A stretch of 64,000 bases of DNA, taken from the NCBI GenBank assembly GCA_963796055.1, contig CAWCKH010000004.1, positions 1,056,001 to 1,120,000 on the forward strand. The letters are read 5' to 3'. The notes under the pieces were generated by a model. It ran no database searches. It saw nothing but the letters and a program-made list of their open reading frames with translations, and was not told the DNA's origin. This stretch comes from an uncultured delta proteobacterium (lineage in GTDB: Bacteria > Myxococcota > Myxococcia > Myxococcales > Myxococcaceae). Each line of letters begins with the position of its first letter. The first letter of the stretch is position 1. Positions 1-64,000 of the stretch are shown in pieces. The position numbers and the translations under genes were made by a program.

Positions 1-2
1 CC

Positions 3-470
3 ATCCTCCTGAGCGCGCTCATGTTCGGCTTCGGTCACCGGGGAAATCCGGGCGCGAGCTGGGCGAGCAGCGTGGCGATCGCCGTCGAGGCCGGGGCGCT
101 GCTCGCCGCCGCCTACGTCGCCACCCGCTCGCTGTGGGTGCCCATCGGGCTGCACTGGGCCTGGAACCTCTTCGAGGGGCCGGTGTGGGGCGCGCGCGTG
201 TCGGGCAACGACCTCGGCGTCCTCGCCCAGGCGACGTTCCCCGGTCCGACCCTGCTGACCGGTGGAGCGTTCGGGCCGGAGGCCGGGCTTCCGGCGATGG
301 TGCTCGGGACAGCGCTGGCGGTGGGGTTCCTCGTCGTCGCCATCCGCCGTGAGCAGATCGTCACCCCGGGCTGGATGCGCTGGATCGCCCGCCGCCTGCA
401 TCGCGACCAGGGTGCGACCTCCGGTCCGGCGCCGGAGCCGGCGGCCGTCGTGCCACCCTCGGCGGTGTGA
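3..470 (+). CDS. CPBP/CAAX-family intramembrane metalloprotease (5' partial)
   Basis: FGFGH and EAG...TRSLWVPIGLHWAWN motifs; frame open to the window start. Confidence 0.85.
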   Translation: MLLSALMFGFGHRGNPGASWASSVAIAVEAGALLAAAYVATRSLWVPIGLHWAWNLFEGPVWGARVSGNDLGVLAQATFPGPTLLTGGAFGPEAGLPAMVLGTALAVGFLVVAIRREQIVTPGWMRWIARRLHRDQGATSGPAPEPAAVVPPSAV

Positions 471-498
471 GCGCCAGTCTGACGGCTGGAGCGGCGTT

Positions 499-1623
499 TT
501 AGCTGGCCTCGCCCACGAAGCGCGCCACCGCTTTCCAGACCGCCTCGAAGTGCTCGCGATCGAATCCGGTCCCGGACGCGACCCAGTCGAAGTGCGGGGG
601 GACGTGGCGTGGCCGGTGGAAGTGCCCGAGCACGTCGTGGTGGTCCGCCCAGACCGCCGAGACGAGCTGACCGCGCACCTGGCTGAGGGTGGGAACGATG
701 CCGTCGTTGGCCCGGTGGTCGGGGATGCTCCCGTACGCGCGACGGAGGAACTTCCGGTGCTCCGGCGAGAGCCGGCGAGGTGGGTCGTCGGGTCGTCCGC
801 GGGCCAGCCGGTACAGGACCACGTAGAGGGCGTGTGTCGTCTGCGCGTACCCGCTCAGCCCGGCGCGAGTGAGCGACCGGATGCCCGGTGGACGCGACCG
901 GGTCACCACCTCGCCATACTGCACGCCCGGCCGATCCGTGGTGGTGGCGTTGAAGAGCTCCATGGTGCGCGGGGCGAGCTGCGGCACCAGCCCCTGGTCG
1001 CTGTGGACGCTGGAGAAGAACTCCTCGATGGCCCGGCGGCGCTTGCCGGCGAAGTCGGAGAGCAGCTGGAGGAACAGCTGGTCCACCACTCCGGTCGGGG
1101 CGGCGTCCTTCCGGCGGAGCAGCCGCGCCAGCCGCAGCGCCACGCCCACGGGAAGCCGGCCAGTGCGGAGCGAGTACACCGTGGCCAGCGAGAGCAGCTT
1201 CAACAGCTGGCTCCCGAACAGCGAGGTGAAGTGCTGGGCGAGCGGCGTTCCGTGATGTGGCGCGGAGACCCCCACCACGGCACAGACCGCCGCCGAGCAC
1301 CGTCCGACGTCCACGGTGGTGGGGAGGACGGATCCAGGGCTGAGCATCAGCCGGGCGTCGAGCGCCCCGGTGGAGTGGCCGACGATGCTCACCACGCCGC
1401 CGCGTTGCTCGAGCAGACGGTGGATCGACTCGGCGAGGAGCGCGGCCCGGCGGGGGAGCGACGACGAGGGCTCGGTGAGCACCACGCGGATCTCCCCGTC
1501 GATCCCGGCCGGGGGGCCAACCTCGGCGAGAAGCTCGCGCACGTGCCCGAAGTAGGCGAAGTCGCCCAGGTTGGCGAAGCCGAAGAAGCCCGGGACGAGA
1601 ACGACGTGGTGAGGTCCGGCCAA
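499..1623 (-). CDS. Alpha/beta hydrolase, lipase-like
   Basis: LVPGFFGF oxyanion region, GHSTG nucleophile elbow, NDGIV and DHHD late motifs; TTG start. Confidence 0.8.
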   Translation of the reverse strand: MAGPHHVVLVPGFFGFANLGDFAYFGHVRELLAEVGPPAGIDGEIRVVLTEPSSSLPRRAALLAESIHRLLEQRGGVVSIVGHSTGALDARLMLSPGSVLPTTVDVGRCSAAVCAVVGVSAPHHGTPLAQHFTSLFGSQLLKLLSLATVYSLRTGRLPVGVALRLARLLRRKDAAPTGVVDQLFLQLLSDFAGKRRRAIEEFFSSVHSDQGLVPQLAPRTMELFNATTTDRPGVQYGEVVTRSRPPGIRSLTRAGLSGYAQTTHALYVVLYRLARGRPDDPPRRLSPEHRKFLRRAYGSIPDHRANDGIVPTLSQVRGQLVSAVWADHHDVLGHFHRPRHVPPHFDWVASGTGFDREHFEAVWKAVARFVGEAS

Positions 1624-1671
1624 CCTGGGACGGACCTTAGCGAGCCCCGCGGGTGGGATTCACGCCTCGAG

Positions 1672-1896
1672 TCAGTCCAGCGTGGCGCCGGGGGCCAGCA
1701 CCGTGTGGGCCAGCCCGGCCGCCCGGGCCGCCTTCACGAAGCTGCCAATCGGATCCGGGACTTCCGCGTAGCCCGTCCCGGCGTTGCCGTAGTGGATGGG
1801 AACGACCCGGCGGGCGCCGAGGGCCTGGGCAACCTCCACCGCTTGCTCGGGGGTGAGCGACATCGGCGCGGGCACCCGGGTGAAGGTGTCTGGCAC
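1672..1896 (-). pseudogene. C-terminal remnant of an MBL-fold metallo-hydrolase
   Basis: LTPEQAVEVAQALGARRVVPIHYG resembles the C-terminus of UlaG/UPF0173-type MBL hydrolases; no HxHxDH part upstream. Confidence 0.65.
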
Positions 1897-1919
1897 CCCG
1901 TCGGTGGCACCCCATCGGT
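1884..1919. repeat. REP-like 17-mer AGGTGTCTGGCACCCCG plus 14-bp tandem duplication (copy 1)
   Basis: Identical 17-mer at 24158-24174; ggcacccc(g/a)tcggt occurs twice. Confidence 0.65.
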
Positions 1920-1953
1920 GCCGGTGCCGGGGCCTCTGCGCGGACGCGGGATT

Positions 1954-2802
1954 TCAGCGGCCCGTCGTCGACCCCGATCCTGTCGAGCCCGTCCCGGTCG
2001 TTCCGGTTCCGGTGCTCCCCGTCGTCCCGGTCCCCGTCCCTGTCGTGTCGGTACCGGTGCCGGTTCCAGTCGAACCGGTGCCGGGGACGCGGTACGTCCC
2101 GGTCGGGTCGGTCGAGCCCGGCATCGGCACGCGGTACGTGCCAGTCGTGCCAGCTCCGCCGGTCCCCGTCGTTCCCGAAGTGCCGGTCCCCGTCGTTCCC
2201 GAAGTGCCAGTCCCCGTCGTTCCCGAGGTGCCGGTCCCTGTCGTTCCCGAGGTGCCGGTACCGGTTCCCCCGGCTCCGGCACTGTCCGTGCTCCCGGTGC
2301 CGGCTGTCCCCGACGTCGACGAGGTCCCGCTGCTGCTCCCGGTCGTGCTGGACTGGCCGATGCCCGTTCCGGTGCTCGGCGCTCCCAGGCCCGTGTTCGG
2401 GTTCACGGCGGCCGAGCCGCCCGTGTTCGGGGCCGGCGAGGGCGAGTTGAGCGTCCCATCGCTCCCGGTCGTCGTTCCCGCGCCACCGGTGCCCGAGTAC
2501 GCGCCGGTGCTGTCACGCGCCGTTCCCGTACCCGGTCCCAGTGCCCCGGTCGACCTCGTCCCGGCCGCGCTCCCGGAGCCGGTATCGGGCGAGGTCGTGC
2601 CCGCGGTTCCGGTGCCCATCGGAGCCCCGGCGTTTCCGCCCACCGGTCCTGAGCTCCCGAGCCCCCCTGCTCCGGCGCCCGCCGCTCCGGCCCCCGTGCT
2701 CCCCCCACCACCGGACGACTGGGCCACCGCCGTCACCGGCCAGAGCGTCGCCACGCCCGCGAGAAGGCCCGTTCCCACCCACCACCGTGCCGTTCGTTTC
2801 AT
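1954..2802 (-). CDS. Exported Gly/Thr/Ser-rich low-complexity protein
   Basis: Signal peptide ending AVA-Q; TGTSGTTG repeats. Confidence 0.75.
   Translation of the reverse strand: MKRTARWWVGTGLLAGVATLWPVTAVAQSSGGGGSTGAGAAGAGAGGLGSSGPVGGNAGAPMGTGTAGTTSPDTGSGSAAGTRSTGALGPGTGTARDSTGAYSGTGGAGTTTGSDGTLNSPSPAPNTGGSAAVNPNTGLGAPSTGTGIGQSSTTGSSSGTSSTSGTAGTGSTDSAGAGGTGTGTSGTTGTGTSGTTGTGTSGTTGTGTSGTTGTGGAGTTGTYRVPMPGSTDPTGTYRVPGTGSTGTGTGTDTTGTGTGTTGSTGTGTTGTGSTGSGSTTGR
2159..2254. repeat. 24-bp coding tandem repeat x4
   Basis: ccrgtcccygtcgttcccgargtg occurs four times, encoding TSGTTGTG. Confidence 0.9.
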
Positions 2803-2920
2803 GACCCTCGCCTGCTCCCCCCGTCCATCGATTCAGACCGAAAGGTAGGGCCGCACCCGGGGGGCGGGGACCCCGCCGGCGTTCCGCGCACGCTCGCTCG
2901 CCCGTGCTAAGCCCCACGGG

Positions 2921-4438
2921 GTGGCCGCAGGAAACAGACCCATCCGAAAAATCCTGATCGCCAACCGAGGGGAGATCGCCGTCCGGGTCATCCGCTCCTG
3001 CCGGGAGCTCGGCATCCCCACCGTCGCGGTCTATTCGGACGCGGACCGCGTCGCGCTCCATGTCCGGATGGCGGACGAGGCGTTCCGCGTGGGCCCGCCG
3101 CCCTCGCGCGAGTCCTACCTCTCGTTCGAGCGCATCCTCGACGCGGCGAAGGCCTCCGGCGCCGATGCCGTCCACCCCGGGTACGGCTTCCTCAGCGAGA
3201 ACGCCGGGTTCGTCCGGGCCTGCGAGGCGGTAGGCATCGTCTTCATCGGCCCGCCCGCATCGGCGATGGACGCGATGGGCGAGAAGACCCGGGCGCGGGC
3301 CAACATGGAGAAGGCCGGCGTGCCGGTGGTTCCGGGCAGCACCGCGCCCTTTCCCTCGCTGACCGAGGCCCGCGCCTACGCCGAGAAGATCGGCTTCCCG
3401 GTGATGCTCAAGGCCGCCGGGGGAGGAGGCGGCAAGGGCATGCGGCGGGTCGAGCGCGCGGCCGACTTCAACCCCGCGTGGCGTGCCGCACAGAGCGAGG
3501 CGCTCAACGCCTTCGGGAACGACGCGGTCTACCTCGAGAAGTACCTCGAGGAGCCGCACCACGTGGAGATCCAGGTCTTCGCCGACCAGGCGGGGAACAC
3601 GGTTCACCTGAACGAGCGCGAGTGCTCGGCGCAGCGGCGGCACCAGAAGGTGATCGAGGAGACGCCCTCACCCATCCTCGGCCCCGAGATGCGCGCGGCG
3701 ATGGGCGAGGTGGCGGTCCGCGCGGCCAGGGCGGTGGGCTACGTCGGCGCGGGCACGGTGGAGTTCCTCGTCGACCGGCACCGCAACTTCTACTTCCTGG
3801 AGATGAACACCCGGCTGCAGGTGGAGCACCCGGTCACCGAGTGGGTCACCGGCCTGGACCTGGTCGCCTGGCAGATCCGCGTCGCCCGCGGCGAGCCGCT
3901 GGGCTTCCGGACCGAGCCGCCGCGGGGGCACAGCATCGAGGTGCGCGTCTACGCCGAGGACCCGGCTCAGAACTTCATGCCCAGCCCCGGACGTATCACC
4001 TATCTGCGCATCCCTTCCGGGCCGAACGTCCGGGACGACTCGGGCGTGTACCCGGGCTACACGGTGCCCACCGTCTACGACCCGATGATCTCAAAGCTCT
4101 CGGTCTGGGCGCCGTCCCGGCCCGAGGCCATCGCGCGGATGCGACGCGCTCTCTCCGAGTACGTGGTGAAGGGCATCACCACCAACATCCGTTACCTGCG
4201 GGCGATTCTCGCCCACCCCGACTTCGTGAGTGGCAACTACGACACCGGGTTCCTGCCCCGGGCCCACTCCGCGCTGCTCGGACGGCACGACCATGCGCTG
4301 GAGGAGGTGGCGCTGCTCGCGGGGGTGGTCGATGCCTACCAGCGCGACGCGCGGCGGCAGCGGAGTCTCGCCCCGGCCGCCGGGCGGAGCGCGGGACCCT
4401 CGCCCTGGCGGTCGCGCGCCCGGGGGAGCCGCCGATGA
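2921..4438 (+). CDS. accC: Biotin carboxylase subunit of acetyl/propionyl-CoA carboxylase
   Basis: ILIANRGEIA, HPGYGFLSEN, GGGGKGMR and EMNTRLQVEH motifs. Confidence 0.95.
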   Translation: MAAGNRPIRKILIANRGEIAVRVIRSCRELGIPTVAVYSDADRVALHVRMADEAFRVGPPPSRESYLSFERILDAAKASGADAVHPGYGFLSENAGFVRACEAVGIVFIGPPASAMDAMGEKTRARANMEKAGVPVVPGSTAPFPSLTEARAYAEKIGFPVMLKAAGGGGGKGMRRVERAADFNPAWRAAQSEALNAFGNDAVYLEKYLEEPHHVEIQVFADQAGNTVHLNERECSAQRRHQKVIEETPSPILGPEMRAAMGEVAVRAARAVGYVGAGTVEFLVDRHRNFYFLEMNTRLQVEHPVTEWVTGLDLVAWQIRVARGEPLGFRTEPPRGHSIEVRVYAEDPAQNFMPSPGRITYLRIPSGPNVRDDSGVYPGYTVPTVYDPMISKLSVWAPSRPEAIARMRRALSEYVVKGITTNIRYLRAILAHPDFVSGNYDTGFLPRAHSALLGRHDHALEEVALLAGVVDAYQRDARRQRSLAPAAGRSAGPSPWRSRARGSRR

Positions 4439-4956
4439 GTGTGTCCAAGCGCTACCTCACCCGGGTGCGCGGCGCGCGAGAGTCGGTTCCGGTGGACATC
4501 GAGGACCTCGGCGACGGCACGTACGTCCTCAAGGTGCGCGGGACCAGCCACACCGTGGACGCCCGGGTGCTCGAGCACGGCGCGGTCTCGCTCCTGGTGG
4601 ACGGACGATCGTACGACGCCGAGCTCGACGAGTCGGGGGACGAGGTCCTGGTCCTGGTCGGCTTCGAGCTGCTCACCGTGGACGTGGCCGACGAGCGGAC
4701 GGTTCGCTTGCGCGCCGGCGCCGCCGGGTTCAGCGTGAGCGGGAAGGTTCTCATCACCGCGCCCATGCCGGGCAAGGTGGTGCGGGTGCTGGTGGCTCCC
4801 GGGGTCGAGGTCACCGAGGGCGAGGGGGTGGTGGTGGTCGAGGCGATGAAGATGGAGAACGAGCTGAAGAGCCCCAAGGCGGGCACCGTGGTCGAAGTCT
4901 TCGCGAAGGAGGGCAGCACGGTGGAAGCCAACGCCAAGCTGCTCACCGTGGAGTAG
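4435..4956 (+). CDS. Biotin carboxyl carrier protein
   Basis: APMPGKV...EAMKMENE biotinylation motif; ATGA overlap with accC. Confidence 0.93.
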   Translation: MSVSKRYLTRVRGARESVPVDIEDLGDGTYVLKVRGTSHTVDARVLEHGAVSLLVDGRSYDAELDESGDEVLVLVGFELLTVDVADERTVRLRAGAAGFSVSGKVLITAPMPGKVVRVLVAPGVEVTEGEGVVVVEAMKMENELKSPKAGTVVEVFAKEGSTVEANAKLLTVE

Positions 4957-4959
4957 GTC

Positions 4960-6612
<1,653 letters not shown>

Positions 6613-6624
6613 CCGACCCACTCT

Positions 6625-6909
6625 TCACCGCAGCTGCCTCCCCAGAAAACAGTACAGGTTCAGCGCCACGAGGTTGAACGGGTCGAGCTCCAGCACCTCG
6701 AGGACTTCCTCGAACGCCTGGCGCGTCTTCCGGAGACGACAGAGGAGCTCCGCCAGCTGCAGGTGGAGCGTGGGCGAGCTCTGCCCGAGGGCCTCGGCGT
6801 CCTTCAGAGCATCCCGGAGGAACAGCTCCGCCTTCTCCGGGTCCTCGGAGCACAGGTTCTGCGCGGTCTGCACCTTCAGCAGGATCTCGTCCCTGGTCTG
6901 AGTCAGCAT
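6625..6909 (-). CDS. Small TPR-like protein
   Basis: Helical TPR pattern ...VLELDPFNLVA. Confidence 0.6.
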   Translation of the reverse strand: MLTQTRDEILLKVQTAQNLCSEDPEKAELFLRDALKDAEALGQSSPTLHLQLAELLCRLRKTRQAFEEVLEVLELDPFNLVALNLYCFLGRQLR

Positions 6910-6928
6910 CGTTCGCTCACCTAACCGC

Positions 6929-7537
6929 TCACGCCTCCGCCTTTCCGGTCACGCCGAACAGCGGCGCCTGCACCCCGGCCACCGCGGCCTCGGTCTCCGC
7001 CTGGGTGGCACGGGCCAGGTCTCCCTGCGCTCGGGCCACCCGGGCCAGGGCCTCGAAGCCCTCGCGGGCCGCCGGGAACAGCGTGGTCACGGCCTCGGCC
7101 AGCGCCCGCGCCCGCTCGAGCTGTCCGGTGGCGACCGCGAACCGCACCATGGTGAGGTGCGCCTCGAGGTCCGCCTCCCCTGCCTCGACCAGCACGGCGT
7201 AGAGGCGCGGGATGTCGGCATCGTCCGCGGCCCGGGCGGGATCGGCGAGCGCGGCACGCAGCCGTGCCGCCACGTCCTGGAACGCATGGCGCACCGGGAG
7301 CGCGAGCGGGTCGGCCCTCACTGCCTTCTTGAGCTCGTCGAATGCCATCTCCAGCTTTCCAGACCGGTCCAGCACGCCGGCCAGCATGTAGTGCACGTAG
7401 GCGGAGACGAAGCCGAGCCGCTGGGCCTCGGCGACCACCTCGCGAAACAGCGCCTCCGCCGCCTCCGCGCCTCCTCTGTCGTCCAGCGCCCTCCGGACCT
7501 TCCCGAGCAACGCCTCCAGCTGCGTTCCACTCACCAT
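6929..7537 (-). CDS. TPR-like protein
   Basis: TPR pattern ELKKAVRADP, TLFPAAREGF; start chosen at MVSGTQ. Confidence 0.7.
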   Translation of the reverse strand: MVSGTQLEALLGKVRRALDDRGGAEAAEALFREVVAEAQRLGFVSAYVHYMLAGVLDRSGKLEMAFDELKKAVRADPLALPVRHAFQDVAARLRAALADPARAADDADIPRLYAVLVEAGEADLEAHLTMVRFAVATGQLERARALAEAVTTLFPAAREGFEALARVARAQGDLARATQAETEAAVAGVQAPLFGVTGKAEA

Positions 7538-7948
7538 GTCCCAGCTCCCAGCTCGCTCCCGGGGAACCAGGGCGCGCGCACACGTGCCGCGCACGCGTGC
7601 CGAGGGAGGGCCCGCGCGGCGGATCTCCGGTTGAACGGTCGCGGCGACGGCGCGGTCCCCACGCGTACGCATCGAGCGCACGGGCCGGGTCCAGTTCGCC
7701 ACGTGACGTCACCCCGCCATGAGGGACGGGAGACGTCGCCTCACTTCGTCTTGTTCAGAGCCTCGTCGGCGTGCAGCTCGGGAGGCGCAATCATCGTGGC
7801 CTCCTTTCGAGCACAGGCAGCTCCGGGGCCGGGGAGCTTGCAGCGCGGCGTGATGCCAGAGCGCCTGCCCGTCTGTCAAACGGCTGCGGAAGTGCTCGGA
7901 ACGGCTCGCACTGTGCGAAGGTCGCCGGCTCCTCCGACGGGAGAACAG

Positions 7949-9757
7949 ATGGACGCCTCGCTCGCGGGCGACGACGGAACGAAGGTTCGATTCGCCTGGA
8001 TGCCCCGCCCGGGCACGCTTGGCTTCCACTTGATGCTCTCCGCGGTGGCGCTGCTCATCCTCGGCCCGCTCGGAGGCGTGGCCGGGGCCTACATGGCCTT
8101 CACCCTCGGCGTCTTCGTCCCCGGGCAGATCCTCGCTGGCATCCTCGGAAGCGTCATCACCTACCCATACGGCGCCGAGGGCCGTCACGGCGCCAACTAC
8201 ATGCAGACCATGGCCGCCTCCGTCGCCGCGCTCGGTGCGCTGGCGGTCCTCATCCAGGCGGCAGTGTGGCTGGGGATGAAGATGCCCCCGGCCTGGCAGC
8301 TGGTCCTATTCCTCACCTGCGTGGGGATGTTCGGTGTCGGGGTGGGGATGCTCTACACCCCCATCCTCGTCGACCGGATGAAGCTCGAGTACCCGTCGGG
8401 GCACGCGGTTGCCAACATCATCCGCGCGCTCACCGACCGCACCTTGCTCCAACGCTCGGTGAAGAGTCTCGCCTCCGGCGCCGGACTCGGAGCGCTCGGT
8501 GGCTGGCTGATCGATCGCGTCTCGTGGATCGGCGCGAGCGGGCTGTCGATGTCGAACGTGGGTGCGGGGCTCATCGTCGGCTCGCGGATCGCGGTGCCCG
8601 CGTCGGTGCTGGGTCTCGTCGGGTGGCTGGTCACCCCCTGGCTTCGGGCGAACGGCTGGCTCGGAGCGAACGAGCCGTTCCGCCGCCTCGGCTTCCTGGT
8701 CGGCCTGGCTTCGATCATGGGCGCGGCGGTGGTCGACCTCACCCTCATCGGACGCCAGGCCATCGCCCGGGCCCGGGAGCAAGGTGCCGCGCGTCCAGAC
8801 AAAGACTCAGGGATGCGCGGCTTTCCAACCCGCATGCTCGTTCTGTGGGTCCTGTTCTGGGCGGGTGCAGTCGTCCTCGTCGCCACCGGACTCATGCACC
8901 AGCCGGCGCGCTACATCGTCTTCGCCCTCGCGCTGAGCGTCGTCTTCGTGCTGATCAACGGCATCTCGCAGGGGGTCAGCGATCAGAATCCCATCTCCAG
9001 CGCGTTCGTGGTGTCGGTGCTGCTGATGTCGGCGATGGGGCTCCGGAACCCGGTGGTGGCCATCACCGCAGCCACGGTGCTGCTCGTCTGCAGCTCGGTC
9101 GGCGTCGACATGCAGCAGGACCGCTCTACCGGGTGGCGACTGGGGACCGATCGCCGCATGCAGTTCTACTACCAGGTGCTCGGCATCGGCATGGGCGCGG
9201 TGCTCTGCGTGGTGCTGGCTCGCGTCTTCATGAGCGCCTATCCGGTGCTGGCGGTGAACAGCTTCGACCACCCCGAGGCAAAGGTGGGCCAGTGGCAGTC
9301 GGCGATGACCTACAAGCTGGTGGGCGCTATCCGCGGGCTCGGACAGCTCCCCCGATACCAGCTGGTGGCGCTCGAGCTCGGGTTCGTGCTCGGCCTGGTC
9401 ATCGAGGTGCTGCGGAAGGTCCTGAGGGCCAGCGCCCGCTACCGGGCCTTCATCGAGCGTCCCGGGCCCGGCCCCGCCATCGGCTGGGTCGCGGAGTCGG
9501 TTCTTCTCCCCAGCCCCTACGCGTACGCCTTCGGCACCTTCGTCGAGCTGCCGACGGCACTGTGGTTTGGAGCGGGCGGCATCGTTTCCTCGGTGTGGAA
9601 CACGCTGGGCCGGCGAACGGGCCCGGCCGACCGCGCCGCGACCGACGAGCTCCCGGCCGACATGTCGACCACCTCGCTGGTCGGAGGTGGGCTCATCGCC
9701 GGCGAGGCGCTCCTCTACCTGGCGATGGCGCTCATCGGCCTCGGCGCGCTTGTATAG
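7949..9757 (+). CDS. OPT/YSL family oligopeptide transporter
   Basis: NYMQTMAAS, LEYPSG, DMQQDRSTGW and GGLIAGE motifs; many TM segments; GGGAGA RBS. Confidence 0.88.
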   Translation: MDASLAGDDGTKVRFAWMPRPGTLGFHLMLSAVALLILGPLGGVAGAYMAFTLGVFVPGQILAGILGSVITYPYGAEGRHGANYMQTMAASVAALGALAVLIQAAVWLGMKMPPAWQLVLFLTCVGMFGVGVGMLYTPILVDRMKLEYPSGHAVANIIRALTDRTLLQRSVKSLASGAGLGALGGWLIDRVSWIGASGLSMSNVGAGLIVGSRIAVPASVLGLVGWLVTPWLRANGWLGANEPFRRLGFLVGLASIMGAAVVDLTLIGRQAIARAREQGAARPDKDSGMRGFPTRMLVLWVLFWAGAVVLVATGLMHQPARYIVFALALSVVFVLINGISQGVSDQNPISSAFVVSVLLMSAMGLRNPVVAITAATVLLVCSSVGVDMQQDRSTGWRLGTDRRMQFYYQVLGIGMGAVLCVVLARVFMSAYPVLAVNSFDHPEAKVGQWQSAMTYKLVGAIRGLGQLPRYQLVALELGFVLGLVIEVLRKVLRASARYRAFIERPGPGPAIGWVAESVLLPSPYAYAFGTFVELPTALWFGAGGIVSSVWNTLGRRTGPADRAATDELPADMSTTSLVGGGLIAGEALLYLAMALIGLGALV

Positions 9758-9939
9758 GTCAGGGCGGCCGCAGTCGAGGTCCAGGTCAGGGGTCCTCGGG
9801 CACTTATCGTCGGCGAGCTCAGGGCGGCCGCAGTCAGACCGTCAGGCGGCCGCAGTCGAGGTCCAGGTCAGGGGTCCTCGGGCACTTATCGTCGGCGAGC
9901 TCAGGGCGGCCGCAGTCAGACCGTCAGGCGGCCGCAGTC
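9758..9939 (+). repeat. Modular tandem repeat array (82-bp period, 5 cores GTCAGG(G)CGGCCGCAGTC)
   Basis: 9776-9857 is repeated at 9858-9939; the core is the reverse complement of the core at 61471-62003. Confidence 0.93.
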
Positions 9940-9969
9940 AGTGATGCCCTACAGGCTCCTGGAGCTCGC

Positions 9970-10338
9970 TCAGCGCGGGAGGAGCTTCGAGCGTGCCCAT
10001 CCGGCGAAGGCAGCCGCCGGCGCCATCAGGAGCGCCGCCGCGAGGTCCAGCCACCGCGGGTTGGATGCTGGCTCGAGCCAGGGGTGGGCCAGCGCCGCCA
10101 CGGCGATGAGCCCCGCCACGACCAGAGCGTGTGTCAGGGGCTTGCGGCCCGCCATGCTGGCCGCGGTCAGCCCTCCCAGCGCGGCGAAGACCACGCCGTA
10201 GGCGATCGCCCCGGCGAGGAATGCTGCCGTCGGCGTCGTCCCCGGGTGCTCGGCGGAGGCAGCGCGGGGCAGCAACGAGCCGATGACGAAGACCCCGAAG
10301 CCCACCGCAACGGCCACGATGCTGCGGATCCAGTCCAT
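9970..10338 (-). CDS. Small 4-TM membrane protein
   Basis: MDWIRSIVAVAVG start, four hydrophobic segments. Confidence 0.7.
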   Translation of the reverse strand: MDWIRSIVAVAVGFGVFVIGSLLPRAASAEHPGTTPTAAFLAGAIAYGVVFAALGGLTAASMAGRKPLTHALVVAGLIAVAALAHPWLEPASNPRWLDLAAALLMAPAAAFAGWARSKLLPR

Positions 10339-10409
10339 GCGCGGGCCCTTGTAGCTCGAAGCGACGGCCGGGACCGGAATAGAATCGCGGCGCGAGAGGG
10401 AGAGTCCCG

Positions 10410-11909
10410 GTGAGACGAGGAGTCGCGACAGCGGTCGTTCTTCTCGGCGTCCTGTCGGGCAGTGTGGCGCGCTCCGACCCGGGATGGCGCGAGATCCGGG
10501 GACCGCACGTGGTGCTCCGGACCGACCTCGGCCCGGGTGCAGCAAGGGAGGCCGCGCTGGCCGTCGAGCGGTTCCGCGCGCAGATCATCGCCGCCGCCTG
10601 GCCGCGAGCGACGTTGCCGGGATCGGATCGCGTCGAGGTCACGGTCTTCGGGAACGGGCTGGACTTCGAGCGGCACTTCGGCCGCAACGTCGCCGGCGTC
10701 TTCTTCCACGACGTTCCCCCGTTTGCGGTCATGTACGGGCACCCGGAAAAGTGGGAGCACCGCGCCACCCTCGCGACCCCGGAGACGACGTCCGTCCTCC
10801 GCCACGAGCTGGTCCATCACCTCGCGGCCAGCATCTACCGGCGCCAGCCCCGCTGGTTCGCCGAGGGACTGGCCCAGTTCCTGGAGACGGTCCGGACGGG
10901 GGAGGATGGCAAGACGGTCGTCGTCGGCGCGGTCAATCTGGATGCGGTGCAGAAGTACCGGGCCTTCCGCAGCCTCCGCGTCGCGGAGGCCCTCGCCTGG
11001 TCGGGCACCCTCGACGGAATGCCCGAGGCCACGGTGCACGGGCTCTATGGCCTGAGCTGGCTGATGGTGCACTGGCTCTACAACGAGCGCCCCGCGCAGT
11101 TCGATCAGTTTCAGGGCCTGCTGGCCCGCGGGATCGACCCGGACAAGGCCTGGAAGATCATCCTCCCGGGCCTGAACACGCCAGATCTCGACGAGGCGCT
11201 GAACCGGTATTTCCAGCACGGGAACTACAAGGAGTACCTCGCCCCGTTCGCCGAGCCCGCGCCCCGCCTCGAGGAGATCCCCCTGACCGAGGCCGACGTG
11301 CACGCCGAGCGGGCCCGGGTCGCGATCGCCGCCGCGCGCTCCAGTACCGAACGGTCGCCTCACCAGCAGGAGGCGCAGCAGGAGCTGGCGACCGCCCTCA
11401 AGCTCGATCCGGAAGATGCGAACGCGCTGGTGTTGCAGTTCCGGCTGGCGGCCCCGAAGGACCGGGCGGCGATCGCCCGCCGGCTCACCGAGGCGCACCC
11501 CGAGGACGGACGCGGGTGGCTCCTGCTGGGCCGGGCCCTGAAGGACTCCGGCCCTGTCGCGGAACGCGAAGCGACCCTCCGCAAGGCGGTGGCGCTCCGT
11601 CCGGACGATCCCACTGCCCTGAACAATCTCGCCTGGCTCTACCTGGAGCAGGGGAAACCCACCGAGGCCGGTCCGCTGATCACCCGGGCAATCCAGCTCG
11701 CGCCGTACGATCCCAGCACCCTGGACACGCTCGCGGCAGTGCAGGCGATGCTCGGCCGGTGCTCGGAGGCCGTGGCGACGCAGGCCCGGGCGATCGACGC
11801 GCTTCCGGAGGGCGTGCCTGCAGCCGGACGGCGCGACTTCCAGGACCGTCTCGAACGCTACCGGACGCGCTGCACCTCCCCGGCAGCACCGGCCGCGAGC
11901 GGGGGTTGA
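10410..11909 (+). CDS. Exported DUF1570/gluzincin-like protein with C-terminal TPRs
   Basis: Signal peptide, HELVH...PRWFAEGLA motif, ALNNLAW TPRs. Confidence 0.8.
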   Translation: MRRGVATAVVLLGVLSGSVARSDPGWREIRGPHVVLRTDLGPGAAREAALAVERFRAQIIAAAWPRATLPGSDRVEVTVFGNGLDFERHFGRNVAGVFFHDVPPFAVMYGHPEKWEHRATLATPETTSVLRHELVHHLAASIYRRQPRWFAEGLAQFLETVRTGEDGKTVVVGAVNLDAVQKYRAFRSLRVAEALAWSGTLDGMPEATVHGLYGLSWLMVHWLYNERPAQFDQFQGLLARGIDPDKAWKIILPGLNTPDLDEALNRYFQHGNYKEYLAPFAEPAPRLEEIPLTEADVHAERARVAIAAARSSTERSPHQQEAQQELATALKLDPEDANALVLQFRLAAPKDRAAIARRLTEAHPEDGRGWLLLGRALKDSGPVAEREATLRKAVALRPDDPTALNNLAWLYLEQGKPTEAGPLITRAIQLAPYDPSTLDTLAAVQAMLGRCSEAVATQARAIDALPEGVPAAGRRDFQDRLERYRTRCTSPAAPAASGG

Positions 11910-11986
11910 CCTCCCTCACGGTAGGTGCGCCCCCCGGACGCCGCCCTCTACGGTCCCGGCCCCGGCTGCGGTATGAGTGCCTCCGG

Positions 11987-14302
11987 ATGGCCGGCACCCA
12001 GATCTTCGTCCGGAACCGGGAGGGGAAGGTGTTCGGGCCCATCGAGCCGTCCACCGTCGAGCTCCTGATCGACGGCGGCGTGCTCCAGGGCCTCCTGCAG
12101 GTCTCGATCGACGGAGAGAAGTACGCGCTGCCCTACCGCTTTCCCGAGCTCCGCGACTTCTTCCCCCGCCACCTCTGGGGAGACGACAACCGGCACGAGG
12201 TGCAGCTCGACTCCGCCCCGCCCGAGGGCCCGCCCGCCGCCACGCTGTTCGGCAGCGAGGCGCACTCCGAGGCCCCGGGGATCGCGCCCACGCTGACTGC
12301 CGCCGCCCCCGTCGCCCGTCCACCGGTGTCGGCGATCCGTCCGCCCGTCCCCGCTCCCCCGAACGCCGGGGCGCCCGCACCGCCCGTCCTCACCGCGGCG
12401 CCGGTCCAGCCACCCACGCCGACGCCACCGCCCGCGCCGGGACGGAGCCCCACCGGCACGTTCCCCGCTCCGCCGGTCATCACCGCCCCGCCGACCCAGC
12501 CACAGACGCTGACCCCGCCGCCCCGGGCGGCGATCCCGCTGCAGCCGGAGGATGCCTGGGCCGAGGCCGTGCCCTTCGAGCTCGCCCCGCCCGAAGCCCC
12601 CAAGCCGCCGGCCCGTGCGGCCGCGCCGCTCACCTCGACCTTCACCCTCCTCCGCGCGGACCTCGCCGAGACCAACGCCCTCAAGATCTACATCCAGGGC
12701 GCCCGCGCCGGCGCGACCGGCTTGTTCTTCTTCGACCTCGAGGACCGCACCACGACCTTGTACATGCGGCGCGGCAACCCCGAGTCCGCCGAGTCCACCC
12801 ACGCCTCCGACGCGATCGGCCCCTTCCTCGCCGCGCAGCGGCTGGCCACGCAGGAGCAGGTGGCCCGCGCCGAGCGGGAGGCGATCAAGTACGGCAACGA
12901 CGTGCTCGCGGCCCTCTTCACCCTCGGCGCGGTGAACCCGGGGCTGGTCTTCCCCGCGCTCGCCCAGCGAGCCGCGGACATCCTGCTCCGGGCGTACCTC
13001 GCGCCCCGGGGCAGCTTCCGCTTCGAGGCGCTCGAGCTGCCGGGGAGCAAGGTGGTCCCCCTCGGGAACCGCTGGGGTCTGCTGGCCGAGGTCATCCGGC
13101 GCGTGCCCTTGCCCGAGCTGAAGGTCCGGCTGATGGACGTCCGCGAGCGACCGGTGGTCCGCCGAAGCGCCGGCGACGCCCTGCCCGACCTCCGCCTCAC
13201 CGCCCAGGAGACGCGGGCGGTGAGCTACTTCGACGGGACCCGCTCGCTCGCCCACCTCGCCCAGAGCAACGCCGGGGAGATGGACACCATCTTGCGGGTG
13301 GCGCTGCTGCTCCGCGAGCTGGACGCGCTCTCGTTCCCCGAGGTCGCCCTTCGTGCGCCGCCCCCCGGGCCGCCCCCACCCCCGGGGGCTGTTCCGGCCC
13401 GGCCCACCCCGCCACCGAGGCCGCCGGTCGCGCCCGCGCAGTCCCAGGCGCACCCACCAGCCCCCCCGAAACCGGCCCCGAAGCCCACCGCTCCGGCCAC
13501 TGCCGCCAGCCCTCGCTCACCGATCCCTGCCATCACCCCCACCGGGCTGGCCTCCCTCCCCCAGGCAGACCCTCCCCGCATCGCACCGATGAGCCCGCCG
13601 CCGCGGCGCGCCTCCCCGGGCTTCGCCGCCGAGCTGCGCGCGCTGCAGGCGAAGCTGGAGAAGATCCGGAAGGAGAACTACTTCCAGGTGCTGGGCGTCC
13701 CCGAGAACGCCGATACGGCGATGGTCAAGGCGGCCTACTTCAAGCTCGCCAAGCTCTTCCACCCGGACACCGTCCCGCCCGAGGCGCCGCCCGAGCTGGG
13801 CAAGGCGAAGGCGGAGATCTTCGCCGCCGTCGGGGAGGCGAACCGGGTGCTGGCCGACGACGCCTCCCGTACCCGGTACAAGGAGACGCTCGCCGAGGGG
13901 GGGCCGGCCGACGTCGACGTTCAGGCGGTGCTCCTGGCCGAGGACACCTTCAACAAGGGAACGGCGCTGGTCCGGGCCCGCCGCTTCCCCGAGGCGGTGA
14001 AGACCTTCGACGACGCCATCGCCGCCAACCCCCGCGAGGGCGAGTTCTATGCCTGGCGGGGATACGCGCGCTTCTTCACCATCCAGGACAAGAAGGTGGC
14101 GATGGTCGAGGCGCTGCGCGACCTGAACCAGTCGCTCAAGCTCAACGAGCGCTGCGCCCCGGCGCACTACTTCATGGGCCAGCTGTACAAGCTCACCGGC
14201 GACCCGCCGACCGCGCTCAAGCACTTCAAGCGCTGCGTGACCCTGGATCCCCAGCACGTGAATGCGCAGCGTGAGATCCGGATCGCCACCGAGAAGAAAT
14301 GA
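11987..14302 (+). CDS. J-domain protein (GYF-like N-terminus, Pro-rich linker, DUF4388-like, DnaJ, TPR)
   Basis: NYFQVLGV...KLFHPD J-domain; KVFGP N-terminal motif; C-terminal TPRs. Confidence 0.85.
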   Translation: MAGTQIFVRNREGKVFGPIEPSTVELLIDGGVLQGLLQVSIDGEKYALPYRFPELRDFFPRHLWGDDNRHEVQLDSAPPEGPPAATLFGSEAHSEAPGIAPTLTAAAPVARPPVSAIRPPVPAPPNAGAPAPPVLTAAPVQPPTPTPPPAPGRSPTGTFPAPPVITAPPTQPQTLTPPPRAAIPLQPEDAWAEAVPFELAPPEAPKPPARAAAPLTSTFTLLRADLAETNALKIYIQGARAGATGLFFFDLEDRTTTLYMRRGNPESAESTHASDAIGPFLAAQRLATQEQVARAEREAIKYGNDVLAALFTLGAVNPGLVFPALAQRAADILLRAYLAPRGSFRFEALELPGSKVVPLGNRWGLLAEVIRRVPLPELKVRLMDVRERPVVRRSAGDALPDLRLTAQETRAVSYFDGTRSLAHLAQSNAGEMDTILRVALLLRELDALSFPEVALRAPPPGPPPPPGAVPARPTPPPRPPVAPAQSQAHPPAPPKPAPKPTAPATAASPRSPIPAITPTGLASLPQADPPRIAPMSPPPRRASPGFAAELRALQAKLEKIRKENYFQVLGVPENADTAMVKAAYFKLAKLFHPDTVPPEAPPELGKAKAEIFAAVGEANRVLADDASRTRYKETLAEGGPADVDVQAVLLAEDTFNKGTALVRARRFPEAVKTFDDAIAANPREGEFYAWRGYARFFTIQDKKVAMVEALRDLNQSLKLNERCAPAHYFMGQLYKLTGDPPTALKHFKRCVTLDPQHVNAQREIRIATEKK

Positions 14303-14303
14303 G

Positions 14304-14594
14304 ATGGGCCTCGACGGGAAGCAGCGCCGGAGGCTCCGGGCCCTCGGCCATCATCTCGCGGTGGTGGTGCAGGTGGGCCACGAGGGGGTCACCCCCGGCG
14401 TGCTGGCGGCGCTGGAGCAGGCGCTCTTCGACCACGAGCTGGTGAAGGTGAAGCTCTCCTCCGAGGACCGCGAGGCACGGAAGGAGCAGGGCCAGGCACT
14501 GGCCAGCGGGACCGGTGCCGAGGTGGCCCAGGTGCTCGGACGCACCGTCCTGTTGTACAAGGCGGACCCCGACCAGCCACGCATCGAGCTCTGA
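14304..14594 (+). CDS. yhbY: YhbY/CRM RNA-binding protein
   Basis: LRALGHHL, HELVKVK and QVLGRTVLLY motifs. Confidence 0.92.
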   Translation: MGLDGKQRRRLRALGHHLAVVVQVGHEGVTPGVLAALEQALFDHELVKVKLSSEDREARKEQGQALASGTGAEVAQVLGRTVLLYKADPDQPRIEL

Positions 14595-14695
14595 GCAAGG
14601 AGCACGATGAGCAGAAGCCCGCCCGGCTCCGTCACTGGGGCATGCCCAGGGAGGGTCCGCAGCGACGGCACCACCACCTGCGTCAGCACGCCGAA

Positions 14696-15451
14696 CTACT
14701 CGCGCTGCACCGGCGAGTGACGCCCGAGCTCCCGGGCGAAGCGCTCGCGCATCGCCGCCGCCACATGGACCGCGTCCATCCCGAGCGGGAACTCCACCGG
14801 GTCCAGCACCCGGACGCGGATGTCCACCCGAGGCGCCATCCAGGGTCCGTCGCCCACCACCAGCGCCCGGGTGCCGGACAAGAGCACCGGGACCAGCGGC
14901 ACGTGCTCGTCCCGGGCAAGGAGGAACGCCCCGGGCTTGAAGTGGAGCAGCGCCTCGCCCGGCGCGTACGTTCCCTCGGGGAACATCAGCACCGCCATCC
15001 CCCGTCGCAGCCAGCCCCGGCACTCCTCGAGCATCGACCGCGTCGAGTGCGGCCGCCCGCGCTCCAGCCGCACGTAGCGCAGCATCGACATCGTCCAGCC
15101 GAGCAGCGGCAGCGAGAACAGCGAGGCCTTGGACACGAACTTGAAGGGCCGGTGGAGCCCCATGCACGCCGCCACGTCGGCGAGCGACTGGTGGTTCACC
15201 ACCAGCACCGACGCGCCCCGGGGAATCCGTTCCCGCCCCTGCACCCGCACCCGCCAGAGCGGGTTCGCCCTGAGGTATGCGTGGCAGGACCGGCAGACGA
15301 ATGCGTGCAGCACCCGCCGGTCCGGGTCGAAGGGAGCGGTCACCAGGAACACCAGCGTCGCCAGGACGAAGAGCAGGGGCATCGTCAGCGCGACCAGCAG
15401 CCAGAAGGCCACCGTGACCGCGACGCTCGCCGGCGACGGACGGACGCTCAC
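14696..15451 (-). CDS. plsC: 1-acyl-sn-glycerol-3-phosphate acyltransferase family
   Basis: NHQSLAD and FPEGT motifs. Confidence 0.88.
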
Positions 15452-16239
15452 GTCTTGGCCGCGATGCGCGCGCCCACCGCCATGCCGTAGGCCACCTCCA
15501 GCCCGCCGTCGACCACCAAGGTCGTCCCGTTCACGTACCCGGCAGCGTCACTGAGCAGCCAGGCGATGGGGCGGGCGATCTCCTCGGGGCTGGCGATGCG
15601 GCCTGCGGGCACCTGCGACTCGACCGCCTCGGCCAGCGCGTCCCAGGCCGGGCCCATGTAGAAGCGCGAGCTGTCGGTGTCGATGTACCCAGGGTTCACC
15701 GCGTTGACCCGGATCCGGTCCGCCGCCAGCTCCGCGGCGAGGTACTTCACCAGCACCTCCATCGCCCCCTTCATCGCCCCCAGGAAGCCGTGGAAGGGCA
15801 GCGGCATCCGGCTGTCCATCCCCGAGACCGCCACGATGCTGGCCCCCGCGCGCCCCCGCATCAGCGGGACCGCGAGCTGGGCCAGCAGCACCAAGCTCTT
15901 CACCGTCACCGCGAAGGTCTTGTCCATCTGGTGCGGCTTCATCGCCAGGAGCGGGATGAATGCCGTGCTCGCCGCGTTGGCCACCACGGCGTCCAGGCCA
16001 CCAAAGGTCTCCCTCGTCCGGGCGAGCACCGGCTCCAGAGCGTCCGGCTCGAGCTGGTCGGCGCGGAGCACGAGCGCCCGCCCACCGAGCGAGCCCACCT
16101 CGGCCTCGAGCGAGCGCGCCGCGTCCTCGTCGCGGCGGAAGGTCGCCACCACGTCCCAGCCCTCGCGCGCGAGGAGCAGGCAGACCGCGCGGCCCACCCC
16201 GCGGGAGCCTCCGGTCACCAGCGCCACCCGGTTCGCCAT
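15448..16239 (-). CDS. SDR oxidoreductase, FabL-like
   Basis: [13 protein letters not shown] and VNAVNPG motifs; GTGA overlap with plsC. Confidence 0.88.
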
Positions 16240-16310
16240 GGCCGCCTTCGTAGCAGACCCGACCGCGGTCCGGTGCAATCGGCCGCCCCACTTGAGCGTC
16301 TGCCAGATCG

Positions 16311-16718
16311 ATGGGACTGCTGCACGGACTCTGGCTACTGGTGGCAGGTGCGCTCGGCGCGGCGACGGTCGTCGCCCGGGACCGTCGCGGGGCGCGGGTA
16401 CTCCGGGAGCTGGAGCCCTACCAGGGCTGGATCGGCGTGGCGAGCGCGGTGGTCGGCGCCTGGCGGCTGCTCTGGGCACTGCTCGAGCTTCCGGTGCTCC
16501 GGTGGTTCAACCACTGGCTGCTCCGTGCGCTGGACGGGGCGCTGCTCCTCTCACTCGGCCTGGTGCTGGGGGTGGGCATCTTCCGGAGCTGGATGAGGAG
16601 CCCGAGGGCGCAGGCCACCCTGGATGGCTGGACGCGCAAGCTCCAGCCCTACCGCGAGAAGCTCGGAGTCACCGCGATGGTGCTCGGCGCCTTCCTGGTG
16701 CTCCGCGCCATCTTCTGA
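16311..16718 (+). CDS. Hypothetical membrane protein
   Basis: Four hydrophobic segments; fills the gap between neighbours. Confidence 0.7.
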
Positions 16719-16789
16719 GGCTCACCCGGGAGTTTCCGCGGGGTCGGGATGAACCGCGCCCCGGGTCTGGTTAGCATCGGGGCCACTCC

Positions 16790-17953
16790 ATGTACGTGCT
16801 CCGCATCGCGCTGTTCCTGGCCATCGTGCTGCTGGTCTTGGTCGGGGGACACGTCTACCTGTACCGCCGGATGTTCCGGGACACGACCACCGACCGGCGC
16901 ATCCGCCGCGTGGGAGCCCTCGGCCTGGCCATCGCCGCCGCCTCGCTCTTCCTCGCCCGCGCGGTCTTCGCCCGCTTCCACACCCCGTGGGGGGACGCGC
17001 TGGCCTTCGCTGCCTGGTGCTGGATGGGCGTGGGCCTGTACCTCGGGATGTCCCTGGCCGCGTTCCATCTCTGGCGGCGGGTGGACGGATGGCGGCGGAG
17101 CCGGTCCGGGGCGCCGCCGGTGTCGGCCGAGCGGCGGCAGTTCCTCGCCCGTGCGGCAGTCGGCGGTGCCGGGCTGGTGGCGGCAGGCTTCGGCGCCTAC
17201 GGCGTGCGGCGCGCGTTCGGGCCGCCGGTCATCGACGAGGTCGCGGTGCGGCTGCCGCGGCTCCACCGCGCGTTCGACGGGCTGCGGATCGTCCAGGTGA
17301 GCGACGTGCACATCGGCGACGTGCTGGGGCGGCCCTTCCTCGAGGACATGGTGCAGCGCTGCAACGCGCTGAAGCCCGATCTGGTCACGGTGACCGGGGA
17401 CCTGGTGGACGGCCCCGTGGAGCGCCTGGGGCCCGCCATCTCGGCGCTGCAGCGCCTGCGCTCGCGGTGGGGTACGTACTTCATCACCGGCAACCACGAG
17501 TACTACTCGGGCGACGTGGAGTGGTGCGCGGCGCTCGAGCGGATGGGCCTCGCCGTCCTGCGGAACCGCATGGTCACGCTCCGCGACGGGGACGCCCGGC
17601 TCGACCTGGTGGGCGTGGACGACTACGGACAGAAGGACCGGCCGCGGGGCTGGGACCTGGAGGCGGCGGTGGCCGGACGCGATCCGGAGCACCCGGCGGT
17701 GCTGCTGGCCCACCAGCCGCGGGCAGTCGAGGACGGGCTGGAGAAGGGCATCGGGCTGCAGCTCTCGGGGCACACCCACGGCGGGCAGATGTTCCCCATC
17801 ACCGGGCTGGTCGCGGCGCTGTGGACCTACTCGGCGGGGCTCTACCGCGTCGGCGACGCGCACCTGTACGTGCACCGCGGCACCGGCTTCTGGGGTCCGC
17901 CGATGCGCATCGGCAGCCCTCCGGAGATCGCCGCGATCACCTTGATGGCCTGA
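16790..17953 (+). CDS. Membrane-anchored metallophosphoesterase (YkuE/YaeI-like)
   Basis: SDVH, TGDLVD, GNHE and SGHTHGGQ motifs. Confidence 0.93.
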   Translation: MYVLRIALFLAIVLLVLVGGHVYLYRRMFRDTTTDRRIRRVGALGLAIAAASLFLARAVFARFHTPWGDALAFAAWCWMGVGLYLGMSLAAFHLWRRVDGWRRSRSGAPPVSAERRQFLARAAVGGAGLVAAGFGAYGVRRAFGPPVIDEVAVRLPRLHRAFDGLRIVQVSDVHIGDVLGRPFLEDMVQRCNALKPDLVTVTGDLVDGPVERLGPAISALQRLRSRWGTYFITGNHEYYSGDVEWCAALERMGLAVLRNRMVTLRDGDARLDLVGVDDYGQKDRPRGWDLEAAVAGRDPEHPAVLLAHQPRAVEDGLEKGIGLQLSGHTHGGQMFPITGLVAALWTYSAGLYRVGDAHLYVHRGTGFWGPPMRIGSPPEIAAITLMA

Positions 17954-17977
17954 TTCCTCACGGCGACTCCTCGCGGC

Positions 17978-19948
17978 TCACTTCGGTGCGGCGGCGGTCC
18001 TCGGGGCCACCACCCTCACCACCGCGGTCGAGCCGGGGATGCGCTCGCCCTGCAGCGGCTCGACGCGGCCCCCGAGGCATTGACCGAGGAATGCCTCGGC
18101 GCGAGCGGTGAAGTCCATCGCGTTCTCCGGCCGGGCGAAACCGTGACCCTCGTCCGGGTAGACGACGTACGTCACCCCGAGCCCGTGCTTCTCCAGCGCG
18201 GCGACGATCTGCTCCGACTCCGCCTGCTTCACCCGGGGGTCGTTCGCCCCCTGTCCGATGAGCAGCGGGACCTTGATCTTCTCCGCCGAGAAGAGCGGCG
18301 ACGCCGACTCGAGCAACTGCTTGTCCGCGGGGTCGTCGATGTTCCCGATGCGCCGGTCGAACATCGCCCGCATCGGCTTCCAGTATGGCGGGACGCTCCT
18401 CAGCAAGGTGAAGAGGTTCGATGGGCCCACGATGTCCACTCCGCATCGGAAGGCGTCGGGGCTGAACGCTGCGGCGGCCAGCGTGGCGTACCCGCCGTAG
18501 CTCCCTCCCATGATCGCCACCCGTCCCTTCTCGGCCACCCGCTCCTTCACCGCCCAGTCGACCGCGTCGAGCAGGTCGGTCTGCATGTCCTTGCCCCACC
18601 GCCTGTTCCCGGCGTTGAGGAACCTCCGCCCGTAGCCTGTGCTCCCGCGGTAGTTGACCTGCAGGACGGCGTACCCACGGTTCGCGAGCCACTGTCCGTA
18701 GGGAGAGAACTTCCAGTGGTCACGCCCCCATGGGCCGCCGTGGACGAAGAGGACCATTGGCCCGGCAGCGCTCGCACCGACCGGTCGGGTCAGGTAGCCA
18801 CGAAGCCTGAGCCCGTCGCGCGCGGGGAAGCTGACCGGCGTCATCTCTGCCAGCGGGGCCGACTCGAGCTTCGGCCGGTCGAGGAAGAGAAGCTTGCCCT
18901 GCAACGAGGCCCGGTCGAAGGAGAGGTAGCGGGTGGGCCCCTGCGGGTCCCGGAACGCGACCACCCAGCTCCGGTCCGCACGGTCGCGCGAGACGACCTC
19001 GGGAAAGCCGCGGGCCAGGTGCGGGAAGATATCGAAGTCCTTCTTCACCGTCGGGTCGAGCAAGGTCCAGGTCGGCAGCGCGGGCTCGAACACCACCCCT
19101 TCGACCACGTGACGGGTCGGGTGGACCGAGACCTCGGAGGGATCCACCTCGGGGTGCGAGGCAAGTACCTTCTCCGGACCACCGGACAGCGCGCGCTGGA
19201 CCACCCGTCCGGTCTCGCCGCCCGCGCTGGTCACGTACAGCACACCCTTGCCGTCCGCGGTCAGATCGAGCAGCTCCACATGTTCGTCCGGGCCCACGCG
19301 GGTGAGGGTGCGCCAGGACGCCTTCGTCGAGTCCCGCGCGAGGATCTCCTCCCCGCCATCGGCGCGGGTCGCAGCGGCGGCCTTCACCACCAGGTCGTCT
19401 GTGGCCGCCCACTGGGTGACGGTTCCCGGGTTCCTGGTGTCGAGCATCACCCCGCCGGTCCGCAGGTCCACCCGGTACACGTCGAGGCGCGCGCGGTCCG
19501 CGAGGTTCAGGGCCACCAGGACCTCCGAGGGACGGCGCGGGCTGTCGGCGACCAGCTCGGCGTGCACCCCGTCGAAGGGCGTGAGGTCGCGGACCTGCCT
19601 CGACTCGAGGTCGACCTTGTAGACGTGCCAGTCCTCGTTGCCCTTCACGTCCTGGATGTAGAGGATGGTCCGAGAGTCCTGACCCCAGAGGAATCGGCGG
19701 ATCGGCCGCTCCCGGTCGGCGCTCACCGGGGTGGCATCGTCCTTCCCGAGCGTCTGCACCCAGACCTGGAGGACGCCCTTGTCCGGCTGGAGCCAGCCGA
19801 GCCGCTTCCCGTCGGGGGAGAGGGCCGGGCTGGTCCGCTCGGGGTTTCCGAACAGCACCTCGCGGGGGATGAGCGGCGTCTCGGCGCGGGAGGCCAGCGC
19901 CGCGAGGAGGACGGAGAGAGCGAGCCGACGCACGGGGGTCCGGGCCAT
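17978..19948 (-). CDS. S9 family peptidase (dipeptidyl aminopeptidase/acylaminoacyl peptidase)
   Basis: HGGPW, GGSYGG, NDPRV and DEGHGF motifs; signal peptide. Confidence 0.95.
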   Translation of the reverse strand: MARTPVRRLALSVLLAALASRAETPLIPREVLFGNPERTSPALSPDGKRLGWLQPDKGVLQVWVQTLGKDDATPVSADRERPIRRFLWGQDSRTILYIQDVKGNEDWHVYKVDLESRQVRDLTPFDGVHAELVADSPRRPSEVLVALNLADRARLDVYRVDLRTGGVMLDTRNPGTVTQWAATDDLVVKAAAATRADGGEEILARDSTKASWRTLTRVGPDEHVELLDLTADGKGVLYVTSAGGETGRVVQRALSGGPEKVLASHPEVDPSEVSVHPTRHVVEGVVFEPALPTWTLLDPTVKKDFDIFPHLARGFPEVVSRDRADRSWVVAFRDPQGPTRYLSFDRASLQGKLLFLDRPKLESAPLAEMTPVSFPARDGLRLRGYLTRPVGASAAGPMVLFVHGGPWGRDHWKFSPYGQWLANRGYAVLQVNYRGSTGYGRRFLNAGNRRWGKDMQTDLLDAVDWAVKERVAEKGRVAIMGGSYGGYATLAAAAFSPDAFRCGVDIVGPSNLFTLLRSVPPYWKPMRAMFDRRIGNIDDPADKQLLESASPLFSAEKIKVPLLIGQGANDPRVKQAESEQIVAALEKHGLGVTYVVYPDEGHGFARPENAMDFTARAEAFLGQCLGGRVEPLQGERIPGSTAVVRVVAPRTAAAPK

Positions 19949-20021
19949 GGAGCCCCGCGTTCTAGCGCAAGAGCCGCCACTGGCGCGGTCCGCCGGTTCG
20001 TGGCAAGGCGTCGGGCAGCGC

Positions 20022-21509
20022 GTGCGCTCCGAAGCCCTCCGATGGTGGCCGGCGTGGCTCCTCGTCGCTGGGGGCCTGCTCGCGCTCGGCACCCGGTTCG
20101 TGGACCGGGACCTGGTCTCCTACGTCCTCGACGAGCCGCAGCTGCAGGACGCCGCGGTGCGGGACGCCCGGACCGGGCACTGGGCGTCCATCTCGGTGCT
20201 CCGGGGAACGCGCGGCGTGCGCTATGGACCTGCGCCGCTCTGGTTCTACACCGCGGTGCACCGGGTGGCGGGTCCGCGCCCGGAGGTCGGCATCCTCGCC
20301 GCGGGCCTCTTCCTCACCGGGGCGACGCTCGTGCTGGCGTGGGTGCTCGCCCGCCGGTCGCAGGCCCCCCCGCTGGTCCTCGCGGTGGCGCTGTGGCTCG
20401 CTGCGGCCTCGCCGTTCGCATTCCTGTGGAGCCGGCAGGGCTGGGACAACCCGCTGCTCGCCGGGTTCGTCGCGCTCACCGTGGCGGTTCTGGCGCGGAA
20501 CGGGCCGGTCCGGGCAGGGACGGCGGCGCTGGCCGGCGTGCTCGTCGGGCTCTCGCTGGGGACCCATCTCATGGCGGTGCCGCTGGCGATCGCGGTGGGG
20601 CTGGTCGTCCTCGGCGAGCGACGCGGCTGGCGAGACCGGCTCGTCCCGCTCGGGACGATGGTGCTGGTCGCCGGGGTGGTGCTGCTTCCCTATGCGCGGG
20701 CCCTCCTCCACGAGGCCGCCGCGCCGGCGCCCGTTGCCGCGGTCGGCCTCGGGGCGCGCCTGGAACGGGCGCTCGAGGCGCTGGTGACCCCCGCCGCACA
20801 CACCGCCGGCCTCGGGCTCGCCTACTTCTTCGACGCGGACTGGACCCGGTTCACCTCCGAGCGGTGGGCAGCCGCGGCCCTTCCGCTCATCGGTCCCGTC
20901 GTCGCGGTGGTGGTTGGCCTGGGCACTCTTCTCGGCCTGGTCCTCGGGCTGCGCGCGGCGTCGCCCGGCCTCCGGCGCGTGGCGCGGCTCGGCCTCTGGA
21001 CCTGGGGGCTGCACGCCGCGTTCCTGGGTCTGCTCGCGCTTCCTCCCGAGCCGCACTACCAGCAGCCGGTGCTGTGGGTGCCGGTGGCCGGATGGGCGCT
21101 TGCGGTGGCGACGCTCTGGCCGCGGCGCCCCCGGGCAGCCCTGGCACTCGCCGGTCTCGCCCTCGGCGTGGGCCTCTGGGGGCTCACGCTCCAGCGGACC
21201 TGGATGGGCTGGATCCGCGAGCAGGGGGGGACCCGCGGCATCCACTACGGGTTGACGCTCGGAGCCCAGCGGGCCGCCCTGGCCGAGGCCTGCAGGGCAT
21301 CGACGCCGGGCATCGCGCTCGAGCTCCAGATCCTCGCCTTTCCCGAGAGCTTCCGTTCCCTGGCGCGCACCGAGCCGGCCTGTCTCCGCCACCGGGTGGA
21401 GGTCTGTGGCGCGGTCTGCGCGGGCCTCGCCCCCGGATGGAGCATCGCCACCCTGCAGTATGTCGGCCCTGGCGCACGGCTCGCCCCGGTGCAGCTCCGG
21501 AGCCGCTGA
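20022..21509 (+). CDS. Polytopic membrane protein, GT-C/PMT glycosyltransferase-like
   Basis: DE motif after TM1, YGP motif, many TMs; start approximate. Confidence 0.6.
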   Translation: MRSEALRWWPAWLLVAGGLLALGTRFVDRDLVSYVLDEPQLQDAAVRDARTGHWASISVLRGTRGVRYGPAPLWFYTAVHRVAGPRPEVGILAAGLFLTGATLVLAWVLARRSQAPPLVLAVALWLAAASPFAFLWSRQGWDNPLLAGFVALTVAVLARNGPVRAGTAALAGVLVGLSLGTHLMAVPLAIAVGLVVLGERRGWRDRLVPLGTMVLVAGVVLLPYARALLHEAAAPAPVAAVGLGARLERALEALVTPAAHTAGLGLAYFFDADWTRFTSERWAAAALPLIGPVVAVVVGLGTLLGLVLGLRAASPGLRRVARLGLWTWGLHAAFLGLLALPPEPHYQQPVLWVPVAGWALAVATLWPRRPRAALALAGLALGVGLWGLTLQRTWMGWIREQGGTRGIHYGLTLGAQRAALAEACRASTPGIALELQILAFPESFRSLARTEPACLRHRVEVCGAVCAGLAPGWSIATLQYVGPGARLAPVQLRSR

Positions 21510-21534
21510 TGGAGGAATCCCATGAGAGTGACGC

Positions 21535-22101
21535 ATGGCCGGTAAGCCGCGGTGCGGCTGGGTGACGGACGAGCCGCTCTACATCCGATACCACGACGAG
21601 GAGTGGGGGCGGCCGGTCCACGACGACCGGACGCTCTTCGAGTTCCTGGTGCTCGAGGGTGCGCAGGCCGGACTGTCGTGGTCGACGATTCTCCGGAAGC
21701 GCGAAGGCTACCGGCGGGCGTTCGCCGGGTTCGACCCGGAGCGGGTGGCGCGCTTCCGCCCGGCGCGCATCGAGGCGCTGCTCCAGGATCCCGGCATCGT
21801 GCGCAACCGGGCCAAGGTGACGTCCGCGGTGGAGAACGCGCGGGCGTTCCTGGAGGTACAGCGAGAGCGTGGCTCCTTCGAGGCGTTCGCCTGGAGCTTC
21901 GTGGGGGGCAAGCCCATCCGCCGCCGGCCCAGAACGCTGAAGCAGGTGCCCGCGACGACCCCCGAGTCCGACACCCTCAGCAAGGCGCTCCGAGCGCGAG
22001 GCTTCCGCTTCGTCGGTTCCACCATCTGCTACGCGTTCATGCAGGCGTGCGGGCTGGTGGATGACCACGTCCAGGGATGCTTCCTGGCCGCGAGGCGCTG
22101 A
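21535..22101 (+). CDS. tag: DNA-3-methyladenine glycosylase I
   Basis: RCGW, YHDEEWG, LEGAQAGLSW and DDHVQGC motifs. Confidence 0.96.
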   Translation: MAGKPRCGWVTDEPLYIRYHDEEWGRPVHDDRTLFEFLVLEGAQAGLSWSTILRKREGYRRAFAGFDPERVARFRPARIEALLQDPGIVRNRAKVTSAVENARAFLEVQRERGSFEAFAWSFVGGKPIRRRPRTLKQVPATTPESDTLSKALRARGFRFVGSTICYAFMQACGLVDDHVQGCFLAARR

Positions 22102-22143
22102 GCCCCGGTGCCCGCCCGCCCCTGGAGCGGACGATTCCCCCGG

Positions 22144-23172
22144 TCAGCGCCGGGCGAGCTGGGCCAGGAACTCCACCGCCTGCGCCTCGGCCCAGAAGCG
22201 CGGGCGCACAAGGCTGCCGGCGAGAAAGCCCACGTGCCCGCCCCGGGCCGTGCGGAGGAGCTGGAGGTGCGGATTCTGGATGGACGCCGGCAACGTCTCC
22301 CGCGGAATCATCGGATCGTCCTCGGCGCTGATGCAGAGCACCGGCCGGCGGATGGATTCCAGGAGGGGGCCGGAGGAGGCGCGCGCGTAGTAGTCGTCCG
22401 CGTCGCGGTACCCGTTGCTCGGCGCAGTGAAGGCATCGTCGAAGGCGTGAAAGGTCCGGGCGCGGCGGACACCCTCCGGCGAGAGGCCGGAGGCCGGGTG
22501 CTCGCGAAGCTTGCCCAGGGCCTTGCTCCGCAGGGTCCTCAGGAAGAAGCGGCGGTAGATGGCTCCGCCACTCCAGGGCGCGTCGAGCGCGCGGGCGCAG
22601 GCGGCGAGGTCGAAGGGCGTGCTCACCGCCACCGCGGCGTCGATGGGCGCGTCGGTCCCGGACTCGGCAAGGAGCTTGAGGAGCGCGTTGGCCCCCAGCG
22701 AGTAGCCGATCGCGAACAGCGGCCCCCGGACCCCGGCGTCGTGGATGCGCCTGGCGACCAGGCGCGGATCCTCGGTCTCGCCCGAGCAGTAGGACCGGAG
22801 CGCGCGGTTGGGCTCCCCGCTGCAGCCCCGCCAGGCCATCGCCACCGCGCCCCAGCCCCGACAGGCGATCTCGTTGAGCGTCGCGCGCACGTAGCCGGAG
22901 CCCGGTGTGCCCTCGAGGCCGTGCAGGACCAGCACGTGGGGGACCTCCGGCGGAGCGTCGAGCCAATCGAGGTCCAGAAAGTCTCCGTCGTGCGTGTCCA
23001 CGCGCTCGCGCCGCAGCGGTGGAGGACGGGGCCGGCGGATGAGATGGGCGAGCAACGTCTGTCGCTGTGGTCCGGCGGCACCCCACGCGGGCCGGAAGGG
23101 GTCGGTGGGGGTGAACGGCGCCTCCGCGCGCCGGGCCTCGGTGCCCGGAGCGGACGGAGTCTGCCCGGTCAT
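22144..23172 (-). CDS. YheT-family alpha/beta hydrolase
   Basis: DFLDLDW, HGLEG, GYSLG, DDP and GGHVGF motifs. Confidence 0.9.
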   Translation of the reverse strand: MTGQTPSAPGTEARRAEAPFTPTDPFRPAWGAAGPQRQTLLAHLIRRPRPPPLRRERVDTHDGDFLDLDWLDAPPEVPHVLVLHGLEGTPGSGYVRATLNEIACRGWGAVAMAWRGCSGEPNRALRSYCSGETEDPRLVARRIHDAGVRGPLFAIGYSLGANALLKLLAESGTDAPIDAAVAVSTPFDLAACARALDAPWSGGAIYRRFFLRTLRSKALGKLREHPASGLSPEGVRRARTFHAFDDAFTAPSNGYRDADDYYARASSGPLLESIRRPVLCISAEDDPMIPRETLPASIQNPHLQLLRTARGGHVGFLAGSLVRPRFWAEAQAVEFLAQLARR

Positions 23173-24077
23173 CAGCTGCGCTCCGGCACCCGGGCGTCGG
23201 GCTGGCGGGCCTCGGGCGGGGACACCGCCCCGGCGTCGACCGCCTGCACCGACTCGAGCGCCTCCGCCACCGCGGACACCTCGCTGGAGAGCGTGTCCAG
23301 GCTCTGCCGGAGCCGGTCGGCCGCCGCCTTCTCCTGTCCGGCCTCGGCGTTGGAGCGGACGGCCAGCACCTGGGTATGCAGCCCCTCGAGCGTGTACAGC
23401 AGCCGGGTGCGCTCGGCCTCCAGGCGGGAGGCCGCGGTGAGCAGAGAAGCGCGCTGGCTCCGCTGCTGGTCGAGCGCCTCCAGGGCCTGGCCGAGCCGCT
23501 GCCGGGTCACCGCGTCCTGCTCCGAGGCCAGCCGCTGCTGCAGCGAGTCGCGCTCGGACTGGAGGCGTGCGTCGTCCTCGGGCCGAGCCAGCGCGCGGAT
23601 CTCGCGCTCCCGCCGCTCGAGCGCGTGGACTCCATCCCGCAGCGCCTGGACCGTCTCCTCGGGACGCTGGACGATTTCCCGGAGAACCGGGGGAGCGCTC
23701 TGGATGTCAGCGAGGAGCTGGTCGCAGAGGGCGTCCACCCGGGCGAGCCGGGCGTCCACGCCGGTGTCGTCGCGCACGGCCTCGCCTTCCACTTCGGGCC
23801 CGCGGCGGCCGATGAGCCGTCGGCTCCCCTCGAAGATCATCCACAGGGCGATGAACAGCAGCCAGAACGGGGCACCATCGACGACGAGGATGGTGAGCGC
23901 AGCGGCGCCGGCGAGCAGGAATGCCCCGCTCCGTGGGCTCCGGCGCCGGGCCCCGCGGCGGGCGGCACGGCGTTCGCGGCGCTCCTGACGCCGGGCGGCG
24001 CGGCGCGCACGACGGTCGTCCTCCACCGCCAGCGCCCGCTGCATCCGTCGTACGTCCGCCTCGAACCGGTCGCTCAC
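23172..24077 (-). CDS. Hypothetical protein with 2 TMs and a coiled coil
   Basis: Hydrophobic hairpin followed by a long coiled coil; 1-bp overlap with the downstream gene. Confidence 0.7.
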   Translation of the reverse strand: MSDRFEADVRRMQRALAVEDDRRARRAARRQERRERRAARRGARRRSPRSGAFLLAGAAALTILVVDGAPFWLLFIALWMIFEGSRRLIGRRGPEVEGEAVRDDTGVDARLARVDALCDQLLADIQSAPPVLREIVQRPEETVQALRDGVHALERREREIRALARPEDDARLQSERDSLQQRLASEQDAVTRQRLGQALEALDQQRSQRASLLTAASRLEAERTRLLYTLEGLHTQVLAVRSNAEAGQEKAAADRLRQSLDTLSSEVSAVAEALESVQAVDAGAVSPPEARQPDARVPERS

Positions 24078-24157
24078 GTCTGTCCTCGCCCCGTGGGCGA
24101 CCGAATCTGCCGGTCCGGCGGCCGCGGCGCCAGCCTTCCTTCGAGGGGTCGGTCACG

Positions 24158-24194
24158 AGGTGTCTGGCACCCCGGGGGCCGCACCCCGGGGGCC
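24158..24194. repeat. REP-like 17-mer plus 14-bp tandem duplication (copy 2)
   Basis: aggtgtctggcaccccg, then gcaccccgggggcc twice. Confidence 0.65.
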
Positions 24195-24202
24195 GGGCTC
24201 CC

Positions 24203-25264
24203 TCAGTGCGCGTGGCGGTGATGCGCGTCGGACACGTGCGCGTGGGCGTGCGTCAGCGGCGCGTGACGATGGGGATGCGCGTGCGGCGTGGTGGGGTCCA
24301 CGCCGTCCGGATGTGGATGCTGGTGGTGCGCGTCGTGCACGTGCCGGTGGCTGTGCTCCAGCACCTCGTGGGTGTGCTCGTGCCCGTGCCGCTCGCGGAC
24401 GAGGATCGCCACTCCCACCACCATCGCCGCGCCCGCCGCCAGCTGCAGGGCACCCAGCCGCTCGCCCAGCACCGGCACCGAGAGCAGCGCCCCGGCGAAG
24501 GGCGCGGTGGCGAAGAACGCCGCCTCCCGGGCCGCCCCGAGCAGCCGCAGCGCGAACGCATCGAGCAGCACGCTCGCCCCGTACGCCAGCGCTCCGAGCG
24601 CCAGCGTCGAGACGGCCACCCGCCCGCCGGGGAGCCGCTCGCCGAGGAGCAGCGCCAGCGAGACCATCCCGGTGCCCGCGCCCAGCGTCTTGGCGATGAC
24701 CAGCTGCCACGGATCCTTGCCCGCCAACCCCTGGGTCAGGTTGTTGTCCAGGGCCCAGGCGCCACACGCCGTGGCGAGCAGGAGCACGCCCGAGAGACGG
24801 GTCGATTCCGCGCCCCCGCCGGGGAGGGCGAGAAGGCACGCACCGCCGAACACCAGCGCCGCGCCGAGCGCCGAGCGCCGACCGAGGTGCTCGCCAAAGA
24901 GCGTGAGCGCCACCAGCACGGTGAGCGGCCCCTCGAGGTTGAGCAGCAACGCCCCGCTCACGCCCGAGACGCTCCGCAGCCCGTGCACCAGCGCGAGCGG
25001 GCCGACGACGCCGCCCAGCAGCACGATGGCCAGCACCCGGGGGAGGTCTGCCCGCCCCAGGCTCGCCTCCACGATGCGGCGCCGCGCCAGGAGCTTCACC
25101 GTGCCGACCGCCAGCCCCCCGCCGAGGTAGAGCAGGCCCGCGAGCAGCAGCGGCGGGACCTCGGGAAGGAGCCGCTTGGTGATGGGAACGCTCGCCCCGA
25201 ACAGCACCGCGGAGGCGAGCCCCGAGGCAGCACCGAGGAAGAACGGACGCGCGGTCTCGGCCAT
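24203..25264 (-). CDS. DMT/EamA transporter with His-rich C-terminal tail
   Basis: About 10 TMs, WALDNNLT motif, tail HGHEHTH...HHRHAH. Confidence 0.9.
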   Translation of the reverse strand: MAETARPFFLGAASGLASAVLFGASVPITKRLLPEVPPLLLAGLLYLGGGLAVGTVKLLARRRIVEASLGRADLPRVLAIVLLGGVVGPLALVHGLRSVSGVSGALLLNLEGPLTVLVALTLFGEHLGRRSALGAALVFGGACLLALPGGGAESTRLSGVLLLATACGAWALDNNLTQGLAGKDPWQLVIAKTLGAGTGMVSLALLLGERLPGGRVAVSTLALGALAYGASVLLDAFALRLLGAAREAAFFATAPFAGALLSVPVLGERLGALQLAAGAAMVVGVAILVRERHGHEHTHEVLEHSHRHVHDAHHQHPHPDGVDPTTPHAHPHRHAPLTHAHAHVSDAHHRHAH

Positions 25265-25295
25265 GGTCCTGTCGGCGCAGCCTACCCTCCGGAGG

Positions 25296-25889
25296 TTAGG
25301 GGCGCCGCAGCCTCCGCGGCCGGCCCAGCCGGATCCCCTCGGCGCGTCTCGGCCGAGGCACCGCCGGCCCAATCGGGTCCGGGCACACCGACCTCAGCCG
25401 GCACCGGCCGCACTCCGCGCCCGACCACACCGACTCGAAGAGCGCGGTGACCCGGTCCACCGTGTCGAAGTCCTCGGTCACCACGCCCAGCTCGAAGTTT
25501 CTCGTGTCGGGGTGCTTCGCTCCGAGCCCGGCACCGGTCAGGTTGGCGCTGCCGAGGTAGAGCCAGGCACCGTCTACCCGGACGCACTTGAAATGGACCC
25601 GGGGGCAGATCTTCAGCTGGAGCCCACCCTGGACCAGCGTCCGCGAGCGATCGAACGCGGCACGAAATGGTCGGCTCGGCAGCTCGGCATGCAGCAGCCG
25701 CAGCTCCACCCCGCGCCGGGCCAGCGTCCGGAACAGCGCCAGCACCGGGGCGAAACGCCCCCCCGGCTGCTGCTCCACCATCATCGCCTTGACATTGGCG
25801 GTGGCGATCCACACCGACTCGCGGGCCTCGGCCATCTTCTCCAGCACCACGGTGCGGTACAGGTCGGCTCCACTCAGGAGCTCGGCCAC
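25296..25889 (-). CDS. Single-HKD phospholipase D-like protein with C-terminal Cys cluster
   Basis: HFKCVRVD, GSANLT, NFELG, then CGRCRLRSVC; start approximate. Confidence 0.85.
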   Translation of the reverse strand: MAELLSGADLYRTVVLEKMAEARESVWIATANVKAMMVEQQPGGRFAPVLALFRTLARRGVELRLLHAELPSRPFRAAFDRSRTLVQGGLQLKICPRVHFKCVRVDGAWLYLGSANLTGAGLGAKHPDTRNFELGVVTEDFDTVDRVTALFESVWSGAECGRCRLRSVCPDPIGPAVPRPRRAEGIRLGRPRRLRRP

Positions 25890-25983
25890 GATGGGTCGGG
25901 GCGGGGACGTGGTTGTCCTGGCTAGCACGGGACCCTGATGCCCACGCGCCGGTCCCTCGAAAGGCGTACGCTCCGGGGCCGCC

Positions 25984-26640
25984 GTGGAGCTCACCGTGGT
26001 CCCCCACCCGCTGCTCGCGCTGCGCGCCTTCGTGACGCAGTTCCCCGCGCCGCTGGGAAAGCTGCCCCTCGACGTCTACCGCGACCTGCTCGCGCCCGGC
26101 GCGCGCGGGCCCGTCCAGGGGAGCGAGGAGGTGCGGACCGCCATCCGCGACCTGCTCCGGCACGGCGGGTACAAGCCCACCGGCCGGGGGAAACCGGCGT
26201 CGGAGTACCTGGTGCGCGCCGCCGGCGAAGGGAAGCTCACCCCCATCAACGCCGCGGTCGACGTGGGCAACGTGGTGGCGCTCCACTCGGGCATGCCGAT
26301 CAGCGTGGTGGACGTGGACCGGCTCCGTGCCCCCGTCCGGGTGGACGTCGCACCCGCCGGGACCCGCTATGTGTTCAACTCCTCGGGTCAGGAGATCGAC
26401 CTGGAGGGCCTCCTCTGCCTGTTCGACGCCGAGGGGCCGTGCGCCAATGCGGTGAAGGACTCGGCCCGCACCAAGACCTCCGACACCACGACCACCACCC
26501 TCACCCTGGTGTGGGGAGCGCTGGCCGCGGGAGACGTCGACCAGGCGGTGGGCTGGGCCTGGGAGCTGCTGGGCCGCGTGGGGGCGACGGTGGACCTGGT
26601 GGAACTCGCCACCACCCCGGGCGCTAGTACATCTCGCTGA
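25984..26640 (+). CDS. Stand-alone B3/B4 (PheRS beta editing-like) domain protein
   Basis: YKPTGRGKPASEYL and INAAVDVGN motifs. Confidence 0.85.
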   Translation: MELTVVPHPLLALRAFVTQFPAPLGKLPLDVYRDLLAPGARGPVQGSEEVRTAIRDLLRHGGYKPTGRGKPASEYLVRAAGEGKLTPINAAVDVGNVVALHSGMPISVVDVDRLRAPVRVDVAPAGTRYVFNSSGQEIDLEGLLCLFDAEGPCANAVKDSARTKTSDTTTTTLTLVWGALAAGDVDQAVGWAWELLGRVGATVDLVELATTPGASTSR

Positions 26641-27067
26641 GCTCGACGGACCGCGTGTCCTTGAAGCGGTGCTCCAGCGCGCCGAGCACCGCGCGCGCCC
26701 GGGCCGCGACCCGGAACAGGGTCGCGTCCAGCACCTCGATGCGCATTGCCAGCTCTCCGGGCGCATCGCCCACCCTGGGAGCCCGCGCCCAGCCGTCGAG
26801 CCGGACGTCCACCGGAGTGCGGAGCACTGCGGCGAGCGCCTTCAGCTGCTCCCACGACAGCTCCAGACCGAACTTTCGGGAGGAGGCCTGCGACTCCAAA
26901 TCTTTGAGGCCCGCCGGCCACACCGCGCTCACCTCGTCGCGGGCCTCGATGTACCGGAGCGTCCAGATCAGCCGCGAGGCAGGAGGGTCCGCCAGGCGGA
27001 GGATCTCCTCCAGGCTGCCGGCCAGCTTGCCGTGCTCGTCAGTGTCGAAGATCTCGAGGGCGCGCAT
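26624..27067 (-). CDS. Hypothetical protein
   Basis: Natural-looking composition; co-oriented downstream of the TonB receptor. Confidence 0.65.
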   Translation of the reverse strand: MRALEIFDTDEHGKLAGSLEEILRLADPPASRLIWTLRYIEARDEVSAVWPAGLKDLESQASSRKFGLELSWEQLKALAAVLRTPVDVRLDGWARAPRVGDAPGELAMRIEVLDATLFRVAARARAVLGALEHRFKDTRSVELSEMY

Positions 27068-27177
27068 CCCGTGAAACACGAGAGGTTAGCCGGGAACCGG
27101 CGAGAGTCCGCGTCGGTGGAGCGCTGGACTGAACGCCCACCTGCGCCGCACACCTCGCACCTGCCCCGGCGTCCCAC

Positions 27178-29565
27178 TCAGAAGTTGACGGAGCCCCGGA
27201 CGTAGACGCTGCGCCCCGGCGCCCAGTGGCTTCCGTTGAAGCCGTTGGCGATCCGGTACGCGTACTGGGCGTCGAAGAGGTTCACCACGTCGATGGCCAG
27301 CGTGGGCCTGAGCGGAAGATTCACGAATTCGTGTGCCAGCGTCAGGTCCACCCGGACCCACCCCGGCACGTGGCTCAGGTTGTCGGCGCCGGTGCGGAGC
27401 CCGCTGGCGTAGGAGACCAGCATCGAGACCATCGTCGGCCCATCCCGGTAGTTCGCCCCGGCATTGGCGGTCCAGGTCTGCGAGTGATCGAGCGTCTGCC
27501 ACTCGTTGTTGGCCAGGTCGGCCGGGTCGAACAGGTACTGGGCCGTCGCGATGCCCTTGCCTTGCGCCGTGCCGAACGAGAGGTTCCCGAAGGCGGTCAG
27601 CTTCTGGGTGATGATCCAGTCCGCGGTGGCCTCGATGCCGCCCGCCCGCCCCTCGGAGAAGTTGTACGGGGTGGTGATGCCGGTGTTGCCCACCTCGGTC
27701 TCGTCGAGCTGGTCGGTGGCGAGCTTGCCCCAGAGAGTGAGCCCGAGCGTCAACGCGGGCACCACCCGGGCCCGGACGCCCACCTCGGCGTAGCGATCCT
27801 TCTCTGGACGCAGGTCATAGGGGATGGGCTGGCCCGGCTGCACCGTTCCCGTCAGACGGGCGCCGGCCGCGGCGTCGGTCACCGAGGGAGGGACCCAGAG
27901 GAGACCGAAGAAGGCGTGGGCCACCACGTCCGGGGTGAACGCCCAGGCCGCACCGATCCGGGGGCTCACCCCGACGTCGGTCTTGCTCTCCGCGCCCGCG
28001 CCCGGCGTCGCACTCTGGAAGTCCACCCTCAGGCCCCCGGTCAAGGTGAGCTTCCCCAGGGTGAAGCGGTCCTGCGCGTACGCCCCGCCGCTGGTGGCGG
28101 TGGGGTCGTCCGCGCCCTGCCCGATCCGGACCAAGTCCGGAGGCGGCACGAGCTGGCGCTGGTACGCGTCGTACGCCGTGTTGCCCCAGAGCTGATCCAG
28201 GCTCAGGCCGAACTTCAGGGTGTGCTGGTCCCCGAGGCGCTGGAGGTAGTCGGCGACCATGCCGGCGTGGTCTGCGCGGCGGTTGACGTTGCTCACTCCG
28301 GGGCAGTCGTCCTGCGTCCCGCCCGCCGGACAGACCTGCGTCGAGTCGAGCGCGTGCTCGGGATCCCCGAAGAACTTCGCCGCCGAGTGCCGGACGTAAC
28401 CCGCGATGCGCAGCGATCGCGCGGCGTCGAAGTCGTGCCGGTAGGAGACGATGCCGAAGAGGTCGTTCTCGGTCTCGCTCTGCTGGGTGTCGGGCGGAAA
28501 ATACGGCGGCGGCGGGTTCCCGAACTCGTCGGGCGTGGTGTTCCCCGGCTGCAGCGTGGGGTCGATGGGGATCTGGAACCGGTCGTGCGAGTAGCTGAGC
28601 AGCGTCGACACGTGGTCGCGGTCGTTGAGGTCCACGTCCACCTTGGCGAACACCCGGCCCTGCTGGGCCTTGTCGTTCAGGTACGTCGTCGGGTTCGGCG
28701 GGTCCAGACCGCGGTTGGTCCAGTTGAGGCTCCCGCCGACCAAATACGAGACCGCCCCCAGCTTCTGTCCCCAGTATCCGCCGGGGGTGACGGTGTCGAA
28801 GCTGCCGTAGAGCAGGTCCAGCCGCCCCTCTCCCTCGGGCGGCGGGCGGCGCGAGTTGAGGTTCACCACCGCCGACAGCCGCTGTCCGTACTCGGCCGGG
28901 AGCCCGCCGGTGATGACCTCCATGTTTTCCACCAGCCGCGGGGTGAGGAACTGCCCGAAGAGGCCGGAGACGGTGTCCGGGAGCGGCACGCCGTCCAGCT
29001 GGTACTGGATGTTGGCGTGGTTGCCTCGGACGTAGATCTGCCCCAGCGCGTCGTAGACGAACCCCGGCTGGGTGGCGAGGATCTCGTTGACCGACGCCGA
29101 GTCCCCGCGCGGGCGGGCCTCGATGTCCTCCCGCTGGATCTGCGTGGCCGAGCTGGTGGTGGTCGGCGGCCGGGGCGCCTCGCGCTTCGGGGCCACCACG
29201 GCCACCGTCTCCTCCAGCGTGGGCAGGGTGACGTCGAGCTCCAGCACGTCCCCCGAGGCGATGAGCACCTCGCGGTCGTCCAGCCGCCCGTCGGGCGCGG
29301 CGAAGGTGAGCCGGTACTTGCCGAACGGGACCTGCTCGAGCTCGAAGTGGCCGGTGGCGTCGGTGGGGTGCTTGTCCACAGTGACCTTGCCCCGGAGCAA
29401 GGTCACCTGCGTGTCCGGGATGGGCTTGCCGTTCTCGTCATGCACCGACCCGTGCACGATCCCGAGGTTGGCGGCGAGCGCGGGCAGGCTCCAGCCGGCC
29501 AGCAGCAGGGAGGTCAGGACGGCGAGTCTTCGACGAGACGACGGGCGGTGTGTGCAGCAGGGCAT
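27178..29565 (-). CDS. TonB-dependent receptor with N-terminal carboxypeptidase-regulatory-like domain
   Basis: Signal peptide, YVRGNH...QLDG plug, NLFD...PGRSVYVRGSVNF C-terminus. Confidence 0.93.
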   Translation of the reverse strand: MPCCTHRPSSRRRLAVLTSLLLAGWSLPALAANLGIVHGSVHDENGKPIPDTQVTLLRGKVTVDKHPTDATGHFELEQVPFGKYRLTFAAPDGRLDDREVLIASGDVLELDVTLPTLEETVAVVAPKREAPRPPTTTSSATQIQREDIEARPRGDSASVNEILATQPGFVYDALGQIYVRGNHANIQYQLDGVPLPDTVSGLFGQFLTPRLVENMEVITGGLPAEYGQRLSAVVNLNSRRPPPEGEGRLDLLYGSFDTVTPGGYWGQKLGAVSYLVGGSLNWTNRGLDPPNPTTYLNDKAQQGRVFAKVDVDLNDRDHVSTLLSYSHDRFQIPIDPTLQPGNTTPDEFGNPPPPYFPPDTQQSETENDLFGIVSYRHDFDAARSLRIAGYVRHSAAKFFGDPEHALDSTQVCPAGGTQDDCPGVSNVNRRADHAGMVADYLQRLGDQHTLKFGLSLDQLWGNTAYDAYQRQLVPPPDLVRIGQGADDPTATSGGAYAQDRFTLGKLTLTGGLRVDFQSATPGAGAESKTDVGVSPRIGAAWAFTPDVVAHAFFGLLWVPPSVTDAAAGARLTGTVQPGQPIPYDLRPEKDRYAEVGVRARVVPALTLGLTLWGKLATDQLDETEVGNTGITTPYNFSEGRAGGIEATADWIITQKLTAFGNLSFGTAQGKGIATAQYLFDPADLANNEWQTLDHSQTWTANAGANYRDGPTMVSMLVSYASGLRTGADNLSHVPGWVRVDLTLAHEFVNLPLRPTLAIDVVNLFDAQYAYRIANGFNGSHWAPGRSVYVRGSVNF

Positions 29566-29656
29566 TCGGGTGGCTCGAGGGACGGCGTGCGAGACGGCTC
29601 GGGTCGCGTGGCCCGGCTATGCGGACACGCGCAGGACCAGGAACGGACGAGGACCG

Positions 29657-30052
29657 TCAGACCGGCGGCGATTGCTTCGGCGCGCAGCGGAGCGCCCGTC
29701 CGCCCGGCGCGGCGACCGGGTCGGGTGCCCGCGCGCGCCGCAGTGGGTGCGACGGCGCGAGGACTTCCGAAAAGGCGCCGACTTCCTGCCGAGCCTCGCG
29801 CCTCACCCACTCGGCGGAGCAGTGTGAGTGCGCATCGGCGCGGACAGCGAGCGCGCGGCCGACGCCGGGAAGCGCGGGCATGGCCGTGCCTTCCGCACGC
29901 GCGGAGGCGCCGTCGAGGTCCACCATCACCCCGTGTTCCCAGCAAACGCCGTGGGGCGCGGCAGCGAGGTGGGCCATCGCGCCCAGCTGGAACAGCACCA
30001 CCGCCGCGGCGCACAGCGGAATCCAGCGGGGCAATGTCCGTCCAGCGCTCAT
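29657..30052 (-). CDS. His/Cys-rich leader protein, DUF2946-like
   Basis: Hydrophobic N-terminus, HxxxxxHxxCxxHG and HSHC motifs, C-terminal APKQSPP; directly upstream of the TonB receptor. Confidence 0.75.
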   Translation of the reverse strand: MSAGRTLPRWIPLCAAAVVLFQLGAMAHLAAAPHGVCWEHGVMVDLDGASARAEGTAMPALPGVGRALAVRADAHSHCSAEWVRREARQEVGAFSEVLAPSHPLRRARAPDPVAAPGGRALRCAPKQSPPV

Positions 30053-30131
30053 CGAGCCTCGGGGCGGGGGGTCCTAACCAACGCGACGGTGGGACCGCAA
30101 CGTCGGTTGCTGCTCGTCGAGCGCTTTCGGA

Positions 30132-31871
30132 TCAGGGCGACACCGGCGCCGGGTCCCGCCGGGGGACGCTCTCCAGGCCCGCTCCGCTGGGGAGGACCGC
30201 GATGAACGTCGCGCCCTGCCCGGGCTCGCTCTCCGCCCACAGCCGCCCTCCGTGCGCCTCCACGATGCGGCGGGCGATGTAGAGCCCCAGGCCCTTGCCC
30301 CCCGACTTGGGCTGGGCTTGCCACCCGCGCTCGAAGACCTGCTCCAGCTGGGAGCCGTTGAACCCCCGCCCCGAGTCCCGGACCCAGAGGCGCAGCTCCG
30401 CGGCGTCGCGCGCCGCGCCGACCTCCACCCGTCCGCCGGCGGGGGTGAACTTCACCGCGTTGTTCACCAGGTTGAACAGCACTTGAAGGAGACGCTCCTG
30501 GTCGACGTCCACCAGCAGCTCCTCGGGCCACTGCCGCTGCAGGACGATGCGCCGCTCCTCGGCGTCGACCTGCTGCAGGGCGCACGCCGACTCGAGCACC
30601 TGGGCCAGGTTGCCCCACTGCCGCTTCAACTCCATCGGCCGTCCCTCGTTGCCGGAGGTGTCCAGCACGGTGCGAACGAGGCCCAGGAGCCACTGGGTGC
30701 CCCGGGCGATGGCCGCCAGCGCACGGCCGGAGTACTCGCCGCCCCGGGCCAGTCCTCGCTGGGCGTGCAGCCGGAAGGAGAAAAGGGTGTTCGAGAGATC
30801 GTGGGCCAGCACCGTCAGGATCTCCTCGCGGTCCCGGGTGGCCTCCTCGGCCTGCTTCAGCAGATGCGCGTTCTCCAGGAGCATCGAGGCACGCCGCCCG
30901 AACTCCTGGGCCATCTCCAGACCGAGCTCCTCCCCGCCGCCGCCCACCCCTTGCCGGAGAAGGGCCACCGTCCCGCGCACCACCCCCTGCACCAGCAGCG
31001 GCGCGCAGACCCAGTTGCCGATGACCGGCCACACCGAGCGGAACTCCTGCTCCGGGCTCCAACGGCCGGCGACAGTGGACCCGGCCGAGCGGGTCTGCTC
31101 GCTCTCCGCCCGCAGCTGCTGCCGCAGCGCCTCGAGCTGCTCGCCCTGCATCTTCCGGCGCAGCGGATCCGTCCTCCAGGCCACCGCCTCCTCGCCGCCC
31201 ATCTCCACCCAGCACCCGTCGATGATGCCCGAGGCGCCGGCAGCGGCCAGCTCGTCGATCAGCCGTGGGCCGGCGAGCTGGATCCGGCTCAGCCGCGCGC
31301 CCACCTGGCTGAAGAAGCGCAGGCTCTGCTCGGCGGCGGCGCGGCTGCTGACGTCGATCAGCGCTACCCGGACCCGGGTCTTCTGGCGGTCCGGAGACGG
31401 GAACCCGGGGGAGACCAGCAGCTCGACGGTGTACGCCTCCTGACTGGGCGTGCGCAGGACCAGCTCGGTGCGGCTCTCCTGCTTCCGCTCCACCGCCCGT
31501 CGCAGCGCCGAACGGAAGAGGAGTGGATCGGACAGGGCGACCACCATCTGCAGCCGTCGGTTGAGGAGCAGGCTCCGGTCGTAACCGAGCATCCGCGCCG
31601 CGGCCAGGTTCACCTCGAGGATGCTCCCGTCGGCCTCCAGGGTGAGATAGGCCACCGGGGCGAAGTCGTAGAGGTCGACGTACTTCTGGCGCGACTGCTC
31701 CAGCTGCTCCTGTGCCTCCAGCAGCCCGCGGTTCTGGATGTCCAGCTCGATCTGATGCACCCGGAGCTCGTGCAGCAGCCGGTCGCTGTGGCCCAGCGAG
31801 GCGCGCAGCCGCTCCAGCTCGGCGACGCGGCTCCGCAGGCCGTCCGGGTCGCTCCGGTCCTCGTCGTTCAC
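30132..31871 (-). CDS. PAS-domain sensor histidine kinase
   Basis: ELRVHQIEL...LYDFAP PAS lead-in, AHDL H-box, NAVKF N-box, GLGL; GTGA overlap with the cheBR gene. Confidence 0.92.
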   Translation of the reverse strand: MNDEDRSDPDGLRSRVAELERLRASLGHSDRLLHELRVHQIELDIQNRGLLEAQEQLEQSRQKYVDLYDFAPVAYLTLEADGSILEVNLAAARMLGYDRSLLLNRRLQMVVALSDPLLFRSALRRAVERKQESRTELVLRTPSQEAYTVELLVSPGFPSPDRQKTRVRVALIDVSSRAAAEQSLRFFSQVGARLSRIQLAGPRLIDELAAAGASGIIDGCWVEMGGEEAVAWRTDPLRRKMQGEQLEALRQQLRAESEQTRSAGSTVAGRWSPEQEFRSVWPVIGNWVCAPLLVQGVVRGTVALLRQGVGGGGEELGLEMAQEFGRRASMLLENAHLLKQAEEATRDREEILTVLAHDLSNTLFSFRLHAQRGLARGGEYSGRALAAIARGTQWLLGLVRTVLDTSGNEGRPMELKRQWGNLAQVLESACALQQVDAEERRIVLQRQWPEELLVDVDQERLLQVLFNLVNNAVKFTPAGGRVEVGAARDAAELRLWVRDSGRGFNGSQLEQVFERGWQAQPKSGGKGLGLYIARRIVEAHGGRLWAESEPGQGATFIAVLPSGAGLESVPRRDPAPVSP

Positions 31872-34798
31872 GACGCATCCTTGGGACGGTCGACGAAGAG
31901 AACCATTCGCGCCTGCCCGTTCTCGCCCCTCGGCAAGCGAATGCCGTGCACCCGAAGCTCGGCCTTGCCCTTGCCCACCTTCAGGTCCGCGAAGCTCGTG
32001 CCCGACCGGGACAGCTCGTCCAGCGCGTCGAGCAGCGCCGGGCCGGACACCTGGCCCCTCGCCAGCGCCCCCAGCTCGGAGCCGATGAGCGTCGCCTTCC
32101 CCACACCGAGAAGCTCCCCCGCGGGGTCGTTGGCCCACAGGATCCGGAAACCGTCGTCGAGCAGCAGCACCGGGCTGGGGAACAGCGACAGCGGCGCGAC
32201 CTGTTCCGCGTCGAGCCGGGCCGGGCCGCGCACCACCGGGGCGAGGCTGATCACCGCGCCCCCGATGACGTGATCCACCGTCCGGTAAGGCCGGACCCGC
32301 AGCTCGAACCACCGCCCGTCGGCGGCAAGCACCCCCTGCTGCGCGGGGACCAGCCGGTCGATGACCTGACGGCACACGCGTTCGAGGTCCACCGAGGGGA
32401 AGAACGGCCGGAGGATGGACACCGGCCGGTTGACGTCCTCGCCGGAGAGCCCGAACGCGCTCTCGGCCGCGTCGGTCACCCGGCGGAGCCGCAGGTCCAT
32501 GCCCACCATCAGCACCGGGAGGTCCACCGCGGAGAGGAGATTCAGCAGGTCGTCGTTGCTGACCGAGAGCTCCTCCATCCGGTTCTGCAGCTCGTCGTTG
32601 ACCGTGGTCAGCTCCTCGTTGGTACTCTGCAGCTCCTCCTTGGAGGTCTCCAGCTCCTCGTTGCTGCTCTGCAGCTCCTCGTTGGAGGATTGCAGCTCCT
32701 CGTTGGCGCTCTTCAGCTCCTCGTTGGACGTCTCCAGCTCCTCGACCGCCGACTGGAGGAACTGCTTGGTGCTGGCCAGCTCGTGCTCCAGGGCCTCGGT
32801 GCGGCCGCCCTCGGAGGTGGGTTGGGAGGGGAGAATGGGGTCCTCCGCGTTCCGGTCCTGTTCGTCTTCCCGGAACAGGACCAGCAGGCTGCGGGTGTTG
32901 GTCTCGGGATCGCGCAGCGGGTGCACCTCGATGGAGACCAGCCTGTTCTGCTCGCTGCCGGGCAGGAGGATGGCCCGGCCGGAGATGGGCACGTTTTCTT
33001 GCAGTGCCCGTCCGGTGGTGTTGCGCAGCTCCAGATGCAGCTCGGGGCGGGCGAGCTTGAGCAGATTCAGGGTGGCCGTCCCGGGTTGGGGCTCGAAGTA
33101 CGGTCCGGTGCGCCCGCGGAACTGGAGGATGTCCAGGTGCTCGTTGACCAGGACCCCCGCCGGACCGAAGCGGTCGAGGACCTTGCGGTCCGCGAGCTGC
33201 TGGAGGTTCGCCAGCGGCCGTAGCGGATCGGGCGGCGAGGCGCGCAGGGCACGGGAGTCCCGCAGGGTGACGCCGTCGAGCTCGAACACCCCGGAGCTGG
33301 CGACGCTCTTCTTCACGTAGATGCGGTTCTTCTTGTCCAGCAAGGCGAAGAGCTCGGGGTTGTCGGACACCGTCTCGCTCGAGCCGAGCATGAGGAAGCC
33401 TTCCGGCAACAGGGAGTAGTGGAGCACCCGGAGCACCCGCTTCTGCAGCGGCGGCTGGAGGTAGATGAGGAGGTTCCGGCAGGTGCAGAGGTCCAGGCGG
33501 GAGAACGGCGCGTCACGGGTGAGATCGTGGACCGCGAAGATCACCATTTCCCGCAGCGTCTTCCCCACCTCGTAGCCGGTGTCGCGCTTCTGGAAGTAGC
33601 GCCGGAGCCGCTCCTCCGAGACGTCGGCGGCGATGGTCTTGGGGTACACCCCCACCCGGGCCCGGGCGATCGCCTCGTCGTCCAGGTCGGTGGCGAAGAT
33701 CTGCAGCCGAAATTCCTGGGCACGGTCGCCGAGCGTCTCCAGCAGGCAGATGCCGATGCTGTACGCCTCCTCGCCGGTGGAGCAGCCCGGGACCCAGATC
33801 CGGATCGACTCCCCGGGCTTCTTTCGCTCCAGCAGACGGGGAAACACCAGATCTTCGAGGGCCTGGAACGGCTCGCCGTCGCGGAAGAAGCTGGTGACGT
33901 TGATCAGGAGATCCCGGTAGAGCGTCTTCAGCTCGGCCGGTTGCGCCTGGACCAGCCGGAGGTAGTCGTCGAACCGTTCGACCTTGTTCAGCGCCATCCG
34001 CCGCTCGATGCGCCGCTGGACGGTGGCGTACTTGTAGAGTGACACGTCGGTCCCGAACGCCGAGCGCAGCAGGATGAAGAGCTTCTTCCGGGACTCGTCC
34101 TCCTCGGGGGGAATCGCCCCGCGCGCGACGTAGGGGTGGCGGCTGATGCGGACGATCTCCTGGGCGATCTCGTGTGGCGGGAGCACCGCGTCGGCGCCCA
34201 CCGCGGCTGCCGACGGCATCCCCTGGAACCGGGCGGTCGCCGGATCCTGGGCGAAGGTGAGCCCCCCCGCCTCGCGGATCTCTTGAAGCCCCCGCATTCC
34301 GTCCACGCCCGTCCCGGAGAGCACCACGCCCATGCACCGCGCGCCGCAATCCGCGGCCAGCGAGTGGAAGAAGAAGTCCACCGGCTGCACCGCGGAGCGC
34401 CCTCCCGCCGAAGGCAGGTCCATCAGGTGCAGCCGACCCTGGTACATGGCGAGGTTCGAGCCGGGCGGGATGACGTAGATGTGGTCCCGCTCGACCCGCA
34501 TTCCTTCCGAAGCCTGGAGGACCGGGAGCTGGGTCGCCCGGCCGAGGATGGCGGGGAGATGGCTCTCCTTCTCCGGGGACAGATGCTGGACGATGACGAA
34601 CGCCATCCCGGTGGGACCGAGGCGGCCCACCAGGCTCTCCAGCGCCTCGAGGCCACCCGCCGAGGCTCCGACGCCGACCACGGGGAAGAAGGCGCCGGAG
34701 ACGACCGCCGGGTCCTCCGCGGGGAGCTGCACCGACCCAAGCCCGTCGGCCGGAGGGTCGGCGGGCGGGGCCTCTGGCTCCTTCTCCAGCTCGTTCAT
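31868..34798 (-). CDS. CheB/CheR fusion protein with coiled coil and PAS domains
   Basis: GASAGG, VQHL and GTGVDG (CheB); VTSFFRD, GCSTGEE and CRNLLIY (CheR); NEELQS repeats. Confidence 0.95.
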   Translation of the reverse strand: MNELEKEPEAPPADPPADGLGSVQLPAEDPAVVSGAFFPVVGVGASAGGLEALESLVGRLGPTGMAFVIVQHLSPEKESHLPAILGRATQLPVLQASEGMRVERDHIYVIPPGSNLAMYQGRLHLMDLPSAGGRSAVQPVDFFFHSLAADCGARCMGVVLSGTGVDGMRGLQEIREAGGLTFAQDPATARFQGMPSAAAVGADAVLPPHEIAQEIVRISRHPYVARGAIPPEEDESRKKLFILLRSAFGTDVSLYKYATVQRRIERRMALNKVERFDDYLRLVQAQPAELKTLYRDLLINVTSFFRDGEPFQALEDLVFPRLLERKKPGESIRIWVPGCSTGEEAYSIGICLLETLGDRAQEFRLQIFATDLDDEAIARARVGVYPKTIAADVSEERLRRYFQKRDTGYEVGKTLREMVIFAVHDLTRDAPFSRLDLCTCRNLLIYLQPPLQKRVLRVLHYSLLPEGFLMLGSSETVSDNPELFALLDKKNRIYVKKSVASSGVFELDGVTLRDSRALRASPPDPLRPLANLQQLADRKVLDRFGPAGVLVNEHLDILQFRGRTGPYFEPQPGTATLNLLKLARPELHLELRNTTGRALQENVPISGRAILLPGSEQNRLVSIEVHPLRDPETNTRSLLVLFREDEQDRNAEDPILPSQPTSEGGRTEALEHELASTKQFLQSAVEELETSNEELKSANEELQSSNEELQSSNEELETSKEELQSTNEELTTVNDELQNRMEELSVSNDDLLNLLSAVDLPVLMVGMDLRLRRVTDAAESAFGLSGEDVNRPVSILRPFFPSVDLERVCRQVIDRLVPAQQGVLAADGRWFELRVRPYRTVDHVIGGAVISLAPVVRGPARLDAEQVAPLSLFPSPVLLLDDGFRILWANDPAGELLGVGKATLIGSELGALARGQVSGPALLDALDELSRSGTSFADLKVGKGKAELRVHGIRLPRGENGQARMVLFVDRPKDAS

Positions 34799-34926
34799 CG
34801 ACAGCCCCCGTGACCGACAGTCCCGGGTCCCACCGGGGAAGTCAACTGGGCGGCGTCGCTGTCCAGGCGCCGGTGCCAGTTCATGCCCTGGGCCCATGCT
34901 CCCTCGGGAGGCGGGGCGGGATCCGC

Positions 34927-35184
34927 GTTCATCGCGCCATCGTGGGGATCGGCACGTCCGCCGGCGGAGTGGCCGCTCTGCGCGAGCTCGTCGCTGCCTC
35001 GCCCCCTGAGTTGTCGGCGGCGGGGTTCGCGGTCCTGCACTCGGCGGCCGAGCACGGGAGCAAGCTGGCCGAGCTGACGCTCCAGCACGACGTCCTCCGC
35101 GTCACCCGCAGACCGAAGGAGGATGGGCACCGACCCGGCGGTGGATCCGCTCTTCCGGACCGCGGCCCATGTATCGTTCCCCCG
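34927..35184 (+). pseudogene. N-terminal remnant of a CheB methylesterase domain
   Basis: IVGIGTSAGGVAAL...AVLH...SKLAE; no nearby start codon and no catalytic Asp half. Confidence 0.7.
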
Positions 35185-35186
35185 CC

Positions 35187-35384
35187 ATGCCCCTCAGCGC
35201 CCGCGCGCACGTGGAGGTGGATCGGCTGGCGGCCAGAGGTGACCGCGTTCTGGGCTGGCCGTTCCGCGAGAAGGCGGCGGCGCTGCGCCAGCACGCCGGG
35301 CTCCTCCAGGACCTGCTGCTGCACGGGACGACACTCGACCGGGAGGACCTGGCACTGCTCGACGGTCAGTGGGTGCCCGGGTGA
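35187..35384 (+). CDS. Small hypothetical protein or gene remnant
   Basis: GC3-rich frame; GTGA overlap with the downstream receiver gene. Confidence 0.45.
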   Translation: MPLSARAHVEVDRLAARGDRVLGWPFREKAAALRQHAGLLQDLLLHGTTLDREDLALLDGQWVPG

Positions 35385-35749
35385 CGGGCGGGCCCGAGAC
35401 CGTGCTCCTGGTCGAGGACGGGCCGGACCTGGGGCCCCTGCTCCGGGACACGCTCGAGGAGTGGAACCGGCGGGTCGTGCTCGCCACCACCGGCGGCGAG
35501 GCGCTGGAGGTGCTCGCCCGCGAGCCCGTGTCCCTCGTCCTGCTGGATCACGAGCTCCCCGACATGTCGGCGGGGGAGCTCGTCTCTCGACTTCGCGCGG
35601 AGCAACGGCAGATTCCACCGCTGGTCCTGATGAGCGCCCACCGGTCGCTCCGGGGCGAGCACTGGCCGGAGCTGGTGGAGCTGTTGCAGAAGCCGTTCGA
35701 GCTGTCCGAGCTCGCGGCGCTCCTGGAGCGGCATCTCCCTAGGCGCTGA
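35381..35749 (+). CDS. Single-domain response regulator
   Basis: LLVED, LLDHELP, MSA and KPF motifs. Confidence 0.88.
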   Translation: MTGGPETVLLVEDGPDLGPLLRDTLEEWNRRVVLATTGGEALEVLAREPVSLVLLDHELPDMSAGELVSRLRAEQRQIPPLVLMSAHRSLRGEHWPELVELLQKPFELSELAALLERHLPRR

Positions 35750-35880
35750 GCGCGGGGCGCGTTTGCGACGCAGCACAGCACAGCCGCTGTTCAACCTCTT
35801 TTCATGGCAACTGTACTGGTAGCCCGGGCGGGTCGCCGATAGTTAGGCAGCCTCATCCGACACCCCAGGAGGAGTTCCTC

Positions 35881-37347
35881 ATGGCCGTCGCACGCGCTCA
35901 CAAACCGCTCCTGTTCGAGAAGGTGGCAGCGCGCATGCGCGACGCCATCCACGCGGGCATCCTCGCCGCGGGGGACCGCCTTCCCTCCGTCCGGGAGCTG
36001 AGCCAGCAGGAGAGGGTCAGCATCTCCACCGTCCTGCAGGCCTACCAGCAGCTCGAGGCCTGGGACCTGGTGGAGGCCAAGCCCCAGTCCGGGCACTACG
36101 TCCGGCTCCTCCGCCGTCCTCCCGTTCCCGAGCCCCCGGTGAGCCGGCCCCCGGCGTCGGCGCGCGAGCCCAGCGTCGTCGAGCTGGTCCGGCGCATGTA
36201 CCTGGCCGCGGGCAACGAGCGCATCGTCAACCTCGGCTCGGCGCGCCCCCACTCGAAGCTGCTGCCGACCCGGAAGCTCTCCCGGCTGATCGCCGCGCTG
36301 GCCCGGGAGGCCGGTGGCGTCGGCACCGAGTACGACATGCCGCCCGGCTGGCCCGCGCTGCGCCAGCAGCTCGCTCGCCGGTCGCTGGCCTGGGGCTGCC
36401 AGCTCGGGCCGGACGACTTCGTCACCACCATCGGGGCGGCCGAGGCGGTCCACCTGAGCCTGCTGGCCACCTGCTGCCGCGGCGACATCGTCGCCATCGA
36501 GTCGCCGGCGTACTACGGCACCTTGCAAGTCCTGGAGATGCTCGAGCTCCGGGCGCTGGAGATGCCCACCCACCCCCGCGAGGGCATGCAGCTCGACGCC
36601 CTCGAGGCGGCGATGAAGAAGCAGCCCATCAAGGCGGTGCTCGTGGTCACCAACTTCTCCAACCCGCTCGGCGGCTGCATGCCGGACGAGAAGAAGGAAG
36701 CGCTGGTCCGGATCTGCGAGCGGGCCGGGGTGCCGCTCATCGAGGACGACATCTACGGCGACCTCTACTTCGGGCCGGCGCGGCCGCGGGCGGCGAAGAG
36801 CTTCGACCGGTCGGGCAACGTGCTGTACTGCTCGAGCTTCTCCAAGACCCTGGCCGCCGGGTTCCGGGTCGGCTGGGCGGCCCCGGGCCGGTTCCGCGAG
36901 CGGTTGGAGCTGCTGAAGTTCGCCCAGACCGTGGCCACCCCCACCTTGCCCCAGATGGCCATCGCCGAGTTCCTGCAGCAGGGCGGCTACGACCGCTTCC
37001 TGCGCTCGCTCCGGCGCGAGCTGTCGAAGCAGATGGAGCACATGCGCAACATGGTCTGCAGCAGCTTCCCCGAGGGCACGCGGATGACTCGCCCCGAGGG
37101 AGGCGCCATCCTCTGGGTGCAGATGCCGGCCAGCATCGACGCTCTGAAGCTGCACGAGGAGGCGCTCCGGCGAGGGATCAGCGTCGCGCCCGGACCCATC
37201 TTCTCGTCCACCGGTCGTTACCGGAGCTGCATCCGGGTCAACACCGGGAACCCAGACCTCGAGCAGGTCGAGGCGGCAGTGAGGACCTTGGGGCAGATCG
37301 CCCACCGCCTCGCCGAGTCCGCGCCGCGGCTACAGAAGACCGCCTGA
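35881..37347 (+). CDS. MocR/GntR regulator with PLP aminotransferase domain
   Basis: RLPSVREL wHTH; IEDDIYG and SFSKTL motifs; AGGAGGAG RBS. Confidence 0.95.
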   Translation: MAVARAHKPLLFEKVAARMRDAIHAGILAAGDRLPSVRELSQQERVSISTVLQAYQQLEAWDLVEAKPQSGHYVRLLRRPPVPEPPVSRPPASAREPSVVELVRRMYLAAGNERIVNLGSARPHSKLLPTRKLSRLIAALAREAGGVGTEYDMPPGWPALRQQLARRSLAWGCQLGPDDFVTTIGAAEAVHLSLLATCCRGDIVAIESPAYYGTLQVLEMLELRALEMPTHPREGMQLDALEAAMKKQPIKAVLVVTNFSNPLGGCMPDEKKEALVRICERAGVPLIEDDIYGDLYFGPARPRAAKSFDRSGNVLYCSSFSKTLAAGFRVGWAAPGRFRERLELLKFAQTVATPTLPQMAIAEFLQQGGYDRFLRSLRRELSKQMEHMRNMVCSSFPEGTRMTRPEGGAILWVQMPASIDALKLHEEALRRGISVAPGPIFSSTGRYRSCIRVNTGNPDLEQVEAAVRTLGQIAHRLAESAPRLQKTA

Positions 37348-37450
37348 GCGCCCTCCACGCTGCACGGGACGTCCCCGGGACCCTCGGGGACGCGAACGTG
37401 CCCCGGGAAGGTTACGCTCGTCGCCCGATGACCTTCGGCCGGAGCGCGGT

Positions 37451-38140
37451 GTGACCACCGGGACCGGGACCCTTCCGCGAAGGGCGAGCTTCTGGAGTCC
37501 CCACCGCGCCCTGGGCCGTCTCCTGCTCGCGGTCGCGGTCGGGGGCATCGTCGCGGTGGTCATCCCGGGCACGGCGGGAGGCCCGCTGCGCACCGTGGCC
37601 GCCTGGGACGCCGGGGCCTTGATCCTCCTGGCCCTGGTCTGGCGGATCATCCTCTCCTCCAGTCCGGAAGACACCGCCCGGCGGGCCGCCGGCGAGGACG
37701 TGGGCCGGCGCTTCGTCTGGGCGGCGGTGGTCCTCGGGAGCACCGTCAGCGTCTTCGCCGCCAACGTGGCGCTCCGGAACGCCCGGGTGATGGCTCCGCG
37801 GGCGCAGAGCGAGCTGACCCTGCTCTGCCTTCTCGCCGTCGCCACCGCCTGGTGCCTGTGCCACACCACGTACACCATGCACTACGCGCACCTGTACTAC
37901 CGGGACGACGGCGACCTGGGAGGCCTGGGCTTTCCCGGGACCGAGATGCCTTCCCTGCTCGACTTCGCCTACTACGCCTTCACCATCGGGATGTGCTTCC
38001 AGGTGTCGGACGTGACGGTGACCCAGCACCGCATGCGGCAGGCGACCCTGGGGCACGCGGTGCTGTCGTTCGCCTTCAACACCGCGGTGCTGGCGCTGGC
38101 GCTCAACCTCCTCTTCGGCCAGCTGACGCCGGCGGGGTAG
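37451..38140 (+). CDS. DUF1345 membrane protein
   Basis: HYAHLYY...FPG...DFAYYAFTIGMCFQVSD motif. Confidence 0.88.
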   Translation: MTTGTGTLPRRASFWSPHRALGRLLLAVAVGGIVAVVIPGTAGGPLRTVAAWDAGALILLALVWRIILSSSPEDTARRAAGEDVGRRFVWAAVVLGSTVSVFAANVALRNARVMAPRAQSELTLLCLLAVATAWCLCHTTYTMHYAHLYYRDDGDLGGLGFPGTEMPSLLDFAYYAFTIGMCFQVSDVTVTQHRMRQATLGHAVLSFAFNTAVLALALNLLFGQLTPAG

Positions 38141-38227
38141 AGGCGCGCCCCGGCGCCGCAGGGGACGGTCGAACCACCGCGGCGAATGGTGCAATGGTGG
38201 GGTGTACCCTCCGTCGCGGGAACACCC

Positions 38228-39562
38228 ATGACCGCCCTGCTCGCCGCCCTCGTGCTCGCCGCCTCGCCTCCGCTGGTCCAGTTCGAGACCTACACCTTGC
38301 CCAACGGCCTCACCGTGGTCCTCGCCCCGGACCACCGGCTGCCCACCGTGGGCGTCAACCTCTGGTACCACGTGGGCGCCGCGAACGAGACGGCGGGCCG
38401 CAGCGGCTTCGCCCACCTGTTCGAGCACCTGATGTTCCAGGGCTCCAAGCACCGCGCCGGCAACGAGCAGGACTTCGCCGGGCTGCTCCAGTCTGCAGGC
38501 AGCTCGGAACTCAACGCCAGCACCTGGAACGACCGGACCGACTACTTCGAGACCTTGCCCGCCAACCGGCTCGAGCTCGCGCTGTGGCTGGAGAGCGAGC
38601 GGATGGCCTTCCTGCTCGACGGGCTCGACCAGGCCAAGCTCGACACCCAGCGGGAGGTGGTCCGCAACGAGCGCCGCCAGAGCGTGGAGAACACGCCCTA
38701 CGGCAAGGCCGAGGTGCGCATCGTCGAGCTGCTCTTCCCGAAGCCGCACCCTTACTACGGCGTGGTCATCGGCTCGCACGAGGACCTCCAGGCCGCCACG
38801 CTCGCCGACGTGAAGTCCTTCTTCCGTACCTTCTACGTCCCGGCCAACGCCTCGCTGGTCATCGCCGGGGACCTCGATCCCGCCCAGGCGCGTGCGCTGG
38901 TGGAGAAGTACTTCGGGCCCATCCCCCGCTCGCCGAAGCCGCCCGCTCCCACCGTGCAGACGGTCCCCGTCACGCGGCAGGTACGGGAGACCCTCACCGA
39001 CGACGTGCAGCTGTCGCGCATCTTCGTCGGGGTCATCGCCCCGCCCGCCTGGACCGACGAGGGCTTCGCCTACGACGTGGTCCAGGAGATCCTCGCCGGA
39101 GGGAAGACCAGCCGGCTGTACCGTTCGCTGGTCTTCGACCGCCAGGTGGCCCAGGAGGTGGACATGGCCACCGACAAGAGCACCTTCGGCAGCCCCTCGG
39201 AGATCCGGGTGACGGTGTCGCCCGGGCACCTCGCGGCCGAGGTGGAGACCCTGCTCGACGCCGAGGTGGACCGCCTCGCCACCGCACCGCCCACCGAGGC
39301 GGAGCTCCGCCGCGCCCAGCGGAACATCGAGGCCCGGCTCTACCGCGGCCTCGAGCGGCTGAACGGGACCGGCAGCCGGGCCGATCTCCTGAACGCCTTC
39401 CAGATGTGGCGCGGGGATGCGGGCTTCGTGAACCAGGTGGTGGCGCGGTACCGCGCGGTCACCCCGGCCCAGGTCCAGGAAAGCGCCCGCCGCGTCCTCG
39501 CCCGCGACGCCCGGGTGGTGCTCACCGTCAATCCCCCCGCCCCCACCGCCTCGGCCCGATGA
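38228..39562 (+). CDS. M16 (pitrilysin) peptidase, catalytic subunit
   Basis: GFAHLFEHLMF (HxxEH) and VVRNERR motifs. Confidence 0.94.
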   Translation: MTALLAALVLAASPPLVQFETYTLPNGLTVVLAPDHRLPTVGVNLWYHVGAANETAGRSGFAHLFEHLMFQGSKHRAGNEQDFAGLLQSAGSSELNASTWNDRTDYFETLPANRLELALWLESERMAFLLDGLDQAKLDTQREVVRNERRQSVENTPYGKAEVRIVELLFPKPHPYYGVVIGSHEDLQAATLADVKSFFRTFYVPANASLVIAGDLDPAQARALVEKYFGPIPRSPKPPAPTVQTVPVTRQVRETLTDDVQLSRIFVGVIAPPAWTDEGFAYDVVQEILAGGKTSRLYRSLVFDRQVAQEVDMATDKSTFGSPSEIRVTVSPGHLAAEVETLLDAEVDRLATAPPTEAELRRAQRNIEARLYRGLERLNGTGSRADLLNAFQMWRGDAGFVNQVVARYRAVTPAQVQESARRVLARDARVVLTVNPPAPTASAR

Positions 39563-41121
39563 GCACGACTCCCATGACCTCGCTCGCGCGCCTCGCCCTC
39601 CTCGCCCCGGCCGCCCTTCTCGCCTGCGCGACCTCGAGCCCCCCCGCACCGGCGACGGCCAGCGCCTCCGCCGCGGCCCGCGCCGACGCCGGCGTGTCCG
39701 AGACCGGGACTCCGGACGCTCCGTTCCGTCAGGTGCTCCCCGAGCCCGCCGCGCCGGTGGAGTTCCAACCCCCGGTGGCGTCCGTCCAGAAGCTCAAGAA
39801 CGGGCTCACGGTCTGGATCGTCGAGCAACACCAGCTCCCGCTCGCCTCGGTGGAGCTGGTGGTCCGCGCCGGCGAGGACACCGATCCGCTGGGAAAGCCC
39901 GGCACGGCGAGCTTCGTCGCCGACATGCTGGACGAGGGCACCACCCTCCGCGACCCTCCGGCCATCGCCGCCGCGTTCGAGGACCAGGCGGCCCTGTTCC
40001 GGGCCCAGGCCGACAAGGACTCGCTGGTCGCGGCGGTGTCCTTCCCCTCCGGCTCGCTCGCCCCGGTGCTGGACGTCTTCAGTGACTGCGTGCTCCATCC
40101 GGCCTTCAAGAAGCCCGACCTGGAGCGGGTGCGCACCCTGCGGCTGGGGGACCTGGCGCAGCTGCAGGCGGACCCGGCGCAGATCGGCAGGACGGTGCTC
40201 AACCGCACCGTGTTCGGTGACAGCCATCCCTGGGCGTTCCCTCCCACCGGCACCGTCGCCTCGACCAAGGCCGCCCGGGGCGACCAGCTCGCCGCCTGGC
40301 ACCGGGCCTGGGTGCGGCCGAACAACGCGGTCCTGGTCGTCGTGGGTGACGTCCGCCCGGCGACACTGCTGACCGAGCTCGAGCGCCGCTTCGGCGGGTG
40401 GAAGGCGGCGGCGCTCCCCAGGCGGCGCTCGCTGGTGCCCGCCGCCCAGAAGGCGCCCCGGGCCGTGACCGTGGTGGACCGCCCGGGCGCGGCCCAGAGC
40501 CAGCTCTGGGTGGGTGAGCTCGGGGTGGGCGCCGGGAGTGCCGACCTCTACGCGGCGCAGGTGGCGTCCGTCGTGCTGGGCGGCGGCTTGAAGTCCCGGC
40601 TCAACGCCAATCTGCGCTCGAGCAAGGGCTACACCTACGGCGCCTACAGCTTCTTCGACGTGCGGCGCGAGCCCGGCCTGTTCATGGCCGCCGCACCGGT
40701 GGTCGCGGACAAGACGCCGGAGGCGCTCTGGGAGCTCCTGAGCGAGATCGACCGGCTGCGCGAGGGCGGCATCGACGCCACCGAGCTCGCCGACGCCAGG
40801 TCGGGCCTCATCCAGAGCCTGCCGGGAGAGTTCGACACCACCACCAGCACCGCGCGGGCCTTCGGGTGCCTGGTCTCGCTCGGGCGTCCGCCGGACTACT
40901 TCGCGCATTACGTGGAGAAGCTGCAGGCGGTTACCCTCGAGGACGTGGCCCGCGCCGCCCGCGCGCGCTTCAACGGCAAGACCCTGGCGATCGTCGTCGT
41001 CGGGCCGCTGGCCGAGCTCCGCCCTCGCCTCGAGGCCCTGGGCCTGGGTGCCATCGCAGTGCGCGACGCCACCGGCGACGCGGTGAAGGCGGCCCGCGCG
41101 GCGAAGTCCGGCCCGAACTGA
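39559..41121 (+). CDS. M16 peptidase, non-catalytic lipoprotein subunit
   Basis: LLAC lipobox; DMLDEG in place of HxxEH; SRLNANLRSSKGYTYG; ATGA overlap. Confidence 0.9.
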   Translation: MSTTPMTSLARLALLAPAALLACATSSPPAPATASASAAARADAGVSETGTPDAPFRQVLPEPAAPVEFQPPVASVQKLKNGLTVWIVEQHQLPLASVELVVRAGEDTDPLGKPGTASFVADMLDEGTTLRDPPAIAAAFEDQAALFRAQADKDSLVAAVSFPSGSLAPVLDVFSDCVLHPAFKKPDLERVRTLRLGDLAQLQADPAQIGRTVLNRTVFGDSHPWAFPPTGTVASTKAARGDQLAAWHRAWVRPNNAVLVVVGDVRPATLLTELERRFGGWKAAALPRRRSLVPAAQKAPRAVTVVDRPGAAQSQLWVGELGVGAGSADLYAAQVASVVLGGGLKSRLNANLRSSKGYTYGAYSFFDVRREPGLFMAAAPVVADKTPEALWELLSEIDRLREGGIDATELADARSGLIQSLPGEFDTTTSTARAFGCLVSLGRPPDYFAHYVEKLQAVTLEDVARAARARFNGKTLAIVVVGPLAELRPRLEALGLGAIAVRDATGDAVKAARAAKSGPN

Positions 41122-41254
41122 CGACCACGCCTGCTCGCTCGCCACCAGGTGGCGTCCCGCGTCATCCGCGCGCCCGAGCGCCTCATCGGTCTTGACTTCG
41201 TAATCAGTCCCGATCGAGATGCGCGGTTCCGGGGGTTCACGGAGGGGTCGTCGC

Positions 41255-44200
41255 ATGAAGAGAGTCGTCTGGGCCGCCCTCGCCGCGTCCGCGGCGTTGC
41301 TGGTCGGCTGCAACAGCCCGCACATCGCGCTGGCGCAGGACAACGCGGTCACCGTGCCGGTGGGCGGCACATTCTTCTTCTCCGGAGTGGTCCAGGACGC
41401 GAACGGACCCATCCTCTGGAACCTCGACGGTCCTGGCTCCATCTCCAGCCTCTCCGGCCTCACCACCACGTACACCGCCCCGTCGACCTACGACCCGAGC
41501 CTGAACAAGGCCACCCTGACGGCCTCGCTCGCCGACGCCCCCGACGAGAAGCAGGTCGTCGCGATCACCATCGCCAAGCCCAGCTCCTCGGTGGGCGGAA
41601 TCCCCGGCCTGGCCTCGACGGTGACCGTCACCTACGACGAGCGCGACATCCCCACCATCAACTGCACCAAGTCGGTGGACTGCTACGCGGTCCTGGGCTT
41701 CATCCACGCCCGCGACCGGTTCTTCCAGATGGACCTCTTCCGGCGGAGCGGCCGGGGAACCATCTCCGAGCTGGTCGGCGACGGCGGCCTGGAGCAGGAC
41801 CAGACGATCCGCACCCTCTTCACCAACCGGAAGGGCGAGTTCGTTCCCGAGGCGCTGGCCGCCTACAGCCGCACCGACGACTTCGTGGCCAGCCGGGTGA
41901 ACGCGTACACCGCGGGGGTGAACGCCTGGATCGCGACGCTCCGGGCCAACCCCTCTCTGCTCCCGGCCGCGTACGGTCAGCTCGTCTACCGGATCGACCC
42001 GACCAGCACCACGGACCTTCCGGACTGGAGTGACGTGGATACCGCCGCGGTCGCGCGGCTCCAGCAGTTCCTCCTCTCCGAGGACGTGGAGAAGGAGCAG
42101 GACTACGGGAACTTCGCTGCCACGTTCCTTCCCATCGACCCGCTCGCGGTCAAGCTCTGGATCCGCGCCCAGTCGCCCGTGGGCGCCTTCACGCTCGCCG
42201 GGACCGGGGCAGCCGAGGCCCCGAGCCTGAAGGCGGGCCCTCCAGCAGCGGAGGCGGTGAAGGTGACGGTGCCCGCGATCCGGGGGGCGGCCAAGCGCGT
42301 TGTTCCACTCCAGCTGCTGCGGGAGCTCTTCACCGACCCCGCGGGCTCCAACAACTGGGTCGTGGATGGCGCGCACTCCGCCACCGGCCAGGCCATCGTG
42401 GCCAACGACCCGCACCTGTCACTGACCTACCCAGCTAACTTCCACCTCTCCCACCTCATCGGTACGGAGGATCAGCTGAACGTGATGGGAGCGATCTTCC
42501 CCGGCGTCCCGACCACACTGATCGGTCGCGGGGCGCACGTGGGGTGGGGGGCCACGGTGGTCGGGTACGACGTCACCGACCTCTACGTCGAGCACGTGGT
42601 GGGCGTGCAGCAGGGCGTGCCCATCGTCGAGTTCAACGGGCAGCAGGTCCCGCTGACGGTCGTGCCGCAGGTGTACCGCTACCGCACCTCGGCCGGGCTG
42701 GCGACCCTGCCCAACCCCCAGCCGGTGCTGGTCTCTCCCAAGCACGGGCCGGTGGTCTTCTTCGATCAGACCAGCGGTCTACTGGTGAGCGCGCGCTGGA
42801 CGGGGCAGGAGACGCAGACCGACGACATCCGCGCGTTCCTCCGGCTGAACAACGCGGCGAGCGTGGACGACGCCCGCCGCGCGCTCGAGGGTGATTCCAA
42901 GCCGGACGGAGGCCGGTTTACCGGATACTGGGTGGGAGCGCAGAACTTCGTGCTCGCCGATGACCAGGGCAACATCGGTTACGTCCCTCACGCCTGTGTG
43001 CCGCAGCGTCCCTGGGCCGTCTCCGCGGGCTATCCGTATCCGGTGGTACCTGTTCCGGGGACCGGAACCTTCGAGTGGACCGCCGCCTCCGACGGCGGGA
43101 TCGCCTGTGTCCCGGACGAGCTTCTGCCGCGGGTGTTCCCGGCCGATGGAGGCACGGGGTCCGCGAAGGGGTATCTGGCCACCGCGAACTTCGATCCACT
43201 CGGGGCCTCGAAGGACAACAACCCTTACAACGACGGTGCCCACCCTGGAGGGGCTCCCTACCTGAGCTTCGACTGGACTGACCCGGTGGGCTTCCGCATC
43301 CAGCGGATCCAGGACGTGCTGGACGCCAAGACGGGCAGCGGCGGGAAGGTCGGCCTCCAGGACCTCCAGGCGCTCCAGTCGGATCACGTGCTCACCGCGG
43401 CCCGGCCCTTCGTTGAGTTCATGGCTGCCCATGTGGGCGAGACGTCGGATCCGAACGCCCAGGCCGCCATCGCCTTCCTCGGCGACTGGGGCGGAGCCGA
43501 CGCGGGGATTCCCTTCGACTGCCCGACCGGGCTGGTGGCCGGAGCGCTCGATCCGCTGTCCCCTGCCGACCCCGACCCGGCCAACAGCGACAACTCCGCG
43601 CGCTGCCTGCTGTTCCACACCTTCCTCCGTCGCGTGCTCGAGACGACGTTCGCCGACGAGGCAGCGGCGGCGGGAATCTCCCGGGACCCGGGTATCGAGG
43701 TCCGGGCGCTCGTCACGCTGCTCACCAACACCACCGACCCGGTGGTCCAGGCGGCGAAGGCCAGCAACTCGCTCTGCAGCGACGTCGATGCCACCGGGCA
43801 CAAGGTCAAGGACCGGACCTGTGCCTCCCAGGTGCTCGATGCCATCGGCTGGGCCTACGGGAAGCTCACCAGCGTCTACGGAGCGAGGACCAGCTGGCGC
43901 TGGGGGCAGGTGCACACCGTGACCTTCAAGTTCGCGGTCAGCGGGTATCCGCTCGTCGACCCGGCGTTCCAGCCTGGACCGTACCCGCGGCCCGGCGGCG
44001 CGTGGACGGTGGACGTGGGAAGCCCTGCGGCGAGCACCTCAGCCCAGCTTTCGTTCCCTTACGGCTCGGGCGGGAATGTCCGCTGGCTGTCGGCCATGGA
44101 CGGCACCGTCGCCGACACCTTCATGCAGCTCCCGGGCGTGGAGAGCGGCGGGCCATACCCGTTCGGAAAGTCGACGATGCTGACCGACTGGGTGCAGAAC

Positions 44201-44269
44201 AAGTACTTCAACTTCCCGTTCGAGCCAGCCGACGTCACCTCGGTCCGGAGCGAGACCTTCACACCCTGA
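41255..44269 (+). CDS. Penicillin acylase family (Ntn hydrolase) lipoprotein
   Basis: LVGC lipobox; HARDRFFQMD, GSNNW and ANDPHL motifs. Confidence 0.93.
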   Translation: MKRVVWAALAASAALLVGCNSPHIALAQDNAVTVPVGGTFFFSGVVQDANGPILWNLDGPGSISSLSGLTTTYTAPSTYDPSLNKATLTASLADAPDEKQVVAITIAKPSSSVGGIPGLASTVTVTYDERDIPTINCTKSVDCYAVLGFIHARDRFFQMDLFRRSGRGTISELVGDGGLEQDQTIRTLFTNRKGEFVPEALAAYSRTDDFVASRVNAYTAGVNAWIATLRANPSLLPAAYGQLVYRIDPTSTTDLPDWSDVDTAAVARLQQFLLSEDVEKEQDYGNFAATFLPIDPLAVKLWIRAQSPVGAFTLAGTGAAEAPSLKAGPPAAEAVKVTVPAIRGAAKRVVPLQLLRELFTDPAGSNNWVVDGAHSATGQAIVANDPHLSLTYPANFHLSHLIGTEDQLNVMGAIFPGVPTTLIGRGAHVGWGATVVGYDVTDLYVEHVVGVQQGVPIVEFNGQQVPLTVVPQVYRYRTSAGLATLPNPQPVLVSPKHGPVVFFDQTSGLLVSARWTGQETQTDDIRAFLRLNNAASVDDARRALEGDSKPDGGRFTGYWVGAQNFVLADDQGNIGYVPHACVPQRPWAVSAGYPYPVVPVPGTGTFEWTAASDGGIACVPDELLPRVFPADGGTGSAKGYLATANFDPLGASKDNNPYNDGAHPGGAPYLSFDWTDPVGFRIQRIQDVLDAKTGSGGKVGLQDLQALQSDHVLTAARPFVEFMAAHVGETSDPNAQAAIAFLGDWGGADAGIPFDCPTGLVAGALDPLSPADPDPANSDNSARCLLFHTFLRRVLETTFADEAAAAGISRDPGIEVRALVTLLTNTTDPVVQAAKASNSLCSDVDATGHKVKDRTCASQVLDAIGWAYGKLTSVYGARTSWRWGQVHTVTFKFAVSGYPLVDPAFQPGPYPRPGGAWTVDVGSPAASTSAQLSFPYGSGGNVRWLSAMDGTVADTFMQLPGVESGGPYPFGKSTMLTDWVQNKYFNFPFEPADVTSVRSETFTP

Positions 44270-44361
44270 GCCGGTGAACCGGCCGGGTCGTCCTCACCTC
44301 TGCGTCCGCACGCCGCGGGCACCCGTCATCCACTTCGGAGTAGAAGAGCCGGCGACACGCC

Positions 44362-45603
44362 ATGCAGCCCGTCGACGTCTCGTGGCTGGTCCGGCTCCGC
44401 TGGGCCGCCGCCGTCCTCTTCCTCCTCCTCGCCCTGGCCGCCGGGTCGGTGTTCCACATCCCGGTGCCGCCGCTGGCGGTGGGCGTGGTGTGGGCGGCGC
44501 AGGTGGCGAGCAACGTCGCCCTCGCCCTCCGGGTGCGGCACCACCGGACGGTGCACACCAGCACCGTCGCCGCGCTGATGGCCCTGGACACCCTCTTGTT
44601 GACCGTGCTGCTCGCGCTGAGCGGCGGGCCGAGCAACCCCTTCAGCGTGCTGTACCTGGTGGACGTGGCGCTGGGCGCGGTGGTCCTCACCCCCGGGCTG
44701 ACCTGGGCGCTGCTGGGCCTGGTGCTCCTCTGCTTCGGCTCGCTCTTCCTCCCCATGCCCTGGAGCCCAGGCGCTGCGCTCGGACACGCCGAGCTGATGC
44801 AGCTGCACCTCCGCGGGATGTGGGTCGCCTTCGCGCTCGCCGGCTGCACCCTGGTGGCCTTCGTGCTCCGCGTGCGCCGTGCGCTGGCCGACCGGGAGAC
44901 GGAGCTCGGCCGCGAGCGGGAGCGGGCCGGACGCCGGGACCGCCTGGCCTCCCTGGCCACCCTCGCCGCGGGCACCGCCCACGCGCTGGGCTCGCCGCTC
45001 TCCACCATCGCCGTGGCCGCGCACGAGCTCGAGCGACGGCTCCAGTCGCTCCCCGAGGCTGCCGAGGACGCGCGGCTCATCCAGCTCCAGATTTCCCGCT
45101 GCCGGGAGGCGCTGGCCCGGATGTCCGCCGAGGCCGGACAATCCCCGGGGGAGATGCTCCACCCCCGCCCGGTCTCGCTGCTCCTCGAGGAGGCGCTGGA
45201 GGGCCTTCCCGAGCCCGAGCGGGTCAAGGTCGAGCTGCAGGAGGGCGTGCGCGACGCCACCGCCGCCCTTCCGGTCCGTGCGGTGGGTCAGAGCGTCCAG
45301 GCGCTGGTGCGCAACGCGCTCCAGGCCTCGCCCGCCGGCGTCCCGGTGCACCTCCGCCTCGGTCTGGAGGGAGACCGCCTACGGGTCGAGGTCGAGGACC
45401 GGGGCGAGGGCATGGCGCCCGAGGTGCTGGCCCGCGCCGGCGAGCCCTTCTTCAGCACCCGCGGCTCGGGACACGGGCTGGGCCTCGGGCTGTTCGTCGC
45501 CCGCAGCCTCGCCGAGCAGCTGGGGGGCGACCTGAGCCTGGTCTCGGCGCCCGCGCGGGGCACGCGCGCCCGGCTCACCGTCCCGCTGGTGCCCGCCTCA
45601 TGA
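44362..45603 (+). CDS. regB: RegB/PrrB-like sensor kinase
   Basis: WLVRLRW, GGPSNPF quinone-site motif, AHALGSPL H-box, SRCRE Cys. Confidence 0.88.
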   Translation: MQPVDVSWLVRLRWAAAVLFLLLALAAGSVFHIPVPPLAVGVVWAAQVASNVALALRVRHHRTVHTSTVAALMALDTLLLTVLLALSGGPSNPFSVLYLVDVALGAVVLTPGLTWALLGLVLLCFGSLFLPMPWSPGAALGHAELMQLHLRGMWVAFALAGCTLVAFVLRVRRALADRETELGRERERAGRRDRLASLATLAAGTAHALGSPLSTIAVAAHELERRLQSLPEAAEDARLIQLQISRCREALARMSAEAGQSPGEMLHPRPVSLLLEEALEGLPEPERVKVELQEGVRDATAALPVRAVGQSVQALVRNALQASPAGVPVHLRLGLEGDRLRVEVEDRGEGMAPEVLARAGEPFFSTRGSGHGLGLGLFVARSLAEQLGGDLSLVSAPARGTRARLTVPLVPAS

Positions 45604-46139
45604 CCTCGCTCTCGTTCCTCCTGGTGGACGACGACGAGAACTTCCGTGAGCGGATGGCGCGGGCGCTCCGGGACCGCGGCCACGAGGTCCGCACCGCCGG
45701 GAGCCCCGAGGTGGCGGTACGGCTCGCCAGCGAGGATTCGCCCGAGTGCGCGGTGGTGGACCTGCGGATGCCCGGCGGCAGCGGGCTGGACGTGGTCTCC
45801 GCGCTCCGGTCCATCGACCCGGCGACCACGGTGGTGGTCCTCACCGGGTACGGCAGCATCGCCACTGCGCTGGAGGCGGTGCGCCGCGGAGCGCTGCACT
45901 ACCTCCAGAAGCCGGTGGACGCCGACGAGCTGCTCGCCGCCTTCGCCCGCGGGGGCACGCTCCCGGCCGAGGAGATTCCCCCGGAGCCTGCGGCGCCCTC
46001 GCTGGCCCGCGCCGAGTGGGAGCACATCCAGCGGGTGCTCGCCGACTCGGGAGGGAACATCTCCGAGGCCGCCCGCCGGCTGGGGCTGCACAGAAAGTCG
46101 CTCCAGCGGAAGCTCCAGAAGCACCCCCCGCGGCGATGA
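45600..46139 (+). CDS. regA: RegA/PrrA-like response regulator
   Basis: LTGYGSIATA and EWEHIQRVL...NISEAARRLGLHRKSLQRKL motifs; ATGA overlap. Confidence 0.92.
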   Translation: MTSLSFLLVDDDENFRERMARALRDRGHEVRTAGSPEVAVRLASEDSPECAVVDLRMPGGSGLDVVSALRSIDPATTVVVLTGYGSIATALEAVRRGALHYLQKPVDADELLAAFARGGTLPAEEIPPEPAAPSLARAEWEHIQRVLADSGGNISEAARRLGLHRKSLQRKLQKHPPRR

Positions 46140-46145
46140 GCGCGT

Positions 46146-47066
46146 TCAGTTCAGCACGAACTGCAGGCTCGCCGTCGCGGTGACGCCCACCGTCTGCTCC
46201 CCGAAGAGGTGCGTGGCAAACGGCACCTGCACCTGCGCCAGCAGCCACATGGGCCCGGCGATGTTCCAGGCGATGCCGGGAACCGCGGACACCACCAGGC
46301 CGCCGGTGTTTTCTTGAAGGACGCCCTCGGAGCGGTCGCGCCACGCGTAGCGTCCGTCGAGCCCCAGCTGCAATGCGAGCGGCTGGAGGACGCGGAAGCG
46401 CAGTTGCGCGCTCCACAGCACCGCGTCCCCAAACCGGTAGCCGTAGCTGTTGGTCGTCCGGAAACGCCCGGTCACCGAGAGGAAGAAGTTCCACGGGTCC
46501 TGGTGGAATGCGTACAGCGCGCCCACGTACGGACCCCAGGCACCAGTCCCGAGCTGGGCGTGCTGGTCGATCCGCTCGCCGTCCGCCGTCGTCTTGTCGT
46601 CCGGGCCGGTGGGGAACGAGGTGCCGACGGTCAACGCCAGGTTCTGCCGTCGCTGGGCCTGGATGCTCGTCGCGTCCCAGACGAACACCCGGGCCCCGAG
46701 GTCCACGTCCCCGAGCCCCGTCGGCACCGCGGTCTCTGGCTCGGCGGTGGGGGTGCCGGAGAGCGCCCAGTCCTTGCGGACCAGCGGGACCTGGAGCACC
46801 AGGTTCATCCAGCGCAGCGGGCTGAAGACGACCACCGGACGGAGCGTCATCTGGGTGAGCGACTCGGTCCGGTCCGGCTCGTCGTCGCTCCGGGCCGTCG
46901 CGGTCAGGTACTCGTACTCCAGCGCGAACCGGAACGTGCCGGCCACCGGCATCGAGTCCCCCGCCAGCACCAGTGGATCTCCGCACCCGCAGACCGAGCA
47001 GGCGCGCGCCGCGGCGGGGACGAAGAGGACGCTCGATCCCAGAGCGAGGGCGGCGAACCGGAGCAT
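46146..47066 (-). CDS. Outer-membrane beta-barrel (MetA-pathway/transporter-like) with N-terminal CxxCGC
   Basis: Signal peptide ending ARA-CSVCGCG; GLGDV, FPTG and QLGTG motifs. Confidence 0.75.
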   Translation of the reverse strand: MLRFAALALGSSVLFVPAAARACSVCGCGDPLVLAGDSMPVAGTFRFALEYEYLTATARSDDEPDRTESLTQMTLRPVVVFSPLRWMNLVLQVPLVRKDWALSGTPTAEPETAVPTGLGDVDLGARVFVWDATSIQAQRRQNLALTVGTSFPTGPDDKTTADGERIDQHAQLGTGAWGPYVGALYAFHQDPWNFFLSVTGRFRTTNSYGYRFGDAVLWSAQLRFRVLQPLALQLGLDGRYAWRDRSEGVLQENTGGLVVSAVPGIAWNIAGPMWLLAQVQVPFATHLFGEQTVGVTATASLQFVLN

Positions 47067-47104
47067 CTGGCCGCCGATTTAGCGTTCCCGCCACCCCCGC
47101 ACCC

Positions 47105-47121
47105 TGCGGCAAAGCGCCGCA
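47105..47121. promoter_or_regulatory. Putative RegA/RegR box
   Basis: TGCGGC-N5-GCCGCA inverted repeat about 40 bp upstream of the beta-barrel start. Confidence 0.5.
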
Positions 47122-47184
47122 CGAGATGGCGTCAGGAGCGTCGAGGTGGCCCCACGATGGCCACCGGCGAGTTCCGGACTCGGC

Positions 47185-48722
47185 TCACCGCCGGTGGCGC
47201 CCCAGCACCCGGAGCACCGCGCCGATCAGGTCCACCGAGTCCACGGGACGGGTCAGCTCGGCGTCGTAACCCTCGCGGCGGGCCCGGGCACGCTCTGCGG
47301 GCCGCGATGCATCCACCATGCGCCACGGCACGCAGCGCCAGGCCCGCCACACCCCGCACCTGCGCGAGCAGCCCGCGGGTGGGGTCGCCGAAGGCCATCT
47401 GTCCACTGACCAGCACGTCCGGCCGCGCCGCCCGGGCGTGCGCCAGGGCCTGGCCCGGGTCCGAGAGGTCCACCTCCGCCCCGGCACGGGCGAGCGCGGT
47501 GGCCATCAGCTGTCCGGCGGAGCGCTCCTCGGGCACCAGCAGCACCCGCACCCCGGCCAGCGGCAGCTGCGCGGGCGCCGCCACCGCGGCCATCGCCGGC
47601 ACCCCCTCCTGCGCCGGCGCGGGCACCGAGAGCCGGAACGTCGCTCCGCGGCCGGTGCCGCTCTCCACCGCCAGGCGTTCCCCCGTGGAGGGCGGTGAGC
47701 CTGCGGGCGATGGACAGCCCGAGCCCCAGCCCGCTCCCGCGCTGCTCGTCCTCCGTGCCCTTCCAGAACGGCTCGAACACATGGGGCAGCGCGTCGGGCG
47801 GAATGCCGGGGCCGGCGTCGCTGACCTCGAGCGCCACCCCGCCGTCCGCCCGCCGCATCCGGACCAGCACCGTGGCCCCCGGGGGCGAGTACTTGATGGC
47901 GTTGGAGAGCAGGTTCCACATCACCTGCGTCAACCGGCCCGGGTCGCCGTACAGCGCCGGCAGGTCCGGGGCCATCTCCATGTCGAGGTAGACCTCGCGG
48001 TCCTCCGCCTCGGGCTGCACCGTCTCCACCGCGTCGCGCAGCACCGCGCCCGGGTTCACCCACTCGCGCTTGAGGACCAGCTTCCCCCGCGCCATCCGCT
48101 CGGCGTCCAGCAGGTCGTCCACCAGCCGCGCCTGGGCGCGGGCGTTGCGGAGGATGGCGGTGATGGCCCGCTCCACCGTGTCCGGGTCCGAACGACGGGC
48201 CTGCAGCGACCTCGCCCAGCCGAGGATCGCGGTCAGCGGCGTCTTGAGATCGTGCGCTACCGCGGCCACCGCGAGGTTGCCGCGCAGCGCGCCCTCGGCC
48301 TGCTCGCGCGCCGACTGCGCCTCCGCCAGCACCTCCAGCTGCGCCCGCTCGGTCATGCGCCGGGTGGTGACGTCCAGCACCAGAGCGGCGAGGCCACGCG
48401 CGCGGCCGGCCGAGTCCACCAGGGGCCGCCCGTACCAGGCATGCCACCGGAGCGCCCCGTCGAGGTGGATGCACGGGTACTCGAAGTCGTGGATTCCCCG
48501 GTCCGAGAGCGCACGCCAGAGCGTGTTCCAAACCCGCTCGCGCTCGTCGGCCTGCACGTGCTCGAGGAAGGCGTCCACGGTGCGCGGCACCGTGCCGAAC
48601 AGCGACTCGGCCCGATCCGTCCAGCTGATGCGCCCGCTCTGGAAGTCGTACTCGCAGCTGGCGAACACCGCTGCCGTCGGCAGCGGGCCCGTCTCGATGC
48701 GCTCGCTGTCCGATGGGTTCAC
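47185..48722 (-). pseudogene. PAS hybrid histidine kinase with two +1 frameshifts and a degenerate receiver
   Basis: AHDLKTPL, NAIKY and GLGL in one frame; LAVESG..GATF resumes after one extra base near 47675; receiver tail resumes after one extra base near 47320. Confidence 0.8.
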
Positions 48723-48939
48723 CGGAAAAGCACCTCTCGGCTGGAAGCCCCAGGCGCCGACCGGCAACAAGAACCACGAGTGAAGAGGCGGCCGGCGCGG
48801 TGCCGCCTGTAAGACACCCTACCGCGCGGTTCGCGCGGCGCGCCATGGCGGGTCTCGCACACCCCGTCTCAGCGTGGGGCCGAGTCAACACCTACCGGTG
48901 GCGAGTCAGACCGACCTCGCCACCGACCAGAGCGGAATC

Positions 48940-49776
48940 TTACGGCTTGGGCTTCTCGAGGATGACCTCGACCCGGCGGTTCTTGGCCCGCCCGGCAGAG
49001 GTCTTGTTGTCGGCGACCGGACGGTCCTGGCCGATGCCCACCGTGCGGATCTGATTCGCCGGAATGCCGTCCTCCACCAGGTACTTCCGCACGGTCTCGG
49101 CCCGGGCCTGGCTGAGGGTCATGTTCGTCTCGGGCTTGCCGGTGCTGTCGGTGTGGCCCTCGATCAGGATGGTGCGCTGGGTACCCTTGAGCGCGTCGGC
49201 CACGACCTTCAGCCGGTCAACGGCGACCTTCTGCAGATTCGACTTGCCGGTCTTGAAGGGAATTCCGCCGGCGAGGGTGATGATGGTGCCGCGCTCGTCC
49301 TCCTTCACGTCGGCGAACTTCTGCATCCGCAGGCGCGCCATCTCGGCCTCGTGGGCGGCGCGCTCCGCCTCGGCCCGGGCCGCGGCGTCGTTGGCCGCCG
49401 CGCCCTTCTCGTCCCACTCCTTCTGGAGCCCGGCCAGCTCCCACTCCTTGGCGCGCCGATCGGCGTCGGCCTTCGCCGCCGCCGCCGCCTTGTCGGCGAC
49501 CTCCGCCTTGTACAGGGCCTCCTTGGCCAGGTCGCGCTCGCGCGAGGGGTCCTTGCCGTAGTCGAAGGAGGCCTGCGCATCCTGCGCGGACTGCGCGGTG
49601 CCAATGGCCGTCTTCGCGTCGCCGAACTCCTTCGGGAACTTCTTCGGGTCCCCGGTCTTTTGCGCGTGGGCGTAGGTCTCCTTCGCCTTCGCCAGGTCGG
49701 GGTAGGTGAATGGCGCCGAGCAGCCCGCGGACGCCAGCGCCAGGACAACGGTGAGCTTCGTCAGTCGCATGGTCAT
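48940..49776 (-). CDS. OmpA-family lipoprotein
   Basis: SAGC lipobox; EGHTD, LSQARA and NRRVE motifs. Confidence 0.93.
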   Translation of the reverse strand: MTMRLTKLTVVLALASAGCSAPFTYPDLAKAKETYAHAQKTGDPKKFPKEFGDAKTAIGTAQSAQDAQASFDYGKDPSRERDLAKEALYKAEVADKAAAAAKADADRRAKEWELAGLQKEWDEKGAAANDAAARAEAERAAHEAEMARLRMQKFADVKEDERGTIITLAGGIPFKTGKSNLQKVAVDRLKVVADALKGTQRTILIEGHTDSTGKPETNMTLSQARAETVRKYLVEDGIPANQIRTVGIGQDRPVADNKTSAGRAKNRRVEVILEKPKP

Positions 49777-49787
49777 CCCTCTCCCTT

Positions 49788-50138
49788 TCACTTGCCCAGC
49801 TTGGTCTTGAGGTCGGCGATCTGCGCGTCGAGCTCCTTGACCTTGGCGAGGTTGTTGGCCTCGGTGGCGTGCATCTTCGCGTCGTCCGCGGCAGCGCTGG
49901 CCAGCGAGAGCTGGGTGACGGCCGCGGAGTTGTCGCCCTTCTTGATCAGGTCCTGCGCGCTGGCCAGGTACTTCTCCGCCTGGGCCAGCAGCTCGCTCGC
50001 CTTCGGGTCGTTCGCCGCGCCGGCGGCCTTGGCGGCGTCGATGGCGGAAGTGGCGGCTTTCAGCTTCGGCGACGGGTCGACTGTGGAGCAGCCCACGGCG
50101 GCCGCCCCCAACGCGATCACGGCAACGATTCGACGCAT
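49788..50138 (-). CDS. DUF4398-like lipoprotein
   Basis: AVGC lipobox, helical, AAKAAGA motif; usual partner upstream of OmpA proteins. Confidence 0.75.
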   Translation of the reverse strand: MRRIVAVIALGAAAVGCSTVDPSPKLKAATSAIDAAKAAGAANDPKASELLAQAEKYLASAQDLIKKGDNSAAVTQLSLASAAADDAKMHATEANNLAKVKELDAQIADLKTKLGK

Positions 50139-50253
50139 GGGAAAGTCCTCGAAACGGCGGGTTGTGCCTGCCCGGTGCGGCGCCCCGCATACTGGAGCAG
50201 GGGAAGCATCGGGTGACGGTTGTGAAACGACGGTTGCTCCTGCACCGGTCGGA

Positions 50254-50652
50254 TCAGACATCGCTCGTGCAAAACTTGCATCGGGTGGCGGCGGTGGGGA
50301 GCGCCTCGGTACATCGCGGACAGTTCTTCGTCGGCGCAGGGGGCGGGGTCTTGAGCAGCAGCTTGGTGAGGAAGAACACCACCAGGGCGACGATGAGGAA
50401 GTCCACCATCCGCCCGAGCAGATCGCCGTACTTGATGGCGTTGGTCACCTTCCCTGCCGCATCGTGGCCGAGCGGAGCCTCGAGGGTCCGCCACTCGCCG
50501 CCCGGAAGCAGGATGCCGACCACGGGCATGATCATGTCGTCGACGATCGCGCTCACGACCTTGCCCACGGCGCCCCCGATGACCACCGCGACTGCCAGTG
50601 CGAGGGCGTTCTGCTTCAGCAGAAACTCGCGGAAGTCCTTCGCCAGACTCAT
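50254..50652 (-). CDS. mscL: Large-conductance mechanosensitive channel with C-terminal zinc ribbon
   Basis: FREFL..N...LAVAVVIG, DMIMP and KYG motifs; tail CPRC...CKFC. Confidence 0.93.
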   Translation of the reverse strand: MSLAKDFREFLLKQNALALAVAVVIGGAVGKVVSAIVDDMIMPVVGILLPGGEWRTLEAPLGHDAAGKVTNAIKYGDLLGRMVDFLIVALVVFFLTKLLLKTPPPAPTKNCPRCTEALPTAATRCKFCTSDV

Positions 50653-50795
50653 TCGCGGCTTCCCCTCCCTGTCGCCCCCGCGAGTCCTGCCCGTCTCTCG
50701 CCCGAAAGGCAACAGGAACCTTACCTACGTGCGATTGACCGTTGGTGCGAGTCTCCCCAAGGTCGTACATGGAGCTTCGACTGGAGGGACGCACC

Positions 50796-51035
50796 ATGCC
50801 GGACGATGAGCCGGACTTCTCCGACGTGCAGGGCGGCAGCTCGAGCATCTCCACCGATGCGCAGGTCGAGCGGACCTACACCGTCCGCCCCGGTGACAGC
50901 CTGAGCAAGATTGCCAAATCGCTGCTCGGCGACGCCAAGAAGTGGCGGGTCCTCTACGAGACCAACAAGGACGTCGTGGGCAGCAACCCCGACCTCATCA
51001 AGCCGGGCCAGGTTCTGAGGATTCCCAAGGTCTGA
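50796..51035 (+). CDS. Small LysM-domain protein
   Basis: YTVRPGDSLSKIAK...NPDLIKPGQVLRIP; GGAGG RBS. Confidence 0.93.
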   Translation: MPDDEPDFSDVQGGSSSISTDAQVERTYTVRPGDSLSKIAKSLLGDAKKWRVLYETNKDVVGSNPDLIKPGQVLRIPKV

Positions 51036-51070
51036 AGCACAGCGCTCTTCCGCGTCCGCGAGGAACACCG

Positions 51071-51556
51071 ATGCTCCGAAAGGCTGCCCTTCTCGGTCTG
51101 TCCCTGCTGGTGCTCTCTGGCTGCAAGAAGGAGCAGCCGCCCCCGCCTCCACCACCACCGCCCCCCGTCACCCAGCCGCCTGCCGCTCCGCCGCCCGCGC
51201 CCTTCCGGGTCACCCTCGTCGAGCTGGGGAAGGGCATCCGGCCGGACAACACCGTGCAGAACGCGACCAGCACGTTCGGCCCCAAGGACACCATCTACCT
51301 GGTGGTCACCAGCGACGGGATGACGCCGGCCGCGGTCCTGGCGACGCGCTGGACGTTCGGCCCCAAGGACGTGCAGGTGCACGAGGAGAGCAAGACGGTG
51401 AGCCCGCCCTCCGAGAAGCCGGTGCACACCGAGTTCCACATCTCGAAGCCCTCGGGCTGGCCGGCCGGGGACTACAAGGTGGTCCTCACCGTCGATGGGC
51501 AGCCGGTCCAGACCAAGACCTTCACGGTGCCCAGGACCGCCTCGGGCAAGAAGTAG
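51071..51556 (+). CDS. Lipoprotein with Pro linker and Ig-like domain
   Basis: LSGC lipobox; WPAGDYKV motif. Confidence 0.8.
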   Translation: MLRKAALLGLSLLVLSGCKKEQPPPPPPPPPPVTQPPAAPPPAPFRVTLVELGKGIRPDNTVQNATSTFGPKDTIYLVVTSDGMTPAAVLATRWTFGPKDVQVHEESKTVSPPSEKPVHTEFHISKPSGWPAGDYKVVLTVDGQPVQTKTFTVPRTASGKK

Positions 51557-51835
51557 TCACGCTCGGCGCGGCCGGACCTCGGTCCCGCCTGCTGCCGCCG
51601 GCATGCCCGTCCTCCGGTAGGCGTGGGCGAGACAGCGGGTGGAGTGCGCGAGCCCGACCTGGCCATGCCGATCGAGCACGATGAGCCCGGCGCGCCCCTG
51701 CACCGAGCGCTCCGCGAGCACCGCGAATCCCCGTTCCGCCGCGGCGAGGCAGCCGACCTCGTGCGCAGCGTGTGCCTCGGGCGGAATGCTCCACGCCCCA
51801 CCGTGCACCAGGATGGTCCTGGTCCGTTCGATCAT
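51557..51835 (-). pseudogene. Internally deleted isoaspartyl peptidase/L-asparaginase
   Basis: N-terminal ILVHGGAW joined in frame to C-terminal GRAGLIVLDRHG.VGLAHST; central catalytic part absent. Confidence 0.8.
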
Positions 51836-51909
51836 GGGCGCTCTTCTGCCATACCCTGGCGTCGGACGGTTTCATCGGGTCGGGGGGCATGCCTACCGTG
51901 GTCGTCGCC

Positions 51910-54531
51910 ATGGTCTCGCCCTTCCAGAAGCGCTGGGTCCGCGTCCTCGCCATCGTGGTCGCGGTCCTGGTGGTCGTCGTCTACCTCGTCTCCCTGGTCC
52001 TCGACTCCATCCTCACCCGCCGTGCCCAGGCCGAGGCGGCCACGCTCTCGCAGCAGCTTGGCCGCCCTGTCTCCGTCGGCCGGGTCTCCACCAGCTTCCT
52101 CCCGGGCCTCGGAGCCACCGTCTCGGGCATCGAGGTGGGTGCCGCCGCCGACGAGGGGGTGCCCCTGGCCCAGGTGAAGGAGGTGGGCGTCAAGGTCGCG
52201 GCGCTCCGGGCGCTCTTCTCCCTGGGCAAGGACATCGGGGTCCGCTCCGTGGAGGTCACCCAGCCGGTGGTGAACGTGGTGCGCCTCCGGGACGGGACGA
52301 CCAACCTCGAGCGGCTCCAGTCCCGGCTCGCCGCACTGGAGAAACCGAAGCCCGCCGAGCCTGCGAGCACGGAGCCGAGTGACCTGTCGGCGGTGCGCGT
52401 CGACCACGCGGAGGTGACCGACGGGCGCGTGCGCCTGGTCGACCGGAGCACCGGGCAGACCCGGGAGCTGGGCATCTCGGACCTCGACGTCACGGTCGAC
52501 GACCTGCGCGCCGGCAAGCCGCTGGACGTGGTGGTCAAGGCCGCGCTGCTGTCGGAGAAGCAGAACCTCGAGCTGCGGCTCCACACCGCTCCGCTGCCGA
52601 ACAGCTTGCAGCCCACGCCCGAGCGTGTGGTCCTCAAGATCCAGCCCGTGGACCTGGCCCCGCTCGGGCCGTTCCTTCCCAGGGACGCACGGCTCGAGGC
52701 GGGCCGGCTCGACGCAGACTGGACCGCGGAGCTCGGGGCGGCGGTGCCGGGGGGCAAGGGGCCCACCCGGGCGAAGGGCGGCATCCACGCGCGCGGGCTC
52801 CGCTTCGCCGGCACCGCAGCGGCGCCGGTCGACGCCACCCTGGACACGGACCTCGACGGCAACGCCGAGACGGGCGATCTGGACATCCGGACGCTCGCCA
52901 TCGCGCTCGGCCAGGCGGGCATCACCGGGCACGGGCGGGTGCGCAACCTCGCCAGCGAGACGCCGAGCATCGAGAGCTTCGAGATCGTCGGCCACGATCT
53001 GGACCCGGCGGCGATCGGGCGCTCCTTCCCCGCGCTGGCGAAGGCGCTCAAGGGAGAGGTCGCCGGGCCCATCGGGCTCACCGTCCGCGGCGCCGGCACG
53101 CAGGCCGCGCCGATGCTGGAGGCACGGCTGGACTTCACCCCGGTGCGGCTGGCGGTTCCCGAGCAGCTGGCGAAGGCGGCCGGCGCACCGATGACCCTGG
53201 TCACCCACCTGCGCGGCGCCGGGAAGAACACCTACCGCTTCGATGCCGACCTCGACCTCGCCGGGGCCGACCTGCGGCCTGGACAGCTCCTGGACAAGCC
53301 GCCGGGCAAGCCGATGGCGCTGTCGCTGAAGGGCAGCACCAGCCGGGGGGGAACGACCCGGCTGAAGCTCGACCAGTGGACGCTTCGGGTGCTCGAGGAC
53401 ACCCTCACCGGGACCGCCTCGGTCGAGATGCAGGGCGAGGGCAAGCGCGCCACCACCACCTTCGCCCTCGACGCGCGGGCCCCGAAGCTCGACGCGGACG
53501 CGCTGCTCCTCGAGAGCGAGTCCTCCTCGAAGGCGCAGCCTCCGCCGGCCGACCCGCACCGCTTCGACGGGATGCGGGGGAAGATCCACGCCGAGGTCGC
53601 CTCGCTCGTCTTCCACAAGGTCCCCTGGAAGAACGTCCTCCTCGACGCCACCCTGCAGGACGATCTGCTCAAGGTGGAGCGGCTCAGCCTGGACGCGGCC
53701 GGGGGCCAGGTGCGCCTCGACGGGACGAGCGCGCGGCTGGGGCCGGTGGAGAAGCCCTGGGATCTGAAGCTGACGGTGAAGGATCTCGACCTCGCCCAGG
53801 CGTTGACCTTCAGCGGCAAGGGAAAGGCATTCGCCGGGGTGTTCGACGGGAACATCGCTCTGGCCGGCAAGGGCACCACGCTCTCCGCGGTAGAGAAGAC
53901 GGTCGACGGGACCATCCAGGGAAACCTCAAGAACGGAGACTTCCTCGGCGCGGACCTGGTCGCGGCCGTGGCCGGACCGCTGGCCAAGGCGCTGCCGTTC
54001 GCCACCAAGGCTGTGGGCGAGACCGGGCACACTCCGCTCGGCGACATCGACGTGTCACTCGCCGTGGACAACGGTGTTGCGAAGCTGACCAAGCCCCTGG
54101 CGCTGAAGCTCCCGGAGGCGGACATCGTGATGGGAGGTGGCATCGGGCTGTCCGGAACGCTGGCCCTGGCCGGAACGGTCGCTCTGACTCCAGCGACCAT
54201 CAAGTCACTCACCGGCGGAAAGGTGATGCCGCCCGAGCCCATCCCGGTCGCGCTCAGCCTCCATGGCCCGGCCTGGGCCCCGCAGATCGCCGGCCTGGAC
54301 ATCAAGCCGGCGGCGCTCACCATCGCCCGGCTGGCGGGGGCGAGCGCCCTCAAGTCGCTCGTCGGCCAGTCCGACATCGGCGCGGCCCTGTCGGGGGCCC
54401 TCGGTGGGTCGGGGGCGGCCGGCAGCGACCAGACCCAGGGCGAGCAGAAGGCCCAGGGCGAGGCCGAGAAGTTGCGCCAGCAGGCGGCCCAAGAGGCCGT
54501 GAAGAAGCTCCAGGGACTGTTCGGAAAGTGA
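51910..54531 (+). CDS. AsmA family protein
   Basis: N-terminal TM, LGRPVSVG and DGTTNL motifs, beta-rich repeats. Confidence 0.85.
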   Translation: MVSPFQKRWVRVLAIVVAVLVVVVYLVSLVLDSILTRRAQAEAATLSQQLGRPVSVGRVSTSFLPGLGATVSGIEVGAAADEGVPLAQVKEVGVKVAALRALFSLGKDIGVRSVEVTQPVVNVVRLRDGTTNLERLQSRLAALEKPKPAEPASTEPSDLSAVRVDHAEVTDGRVRLVDRSTGQTRELGISDLDVTVDDLRAGKPLDVVVKAALLSEKQNLELRLHTAPLPNSLQPTPERVVLKIQPVDLAPLGPFLPRDARLEAGRLDADWTAELGAAVPGGKGPTRAKGGIHARGLRFAGTAAAPVDATLDTDLDGNAETGDLDIRTLAIALGQAGITGHGRVRNLASETPSIESFEIVGHDLDPAAIGRSFPALAKALKGEVAGPIGLTVRGAGTQAAPMLEARLDFTPVRLAVPEQLAKAAGAPMTLVTHLRGAGKNTYRFDADLDLAGADLRPGQLLDKPPGKPMALSLKGSTSRGGTTRLKLDQWTLRVLEDTLTGTASVEMQGEGKRATTTFALDARAPKLDADALLLESESSSKAQPPPADPHRFDGMRGKIHAEVASLVFHKVPWKNVLLDATLQDDLLKVERLSLDAAGGQVRLDGTSARLGPVEKPWDLKLTVKDLDLAQALTFSGKGKAFAGVFDGNIALAGKGTTLSAVEKTVDGTIQGNLKNGDFLGADLVAAVAGPLAKALPFATKAVGETGHTPLGDIDVSLAVDNGVAKLTKPLALKLPEADIVMGGGIGLSGTLALAGTVALTPATIKSLTGGKVMPPEPIPVALSLHGPAWAPQIAGLDIKPAALTIARLAGASALKSLVGQSDIGAALSGALGGSGAAGSDQTQGEQKAQGEAEKLRQQAAQEAVKKLQGLFGK

Positions 54532-54738
54532 GTCGAGGCGGCGCCAGGCGGCGCTCGAGGTGCAGGTCGGCTGCAACACGGACCCGGGAATGAGAATCGG
54601 GCGGTGGATCGTATGGGTCCACAGTCCCCCTGGTGGGGCGACGACATTCGGTGTGTCATTGCTTCCGGCGGGGTGAATATTCCGCTGACCGGCGACGTCC
54701 TGCCGTCTCCGGCCGGAACAAGCAGAGGAGGGCTCCCC

Positions 54739-56316
54739 GTGACTGCGCGCCGCACCCCCATCGTCCAGCAGGCGGTGGCATCCCTGCTGGTCGCCGCGCT
54801 CGGCGGGTACCCGGTCCGAGCGCTCGCCCAGCAAGGCGCCCCGGCGCAGGGCGCTCCGGTCCAGTCGGTCCCTCCGCCGCCCGCCTACGCGCCGCCCCAG
54901 CCGGTGCCGCAACAGACCTACGCCCCGCAGCAGGCCCCTCCGCAGCAAGCCCCTCCGCAGGGCTACGCGCAGCAGCCGGCGCCGCCCCAGCAGACCTACG
55001 CCCCCCAGCAGGCCGCTCCGCAGCAGGCCCCTCCACAGGGCTACGGGCAGCAGCCGGCGCCGCCCCAGCAGACCTACGCCCCCCAGCAGGCCGCTCCGCA
55101 GCAGGCCCCTCCACAGGGCTACGCGCAGCAGCCGGCACCGCCCCAGCAGACCTACGCCCCCCAGCAGGCCGCTCCGCAGCAGGCCCCTCCGCAGGGCTAC
55201 GCGCAGCAGCCGGCGCCGCCCCAGCAGACCTACGCCCCCCAGCAGGCCGCTCCGCAGCAGGCCCCTCCGCAGGGCTACGCGCAACAGCCGGCGCCGCCCC
55301 AGCAGACCTACGCCCCGCCTGCGCCCGCGTACGCACCCCCGGCCGCAGCTGGCGCCGCGGTGGCCGCGCCCGGCGCTCCCGCCCCCGCCGCACCCCCGCA
55401 GCCCTATGCTCCGGCGCCCCAGGCTGCACCGCAGGGGTACGCCCCGGCGCCCGCGCCCCAGCAGCCGACCTACGCGCCACCTCCACCCGCCTACGCGCCC
55501 CCTGCCGCCGCGGGTGCAGCCGCCGGTGCCGCGGTGGCAGCGCCCGCGGCCCAGGCCCCGGCGGCGCCGCAGGGTGCCCAGCAGCCCGCCCCGGCGGCCC
55601 CCCAGCCCATGGTGCAAGACGCCCCCACGGCCGCTCCGCGCGTCCCACCTGGCGCAGTGCTGATCCCGCCGACCGCCGCACCCGCCCCGGCGCCCACCCG
55701 CTCGGGGGACGCGGACCTCGGCTCGGCACCAGCGCCTCCGCCCCCGCCGGGCCATGCGCCCAAGGCCCCGAGCGCCCAGAAGTCCGCTCCGGTGGACGAC
55801 CGGCTGATTCGCCTCGAGTGGCGGCCGGCGCACGTCGAGGGGAACCAGGGCTGGGGACCGATGGTGCAGGTCCCGGTGATGGGACCCTACAAGCGTCCGT
55901 TGAATGGGCGCTCGCTGTACACCGCTCTGGGTCGGAACGACCTGGCGGAGGAGTACGAGCGCCGCCTCGCCGCCAAGCGCATGATGGGCGTGGGCAGTGC
56001 GCTCCTGCTCGTCTCCGGCATCGCAGTCGGCATCAGCGCCTTCACGATCCACGGTTGCAACCCGGGTGACGCGAAGTGCTGGGACGACCGCGACGCGCAG
56101 CTCAGGTCGCGCTTCTACTGGTCGGGCGGCCTGGTGCTCGGCGGCGCCGTGCTCGGCATCGCCTCGAGCGCCTACAGTCCGCATCCAGTGTCGCGCGACG
56201 AGCTGATCGGCCTCATCCGCCAGCACAACGATCAGATCCGGAGCCAGCCCGGCGTCCACCTGGGCGCGATGGCGCTCCCGGGCGGCGGCGGCCTCAGCCT
56301 CGCCGGAGCGTTTTAG
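54739..56316 (+). CDS. Exported Pro/Gln/Ala-rich repeat protein with C-terminal membrane domain
   Basis: AGAGGAGG RBS, GTG start, signal ending ALA-Q, C-terminal LSLAGAF. Confidence 0.8.
   Translation: MTARRTPIVQQAVASLLVAALGGYPVRALAQQGAPAQGAPVQSVPPPPAYAPPQPVPQQTYAPQQAPPQQAPPQGYAQQPAPPQQTYAPQQAAPQQAPPQGYGQQPAPPQQTYAPQQAAPQQAPPQGYAQQPAPPQQTYAPQQAAPQQAPPQGYAQQPAPPQQTYAPQQAAPQQAPPQGYAQQPAPPQQTYAPPAPAYAPPAAAGAAVAAPGAPAPAAPPQPYAPAPQAAPQGYAPAPAPQQPTYAPPPPAYAPPAAAGAAAGAAVAAPAAQAPAAPQGAQQPAPAAPQPMVQDAPTAAPRVPPGAVLIPPTAAPAPAPTRSGDADLGSAPAPPPPPGHAPKAPSAQKSAPVDDRLIRLEWRPAHVEGNQGWGPMVQVPVMGPYKRPLNGRSLYTALGRNDLAEEYERRLAAKRMMGVGSALLLVSGIAVGISAFTIHGCNPGDAKCWDDRDAQLRSRFYWSGGLVLGGAVLGIASSAYSPHPVSRDELIGLIRQHNDQIRSQPGVHLGAMALPGGGGLSLAGAF
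54913..55317 (+). repeat. 78-bp coding tandem repeat x5.2
   Basis: cagacctacgcc at 54913, 54991, 55069, 55147, 55225 and 55303; unit QTYAPQQAAPQQAPPQGYAQQPAPPQ. Confidence 0.93.
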
Positions 56317-56699
56317 TCCGCGCGGGGGGCCACTCGGTCCAGGACTCCCAGCAGCGCCTCGAGCTCGAAGGGCTTGCTGAGCACGGCCGCCACCTGGTCC
56401 CCCAGCACGGCGTAGGTTGCGGACGGGTCCGCGGTGGAGAGGATCACCGGGAACTCCGTCCCCCGCGGAAGCTCACGAAGACGGGTGAGGAATGCGGGGC
56501 CGTCCAGGACCGGCATCCTCCAGTCGAGCAGGATGGGGCACGGTTCCGACTGCTCGGCTGCCAGACCGAGGCCCTTGAGCCCGTCGGGCGCGGCCAGGAC
56601 GCGAAATCCGAGGTCGAGCAGCACGTCGATCAGCGCCTCCCGGACGGCGCTGTCGTCCTCGACCAGGAGAATGCGTCGCGCTGGCGACTCGGGGCTCAT
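56313..56699 (-). CDS. Single-domain response regulator
   Basis: ILLVEDD, LLDWRMP and KPF motifs; ATGA overlap with chrA. Confidence 0.9.
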   Translation of the reverse strand: MSPESPARRILLVEDDSAVREALIDVLLDLGFRVLAAPDGLKGLGLAAEQSEPCPILLDWRMPVLDGPAFLTRLRELPRGTEFPVILSTADPSATYAVLGDQVAAVLSKPFELEALLGVLDRVAPRAD

Positions 56700-57898
56700 A
56701 CGCCGACCAGGTGGAGCGCGAACTGGAGCACGCCGCCACCGGCGACGATCCAGGCCGGGTTGAGGTCGTAGCGGACCAGGGTCAGCGCGGAGGCTGCAGC
56801 GATCGCCAGGCTCACCGGTCCGTGGAAGCTCCCTCCGAGCACCACCGCCGCCGAGCCGATGAGCCCCACCACCGCCGGGAGGAGCCCGTTCGCCGCAGCC
56901 TGCACCATCGGGTGCTCGCGAACGCGCGCCAGCCACCCACCCGCGAGCTGCACCAGCACCCACGGCGCGGCGAGCAGCGCGAGCGTGGAGGCCGCCGCCC
57001 CGGACCAGCCGTGGTGCAGATAGCCAGCGAAGGTGGCGAGCAGCAGCACCGGCCCGGGCGTGAGCAGGGCCACCGACACTCCGTCGGCGAGCTGGCGCCG
57101 GGTCACCCACTCGAGCGCGTCGAGCCGCTCGCTGAGATGGGGGATGATGGCCACTCCCCCGCCGTACGCCCCCAGTCCCGTGCGGAAGTAGAGCACCAGC
57201 GCCTCCACCACCTGGCCGTCCAGGCCGGTCAGGTGCATCGCGGCCAGCGCAGGAAGGGCGGCGACCAGCACCGAGCGCACGGTGCTCGTGCCTTCGGCCG
57301 GTGGCGGCGGGACGGACGGGTCCCGGGGACGACGTCGCCGCAGCCCGAGCTCGACGAACAGCCCCGTTGCCGCCCCGAGCAGCACCACCTCTGTGGGCGA
57401 GGCCTTGCCGGCGACGGTGAGGAGCAGCGCCGCGCCTGCCACCAGCATCTGCCATCGGGCCTGCACCGCGCCACGCACCCGGCGAAAGGTCAGCGCCAGG
57501 ATTGCCCCCACCGCCGCCCCCCCGAACCCGCGGAAGACAGGCTCCAGCCGGGTGCCCAGGTCGAAGCGGACGTACAGCCAGGCGACGGCTGCAGTGGTCA
57601 GGATGCCGGGCAGGACGAACCCGAGATAGCCGAGCAGTGACCAGCTCCAGCCGCCTAGCCGCTGACCGACGAGCGCCAGGGTGTTGGCCGAGGGCGCGCC
57701 TGGAAAGAGGTCCAGCGTCCGGAGCAGCGCGGCGTGCTCCTCCTCGGTCACCCAGCGCTGGTCCCGGACCAGCGCGGCCTCCAGCGGGGCCTGCATCCGC
57801 TGGCTGCTCCCGAACACGGCCATCCCCAGCCGGAGAGCGGCGCGGAAGAAGGCGAGCCGGCCCAGCTCTGGCCTGGGGGACTGTGTGGTCTGCTCCAC
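56696..57898 (-). CDS. chrA: Chromate efflux transporter (long-chain CHR)
   Basis: Two CHR halves: FPGA...GFVLPG and YGGG...TPGP. Confidence 0.88.
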   Translation of the reverse strand: MEQTTQSPRPELGRLAFFRAALRLGMAVFGSSQRMQAPLEAALVRDQRWVTEEEHAALLRTLDLFPGAPSANTLALVGQRLGGWSWSLLGYLGFVLPGILTTAAVAWLYVRFDLGTRLEPVFRGFGGAAVGAILALTFRRVRGAVQARWQMLVAGAALLLTVAGKASPTEVVLLGAATGLFVELGLRRRRPRDPSVPPPPAEGTSTVRSVLVAALPALAAMHLTGLDGQVVEALVLYFRTGLGAYGGGVAIIPHLSERLDALEWVTRRQLADGVSVALLTPGPVLLLATFAGYLHHGWSGAAASTLALLAAPWVLVQLAGGWLARVREHPMVQAAANGLLPAVVGLIGSAAVVLGGSFHGPVSLAIAAASALTLVRYDLNPAWIVAGGGVLQFALHLVGV

Positions 57899-58000
57899 GG
57901 AACCGTCTCTAAGCCAAAGAGCGGCTGGAGCCCACCCCCAGGCGTGGGTGGACGCTGGTACGCCAACAACGGGGGGCAGGACATCCGGGGTTGCGACCCC

Positions 58001-58372
58001 TCACTCGAGGGCGCGAACCTCGGCGTCCACCGCCGCGTGCAGGCGCTCGGGCGGACAGGGCTTGTTGAGCGCCGCGGTCACGTGGTCGTGTGTCTGGCGC
58101 CGCTTCACGTCGAGGTTCGCCGAGAGCACGATGATGCGAAACTGGCGCTCGGGGGGGTGGCGCGACACCTCGTCGAGGAGCTCGTCGCCGGTCATCACCG
58201 GCATCTGGAGGTCGAGCAGCATCAGCACCGGCTCCTGGCCGGCCCTCAGCCGTTCGAGGGCCTCGCGCCCGTCGCAGGCGGTGCTGACCCGGTATCCCCA
58301 GATGGAGAGCAGCTCCACCAGGGCGGTCCGCAGGGCGACCTCGTCTTCCACGACCAACACCTGCGCACGCAC
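58001..58372 (-). CDS. Single-domain response regulator
   Basis: LVVEDE, LLDLQMP, LSA and KP motifs; GGAGG RBS. Confidence 0.9.
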   Translation of the reverse strand: MRAQVLVVEDEVALRTALVELLSIWGYRVSTACDGREALERLRAGQEPVLMLLDLQMPVMTGDELLDEVSRHPPERQFRIIVLSANLDVKRRQTHDHVTAALNKPCPPERLHAAVDAEVRALE

Positions 58373-58608
58373 GGCCCGTCCTCCTCCCGACAGTTCCTCG
58401 CCACGGCGTCAGGGTTTGCACCGGGTCGAACAGAGGGAACCCGGGTACCGCGGTGTGCGCACCCCAGGCTCTCTTGCCTGGCCGGTCTGCGGCGTGGCCC
58501 AGCGCGTTGGCTGCATGGAGTGCGACGCCGCGGGCGGAGTGAGGCACACTGGCGGTCGAGGGGGGACCTGGCGCCGGGGCGGGGCATCCCGGGCGAAGGT
58601 GCTCTCGC

Positions 58609-59409
58609 TTGTTGCAGCTTGGTCGTGCGCTGGAGGTCGCGCAGAGCGTGCACCCGGCGCTCCACGTGGACCCCCGGGCGTTCCTCCGGTTTCTCGTGCG
58701 CCGCCGTCCTCCGCTCGACACGGCGGGCGTGCCCACCCATGCGGCGGACCTGTACCTGGTGGCCGCGGCACTCGCGGGCGAGGGTGCGGCGCTCGAGCTG
58801 CTCGACGCCCGGCTCCGGGGGCTCCTGCCACGGGCGCTGCGCCGGCTGCGCGCGGACGACGAGCTCCGCGCCGAGGTGCTGCAGCGCACGCGCGAGCGGC
58901 TGCTGGTGGGGCCACGGGTCCCCAAGCTCGCCGAGTACCAGGGCCGCGGGGGGCTGGATCCCTGGCTCCGCTCGGTGCTGGTGCGGGTCGCGCTGAACCT
59001 GCTCGAGGCCAGACCGCATGGGGAAGAGGAGCTGCGGGCACTCACCGAGCTCGCCGCGCCGGGCCCGGACCCGGAGGTCTCGCTGCTTCGCCGCTCGGAG
59101 CAGGCCACGCTCCAGGCTGCGCTGGTGGACGCGCTGGCCGGGCTCGCCCCGCGGACACGCCACTTCCTCGCGCTCTACGTCCTCGATGGGCTCACCCTGG
59201 AGGAGATCGGCCGGCGCGCCGGGACCCACAAGTCCACGGTCTCGCGGGCGCTGAGCGCCGCCCGCGCCCGGGTGATGACCGCGCTCCGCCGCCGGTTCCG
59301 CGCTGGTCCGGAGGGCGAGCTCGACTCGCTGCTCGGCTTCCTCGGCGAGGCCGGGGCAGACCTCCCGTTCGTGCTCCGCGAGCTGCTCGCCGGACGCGAC
59401 GGGAGCTGA
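58609..59409 (+). CDS. Sigma-70 factor, Myxococcales-type
   Basis: HAADLYL, YQGRGGL..WL and region 4 GLTLEEIG...HKSTVSR; start uncertain (TTG). Confidence 0.82.
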   Translation: MLQLGRALEVAQSVHPALHVDPRAFLRFLVRRRPPLDTAGVPTHAADLYLVAAALAGEGAALELLDARLRGLLPRALRRLRADDELRAEVLQRTRERLLVGPRVPKLAEYQGRGGLDPWLRSVLVRVALNLLEARPHGEEELRALTELAAPGPDPEVSLLRRSEQATLQAALVDALAGLAPRTRHFLALYVLDGLTLEEIGRRAGTHKSTVSRALSAARARVMTALRRRFRAGPEGELDSLLGFLGEAGADLPFVLRELLAGRDGS

Positions 59410-59478
59410 GCCGTCACCTTCGTCCGGACGAAAGGGACTCCGGATCCGCCCCGCGCGGACAGGGTAGCGTCCGCCCGC

Positions 59479-60741
59479 ATGCGCGAACACACCCGCATGC
59501 TGCTCGGGCTGGCCGTCGGCGCGGGACTGGGCCTGGTGGCCAGGGCCCTGGCCGGGGATGCACCGTGGCTGGCGTGGACCCTGGCCAACGTCACCGGTCC
59601 CATCGGCCAGGCCTTCCTCCGCCTTCTGTTCATGCTGGTGGTGCCGATGATCTTCTCGGCCCTGGTGATGGGGGTGGCCGACCTCGAGCTCCGGCACCTC
59701 GGCCGGCTCGGAGCGCGGGCGCTCGGCTACACCGTGGTCATCTCCACCATTGCGGTGCTGATCGGGATCGGCCTGGTGAACCTGTTCCGACCCGGCGAGG
59801 GCATGAGCGACGAGGTCCGGGCGCTGGCCCGCTCGAGCGTGGTCCCCAAGGCCGCGGTGGCCCCGAGCGACACCTCGGCGGCGTCGCTGCTGGTGTCCAT
59901 CATCCCGGACAACCCGGTGAAGGCGGCGGCCAGCGGCGACTATCTGGGGCTCATCTTCTTCGCCCTGGTGTTCGGCATCGCCCTGGGGCTGACCCGGGCG
60001 CCGGCCGCCGAGCGGCTCAAGGAGGTCATCGCCGGGCTGTACGAGGTCACCCTGGTGCTGATCAACGGAGTGTTGAAGGTCGCCCCGCTGGGCGTGGCCG
60101 CGCTGCTCTTCGGTCTGACTGCCCGGCTCGGGTTCGACGTCCTCCGCCAGCTCGCCGCCTACGTGGGGGTGGTGCTGCTCGGCCTCGCGCTGCACATGTT
60201 CGTGGTGTACTCGCTCTCGGTCCGCTTCTTCGGCGGCCGGAACCCGGTGCAGTTCTTCCGCGACGTGCGGATGGCGGCGATCACCGCCTTCTCCACCGCG
60301 TCGTCCAACGCCACCCTGCCCACCTCGCTCAAGGTCGCCGAGGAGGAGCTGCGGCTTCCACCCAACGTGGCCCGCTTCGTGCTCACCGCCGGCGCCTCGA
60401 TGAACCAGAACGGCACCGCGCTCTTCGAGGGCGTGACGGTCCTCTTCATCGCCCAGCTCTTCGGGGTTCATCTCAGCCTGGATCAGCAGATCGTGGTGAT
60501 GTTCATCTGCGTGCTCGGGGGGGTGGGCACCGCCGGGGTACCCGCCGGCTCGCTTCCGGTCATCGCGATGATCCTCGGGTTGTTCCACATCCCTCCCGAG
60601 GGTCTGGGGCTCATCCTCGGCGTCGACCGCCTGCTCGACATGTGCCGGACGACGCTCAACGTGGTGGGCGATCTCGCTGCTGCGGTCTACGTGGCCCGCG
60701 GCGAGCCGGTGGAGGAGGCCCCGGTGGCATCCACCTCCTGA
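59479..60741 (+). CDS. Dicarboxylate/amino acid:cation symporter (GltP-like)
   Basis: AFSTASSNATLP, MNQNGT and DRLLDMCRT motifs. Confidence 0.94.
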   Translation: MREHTRMLLGLAVGAGLGLVARALAGDAPWLAWTLANVTGPIGQAFLRLLFMLVVPMIFSALVMGVADLELRHLGRLGARALGYTVVISTIAVLIGIGLVNLFRPGEGMSDEVRALARSSVVPKAAVAPSDTSAASLLVSIIPDNPVKAAASGDYLGLIFFALVFGIALGLTRAPAAERLKEVIAGLYEVTLVLINGVLKVAPLGVAALLFGLTARLGFDVLRQLAAYVGVVLLGLALHMFVVYSLSVRFFGGRNPVQFFRDVRMAAITAFSTASSNATLPTSLKVAEEELRLPPNVARFVLTAGASMNQNGTALFEGVTVLFIAQLFGVHLSLDQQIVVMFICVLGGVGTAGVPAGSLPVIAMILGLFHIPPEGLGLILGVDRLLDMCRTTLNVVGDLAAAVYVARGEPVEEAPVASTS

Positions 60742-61376
60742 CCGCGGAGGAGGACCCACGCACAGCTGCCCATCCAGGCCACCGCCGCCAGCAGGGCGAA
60801 TCGCTGCATCGCGGGCACGGCCACCGGCAGCGGCGCCTCGCGGAAGGTGAGGTAGAGCCCCAGCTCGAGGGCTGCGAGCATCAGGGAGGCGGCGCCCAGC
60901 AGCGCCAGCACCGGGCGAGGGCGGAGCCCGCGCACCACCAGCGCCGCGGCCACGAAGCCCGGCCCCGCGCCAGAAAGCAGCGCCAGCGCGTGCGGCACCC
61001 CGCGGGTCACCGGCACCAGCAGCAGCCCGAGCGCGCCCAGCGTCCCGAGCACGCGCACCCGCCTCGCGGTGCGTCCCCCCACCAGCGCCGGGACCATCCA
61101 CCAGAAGAGGCACAGGGCGGCGATGAACGCCCACTCGGCCGCGCGACCCCAGGGCGCCCCCGGGTTGTGACGTCCGTTCACGGCCATGTCCCGGGCGATG
61201 TCGCAGAGGAAGTTGGCCCACAGCGAGTGGCCGGCGGCCTCCGGGTCCACCCAGTTCCCACCGGGGTACTGCGCCGCCCCGACCACCGTGGTCACCGCGC
61301 CCGCCACGAGCAGCGCCAGCAGCGCCGCCGCCAGGGCCGAGGTCCAGCCGCGCGGAGGCGTTGACGGAGCGGGCAT
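60687..61376 (-). CDS. Hypothetical membrane protein
   Basis: YPGG...NFLCD motif, about 6 TMs; 3' end overlaps the symporter. Confidence 0.7.
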   Translation of the reverse strand: MPAPSTPPRGWTSALAAALLALLVAGAVTTVVGAAQYPGGNWVDPEAAGHSLWANFLCDIARDMAVNGRHNPGAPWGRAAEWAFIAALCLFWWMVPALVGGRTARRVRVLGTLGALGLLLVPVTRGVPHALALLSGAGPGFVAAALVVRGLRPRPVLALLGAASLMLAALELGLYLTFREAPLPVAVPAMQRFALLAAVAWMGSCAWVLLRGQEVDATGASSTGSPRAT

Positions 61377-61470
61377 CTCCCCCAGTCCATCACGGGCGGA
61401 CCTGGAGGGGCTGTTTTCACCCCGAGGGGGAGTTCACCCTCAGTCAGCGCTGCCCCGCAGCCGCCTCGCC

Positions 61471-62003
61471 GACTGCGGCCGCCCTGACCTCGCCGACTGC
61501 AGCCGACCTGACGACACTCTAACCCGGACCTCGACTGCGGCCGCCCTGACCTCGCCGACTGCAGCCGACCTGACGACACTCTGACCCGACCTCGACTGCG
61601 GCCGCCCTGACCGAGCTGACTGCGGCCGCCCTGACCTCGCCGACTGCAGCCGACCTTACGACACTCTGACCCGGACCTCGACTGCGGCCGCCCTGACCGA
61701 GCTGACTGCGGCCGCCCTGACCTCGCCGACTGCAGCCGACCTGACGACACTCTGACCCGGACCTCGACTGCGGCCGCCCTGACCGAGCTGACTGCGGCCG
61801 CCCGGACCTCGCCGACTGCAGCCGACCTGACCGAGCTGACTGCGGCCGCCCTGACCTCGCCGACTGCAGCCGACCTGACGACACTCTGACCCGGACCTCG
61901 ACTGCGGCCGCCCTGACCGAGCTGACTGCGGCCGCCCGGACCTCGCCGACTGCAGCCGACCTGACGACACTCTGACCCGGACCTCGACTGCGGCCGCCCT
62001 GAC
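61471..62003 (-). repeat. Modular tandem repeat array: 19 x 18-nt cores with three fixed linkers (86-bp higher-order unit)
   Basis: Cores gactgcggccgccctgac and gactgcagccgacctgac; linkers ctcgcc, cgagct and gacactctgacccggacctc. Confidence 0.97.
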
Positions 62004-62768
62004 CTAGATGGCAGGCGCCGGGAGCTGGCCCGCCACCTCGAACTGCGCGCGGGGGAAGACCAGCCGGGTCCGCTCGAACCAGTCGAGCTTCTGCATCTCC
62101 ACCCGCTCGCGCGTGGCCACGCAGCGCCAGGTCTCCGGAGCGCGCGGGGTCTTCCGGGCCAGGGCGCGCGGGGTGAAGAGCGCCACGTTGGGTGCGCCGG
62201 CGAGGTCGCGGGCGCTGGGGTAGCGCACGAGCTCCACGCCGTCGGTCCGCATCTCGGCGCCGAGGCGCTGGGTGGCCTCGTATCGGCTCCTCGAGGCGAG
62301 GACCCGGTGGTGGGCCTCGAAGGGAGAGCGGGTCAGGTCCACCGCGGCGCGGGTGCGGACGTCGGCCCGGAACGCGCTCAGCTCCACCGTCAGCGGCGAG
62401 AGCACAGCCTGGGTCCCCTCCAGGAACAGCAGGCGGTAGTACGCGGTCTCGGCCATCGCCGTCTCCAGCGCCTCGCTGGCGTAGAACAGCGAGCGCTCGG
62501 CCCGGGTACCGAAGCGCGAACCGTGGGTCAGCGGCGGATGGCGGAAGGGCGTGAGGAGGAGGTAGTGCAACCCCTCGAACTCGGGACCCGCCGGCGCGGG
62601 CGGCTTCACCCGGTCGATCAGGGCCTCGAGGATCTCCTGCTCGGCATCCGAGTCGACCAGCCGCCGGGTGGCGTTCCGGTGCTGGGCCTCCACCACCCGC
62701 CACACAGGACCTTGGTAGGGGCGGAGGTTACGTTTTCCCCCGCACTGCATCCAGATACTCGTCGACAC
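62004..62768 (-). CDS. RES-domain toxin (NAD+ phosphorylase family)
   Basis: WRVVE, TPFR...GSRFG, AETAYYR and YPSARD supply the R, E and S residues. Confidence 0.92.
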   Translation of the reverse strand: MSTSIWMQCGGKRNLRPYQGPVWRVVEAQHRNATRRLVDSDAEQEILEALIDRVKPPAPAGPEFEGLHYLLLTPFRHPPLTHGSRFGTRAERSLFYASEALETAMAETAYYRLLFLEGTQAVLSPLTVELSAFRADVRTRAAVDLTRSPFEAHHRVLASRSRYEATQRLGAEMRTDGVELVRYPSARDLAGAPNVALFTPRALARKTPRAPETWRCVATRERVEMQKLDWFERTRLVFPRAQFEVAGQLPAPAI

Positions 62769-63111
62769 GCACCAGCCCCGCCACGCTCTGGATGCACTCT
62801 AGGGGCGCGGCTGACAGGTGCCCGTTCCGGGCGCGGAGCCAGGTCCGGGCCTTCTCCGCATCACCGCCCACCAGCGCGTCCAGGCTCCGGTAGAGCCGGA
62901 GGAAGAGCAGCGCCAGCTCGCCTTCCTTGCTGTCCGGGTCCACCGTGCGCTGCCCCGCGGCCAGCCTCGACCAGGAGGCCGCGCTCACCCCCACCACCCG
63001 GGCCATCGTCTGGCCGTTGAGGCCGAGGACCGATGCGGCGCGGATCAGCGCTCGGGAGAGCACCACCGCCGGGTCGGGCGCGGGAAGGGACGCTGAGGAA
63101 CGCCGGGCCAT
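62728..63111 (-). CDS. Xre/MbcA/ParS antitoxin (DUF2384)
   Basis: HTH (ARVVGVSAASWSR); RLYRSLDAL...WLRARN..L...P...YLDAVRG. Confidence 0.92.
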   Translation of the reverse strand: MARRSSASLPAPDPAVVLSRALIRAASVLGLNGQTMARVVGVSAASWSRLAAGQRTVDPDSKEGELALLFLRLYRSLDALVGGDAEKARTWLRARNGHLSAAPLECIQSVAGLVRVDEYLDAVRGKT

Positions 63112-63114
63112 CTC

Positions 63115-63154
63115 TTTCAGGTGAAATCTTAAGTCCAGATATATTCAGATGCAA
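63115..63154 (-). promoter_or_regulatory. Sigma70 promoter of the TA operon with a candidate operator
   Basis: TTGCAT (63154-63149)-N17-TAAGAT (63131-63126); inverted repeat TTTCA-CC-TGAAA at 63115-63126. Confidence 0.75.
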
Positions 63155-63163
63155 GCCAGGTCT

Positions 63164-64000
63164 TCAGACCGGCCGGAGCAGCCAGCCGCACCAGGTGCTA
63201 CCCAGCACCGCCACCTGTCCCGCCAGCACCCGGAGCAGGTAGGCGCGCGAGCCCGAGGTCGCCGCCAGCACCACCTTGGTGACCGCGTTGCTGCTGGTCG
63301 CGACCAGTACCGCGAGCGCGGCCGCTTCGGGCGGAACCGCCGACCGGGCAACCAGCGCTCCGGTCGACCCGGCGAAGGCGTGCGCGTCGGCCAGGCCGCT
63401 CACCGCCGCAGCGACCAGGAGCCCCGCGCCGCCGAACCGTCGCTGCACCACCGTGGCGACGAGAGAGACCAGGGTGACCAGCCCGGCGAAGAGAACGGCA
63501 TCTCCCAGGCGGAACGCCGCCCCCGAGCGCACCGGCGGCGCCTCCGTCCGGGCGGCATGGCGGGCGAACACCGCGGCGACGATCAGCGCGGTGAGCCCCC
63601 CGGCGGAGAGGGACACGGCGAGGGGGCGCAGCAGTGCGGTGCCCGAGGCCGCGAGCAGCAGCGCGAGCTGGACGAAGGTGGCGACCGAGGAAGCCGTCGC
63701 TCCGGACACCGCCGCGGCGAGCACCCGGGGCTCCCGCGAGGCAAGACGGCCCATGGCGGCGACGGTGGCGGCGCTGGAGACGAACCCCGAGACGAGCCCG
63801 GCGAGGGCGAGCCCCACCCGGGGACGGACTAGCTTCTGAGCCAGCGCGCCGGCGGCCCCGACGCCCATCATCACCACCACCAGCTTCCAGACGTCGAACG
63901 GGCTGATGGCCCCGAAAGGGTCCACCGGGCGATCCGGCAGCAGAGGAAGGATCAGCAGCGCCGACACCCCGAAGACCAGCGCGTTCTGCAGCTCGCGATC
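63164..64000 (-). CDS. MgtC/SapB family membrane protein with DUF4010 (5' partial)
   Basis: ILPLLPD, GFVSSAAT, SGLADAHA and SNAVTK motifs. Confidence 0.88.
   Translation of the reverse strand, partial: DRELQNALVFGVSALLILPLLPDRPVDPFGAISPFDVWKLVVVMMGVGAAGALAQKLVRPRVGLALAGLVSGFVSSAATVAAMGRLASREPRVLAAAVSGATASSVATFVQLALLLAASGTALLRPLAVSLSAGGLTALIVAAVFARHAARTEAPPVRSGAAFRLGDAVLFAGLVTLVSLVATVVQRRFGGAGLLVAAAVSGLADAHAFAGSTGALVARSAVPPEAAALAVLVATSSNAVTKVVLAATSGSRAYLLRVLAGQVAVLGSTWCGWLLRPV

Follow-up and report, generated by a model that had tools for sequence, protein, structure and literature searches.

The window is a 64,000-nucleotide stretch of contig CAWCKH010000004.1 from the genome of an uncultured member of the Myxococcaceae (assembly GCA_963796055.1; 5.53 Mb in seven contigs). 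Within it, a short tandem array lies directly behind a gene for an OPT-family oligopeptide transporter, and a second array of the same family lies on the other strand behind a RES-domain gene (Table 1). The start of the OPT gene was placed near position 7949 by our codon-usage model, and its longest open reading frame begins at 7157.

Table 1. Genes, arrays and putative end sequences at the two array loci of the window
Feature	Position	Strand	Basis or remark
OPT-family oligopeptide transporter gene (host)	7157..9757	+	PF03169, E=1.8e-31; gene call; longest ORF
ATAG, likely the left CTAG target copy after a change of its first base	9754..9757	+	Codon context in orthologues
First A module	9758..9775	+	With the preceding AG, holds the 13-mer found directly inside the IS1182 left TIR
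Tandem array, period 82	9758..9939	+	Two subfamily-II spacers, 5-bp linkers
Decayed IS1182 right TIR	9942..9958	+	14/17 bases match, last 13 exact
CTGG, likely the right CTAG of the target duplication in decayed form	9959..9962	+	Sequence after the TIR remnant
Convergent 122-aa gene, no Pfam match	9970..10338	-	Gene call; TGA 7 bp past the element
Second array, of subfamily I: 19 modules with mixed periods (24/62/86 bp), TIR tail absent	61471..62003	-	Repeat scan
RES-domain gene	62004..62768	-	PF08808, E=8e-30

The TAG stop of the OPT gene (9755-9757) is the anchor of the first array, and the CTAG of the RES gene (62004-62007) anchors the second. The codon context orthologous to the ATAG at the OPT stop reads CTAG in three of five relative genomes. 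Five A modules were located in the OPT array (9758-9775, 9818-9835, 9841-9857, 9900-9917 and 9923-9939), and TRF analysis of positions 9758-9939 returned 2.2 copies with a 99% match at a period of 82, the value that the original prediction had given. That prediction was also right that the junctions behind the two genes differ by a single mismatch in 32 nucleotides, and that each array is homogeneous internally but diverged from the other: within-array identities, taken as TRF values, were 99% for the OPT array and 97-98% for the 86-bp units of the RES array, while the first unit of one array is 77% identical to that of the other. In two respects it had to be amended. The element does not end at 9939 but continues through an AG, the TIR remnant (9942-9958) and the CTGG (9959-9962), and the spacer described as a replacement in the B slot is instead a point-diverged homologue, which represents a second subfamily.

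Genome-wide, 67 candidate clusters were reduced to 60 family loci by dropping six weak single modules and one duplicate piece. The loci range from 18 bp, a single module, to arrays of approximately 870 bp and total about 9.5 kb; all are short, non-coding, dispersed and intergenic, as are IS1182-derived MITEs. A crude classifier assigned about 12 of 40 first units to the second subfamily. The family was detected in 11 of 12 congeners and in none of 28 other relatives. A scan of a species-level genome collection with an exact 21-mer returned 38 loci, 36 of them in Myxococcaceae, Myxococcota or delta-proteobacterial metagenome-assembled genomes, and the remaining two were lone matches without further modules. 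The copies are old, with a median identity of 84% and at least 12 sites common across species. Dispersed copies are up to 97% identical to each other, and orthologous copies are 78-88% identical; in all 8 pairs, a non-orthologous copy gave a closer match. Two divergent arrays (C4:2852092-2852494 and C6:36531-36686, on contigs C4 and C6) keep the A module with a different spacer, and the first of these is not behind a stop.

We analyzed the position of each locus relative to genes. These were called with a codon-usage model of our own, which gave 4,787 genes and 84% coverage, and the stop counts that follow are therefore approximate. Forty-seven of the 60 loci begin exactly after a called same-strand stop and two more begin within 2 bp of one; three touch an opposite-strand stop only, and eight touch neither. 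In one of these eight, an IS copy parts the repeat from the stop of the gene. The tabulated flanks and orientations of the genomic copies were thus non-random, and they uphold the earlier description of a dispersed, TAG-anchored element with a fixed 5' end that keeps the sense orientation (49 of 60 at a same-strand stop versus 3 at an opposite-strand stop only). Random-orientation landing in CTAG would place a fraction of 0.24 in sense at a stop, against the 47/60 observed (p ~1e-18). When either orientation was counted, 52/60 were at a stop, compared with 48% expected for landing in non-coding or stop CTAG (p=4e-10). The anchoring stop was TAG at 43/47 loci versus 1049/4787 genes genome-wide, and among TAG stops the context was CTAG at 29/43 anchored loci versus 430/1049 genome-wide (p=4e-4); several of the non-C flanks of family copies are CTAG in orthologues. 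The downstream gene was convergent at 33/47 anchored loci versus 187/428 CTAG-stop genes (p=6e-4). In relatives, 37 of 40 loci passed the same-strand coding test, with a query that itself required TAG and with some sites shared by descent. This set had been cleared of two non-myxobacterial loci, of L005, which has no anchor, and of four further loci (three duplicates, both copies of one site).

Two general sources of this pattern were considered and rejected. A replication-strand bias does not account for the polarity, as orientations alternate along contig C4 whatever the GC skew. CTAG is depleted 3.3-fold in the genome (1211 occurrences versus 4022 expected) and is near absent from coding regions; rarity of CTAG alone was nevertheless rejected as the source of anchoring and polarity, with only about half of the non-coding CTAG sites of core regions being called stops (324 versus 351). 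At C4:2325249-2325708, two family members facing in opposite directions share one CTAG; the genes there are convergent, and each member is anchored at the stop of a different one.

The original prediction left it undecided whether the element targets TAG or supplies the stop of its host gene. At the OPT site, six of six orthologous loci, from five genomes, lack the element and have their stop at the same codon; this stop reads CTAG in three genomes, CTGA in one and GTAG in one. At the RES site, four of five orthologous loci were usable, and in all four the gene terminates at the same codon (CTAG in two, CTGA in two) and no array follows, one locus showing a short, ambiguous 8-bp likeness to it. 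Therefore the stop predates the insertion; targeting of TAG stands, and supply of the stop by the element is ruled out. When copies from relatives were mapped to the host genome, at least 12 shared sites carried different arrays in different species, in agreement with the proposed local expansion, and at least 15 sites were empty in the host. We also observed at least one collapsed relic and at least two convergent gaps in which the element lies at the stops of opposite genes in different species. This presence and absence at orthologous sites records past mobility of the family. Six TIR-bearing sites were compared with five relatives. A clean 4-bp duplication was found in two (L271 and L266); three had diverged too far, one of these retaining a decayed copy that is shared, and one had no orthologue. 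Many copies have CTAG at both ends, where a duplication of TA inside CTAG would look identical to a duplication of CTAG. Comparison of the flanks with orthologues suggests that both variable positions of the CTAG beside old copies wear away without loss of the stop.

A candidate partner for the family was identified elsewhere in the genome. The original prediction had looked to a RAYT, an IS110 or a reverse transcriptase gene; the partner is instead an IS with a DDE transposase, a 1,598-bp element present in six copies (99.9-100% identity) with a perfect 17-bp TIR, all outside the window. Its 493-aa transposase has DUF772 and DDE domains and scores above the NF033551 IS1182 cut-off (366 versus 270 bits), and its closest named plasmid relative is ISKpn6 (41% identical). 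By transposase cut-off, TIRs and short direct repeats, the partner belongs to the IS1182 family. All 10 of its assembled ends are flanked by CTAG, and an inverted end pair beginning with CTAG was found in 41 of 51 metagenomic relatives examined (80 fetched). Another IS1182 is present in genomes G006 and G010. A 13-mer located just inside the left TIR occurs 82 times in 5.5 Mb, exclusively at the repeat loci and the six IS left ends, and it was absent from the ends of the 80 related IS loci. The CTAG flanks are thus general in the clade, and the inner TIR sequence and the 13-mer are specific to the IS of the host genome. The second half of the module matched the right subterminal region of the IS weakly (P=0.09), and the left-window match to the module, calculated without a position constraint, gave P=0.02. 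Searches of the 12 congeners, most of which are fragmented assemblies, revealed no matching transposase.

The IS itself does not share the polarity of the repeats: at stops it presents three left and three right ends, two of these six contacts being with weak short ORFs, and in the IS1182 clade the end bias at stops was not significant (8/42 versus 3/38, p=0.2). One IS copy and one reversed repeat lie within the CTAG of another repeat copy; in the former case (L002, C4:1657503-1659126), an intact IS1182 occupies the 5' CTAG of a minimal repeat and thereby separates this repeat from the stop of the host gene. In another copy (L001, C4:2586366-2587970), the transposase frame is broken in two by a 1-bp deletion. 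Both ends of contig C1 are inward-facing IS1182 left ends, so the contig is bounded by IS copies, either at an assembly break or as an IS-flanked segment. A sequence at C3:1-1476, at one point taken for a second IS1182, is another IS, present in two copies (the other at C5:217913-219375), whose C3 copy lies just inside an IS1182-type TIR relic; a motif in its left region is similar to the left subterminal sequence of IS1182 and may be a promoter-like motif common to both. Related metagenomic IS1182 elements (L137, L139, L153 and L157) are stacked end to end on shared CTAG.

Analysis of the stop-distal ends of the 60 loci distinguished 20 with a TIR-like tail, 13 that run directly into AG-CTA (the short class) and 27 with neither. 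The TIR-bearing copies end in CTAG in 10 cases and in CTGG in three, and the module-plus-TIR form also occurs in four other congeners (8 of 15 TIR hits). Such a variable end, often an intact TIR plus CTAG, does not fit truncation of a retro-element mobilized by a reverse transcriptase. In the short class, CTAG is followed by G in 10 of 11 cases, so this CTAG could be a linker within the element instead of a duplicated target. At the other end, no left TIR was present at any of the 60 repeat loci, the left-TIR junction being found only in the six IS copies, and the family is therefore not filed as a canonical MITE. Copies with two TIRs were absent from the host genome and from 12 congeners when searched with the exact junction pattern (18 one-mismatch hits also lay outside the host genome). 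Absorption of the left TIR into gene ends was also considered and rejected, as TIR-likeness upstream of the 47 loci showed no excess over other TAG genes (p=0.61). In four copies (C4:3406918, L198, L202 and L206), the TIR is preceded by a second CTAG and a short segment of different sequence; these copies are either an ancestral form of greater length or the result of one mini-element stacking on another. Isolated TIR relics, attached to other short bodies and likewise lacking a second TIR, were seen at C3:22579-22620, C4:1977088-1977108, L200, L201 and L205.

The sense strand of the repeat is G-rich. Folding of the window element gave z scores of -1.2 for the sense and -2.5 for the antisense strand, and a single copy gave -1.1 and +0.5; in this range there was no end-to-end pairing into a whole-element stem-loop, no consistent hairpin and no palindrome, as the earlier distinction from REPs had held. 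With no Rfam match and no terminator-like site in the window element, a structured RNA or terminator found no support. The genome contains two Y1 transposase-like genes and five matches to IS110 Transposase_20, and no curated family locus lies within 10 kb of any of these. The expectation of a RAYT or Y1 gene flanked by the same cores failed, since the module is missing from the flanks of both Y1 genes. These genes (L061, C4:2033391; L062, C4:1006610) are bracketed by unrelated repeats of their own, a perfect 17-bp inverted pair and short tandem direct repeats.

The right end and the 13-mer shared with the resident IS1182 suggest that the array is likely an internally deleted derivative of this IS, and a minimal copy can be read as CTAG, a left subterminal piece, a right subterminal piece, the right TIR and CTAG. 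We therefore propose that the array is probably an IS1182-derived non-autonomous element that is likely to have inserted at an existing CTAG stop and then grown by slippage. The separate steps of this model carry different weight. Descent of the element from IS ends is very probable, as is expansion in tandem through slippage or unequal recombination between the 18-bp modules, which would give rise to the 24-, 62- and 82-86-bp periods. The IS1182 transposase would quite likely have moved the element in trans, with duplication of CTAG. The weakest part of the mechanism, with perhaps an even chance of being correct, is that the spreading unit already lacked the left TIR, so that its bare left end served as a substitute end and the asymmetry set its orientation relative to the gene. 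Insertions behind stops, most of them in gaps between convergent genes, would then be the survivors, as the duplicated target preserves the stop and no operon is split. The model requires no host function for the family.

Several observations count against parts of this model. The IS copies are identical and hence recent, whereas the repeats are old, and the polarity of the repeats (49 versus 3) is not seen for IS1182 itself; both weigh against the model. So do the lack of two-TIR copies and the normal need of a DDE transposase for two ends, the failure to find the matching transposase in the congeners, the weak match of the module to the right subterminal region of the IS, the 27 loci with neither type of tail, the four of six sites that gave no usable comparison and the possible linker CTAG of the short class. 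ISEcp1 provides a precedent for the use of a substitute end. The most specific version of the proposal, in which the IS1182 transposase repeatedly moves a one-TIR element with its bare end at the gene stop and its TIR distal, by a one-ended transposition oriented by transcription or translation, is for us a doubtful one. If it were true, one-ended transposition would have given rise to a family of stop-anchored tandem arrays that spans the genus.

The main rival holds that the family began as an ordinary MITE with two TIRs, and that slippage between TAG repeats later removed the stop-proximal TIR from every copy. This requires no unusual transposition chemistry and is chemically simpler than one-TIR movement. 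TAG/CTA direct repeats bracket each TIR, a deletion between them yields exactly the 13 short ends, and the copy at C4:3406819 reads CTAG-AG-module, precisely the product expected from the present IS. However, such decay predicts intact copies and mirror-image relics with the left TIR, found at 0 of 60 loci, and it still requires an orientation bias. Selective purging of an SD-like TIR start overlapping the stop was unsupported by base counts after CTAG stops; GAG follows a CTAG stop commonly (31/430), so there is no sign that a TIR was purged next to the stop. We regard this route as rather unlikely. Forty of the 60 loci have no TIR tail, as would be expected if the family were a REP-like host repeat with its own Y1/RAYT or IS110 mobilizer and IS1182 landed in its CTAG, leaving TIR scars. 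The copies with a second CTAG before the TIR (L198, L202, L206 and C4:3406918) and the Y1 and IS110 genes of the host are consistent with this, and GTAG REPs often provide TAG stops, according to the available part of PMC3733652. It is made improbable by the 13-mer, common only to the repeat and the IS1182 left end, by shared derived tail variants at many loci, by the lack of a palindrome and by the absence of modules around, or family loci near, the candidate mobilizer genes.

Alternatively, the repeat might be a domesticated 3'-UTR element, kept in sense because its G-rich strand helps the host through mRNA stability or termination. The strong polarity in the host genome and in relatives, the G-rich sense strand and the sites common across species would agree with such a role. 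However, there is no conserved fold, orthologous copies resemble each other less than their best non-orthologous matches, and the copy number per site varies freely. Furthermore, at the 33 convergent loci the C-rich strand already lies behind the stop of the other gene and so is tolerated; because these 33 of 47 loci face a convergent gene that reads the other strand after its stop, selection on the RNA strand is unlikely, and we give this explanation very little credence.

Its probable derivation from IS1182 places the family near a kind of element that is already described, IS1182-derived MITEs, of which it is a variant without a left TIR and with gene-linked polarity. MITEPye1 of Paracoccus yeei is an IS1182-derived MITE that, as far as the accessible text of PMC11578231 describes it, is likewise non-coding and intergenic, with 4-bp direct repeats, ends related to IS1182 TIRs and presumed mobilization in trans. 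In contrast to the two 18-bp TIRs, the long stem-loop and the one to three copies at 96-100% identity reported there for MITEPye1, the window family comprises about 60 older copies with at most one TIR and without a stable hairpin, which form tandem arrays and are polar relative to genes. The partner IS is a member of the IS1182 family/ISKpn6-like group (NF033551), and the repeat itself has no transposase. In the portion of PMC5678879 consulted, IS1272/IS1272L of Staphylococcus, also of the IS1182 family, inserts just downstream of genes, and an IS1272L variant carries a tandem duplication of its own 25-bp left end; IS1272 replaces stem-loop targets without duplication, whereas the window family has a CTAG target that is apparently duplicated. 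GTAG REPs and BIMEs with their RAYTs, as presented in part of PMC3733652, are also dispersed, often in tandem with flanking DNA, with termini often at TAG stops, but they are palindromic and linked to a Y1 transposase, and the window family is neither. The mycobacterial MIRUs are a looser analogue: the sections seen of PMC12548453 describe direct tandem repeats at gene boundaries that have little effect on host genes, are inserted at start codons and contain a coupled ORF, and mention no homology to IS ends. Further background is available in parts of PMC2229807 and PMC3281130. In the literature searched, which excluded ISfinder, most subscription journals and supplements, we found no description of this family and no one-TIR, stop-polar IS1182 derivative.

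As a class, the family is ordinary selfish DNA. It offers a worked case of an IS-end remnant that may have become a REP- or MIRU-like direct-repeat family with variable tandem arrays, and the arrays are genus-specific, locus-variable markers. The remaining point of interest is the polarity relative to the gene, unlike that of the parent IS (3:3); an intact, recently active partner transposase in the same genome makes one-ended insertion and gene-linked orientation directly testable. The window also contains a 78-bp tandem repeat (54906-55316; 5.3 copies, 96%) within an open frame, a coding repeat rich in Gln, Pro and Ala.

Follow-up and report, generated by a model that had tools for sequence, protein, structure and literature searches.

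In type III toxin-antitoxin (TA) systems, the RNA arrays are tandem repeats located upstream of the toxin gene, while BIMEs present an inverted arrangement of repeats. REP/BIME mosaics (PMC3184786) are extragenic and G+C-rich, combine a core with recurring linkers and are biased towards convergent gene ends. The pneumococcal BOX element (PMC3049150, PMC3184786) is a composite repeat that has a variable tandem inner module and is found preferentially between convergent genes; of the 58 cases where it overlaps a coding sequence, it supplies the stop codon in 36. Its TIRs, paired at both ends of an element with a predicted tight fold, resemble those of a resident IS, from which its mobilisation has been proposed. 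Regarding mobile elements, one member of the IS1182 family is described with a 16-bp TIR and a 4-bp duplication (PMC3281130), and IS91-type elements with one-ended transposition and a tetranucleotide boundary (PMC3189936).

The window considered here, i.e., the whole stretch of 64,000 nucleotides from an uncultured delta proteobacterium of the Myxococcaceae, contains a tandem array comparable in some respects with each of these systems. Like the RNA arrays of type III TA systems, it consists of tandem repeats adjoining a toxin gene, but it lies downstream and not upstream, a protein antitoxin is present, and the repeat occurs genome-wide while being absent from orthologous operons. Like BOX, the element is a composite repeat with a variable tandem inner module, often supplies the stop codon, shares the bias towards convergent genes and bears a TIR resembling that of a resident IS; unlike BOX, it has at most one TIR and no supported fold, is GC-rich and is strictly oriented to the gene, a relation in sequence not being expected. 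With REP/BIME mosaics, it shares its extragenic location, G+C richness, core with recurring linkers and convergent gene-end bias, whereas its cores are direct repeats devoid of a REP-type stem-loop and the Y1 transposases of the genome have repeats of their own. Like the IS1182 family (NF033551) and MITEs, it exhibits a TIR, CTAG flanks and 13 nt of left subterminal sequence in common with the resident IS1182, but it is distinguished by the lack of a transposase and of a left TIR, an unrelated spacer, local tandem amplification and polarity. It lacks the two TIRs of a textbook MITE as well as the hairpin and the RAYT gene of REP/BIME; the array is most likely an eroded IS1182-derived composite repeat, analogous to BOX and amplified locally by slippage, which would explain its apparent grammar.

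The array behind the RES gene

On the minus strand of the window, an Xre/MbcA/ParS-type antitoxin gene (62728..63111; PF09722, PF20432) precedes a RES-domain toxin gene (62004..62768; PF08808), whose orthologues in most congeners are 87-91% identical and array-free. The array (61471..62003, minus strand), a tandem copy of a repeat family, begins at the first base past the TAG stop of the RES gene (62004-62006), the junction (62003..62007) being formed by CTAG (62004-62007), which includes this stop, and then the first element base. At its other side (61377..61470) comes an eroded 3′ end, i.e., linker L1 and a degenerate core with neither TIR tail nor distal CTAG, together with the spacer to the next co-directional gene (60687..61376), which belongs to no Pfam or NCBIfam family and follows RES in five congener loci too.

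The 533 bp of the array could be parsed exactly into 19 cores of two types, A and B, and three linkers, L1, L2 and L3, with the core order ABABAABAABAABABAABA on the plus strand, where L1 precedes each B and each L3 lies between B and A. The first-pass annotation, which had described a 19-core array with this order and these linkers flush with the toxin TAG, holds base for base. Three of the 19 cores bear one mismatch each, one L3 is 19 nt long through a 1-bp deletion and one L3 carries a substitution. Read on the minus, i.e., transcribed, strand, the units measure 86, 86, 48, 86, 86, 61 and 62 nt before a last A core. With TRF scores reaching 796, the array is not a product of chance; as a control, the element HMM on the reversed genome gave a best match of E=0.65. 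No cluster in the genome has more cores, the next ones having 18 and 16. The two-core grammar proposed earlier stands within the array for the plus-strand order and the linker rules, but not for B as a core elsewhere: the six exact copies of B in the genome all lie inside this array, the B segment is a variable spacer at other loci, and B is not a family-wide core.

None of the public contigs spans the array, and the number of 19 cores is as assembled. That the array or its unit number should be an assembly artefact is nonetheless very improbable, considering that arrays of the same build occur in independent congener assemblies (14 cores at locus L050), that the units bear private variants in a nested pattern, and that a 74-nt piece of public sequence, retrieved among four DNA runs providing short pieces only, is identical to 61708-61781 without any difference.

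As for the growth of arrays, units have a median identity of 0.98 within arrays (123 pairs), against 0.77 when different loci are compared (741 pairs), and none of the 59 distinct long units is common to two loci, so that arrays appear to grow in place. A single 86-bp unit can give rise to all unit types of the RES array via deletions between repeated core sequence, with A and L2 lost in the 62/61 unit, and A and L3 lost at the common GTCAGG in the 48 unit; on this basis, the apparent rules would reflect the order of parts within the 86-bp unit and no code. The spacer of the RES array is 96% identical to that of the closest other locus and the element is absent from the RES sites of congeners; the repeat would therefore have inserted in this lineage, then been amplified and deprived of its 3′ end.

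The window holds a second family member (9758..9962, plus strand), which is built of 82-bp units, has a TIR-like tail and directly adjoins the TAG of a gene for an OPT transporter; at this site, no element was found in 10 congener loci. Three further repeats were observed in passing, namely a 78-bp coding tandem repeat of 5.3 copies in a Pro/Gln/Ala-rich protein (54906-55316 of the window), which looks ordinary, an unrelated tandem array of 595 bp, built of two modules and with palindromic cores, just to the left of the window (G000:C4:1051922-1052516, G000 being the genome of this stretch), and, at locus L006 of congener G012, a different direct repeat with a period of about 100 nt after the RES stop.

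Family distribution and the toxin-antitoxin question

In the genome, which is 98.5% complete, a core search returned 217 matches in 58 clusters, of which 36 were multi-core, and an HMM built from 11 monomers recognised 56 loci at E<0.05 while missing a few more diverged arrays. Strongly diverged arrays, seemingly of the same family, were observed at G000:C3:69983-70857, C4:2368363-2368790 and C4:2852019-2852490, the first two being flush with a TAG stop despite their divergence. A 21-mer of the element is present in 10 of 12 congeners and in none of 48 other relatives. Across 363 genomes, a 17-mer gave 94 matches in G000 and 1-56 in each of the 12 congeners; outside the genus (350 genomes), it gave at most 4 matches, and mostly 1, in 65 of the 350, i.e., near the reversed-pattern control. 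In the species collection, all 33 exact matches (33/33) fell in records titled Myxococcaceae, Myxococcota or uncultured delta proteobacterium. The search for both cores in this genome and its relatives, advised in the first-pass annotation, thereby found the repeat genome-wide and, judging from these matches, the family appears to be confined to one Myxococcaceae genus. In the literature, where coverage of subscription papers was limited, no description of the repeat was found; a repeat of 87 bp was reportedly described in Myxococcus xanthus by Fujitani in 1991, the 17-mer of the present element being at background level in the 350 genomes outside the genus.

Such a distribution bears upon the proposal of a dedicated RNA layer of Xre-RES, be it a type III-like antitoxin, a sponge or a processing array, to which the flush position at the toxin stop and the highest number of cores in the genome (19) would lend some credit. 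However, the same element lies behind 44 of the 1022 TAG-ending genes, a protein antitoxin is present, and a core was found downstream of RES in 0 of 10 congener loci and in 0 of 8 evaluable loci of other genera, in a survey where 20 of the 28 listed matches were fetched and 8 were not, and where L020, with only 9 nt readable, was left out. Twenty genes upstream of other arrays were picked by hand, and a secretion ATPase, a LysR regulator, transporters, kinases and hydrolases are among their products. Pfam families could be assigned to 14, none of a toxin-antitoxin kind, and the six others have no family at E 1e-8. Because arrays are genome-wide, host genes are unrelated and congener RES loci are core-free, a type III-like antitoxin layer is unsupported, and the reading of the array as an RNA layer of Xre-RES is largely refuted and extremely improbable. 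The link to the TA system was to fall, as stated in the first-pass annotation, if arrays occurred genome-wide without TA enrichment; they do occur genome-wide (56 HMM loci, 36 multi-core clusters), with no toxin-antitoxin family among the 14 assigned upstream genes. The other option then raised, a self-propagating extragenic element, is supported by a family dispersed behind unrelated genes, of which the array is one locally amplified copy, outside the toxin system. The array had also been set apart from CRISPR, rightly so, since its linkers recur instead of being unique spacers and Cas1 was not found in the 98.5%-complete genome.

Siting at stop codons and resemblance to IS1182

Genes were called with a custom codon-usage caller (4677 genes, 83% coding), so that the following counts of stops and orientations carry some error. 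The element follows TAG at 45 of 56 loci and TAA at 3 of 56, and starts at the first base past a called in-frame stop at 42 of 56. Genes trailed by a core comprise 44/1022 ending with TAG, 4/173 with TAA and 3/3482 with TGA, and GTCAGG is the commonest hexamer after TAG in the genome (40 genes). A C precedes the TAG in 29/44 cases versus 397/978 (p=0.0015), the remaining 15 of the 44 stop-flush copies in G000 showing NTAG rather than CTAG; with regard to a target consensus beyond the core, as for an IS110-type guided element, no upstream position beyond -4 is significant in these 44 sites, T at -5 being enriched in the congener set only, while the G000 signal consists of C at -4 only. As to orientation, 39 loci have the 5′ end alone on a sense stop and 3 have the 3′ end alone on one; both ends lie on stops at a further 3 loci and neither does at 11 (39:3, p=6e-9), with the proviso that the 3′-end test requires an intact CTAG and the 3′ count may be too low. 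The downstream gene is convergent at 39/56 loci versus 1530/4670 genes (33%). At three junctions (L022; L039 and L057; L060), the element of congeners lies behind the other gene of the convergent pair, again flush and in sense. No replichore bias was found (26:22). Of 40 congener loci, 11 (10 sites) are filled at the same G000 stop, with cores 0-3 mismatches apart and, in some cases, an array in one of the two species where the other has a short form; many insertion sites are thus old. Stop-codon readthrough was considered and rejected, as no CUA-anticodon tRNA occurs among 59 tRNAs and the element is kept after TAA/TGA at orthologous sites. Of note, nine tRNA genes are clustered within 2.5 kb at G000:C4:3118970-3121462.

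An intact monomer of about 103 bp is composed of TAG, core, a spacer of 41-44 nt, core, tail and CTAG; shorter forms of about 20 and about 41 bp exist, along with TIR-less forms running from CTAG to CTAG at six loci. The element is short, non-coding and dispersed over the 56 loci, with frame-breaking spacer indels and a presence varying among congeners. The resident IS1182 measures 1598 bp and is present in six copies (two cut by contig ends), with a 493-aa transposase above the NF033551 cut-off, a perfect 17-bp TIR and a CTAG flank at each assembled end. Over the right TIR plus CTAG of this transposase-encoding IS, the element tail is identical at 20 of 21 positions (p about 0.001). Allowing up to 3 mismatches in 13, a TIR-like tail could be recognised at 17 of 56 loci, the CTAG being intact at 10 of these, compared with 0.8% of random 45-nt windows, and these 17 are a floor as the classifier mis-anchored some loci. 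The first 11 bases of the element, with the preceding AG, are identical to the sequence just inside the left TIR of IS1182, giving a 13-nt identity (p 0.0015-0.0075 for three monomers, 0.033 for a fourth); against the right subterminal sequence, only a weak likeness was obtained (p 0.02-0.43), and nothing in the resident IS1182 matches the spacer. Since CTAG-GAG ends typify the IS1182 clade (23 of 28 related loci), the IS lineage would be the source of the tail rather than its recipient, though IS1182 could instead have taken the left 13 nt from the repeat.

No left TIR was seen on the element, neither in its own genome nor in 60 relatives at ≤1 mismatch, and the one metagenome pattern scan returned only two IS-type ends. 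One metagenome contig (L170) bears a two-TIR internal-deletion derivative of IS1182 on what looks like the TAG of a gene. In the 12 congeners, which are mostly fragmented MAGs, no full-length transposase was found, G006 showing one fragment. The lengths of filled versus empty sites fit a 4-bp CTAG duplication at L023, L048, L174 and L188, the last two within 1 nt; many "empty" orthologous sites have TGA/TAA ends or eroded-looking copies, so that a duplication may be read from these four pairs, the others being too diverged or eroded. The site C4:3406817 retains an extra AG, as expected if the present IS end underwent a deletion between the short repeats bounding its TIR. Called stops meet IS1182 ends three times on the left and three times on the right, 5 of the 6 copies (that at G000:C4:2582094-2583699, L071, and five more) having an end there, on a stop-codon CTAG. 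Apart from this, a 1.5-kb IS110-family element (PF01548), CTAG-bounded and with subterminal inverted repeats, was observed at G000:C4:2893884-2895397 (L221) and four more sites; it is itself polar, one end lying at a called stop in 4/5 copies, always after GTTCTAG, and the other end in 0/4.

Origin and possible role of the element

With a probability of roughly 0.6, the repeat is a MITE-like composite, non-coding and specific to the genus, which stems from an IS1182-family transposase with CTAG as target and was first mobilised by it. Insertion would have occurred into CTAG with a 4-bp duplication, and copies would persist where the CTAG is a gene stop, mostly between convergent genes, since no protein is disrupted there. 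The TIRs may have been lost via short flanking repeats, TAG on the left and CTA on the right, a deletion between which would lead to the TIR-less 5′ end and to the AGCTAG-ended forms, while slippage or unequal recombination between the direct-repeat cores would let each copy expand and contract; the RES gene would be a bystander that ended in CTAG. Against this, the left TIR, a defining feature of MITEs, is missing, and the 39:3 polarity is not expected from a DDE enzyme, given that the target is palindromic and that the IS itself meets stops with either end. An IS1182 origin explains neither the strict sense orientation at amber stops nor the lack of a left end. To our knowledge, one-ended transposition of IS1182 has not been reported, and no such report was found in a literature search with limited subscription coverage. 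It is conceivable, if quite unlikely, that the mobile element is asymmetric, a transposon end on one side being paired with a TIR-less end on the other, and that it owes its siting, in sense and at the first base after used amber stops, not only to survival but to targeting linked to transcription or termination, with growth into arrays as a later step.

The same polarity and missing left TIR, as well as the TIR-less CTAG-to-CTAG forms (six loci; L048), would be accounted for if the core repeat were an independent REP/BIME-like family spreading in a strand-polar manner, e.g., by an HUH enzyme that acts on the non-template strand where it is displaced just behind the stop and inserts 3′ of a TAG tetranucleotide, with the IS1182 TIR as a captured scar from an IS jump into the distal CTAG and its later deletion. 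Such jumps have parallels, as the 5′ CTAG of an existing element has received a copy of IS1182 in one case and of IS630 in another (G000:C4:1657521 and C4:1995458), and both Y1 and Y2 HUH transposases are encoded in the genome. This independent origin is nevertheless unlikely: no subterminal hairpin is present (ssDNA folding z +0.9, +1.1, +1.1, -1.1), the core containing only an 8-bp palindrome, with folding not above shuffles and no covariation or compensatory pairs in 77 monomers; both Y1 genes (the two PF01797 matches) are flanked by a different repeat family; replichore bias is absent; and the 13-nt identity with the left IS end is left unaccounted for. The second family beside the Y1 genes, of the GAGGTGTC..ACACCTC palindrome type (L061 and L062; G000:C4:2033391 and 1006610), is REPtron-like, and a five-copy DDE IS lies inside it each time (G000:C4:988448, 1000286, 1865295, 2011187, 3070196). 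Two further origins were discarded. For a retroelement, RVT_1 was searched for in the genome (98.5% complete) and gave no match. An IS630 parent, hinted at by an antisense frame ending on the target TAG and towards which a paper on IS870 is said to have pointed, does not agree with the two G000 copies of IS630, which end differently, nor with the G003 copy, which lacks a like end, and spacer indels break the antisense frame.

Whatever its origin, the element could now be kept as a functional 3′-end module: a protein might bind repeatedly around the palindromic 8-mer, the sense strand might carry a signal for mRNA stability or translation termination, or Rho might load onto the convergent transcript at a C-rich site. 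Near-invariant cores between varying spacers, the congener loci filled at the same stops with hardly diverged cores, a C-rich antisense strand (237 C versus 147 G) and GTCAGG as the top post-stop hexamer would agree with it. A generic 3′-UTR role of the array is possible, as its near-invariant cores are joined by a gap between the RES stop and the co-directional downstream gene widened from about 34 nt in congener G010 to 627 nt here. Conversely, host genes have no function in common, sites are freely gained and lost, and core conservation is inflated by the selection of loci through their core matches. Neither an Rfam match (E≤1) nor a promoter- or terminator-like site was found in the element, and RNA folding gives z of -1.3 in sense and -2.2 in antisense. 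With folding near that of shuffles and no covariation, a conserved RNA structure was rejected; among the 77 distinct monomers no compensatory change was found, only the invariant 8-mer pairing with its own second copy. Retention for such a role is judged improbable.

With the IS1182-derived repeat as preferred reading, a false lead is removed, as there is no RNA layer on Xre-RES. The family is genus-diagnostic and could be used to mark or type an uncultured genus of the Myxococcaceae. It is also a possible example of an IS end decaying into a BOX/BIME-like mosaic and, if the polarity results from targeting and not from selection, it would represent a safe-harbour strategy, namely insertion right behind a used stop codon.
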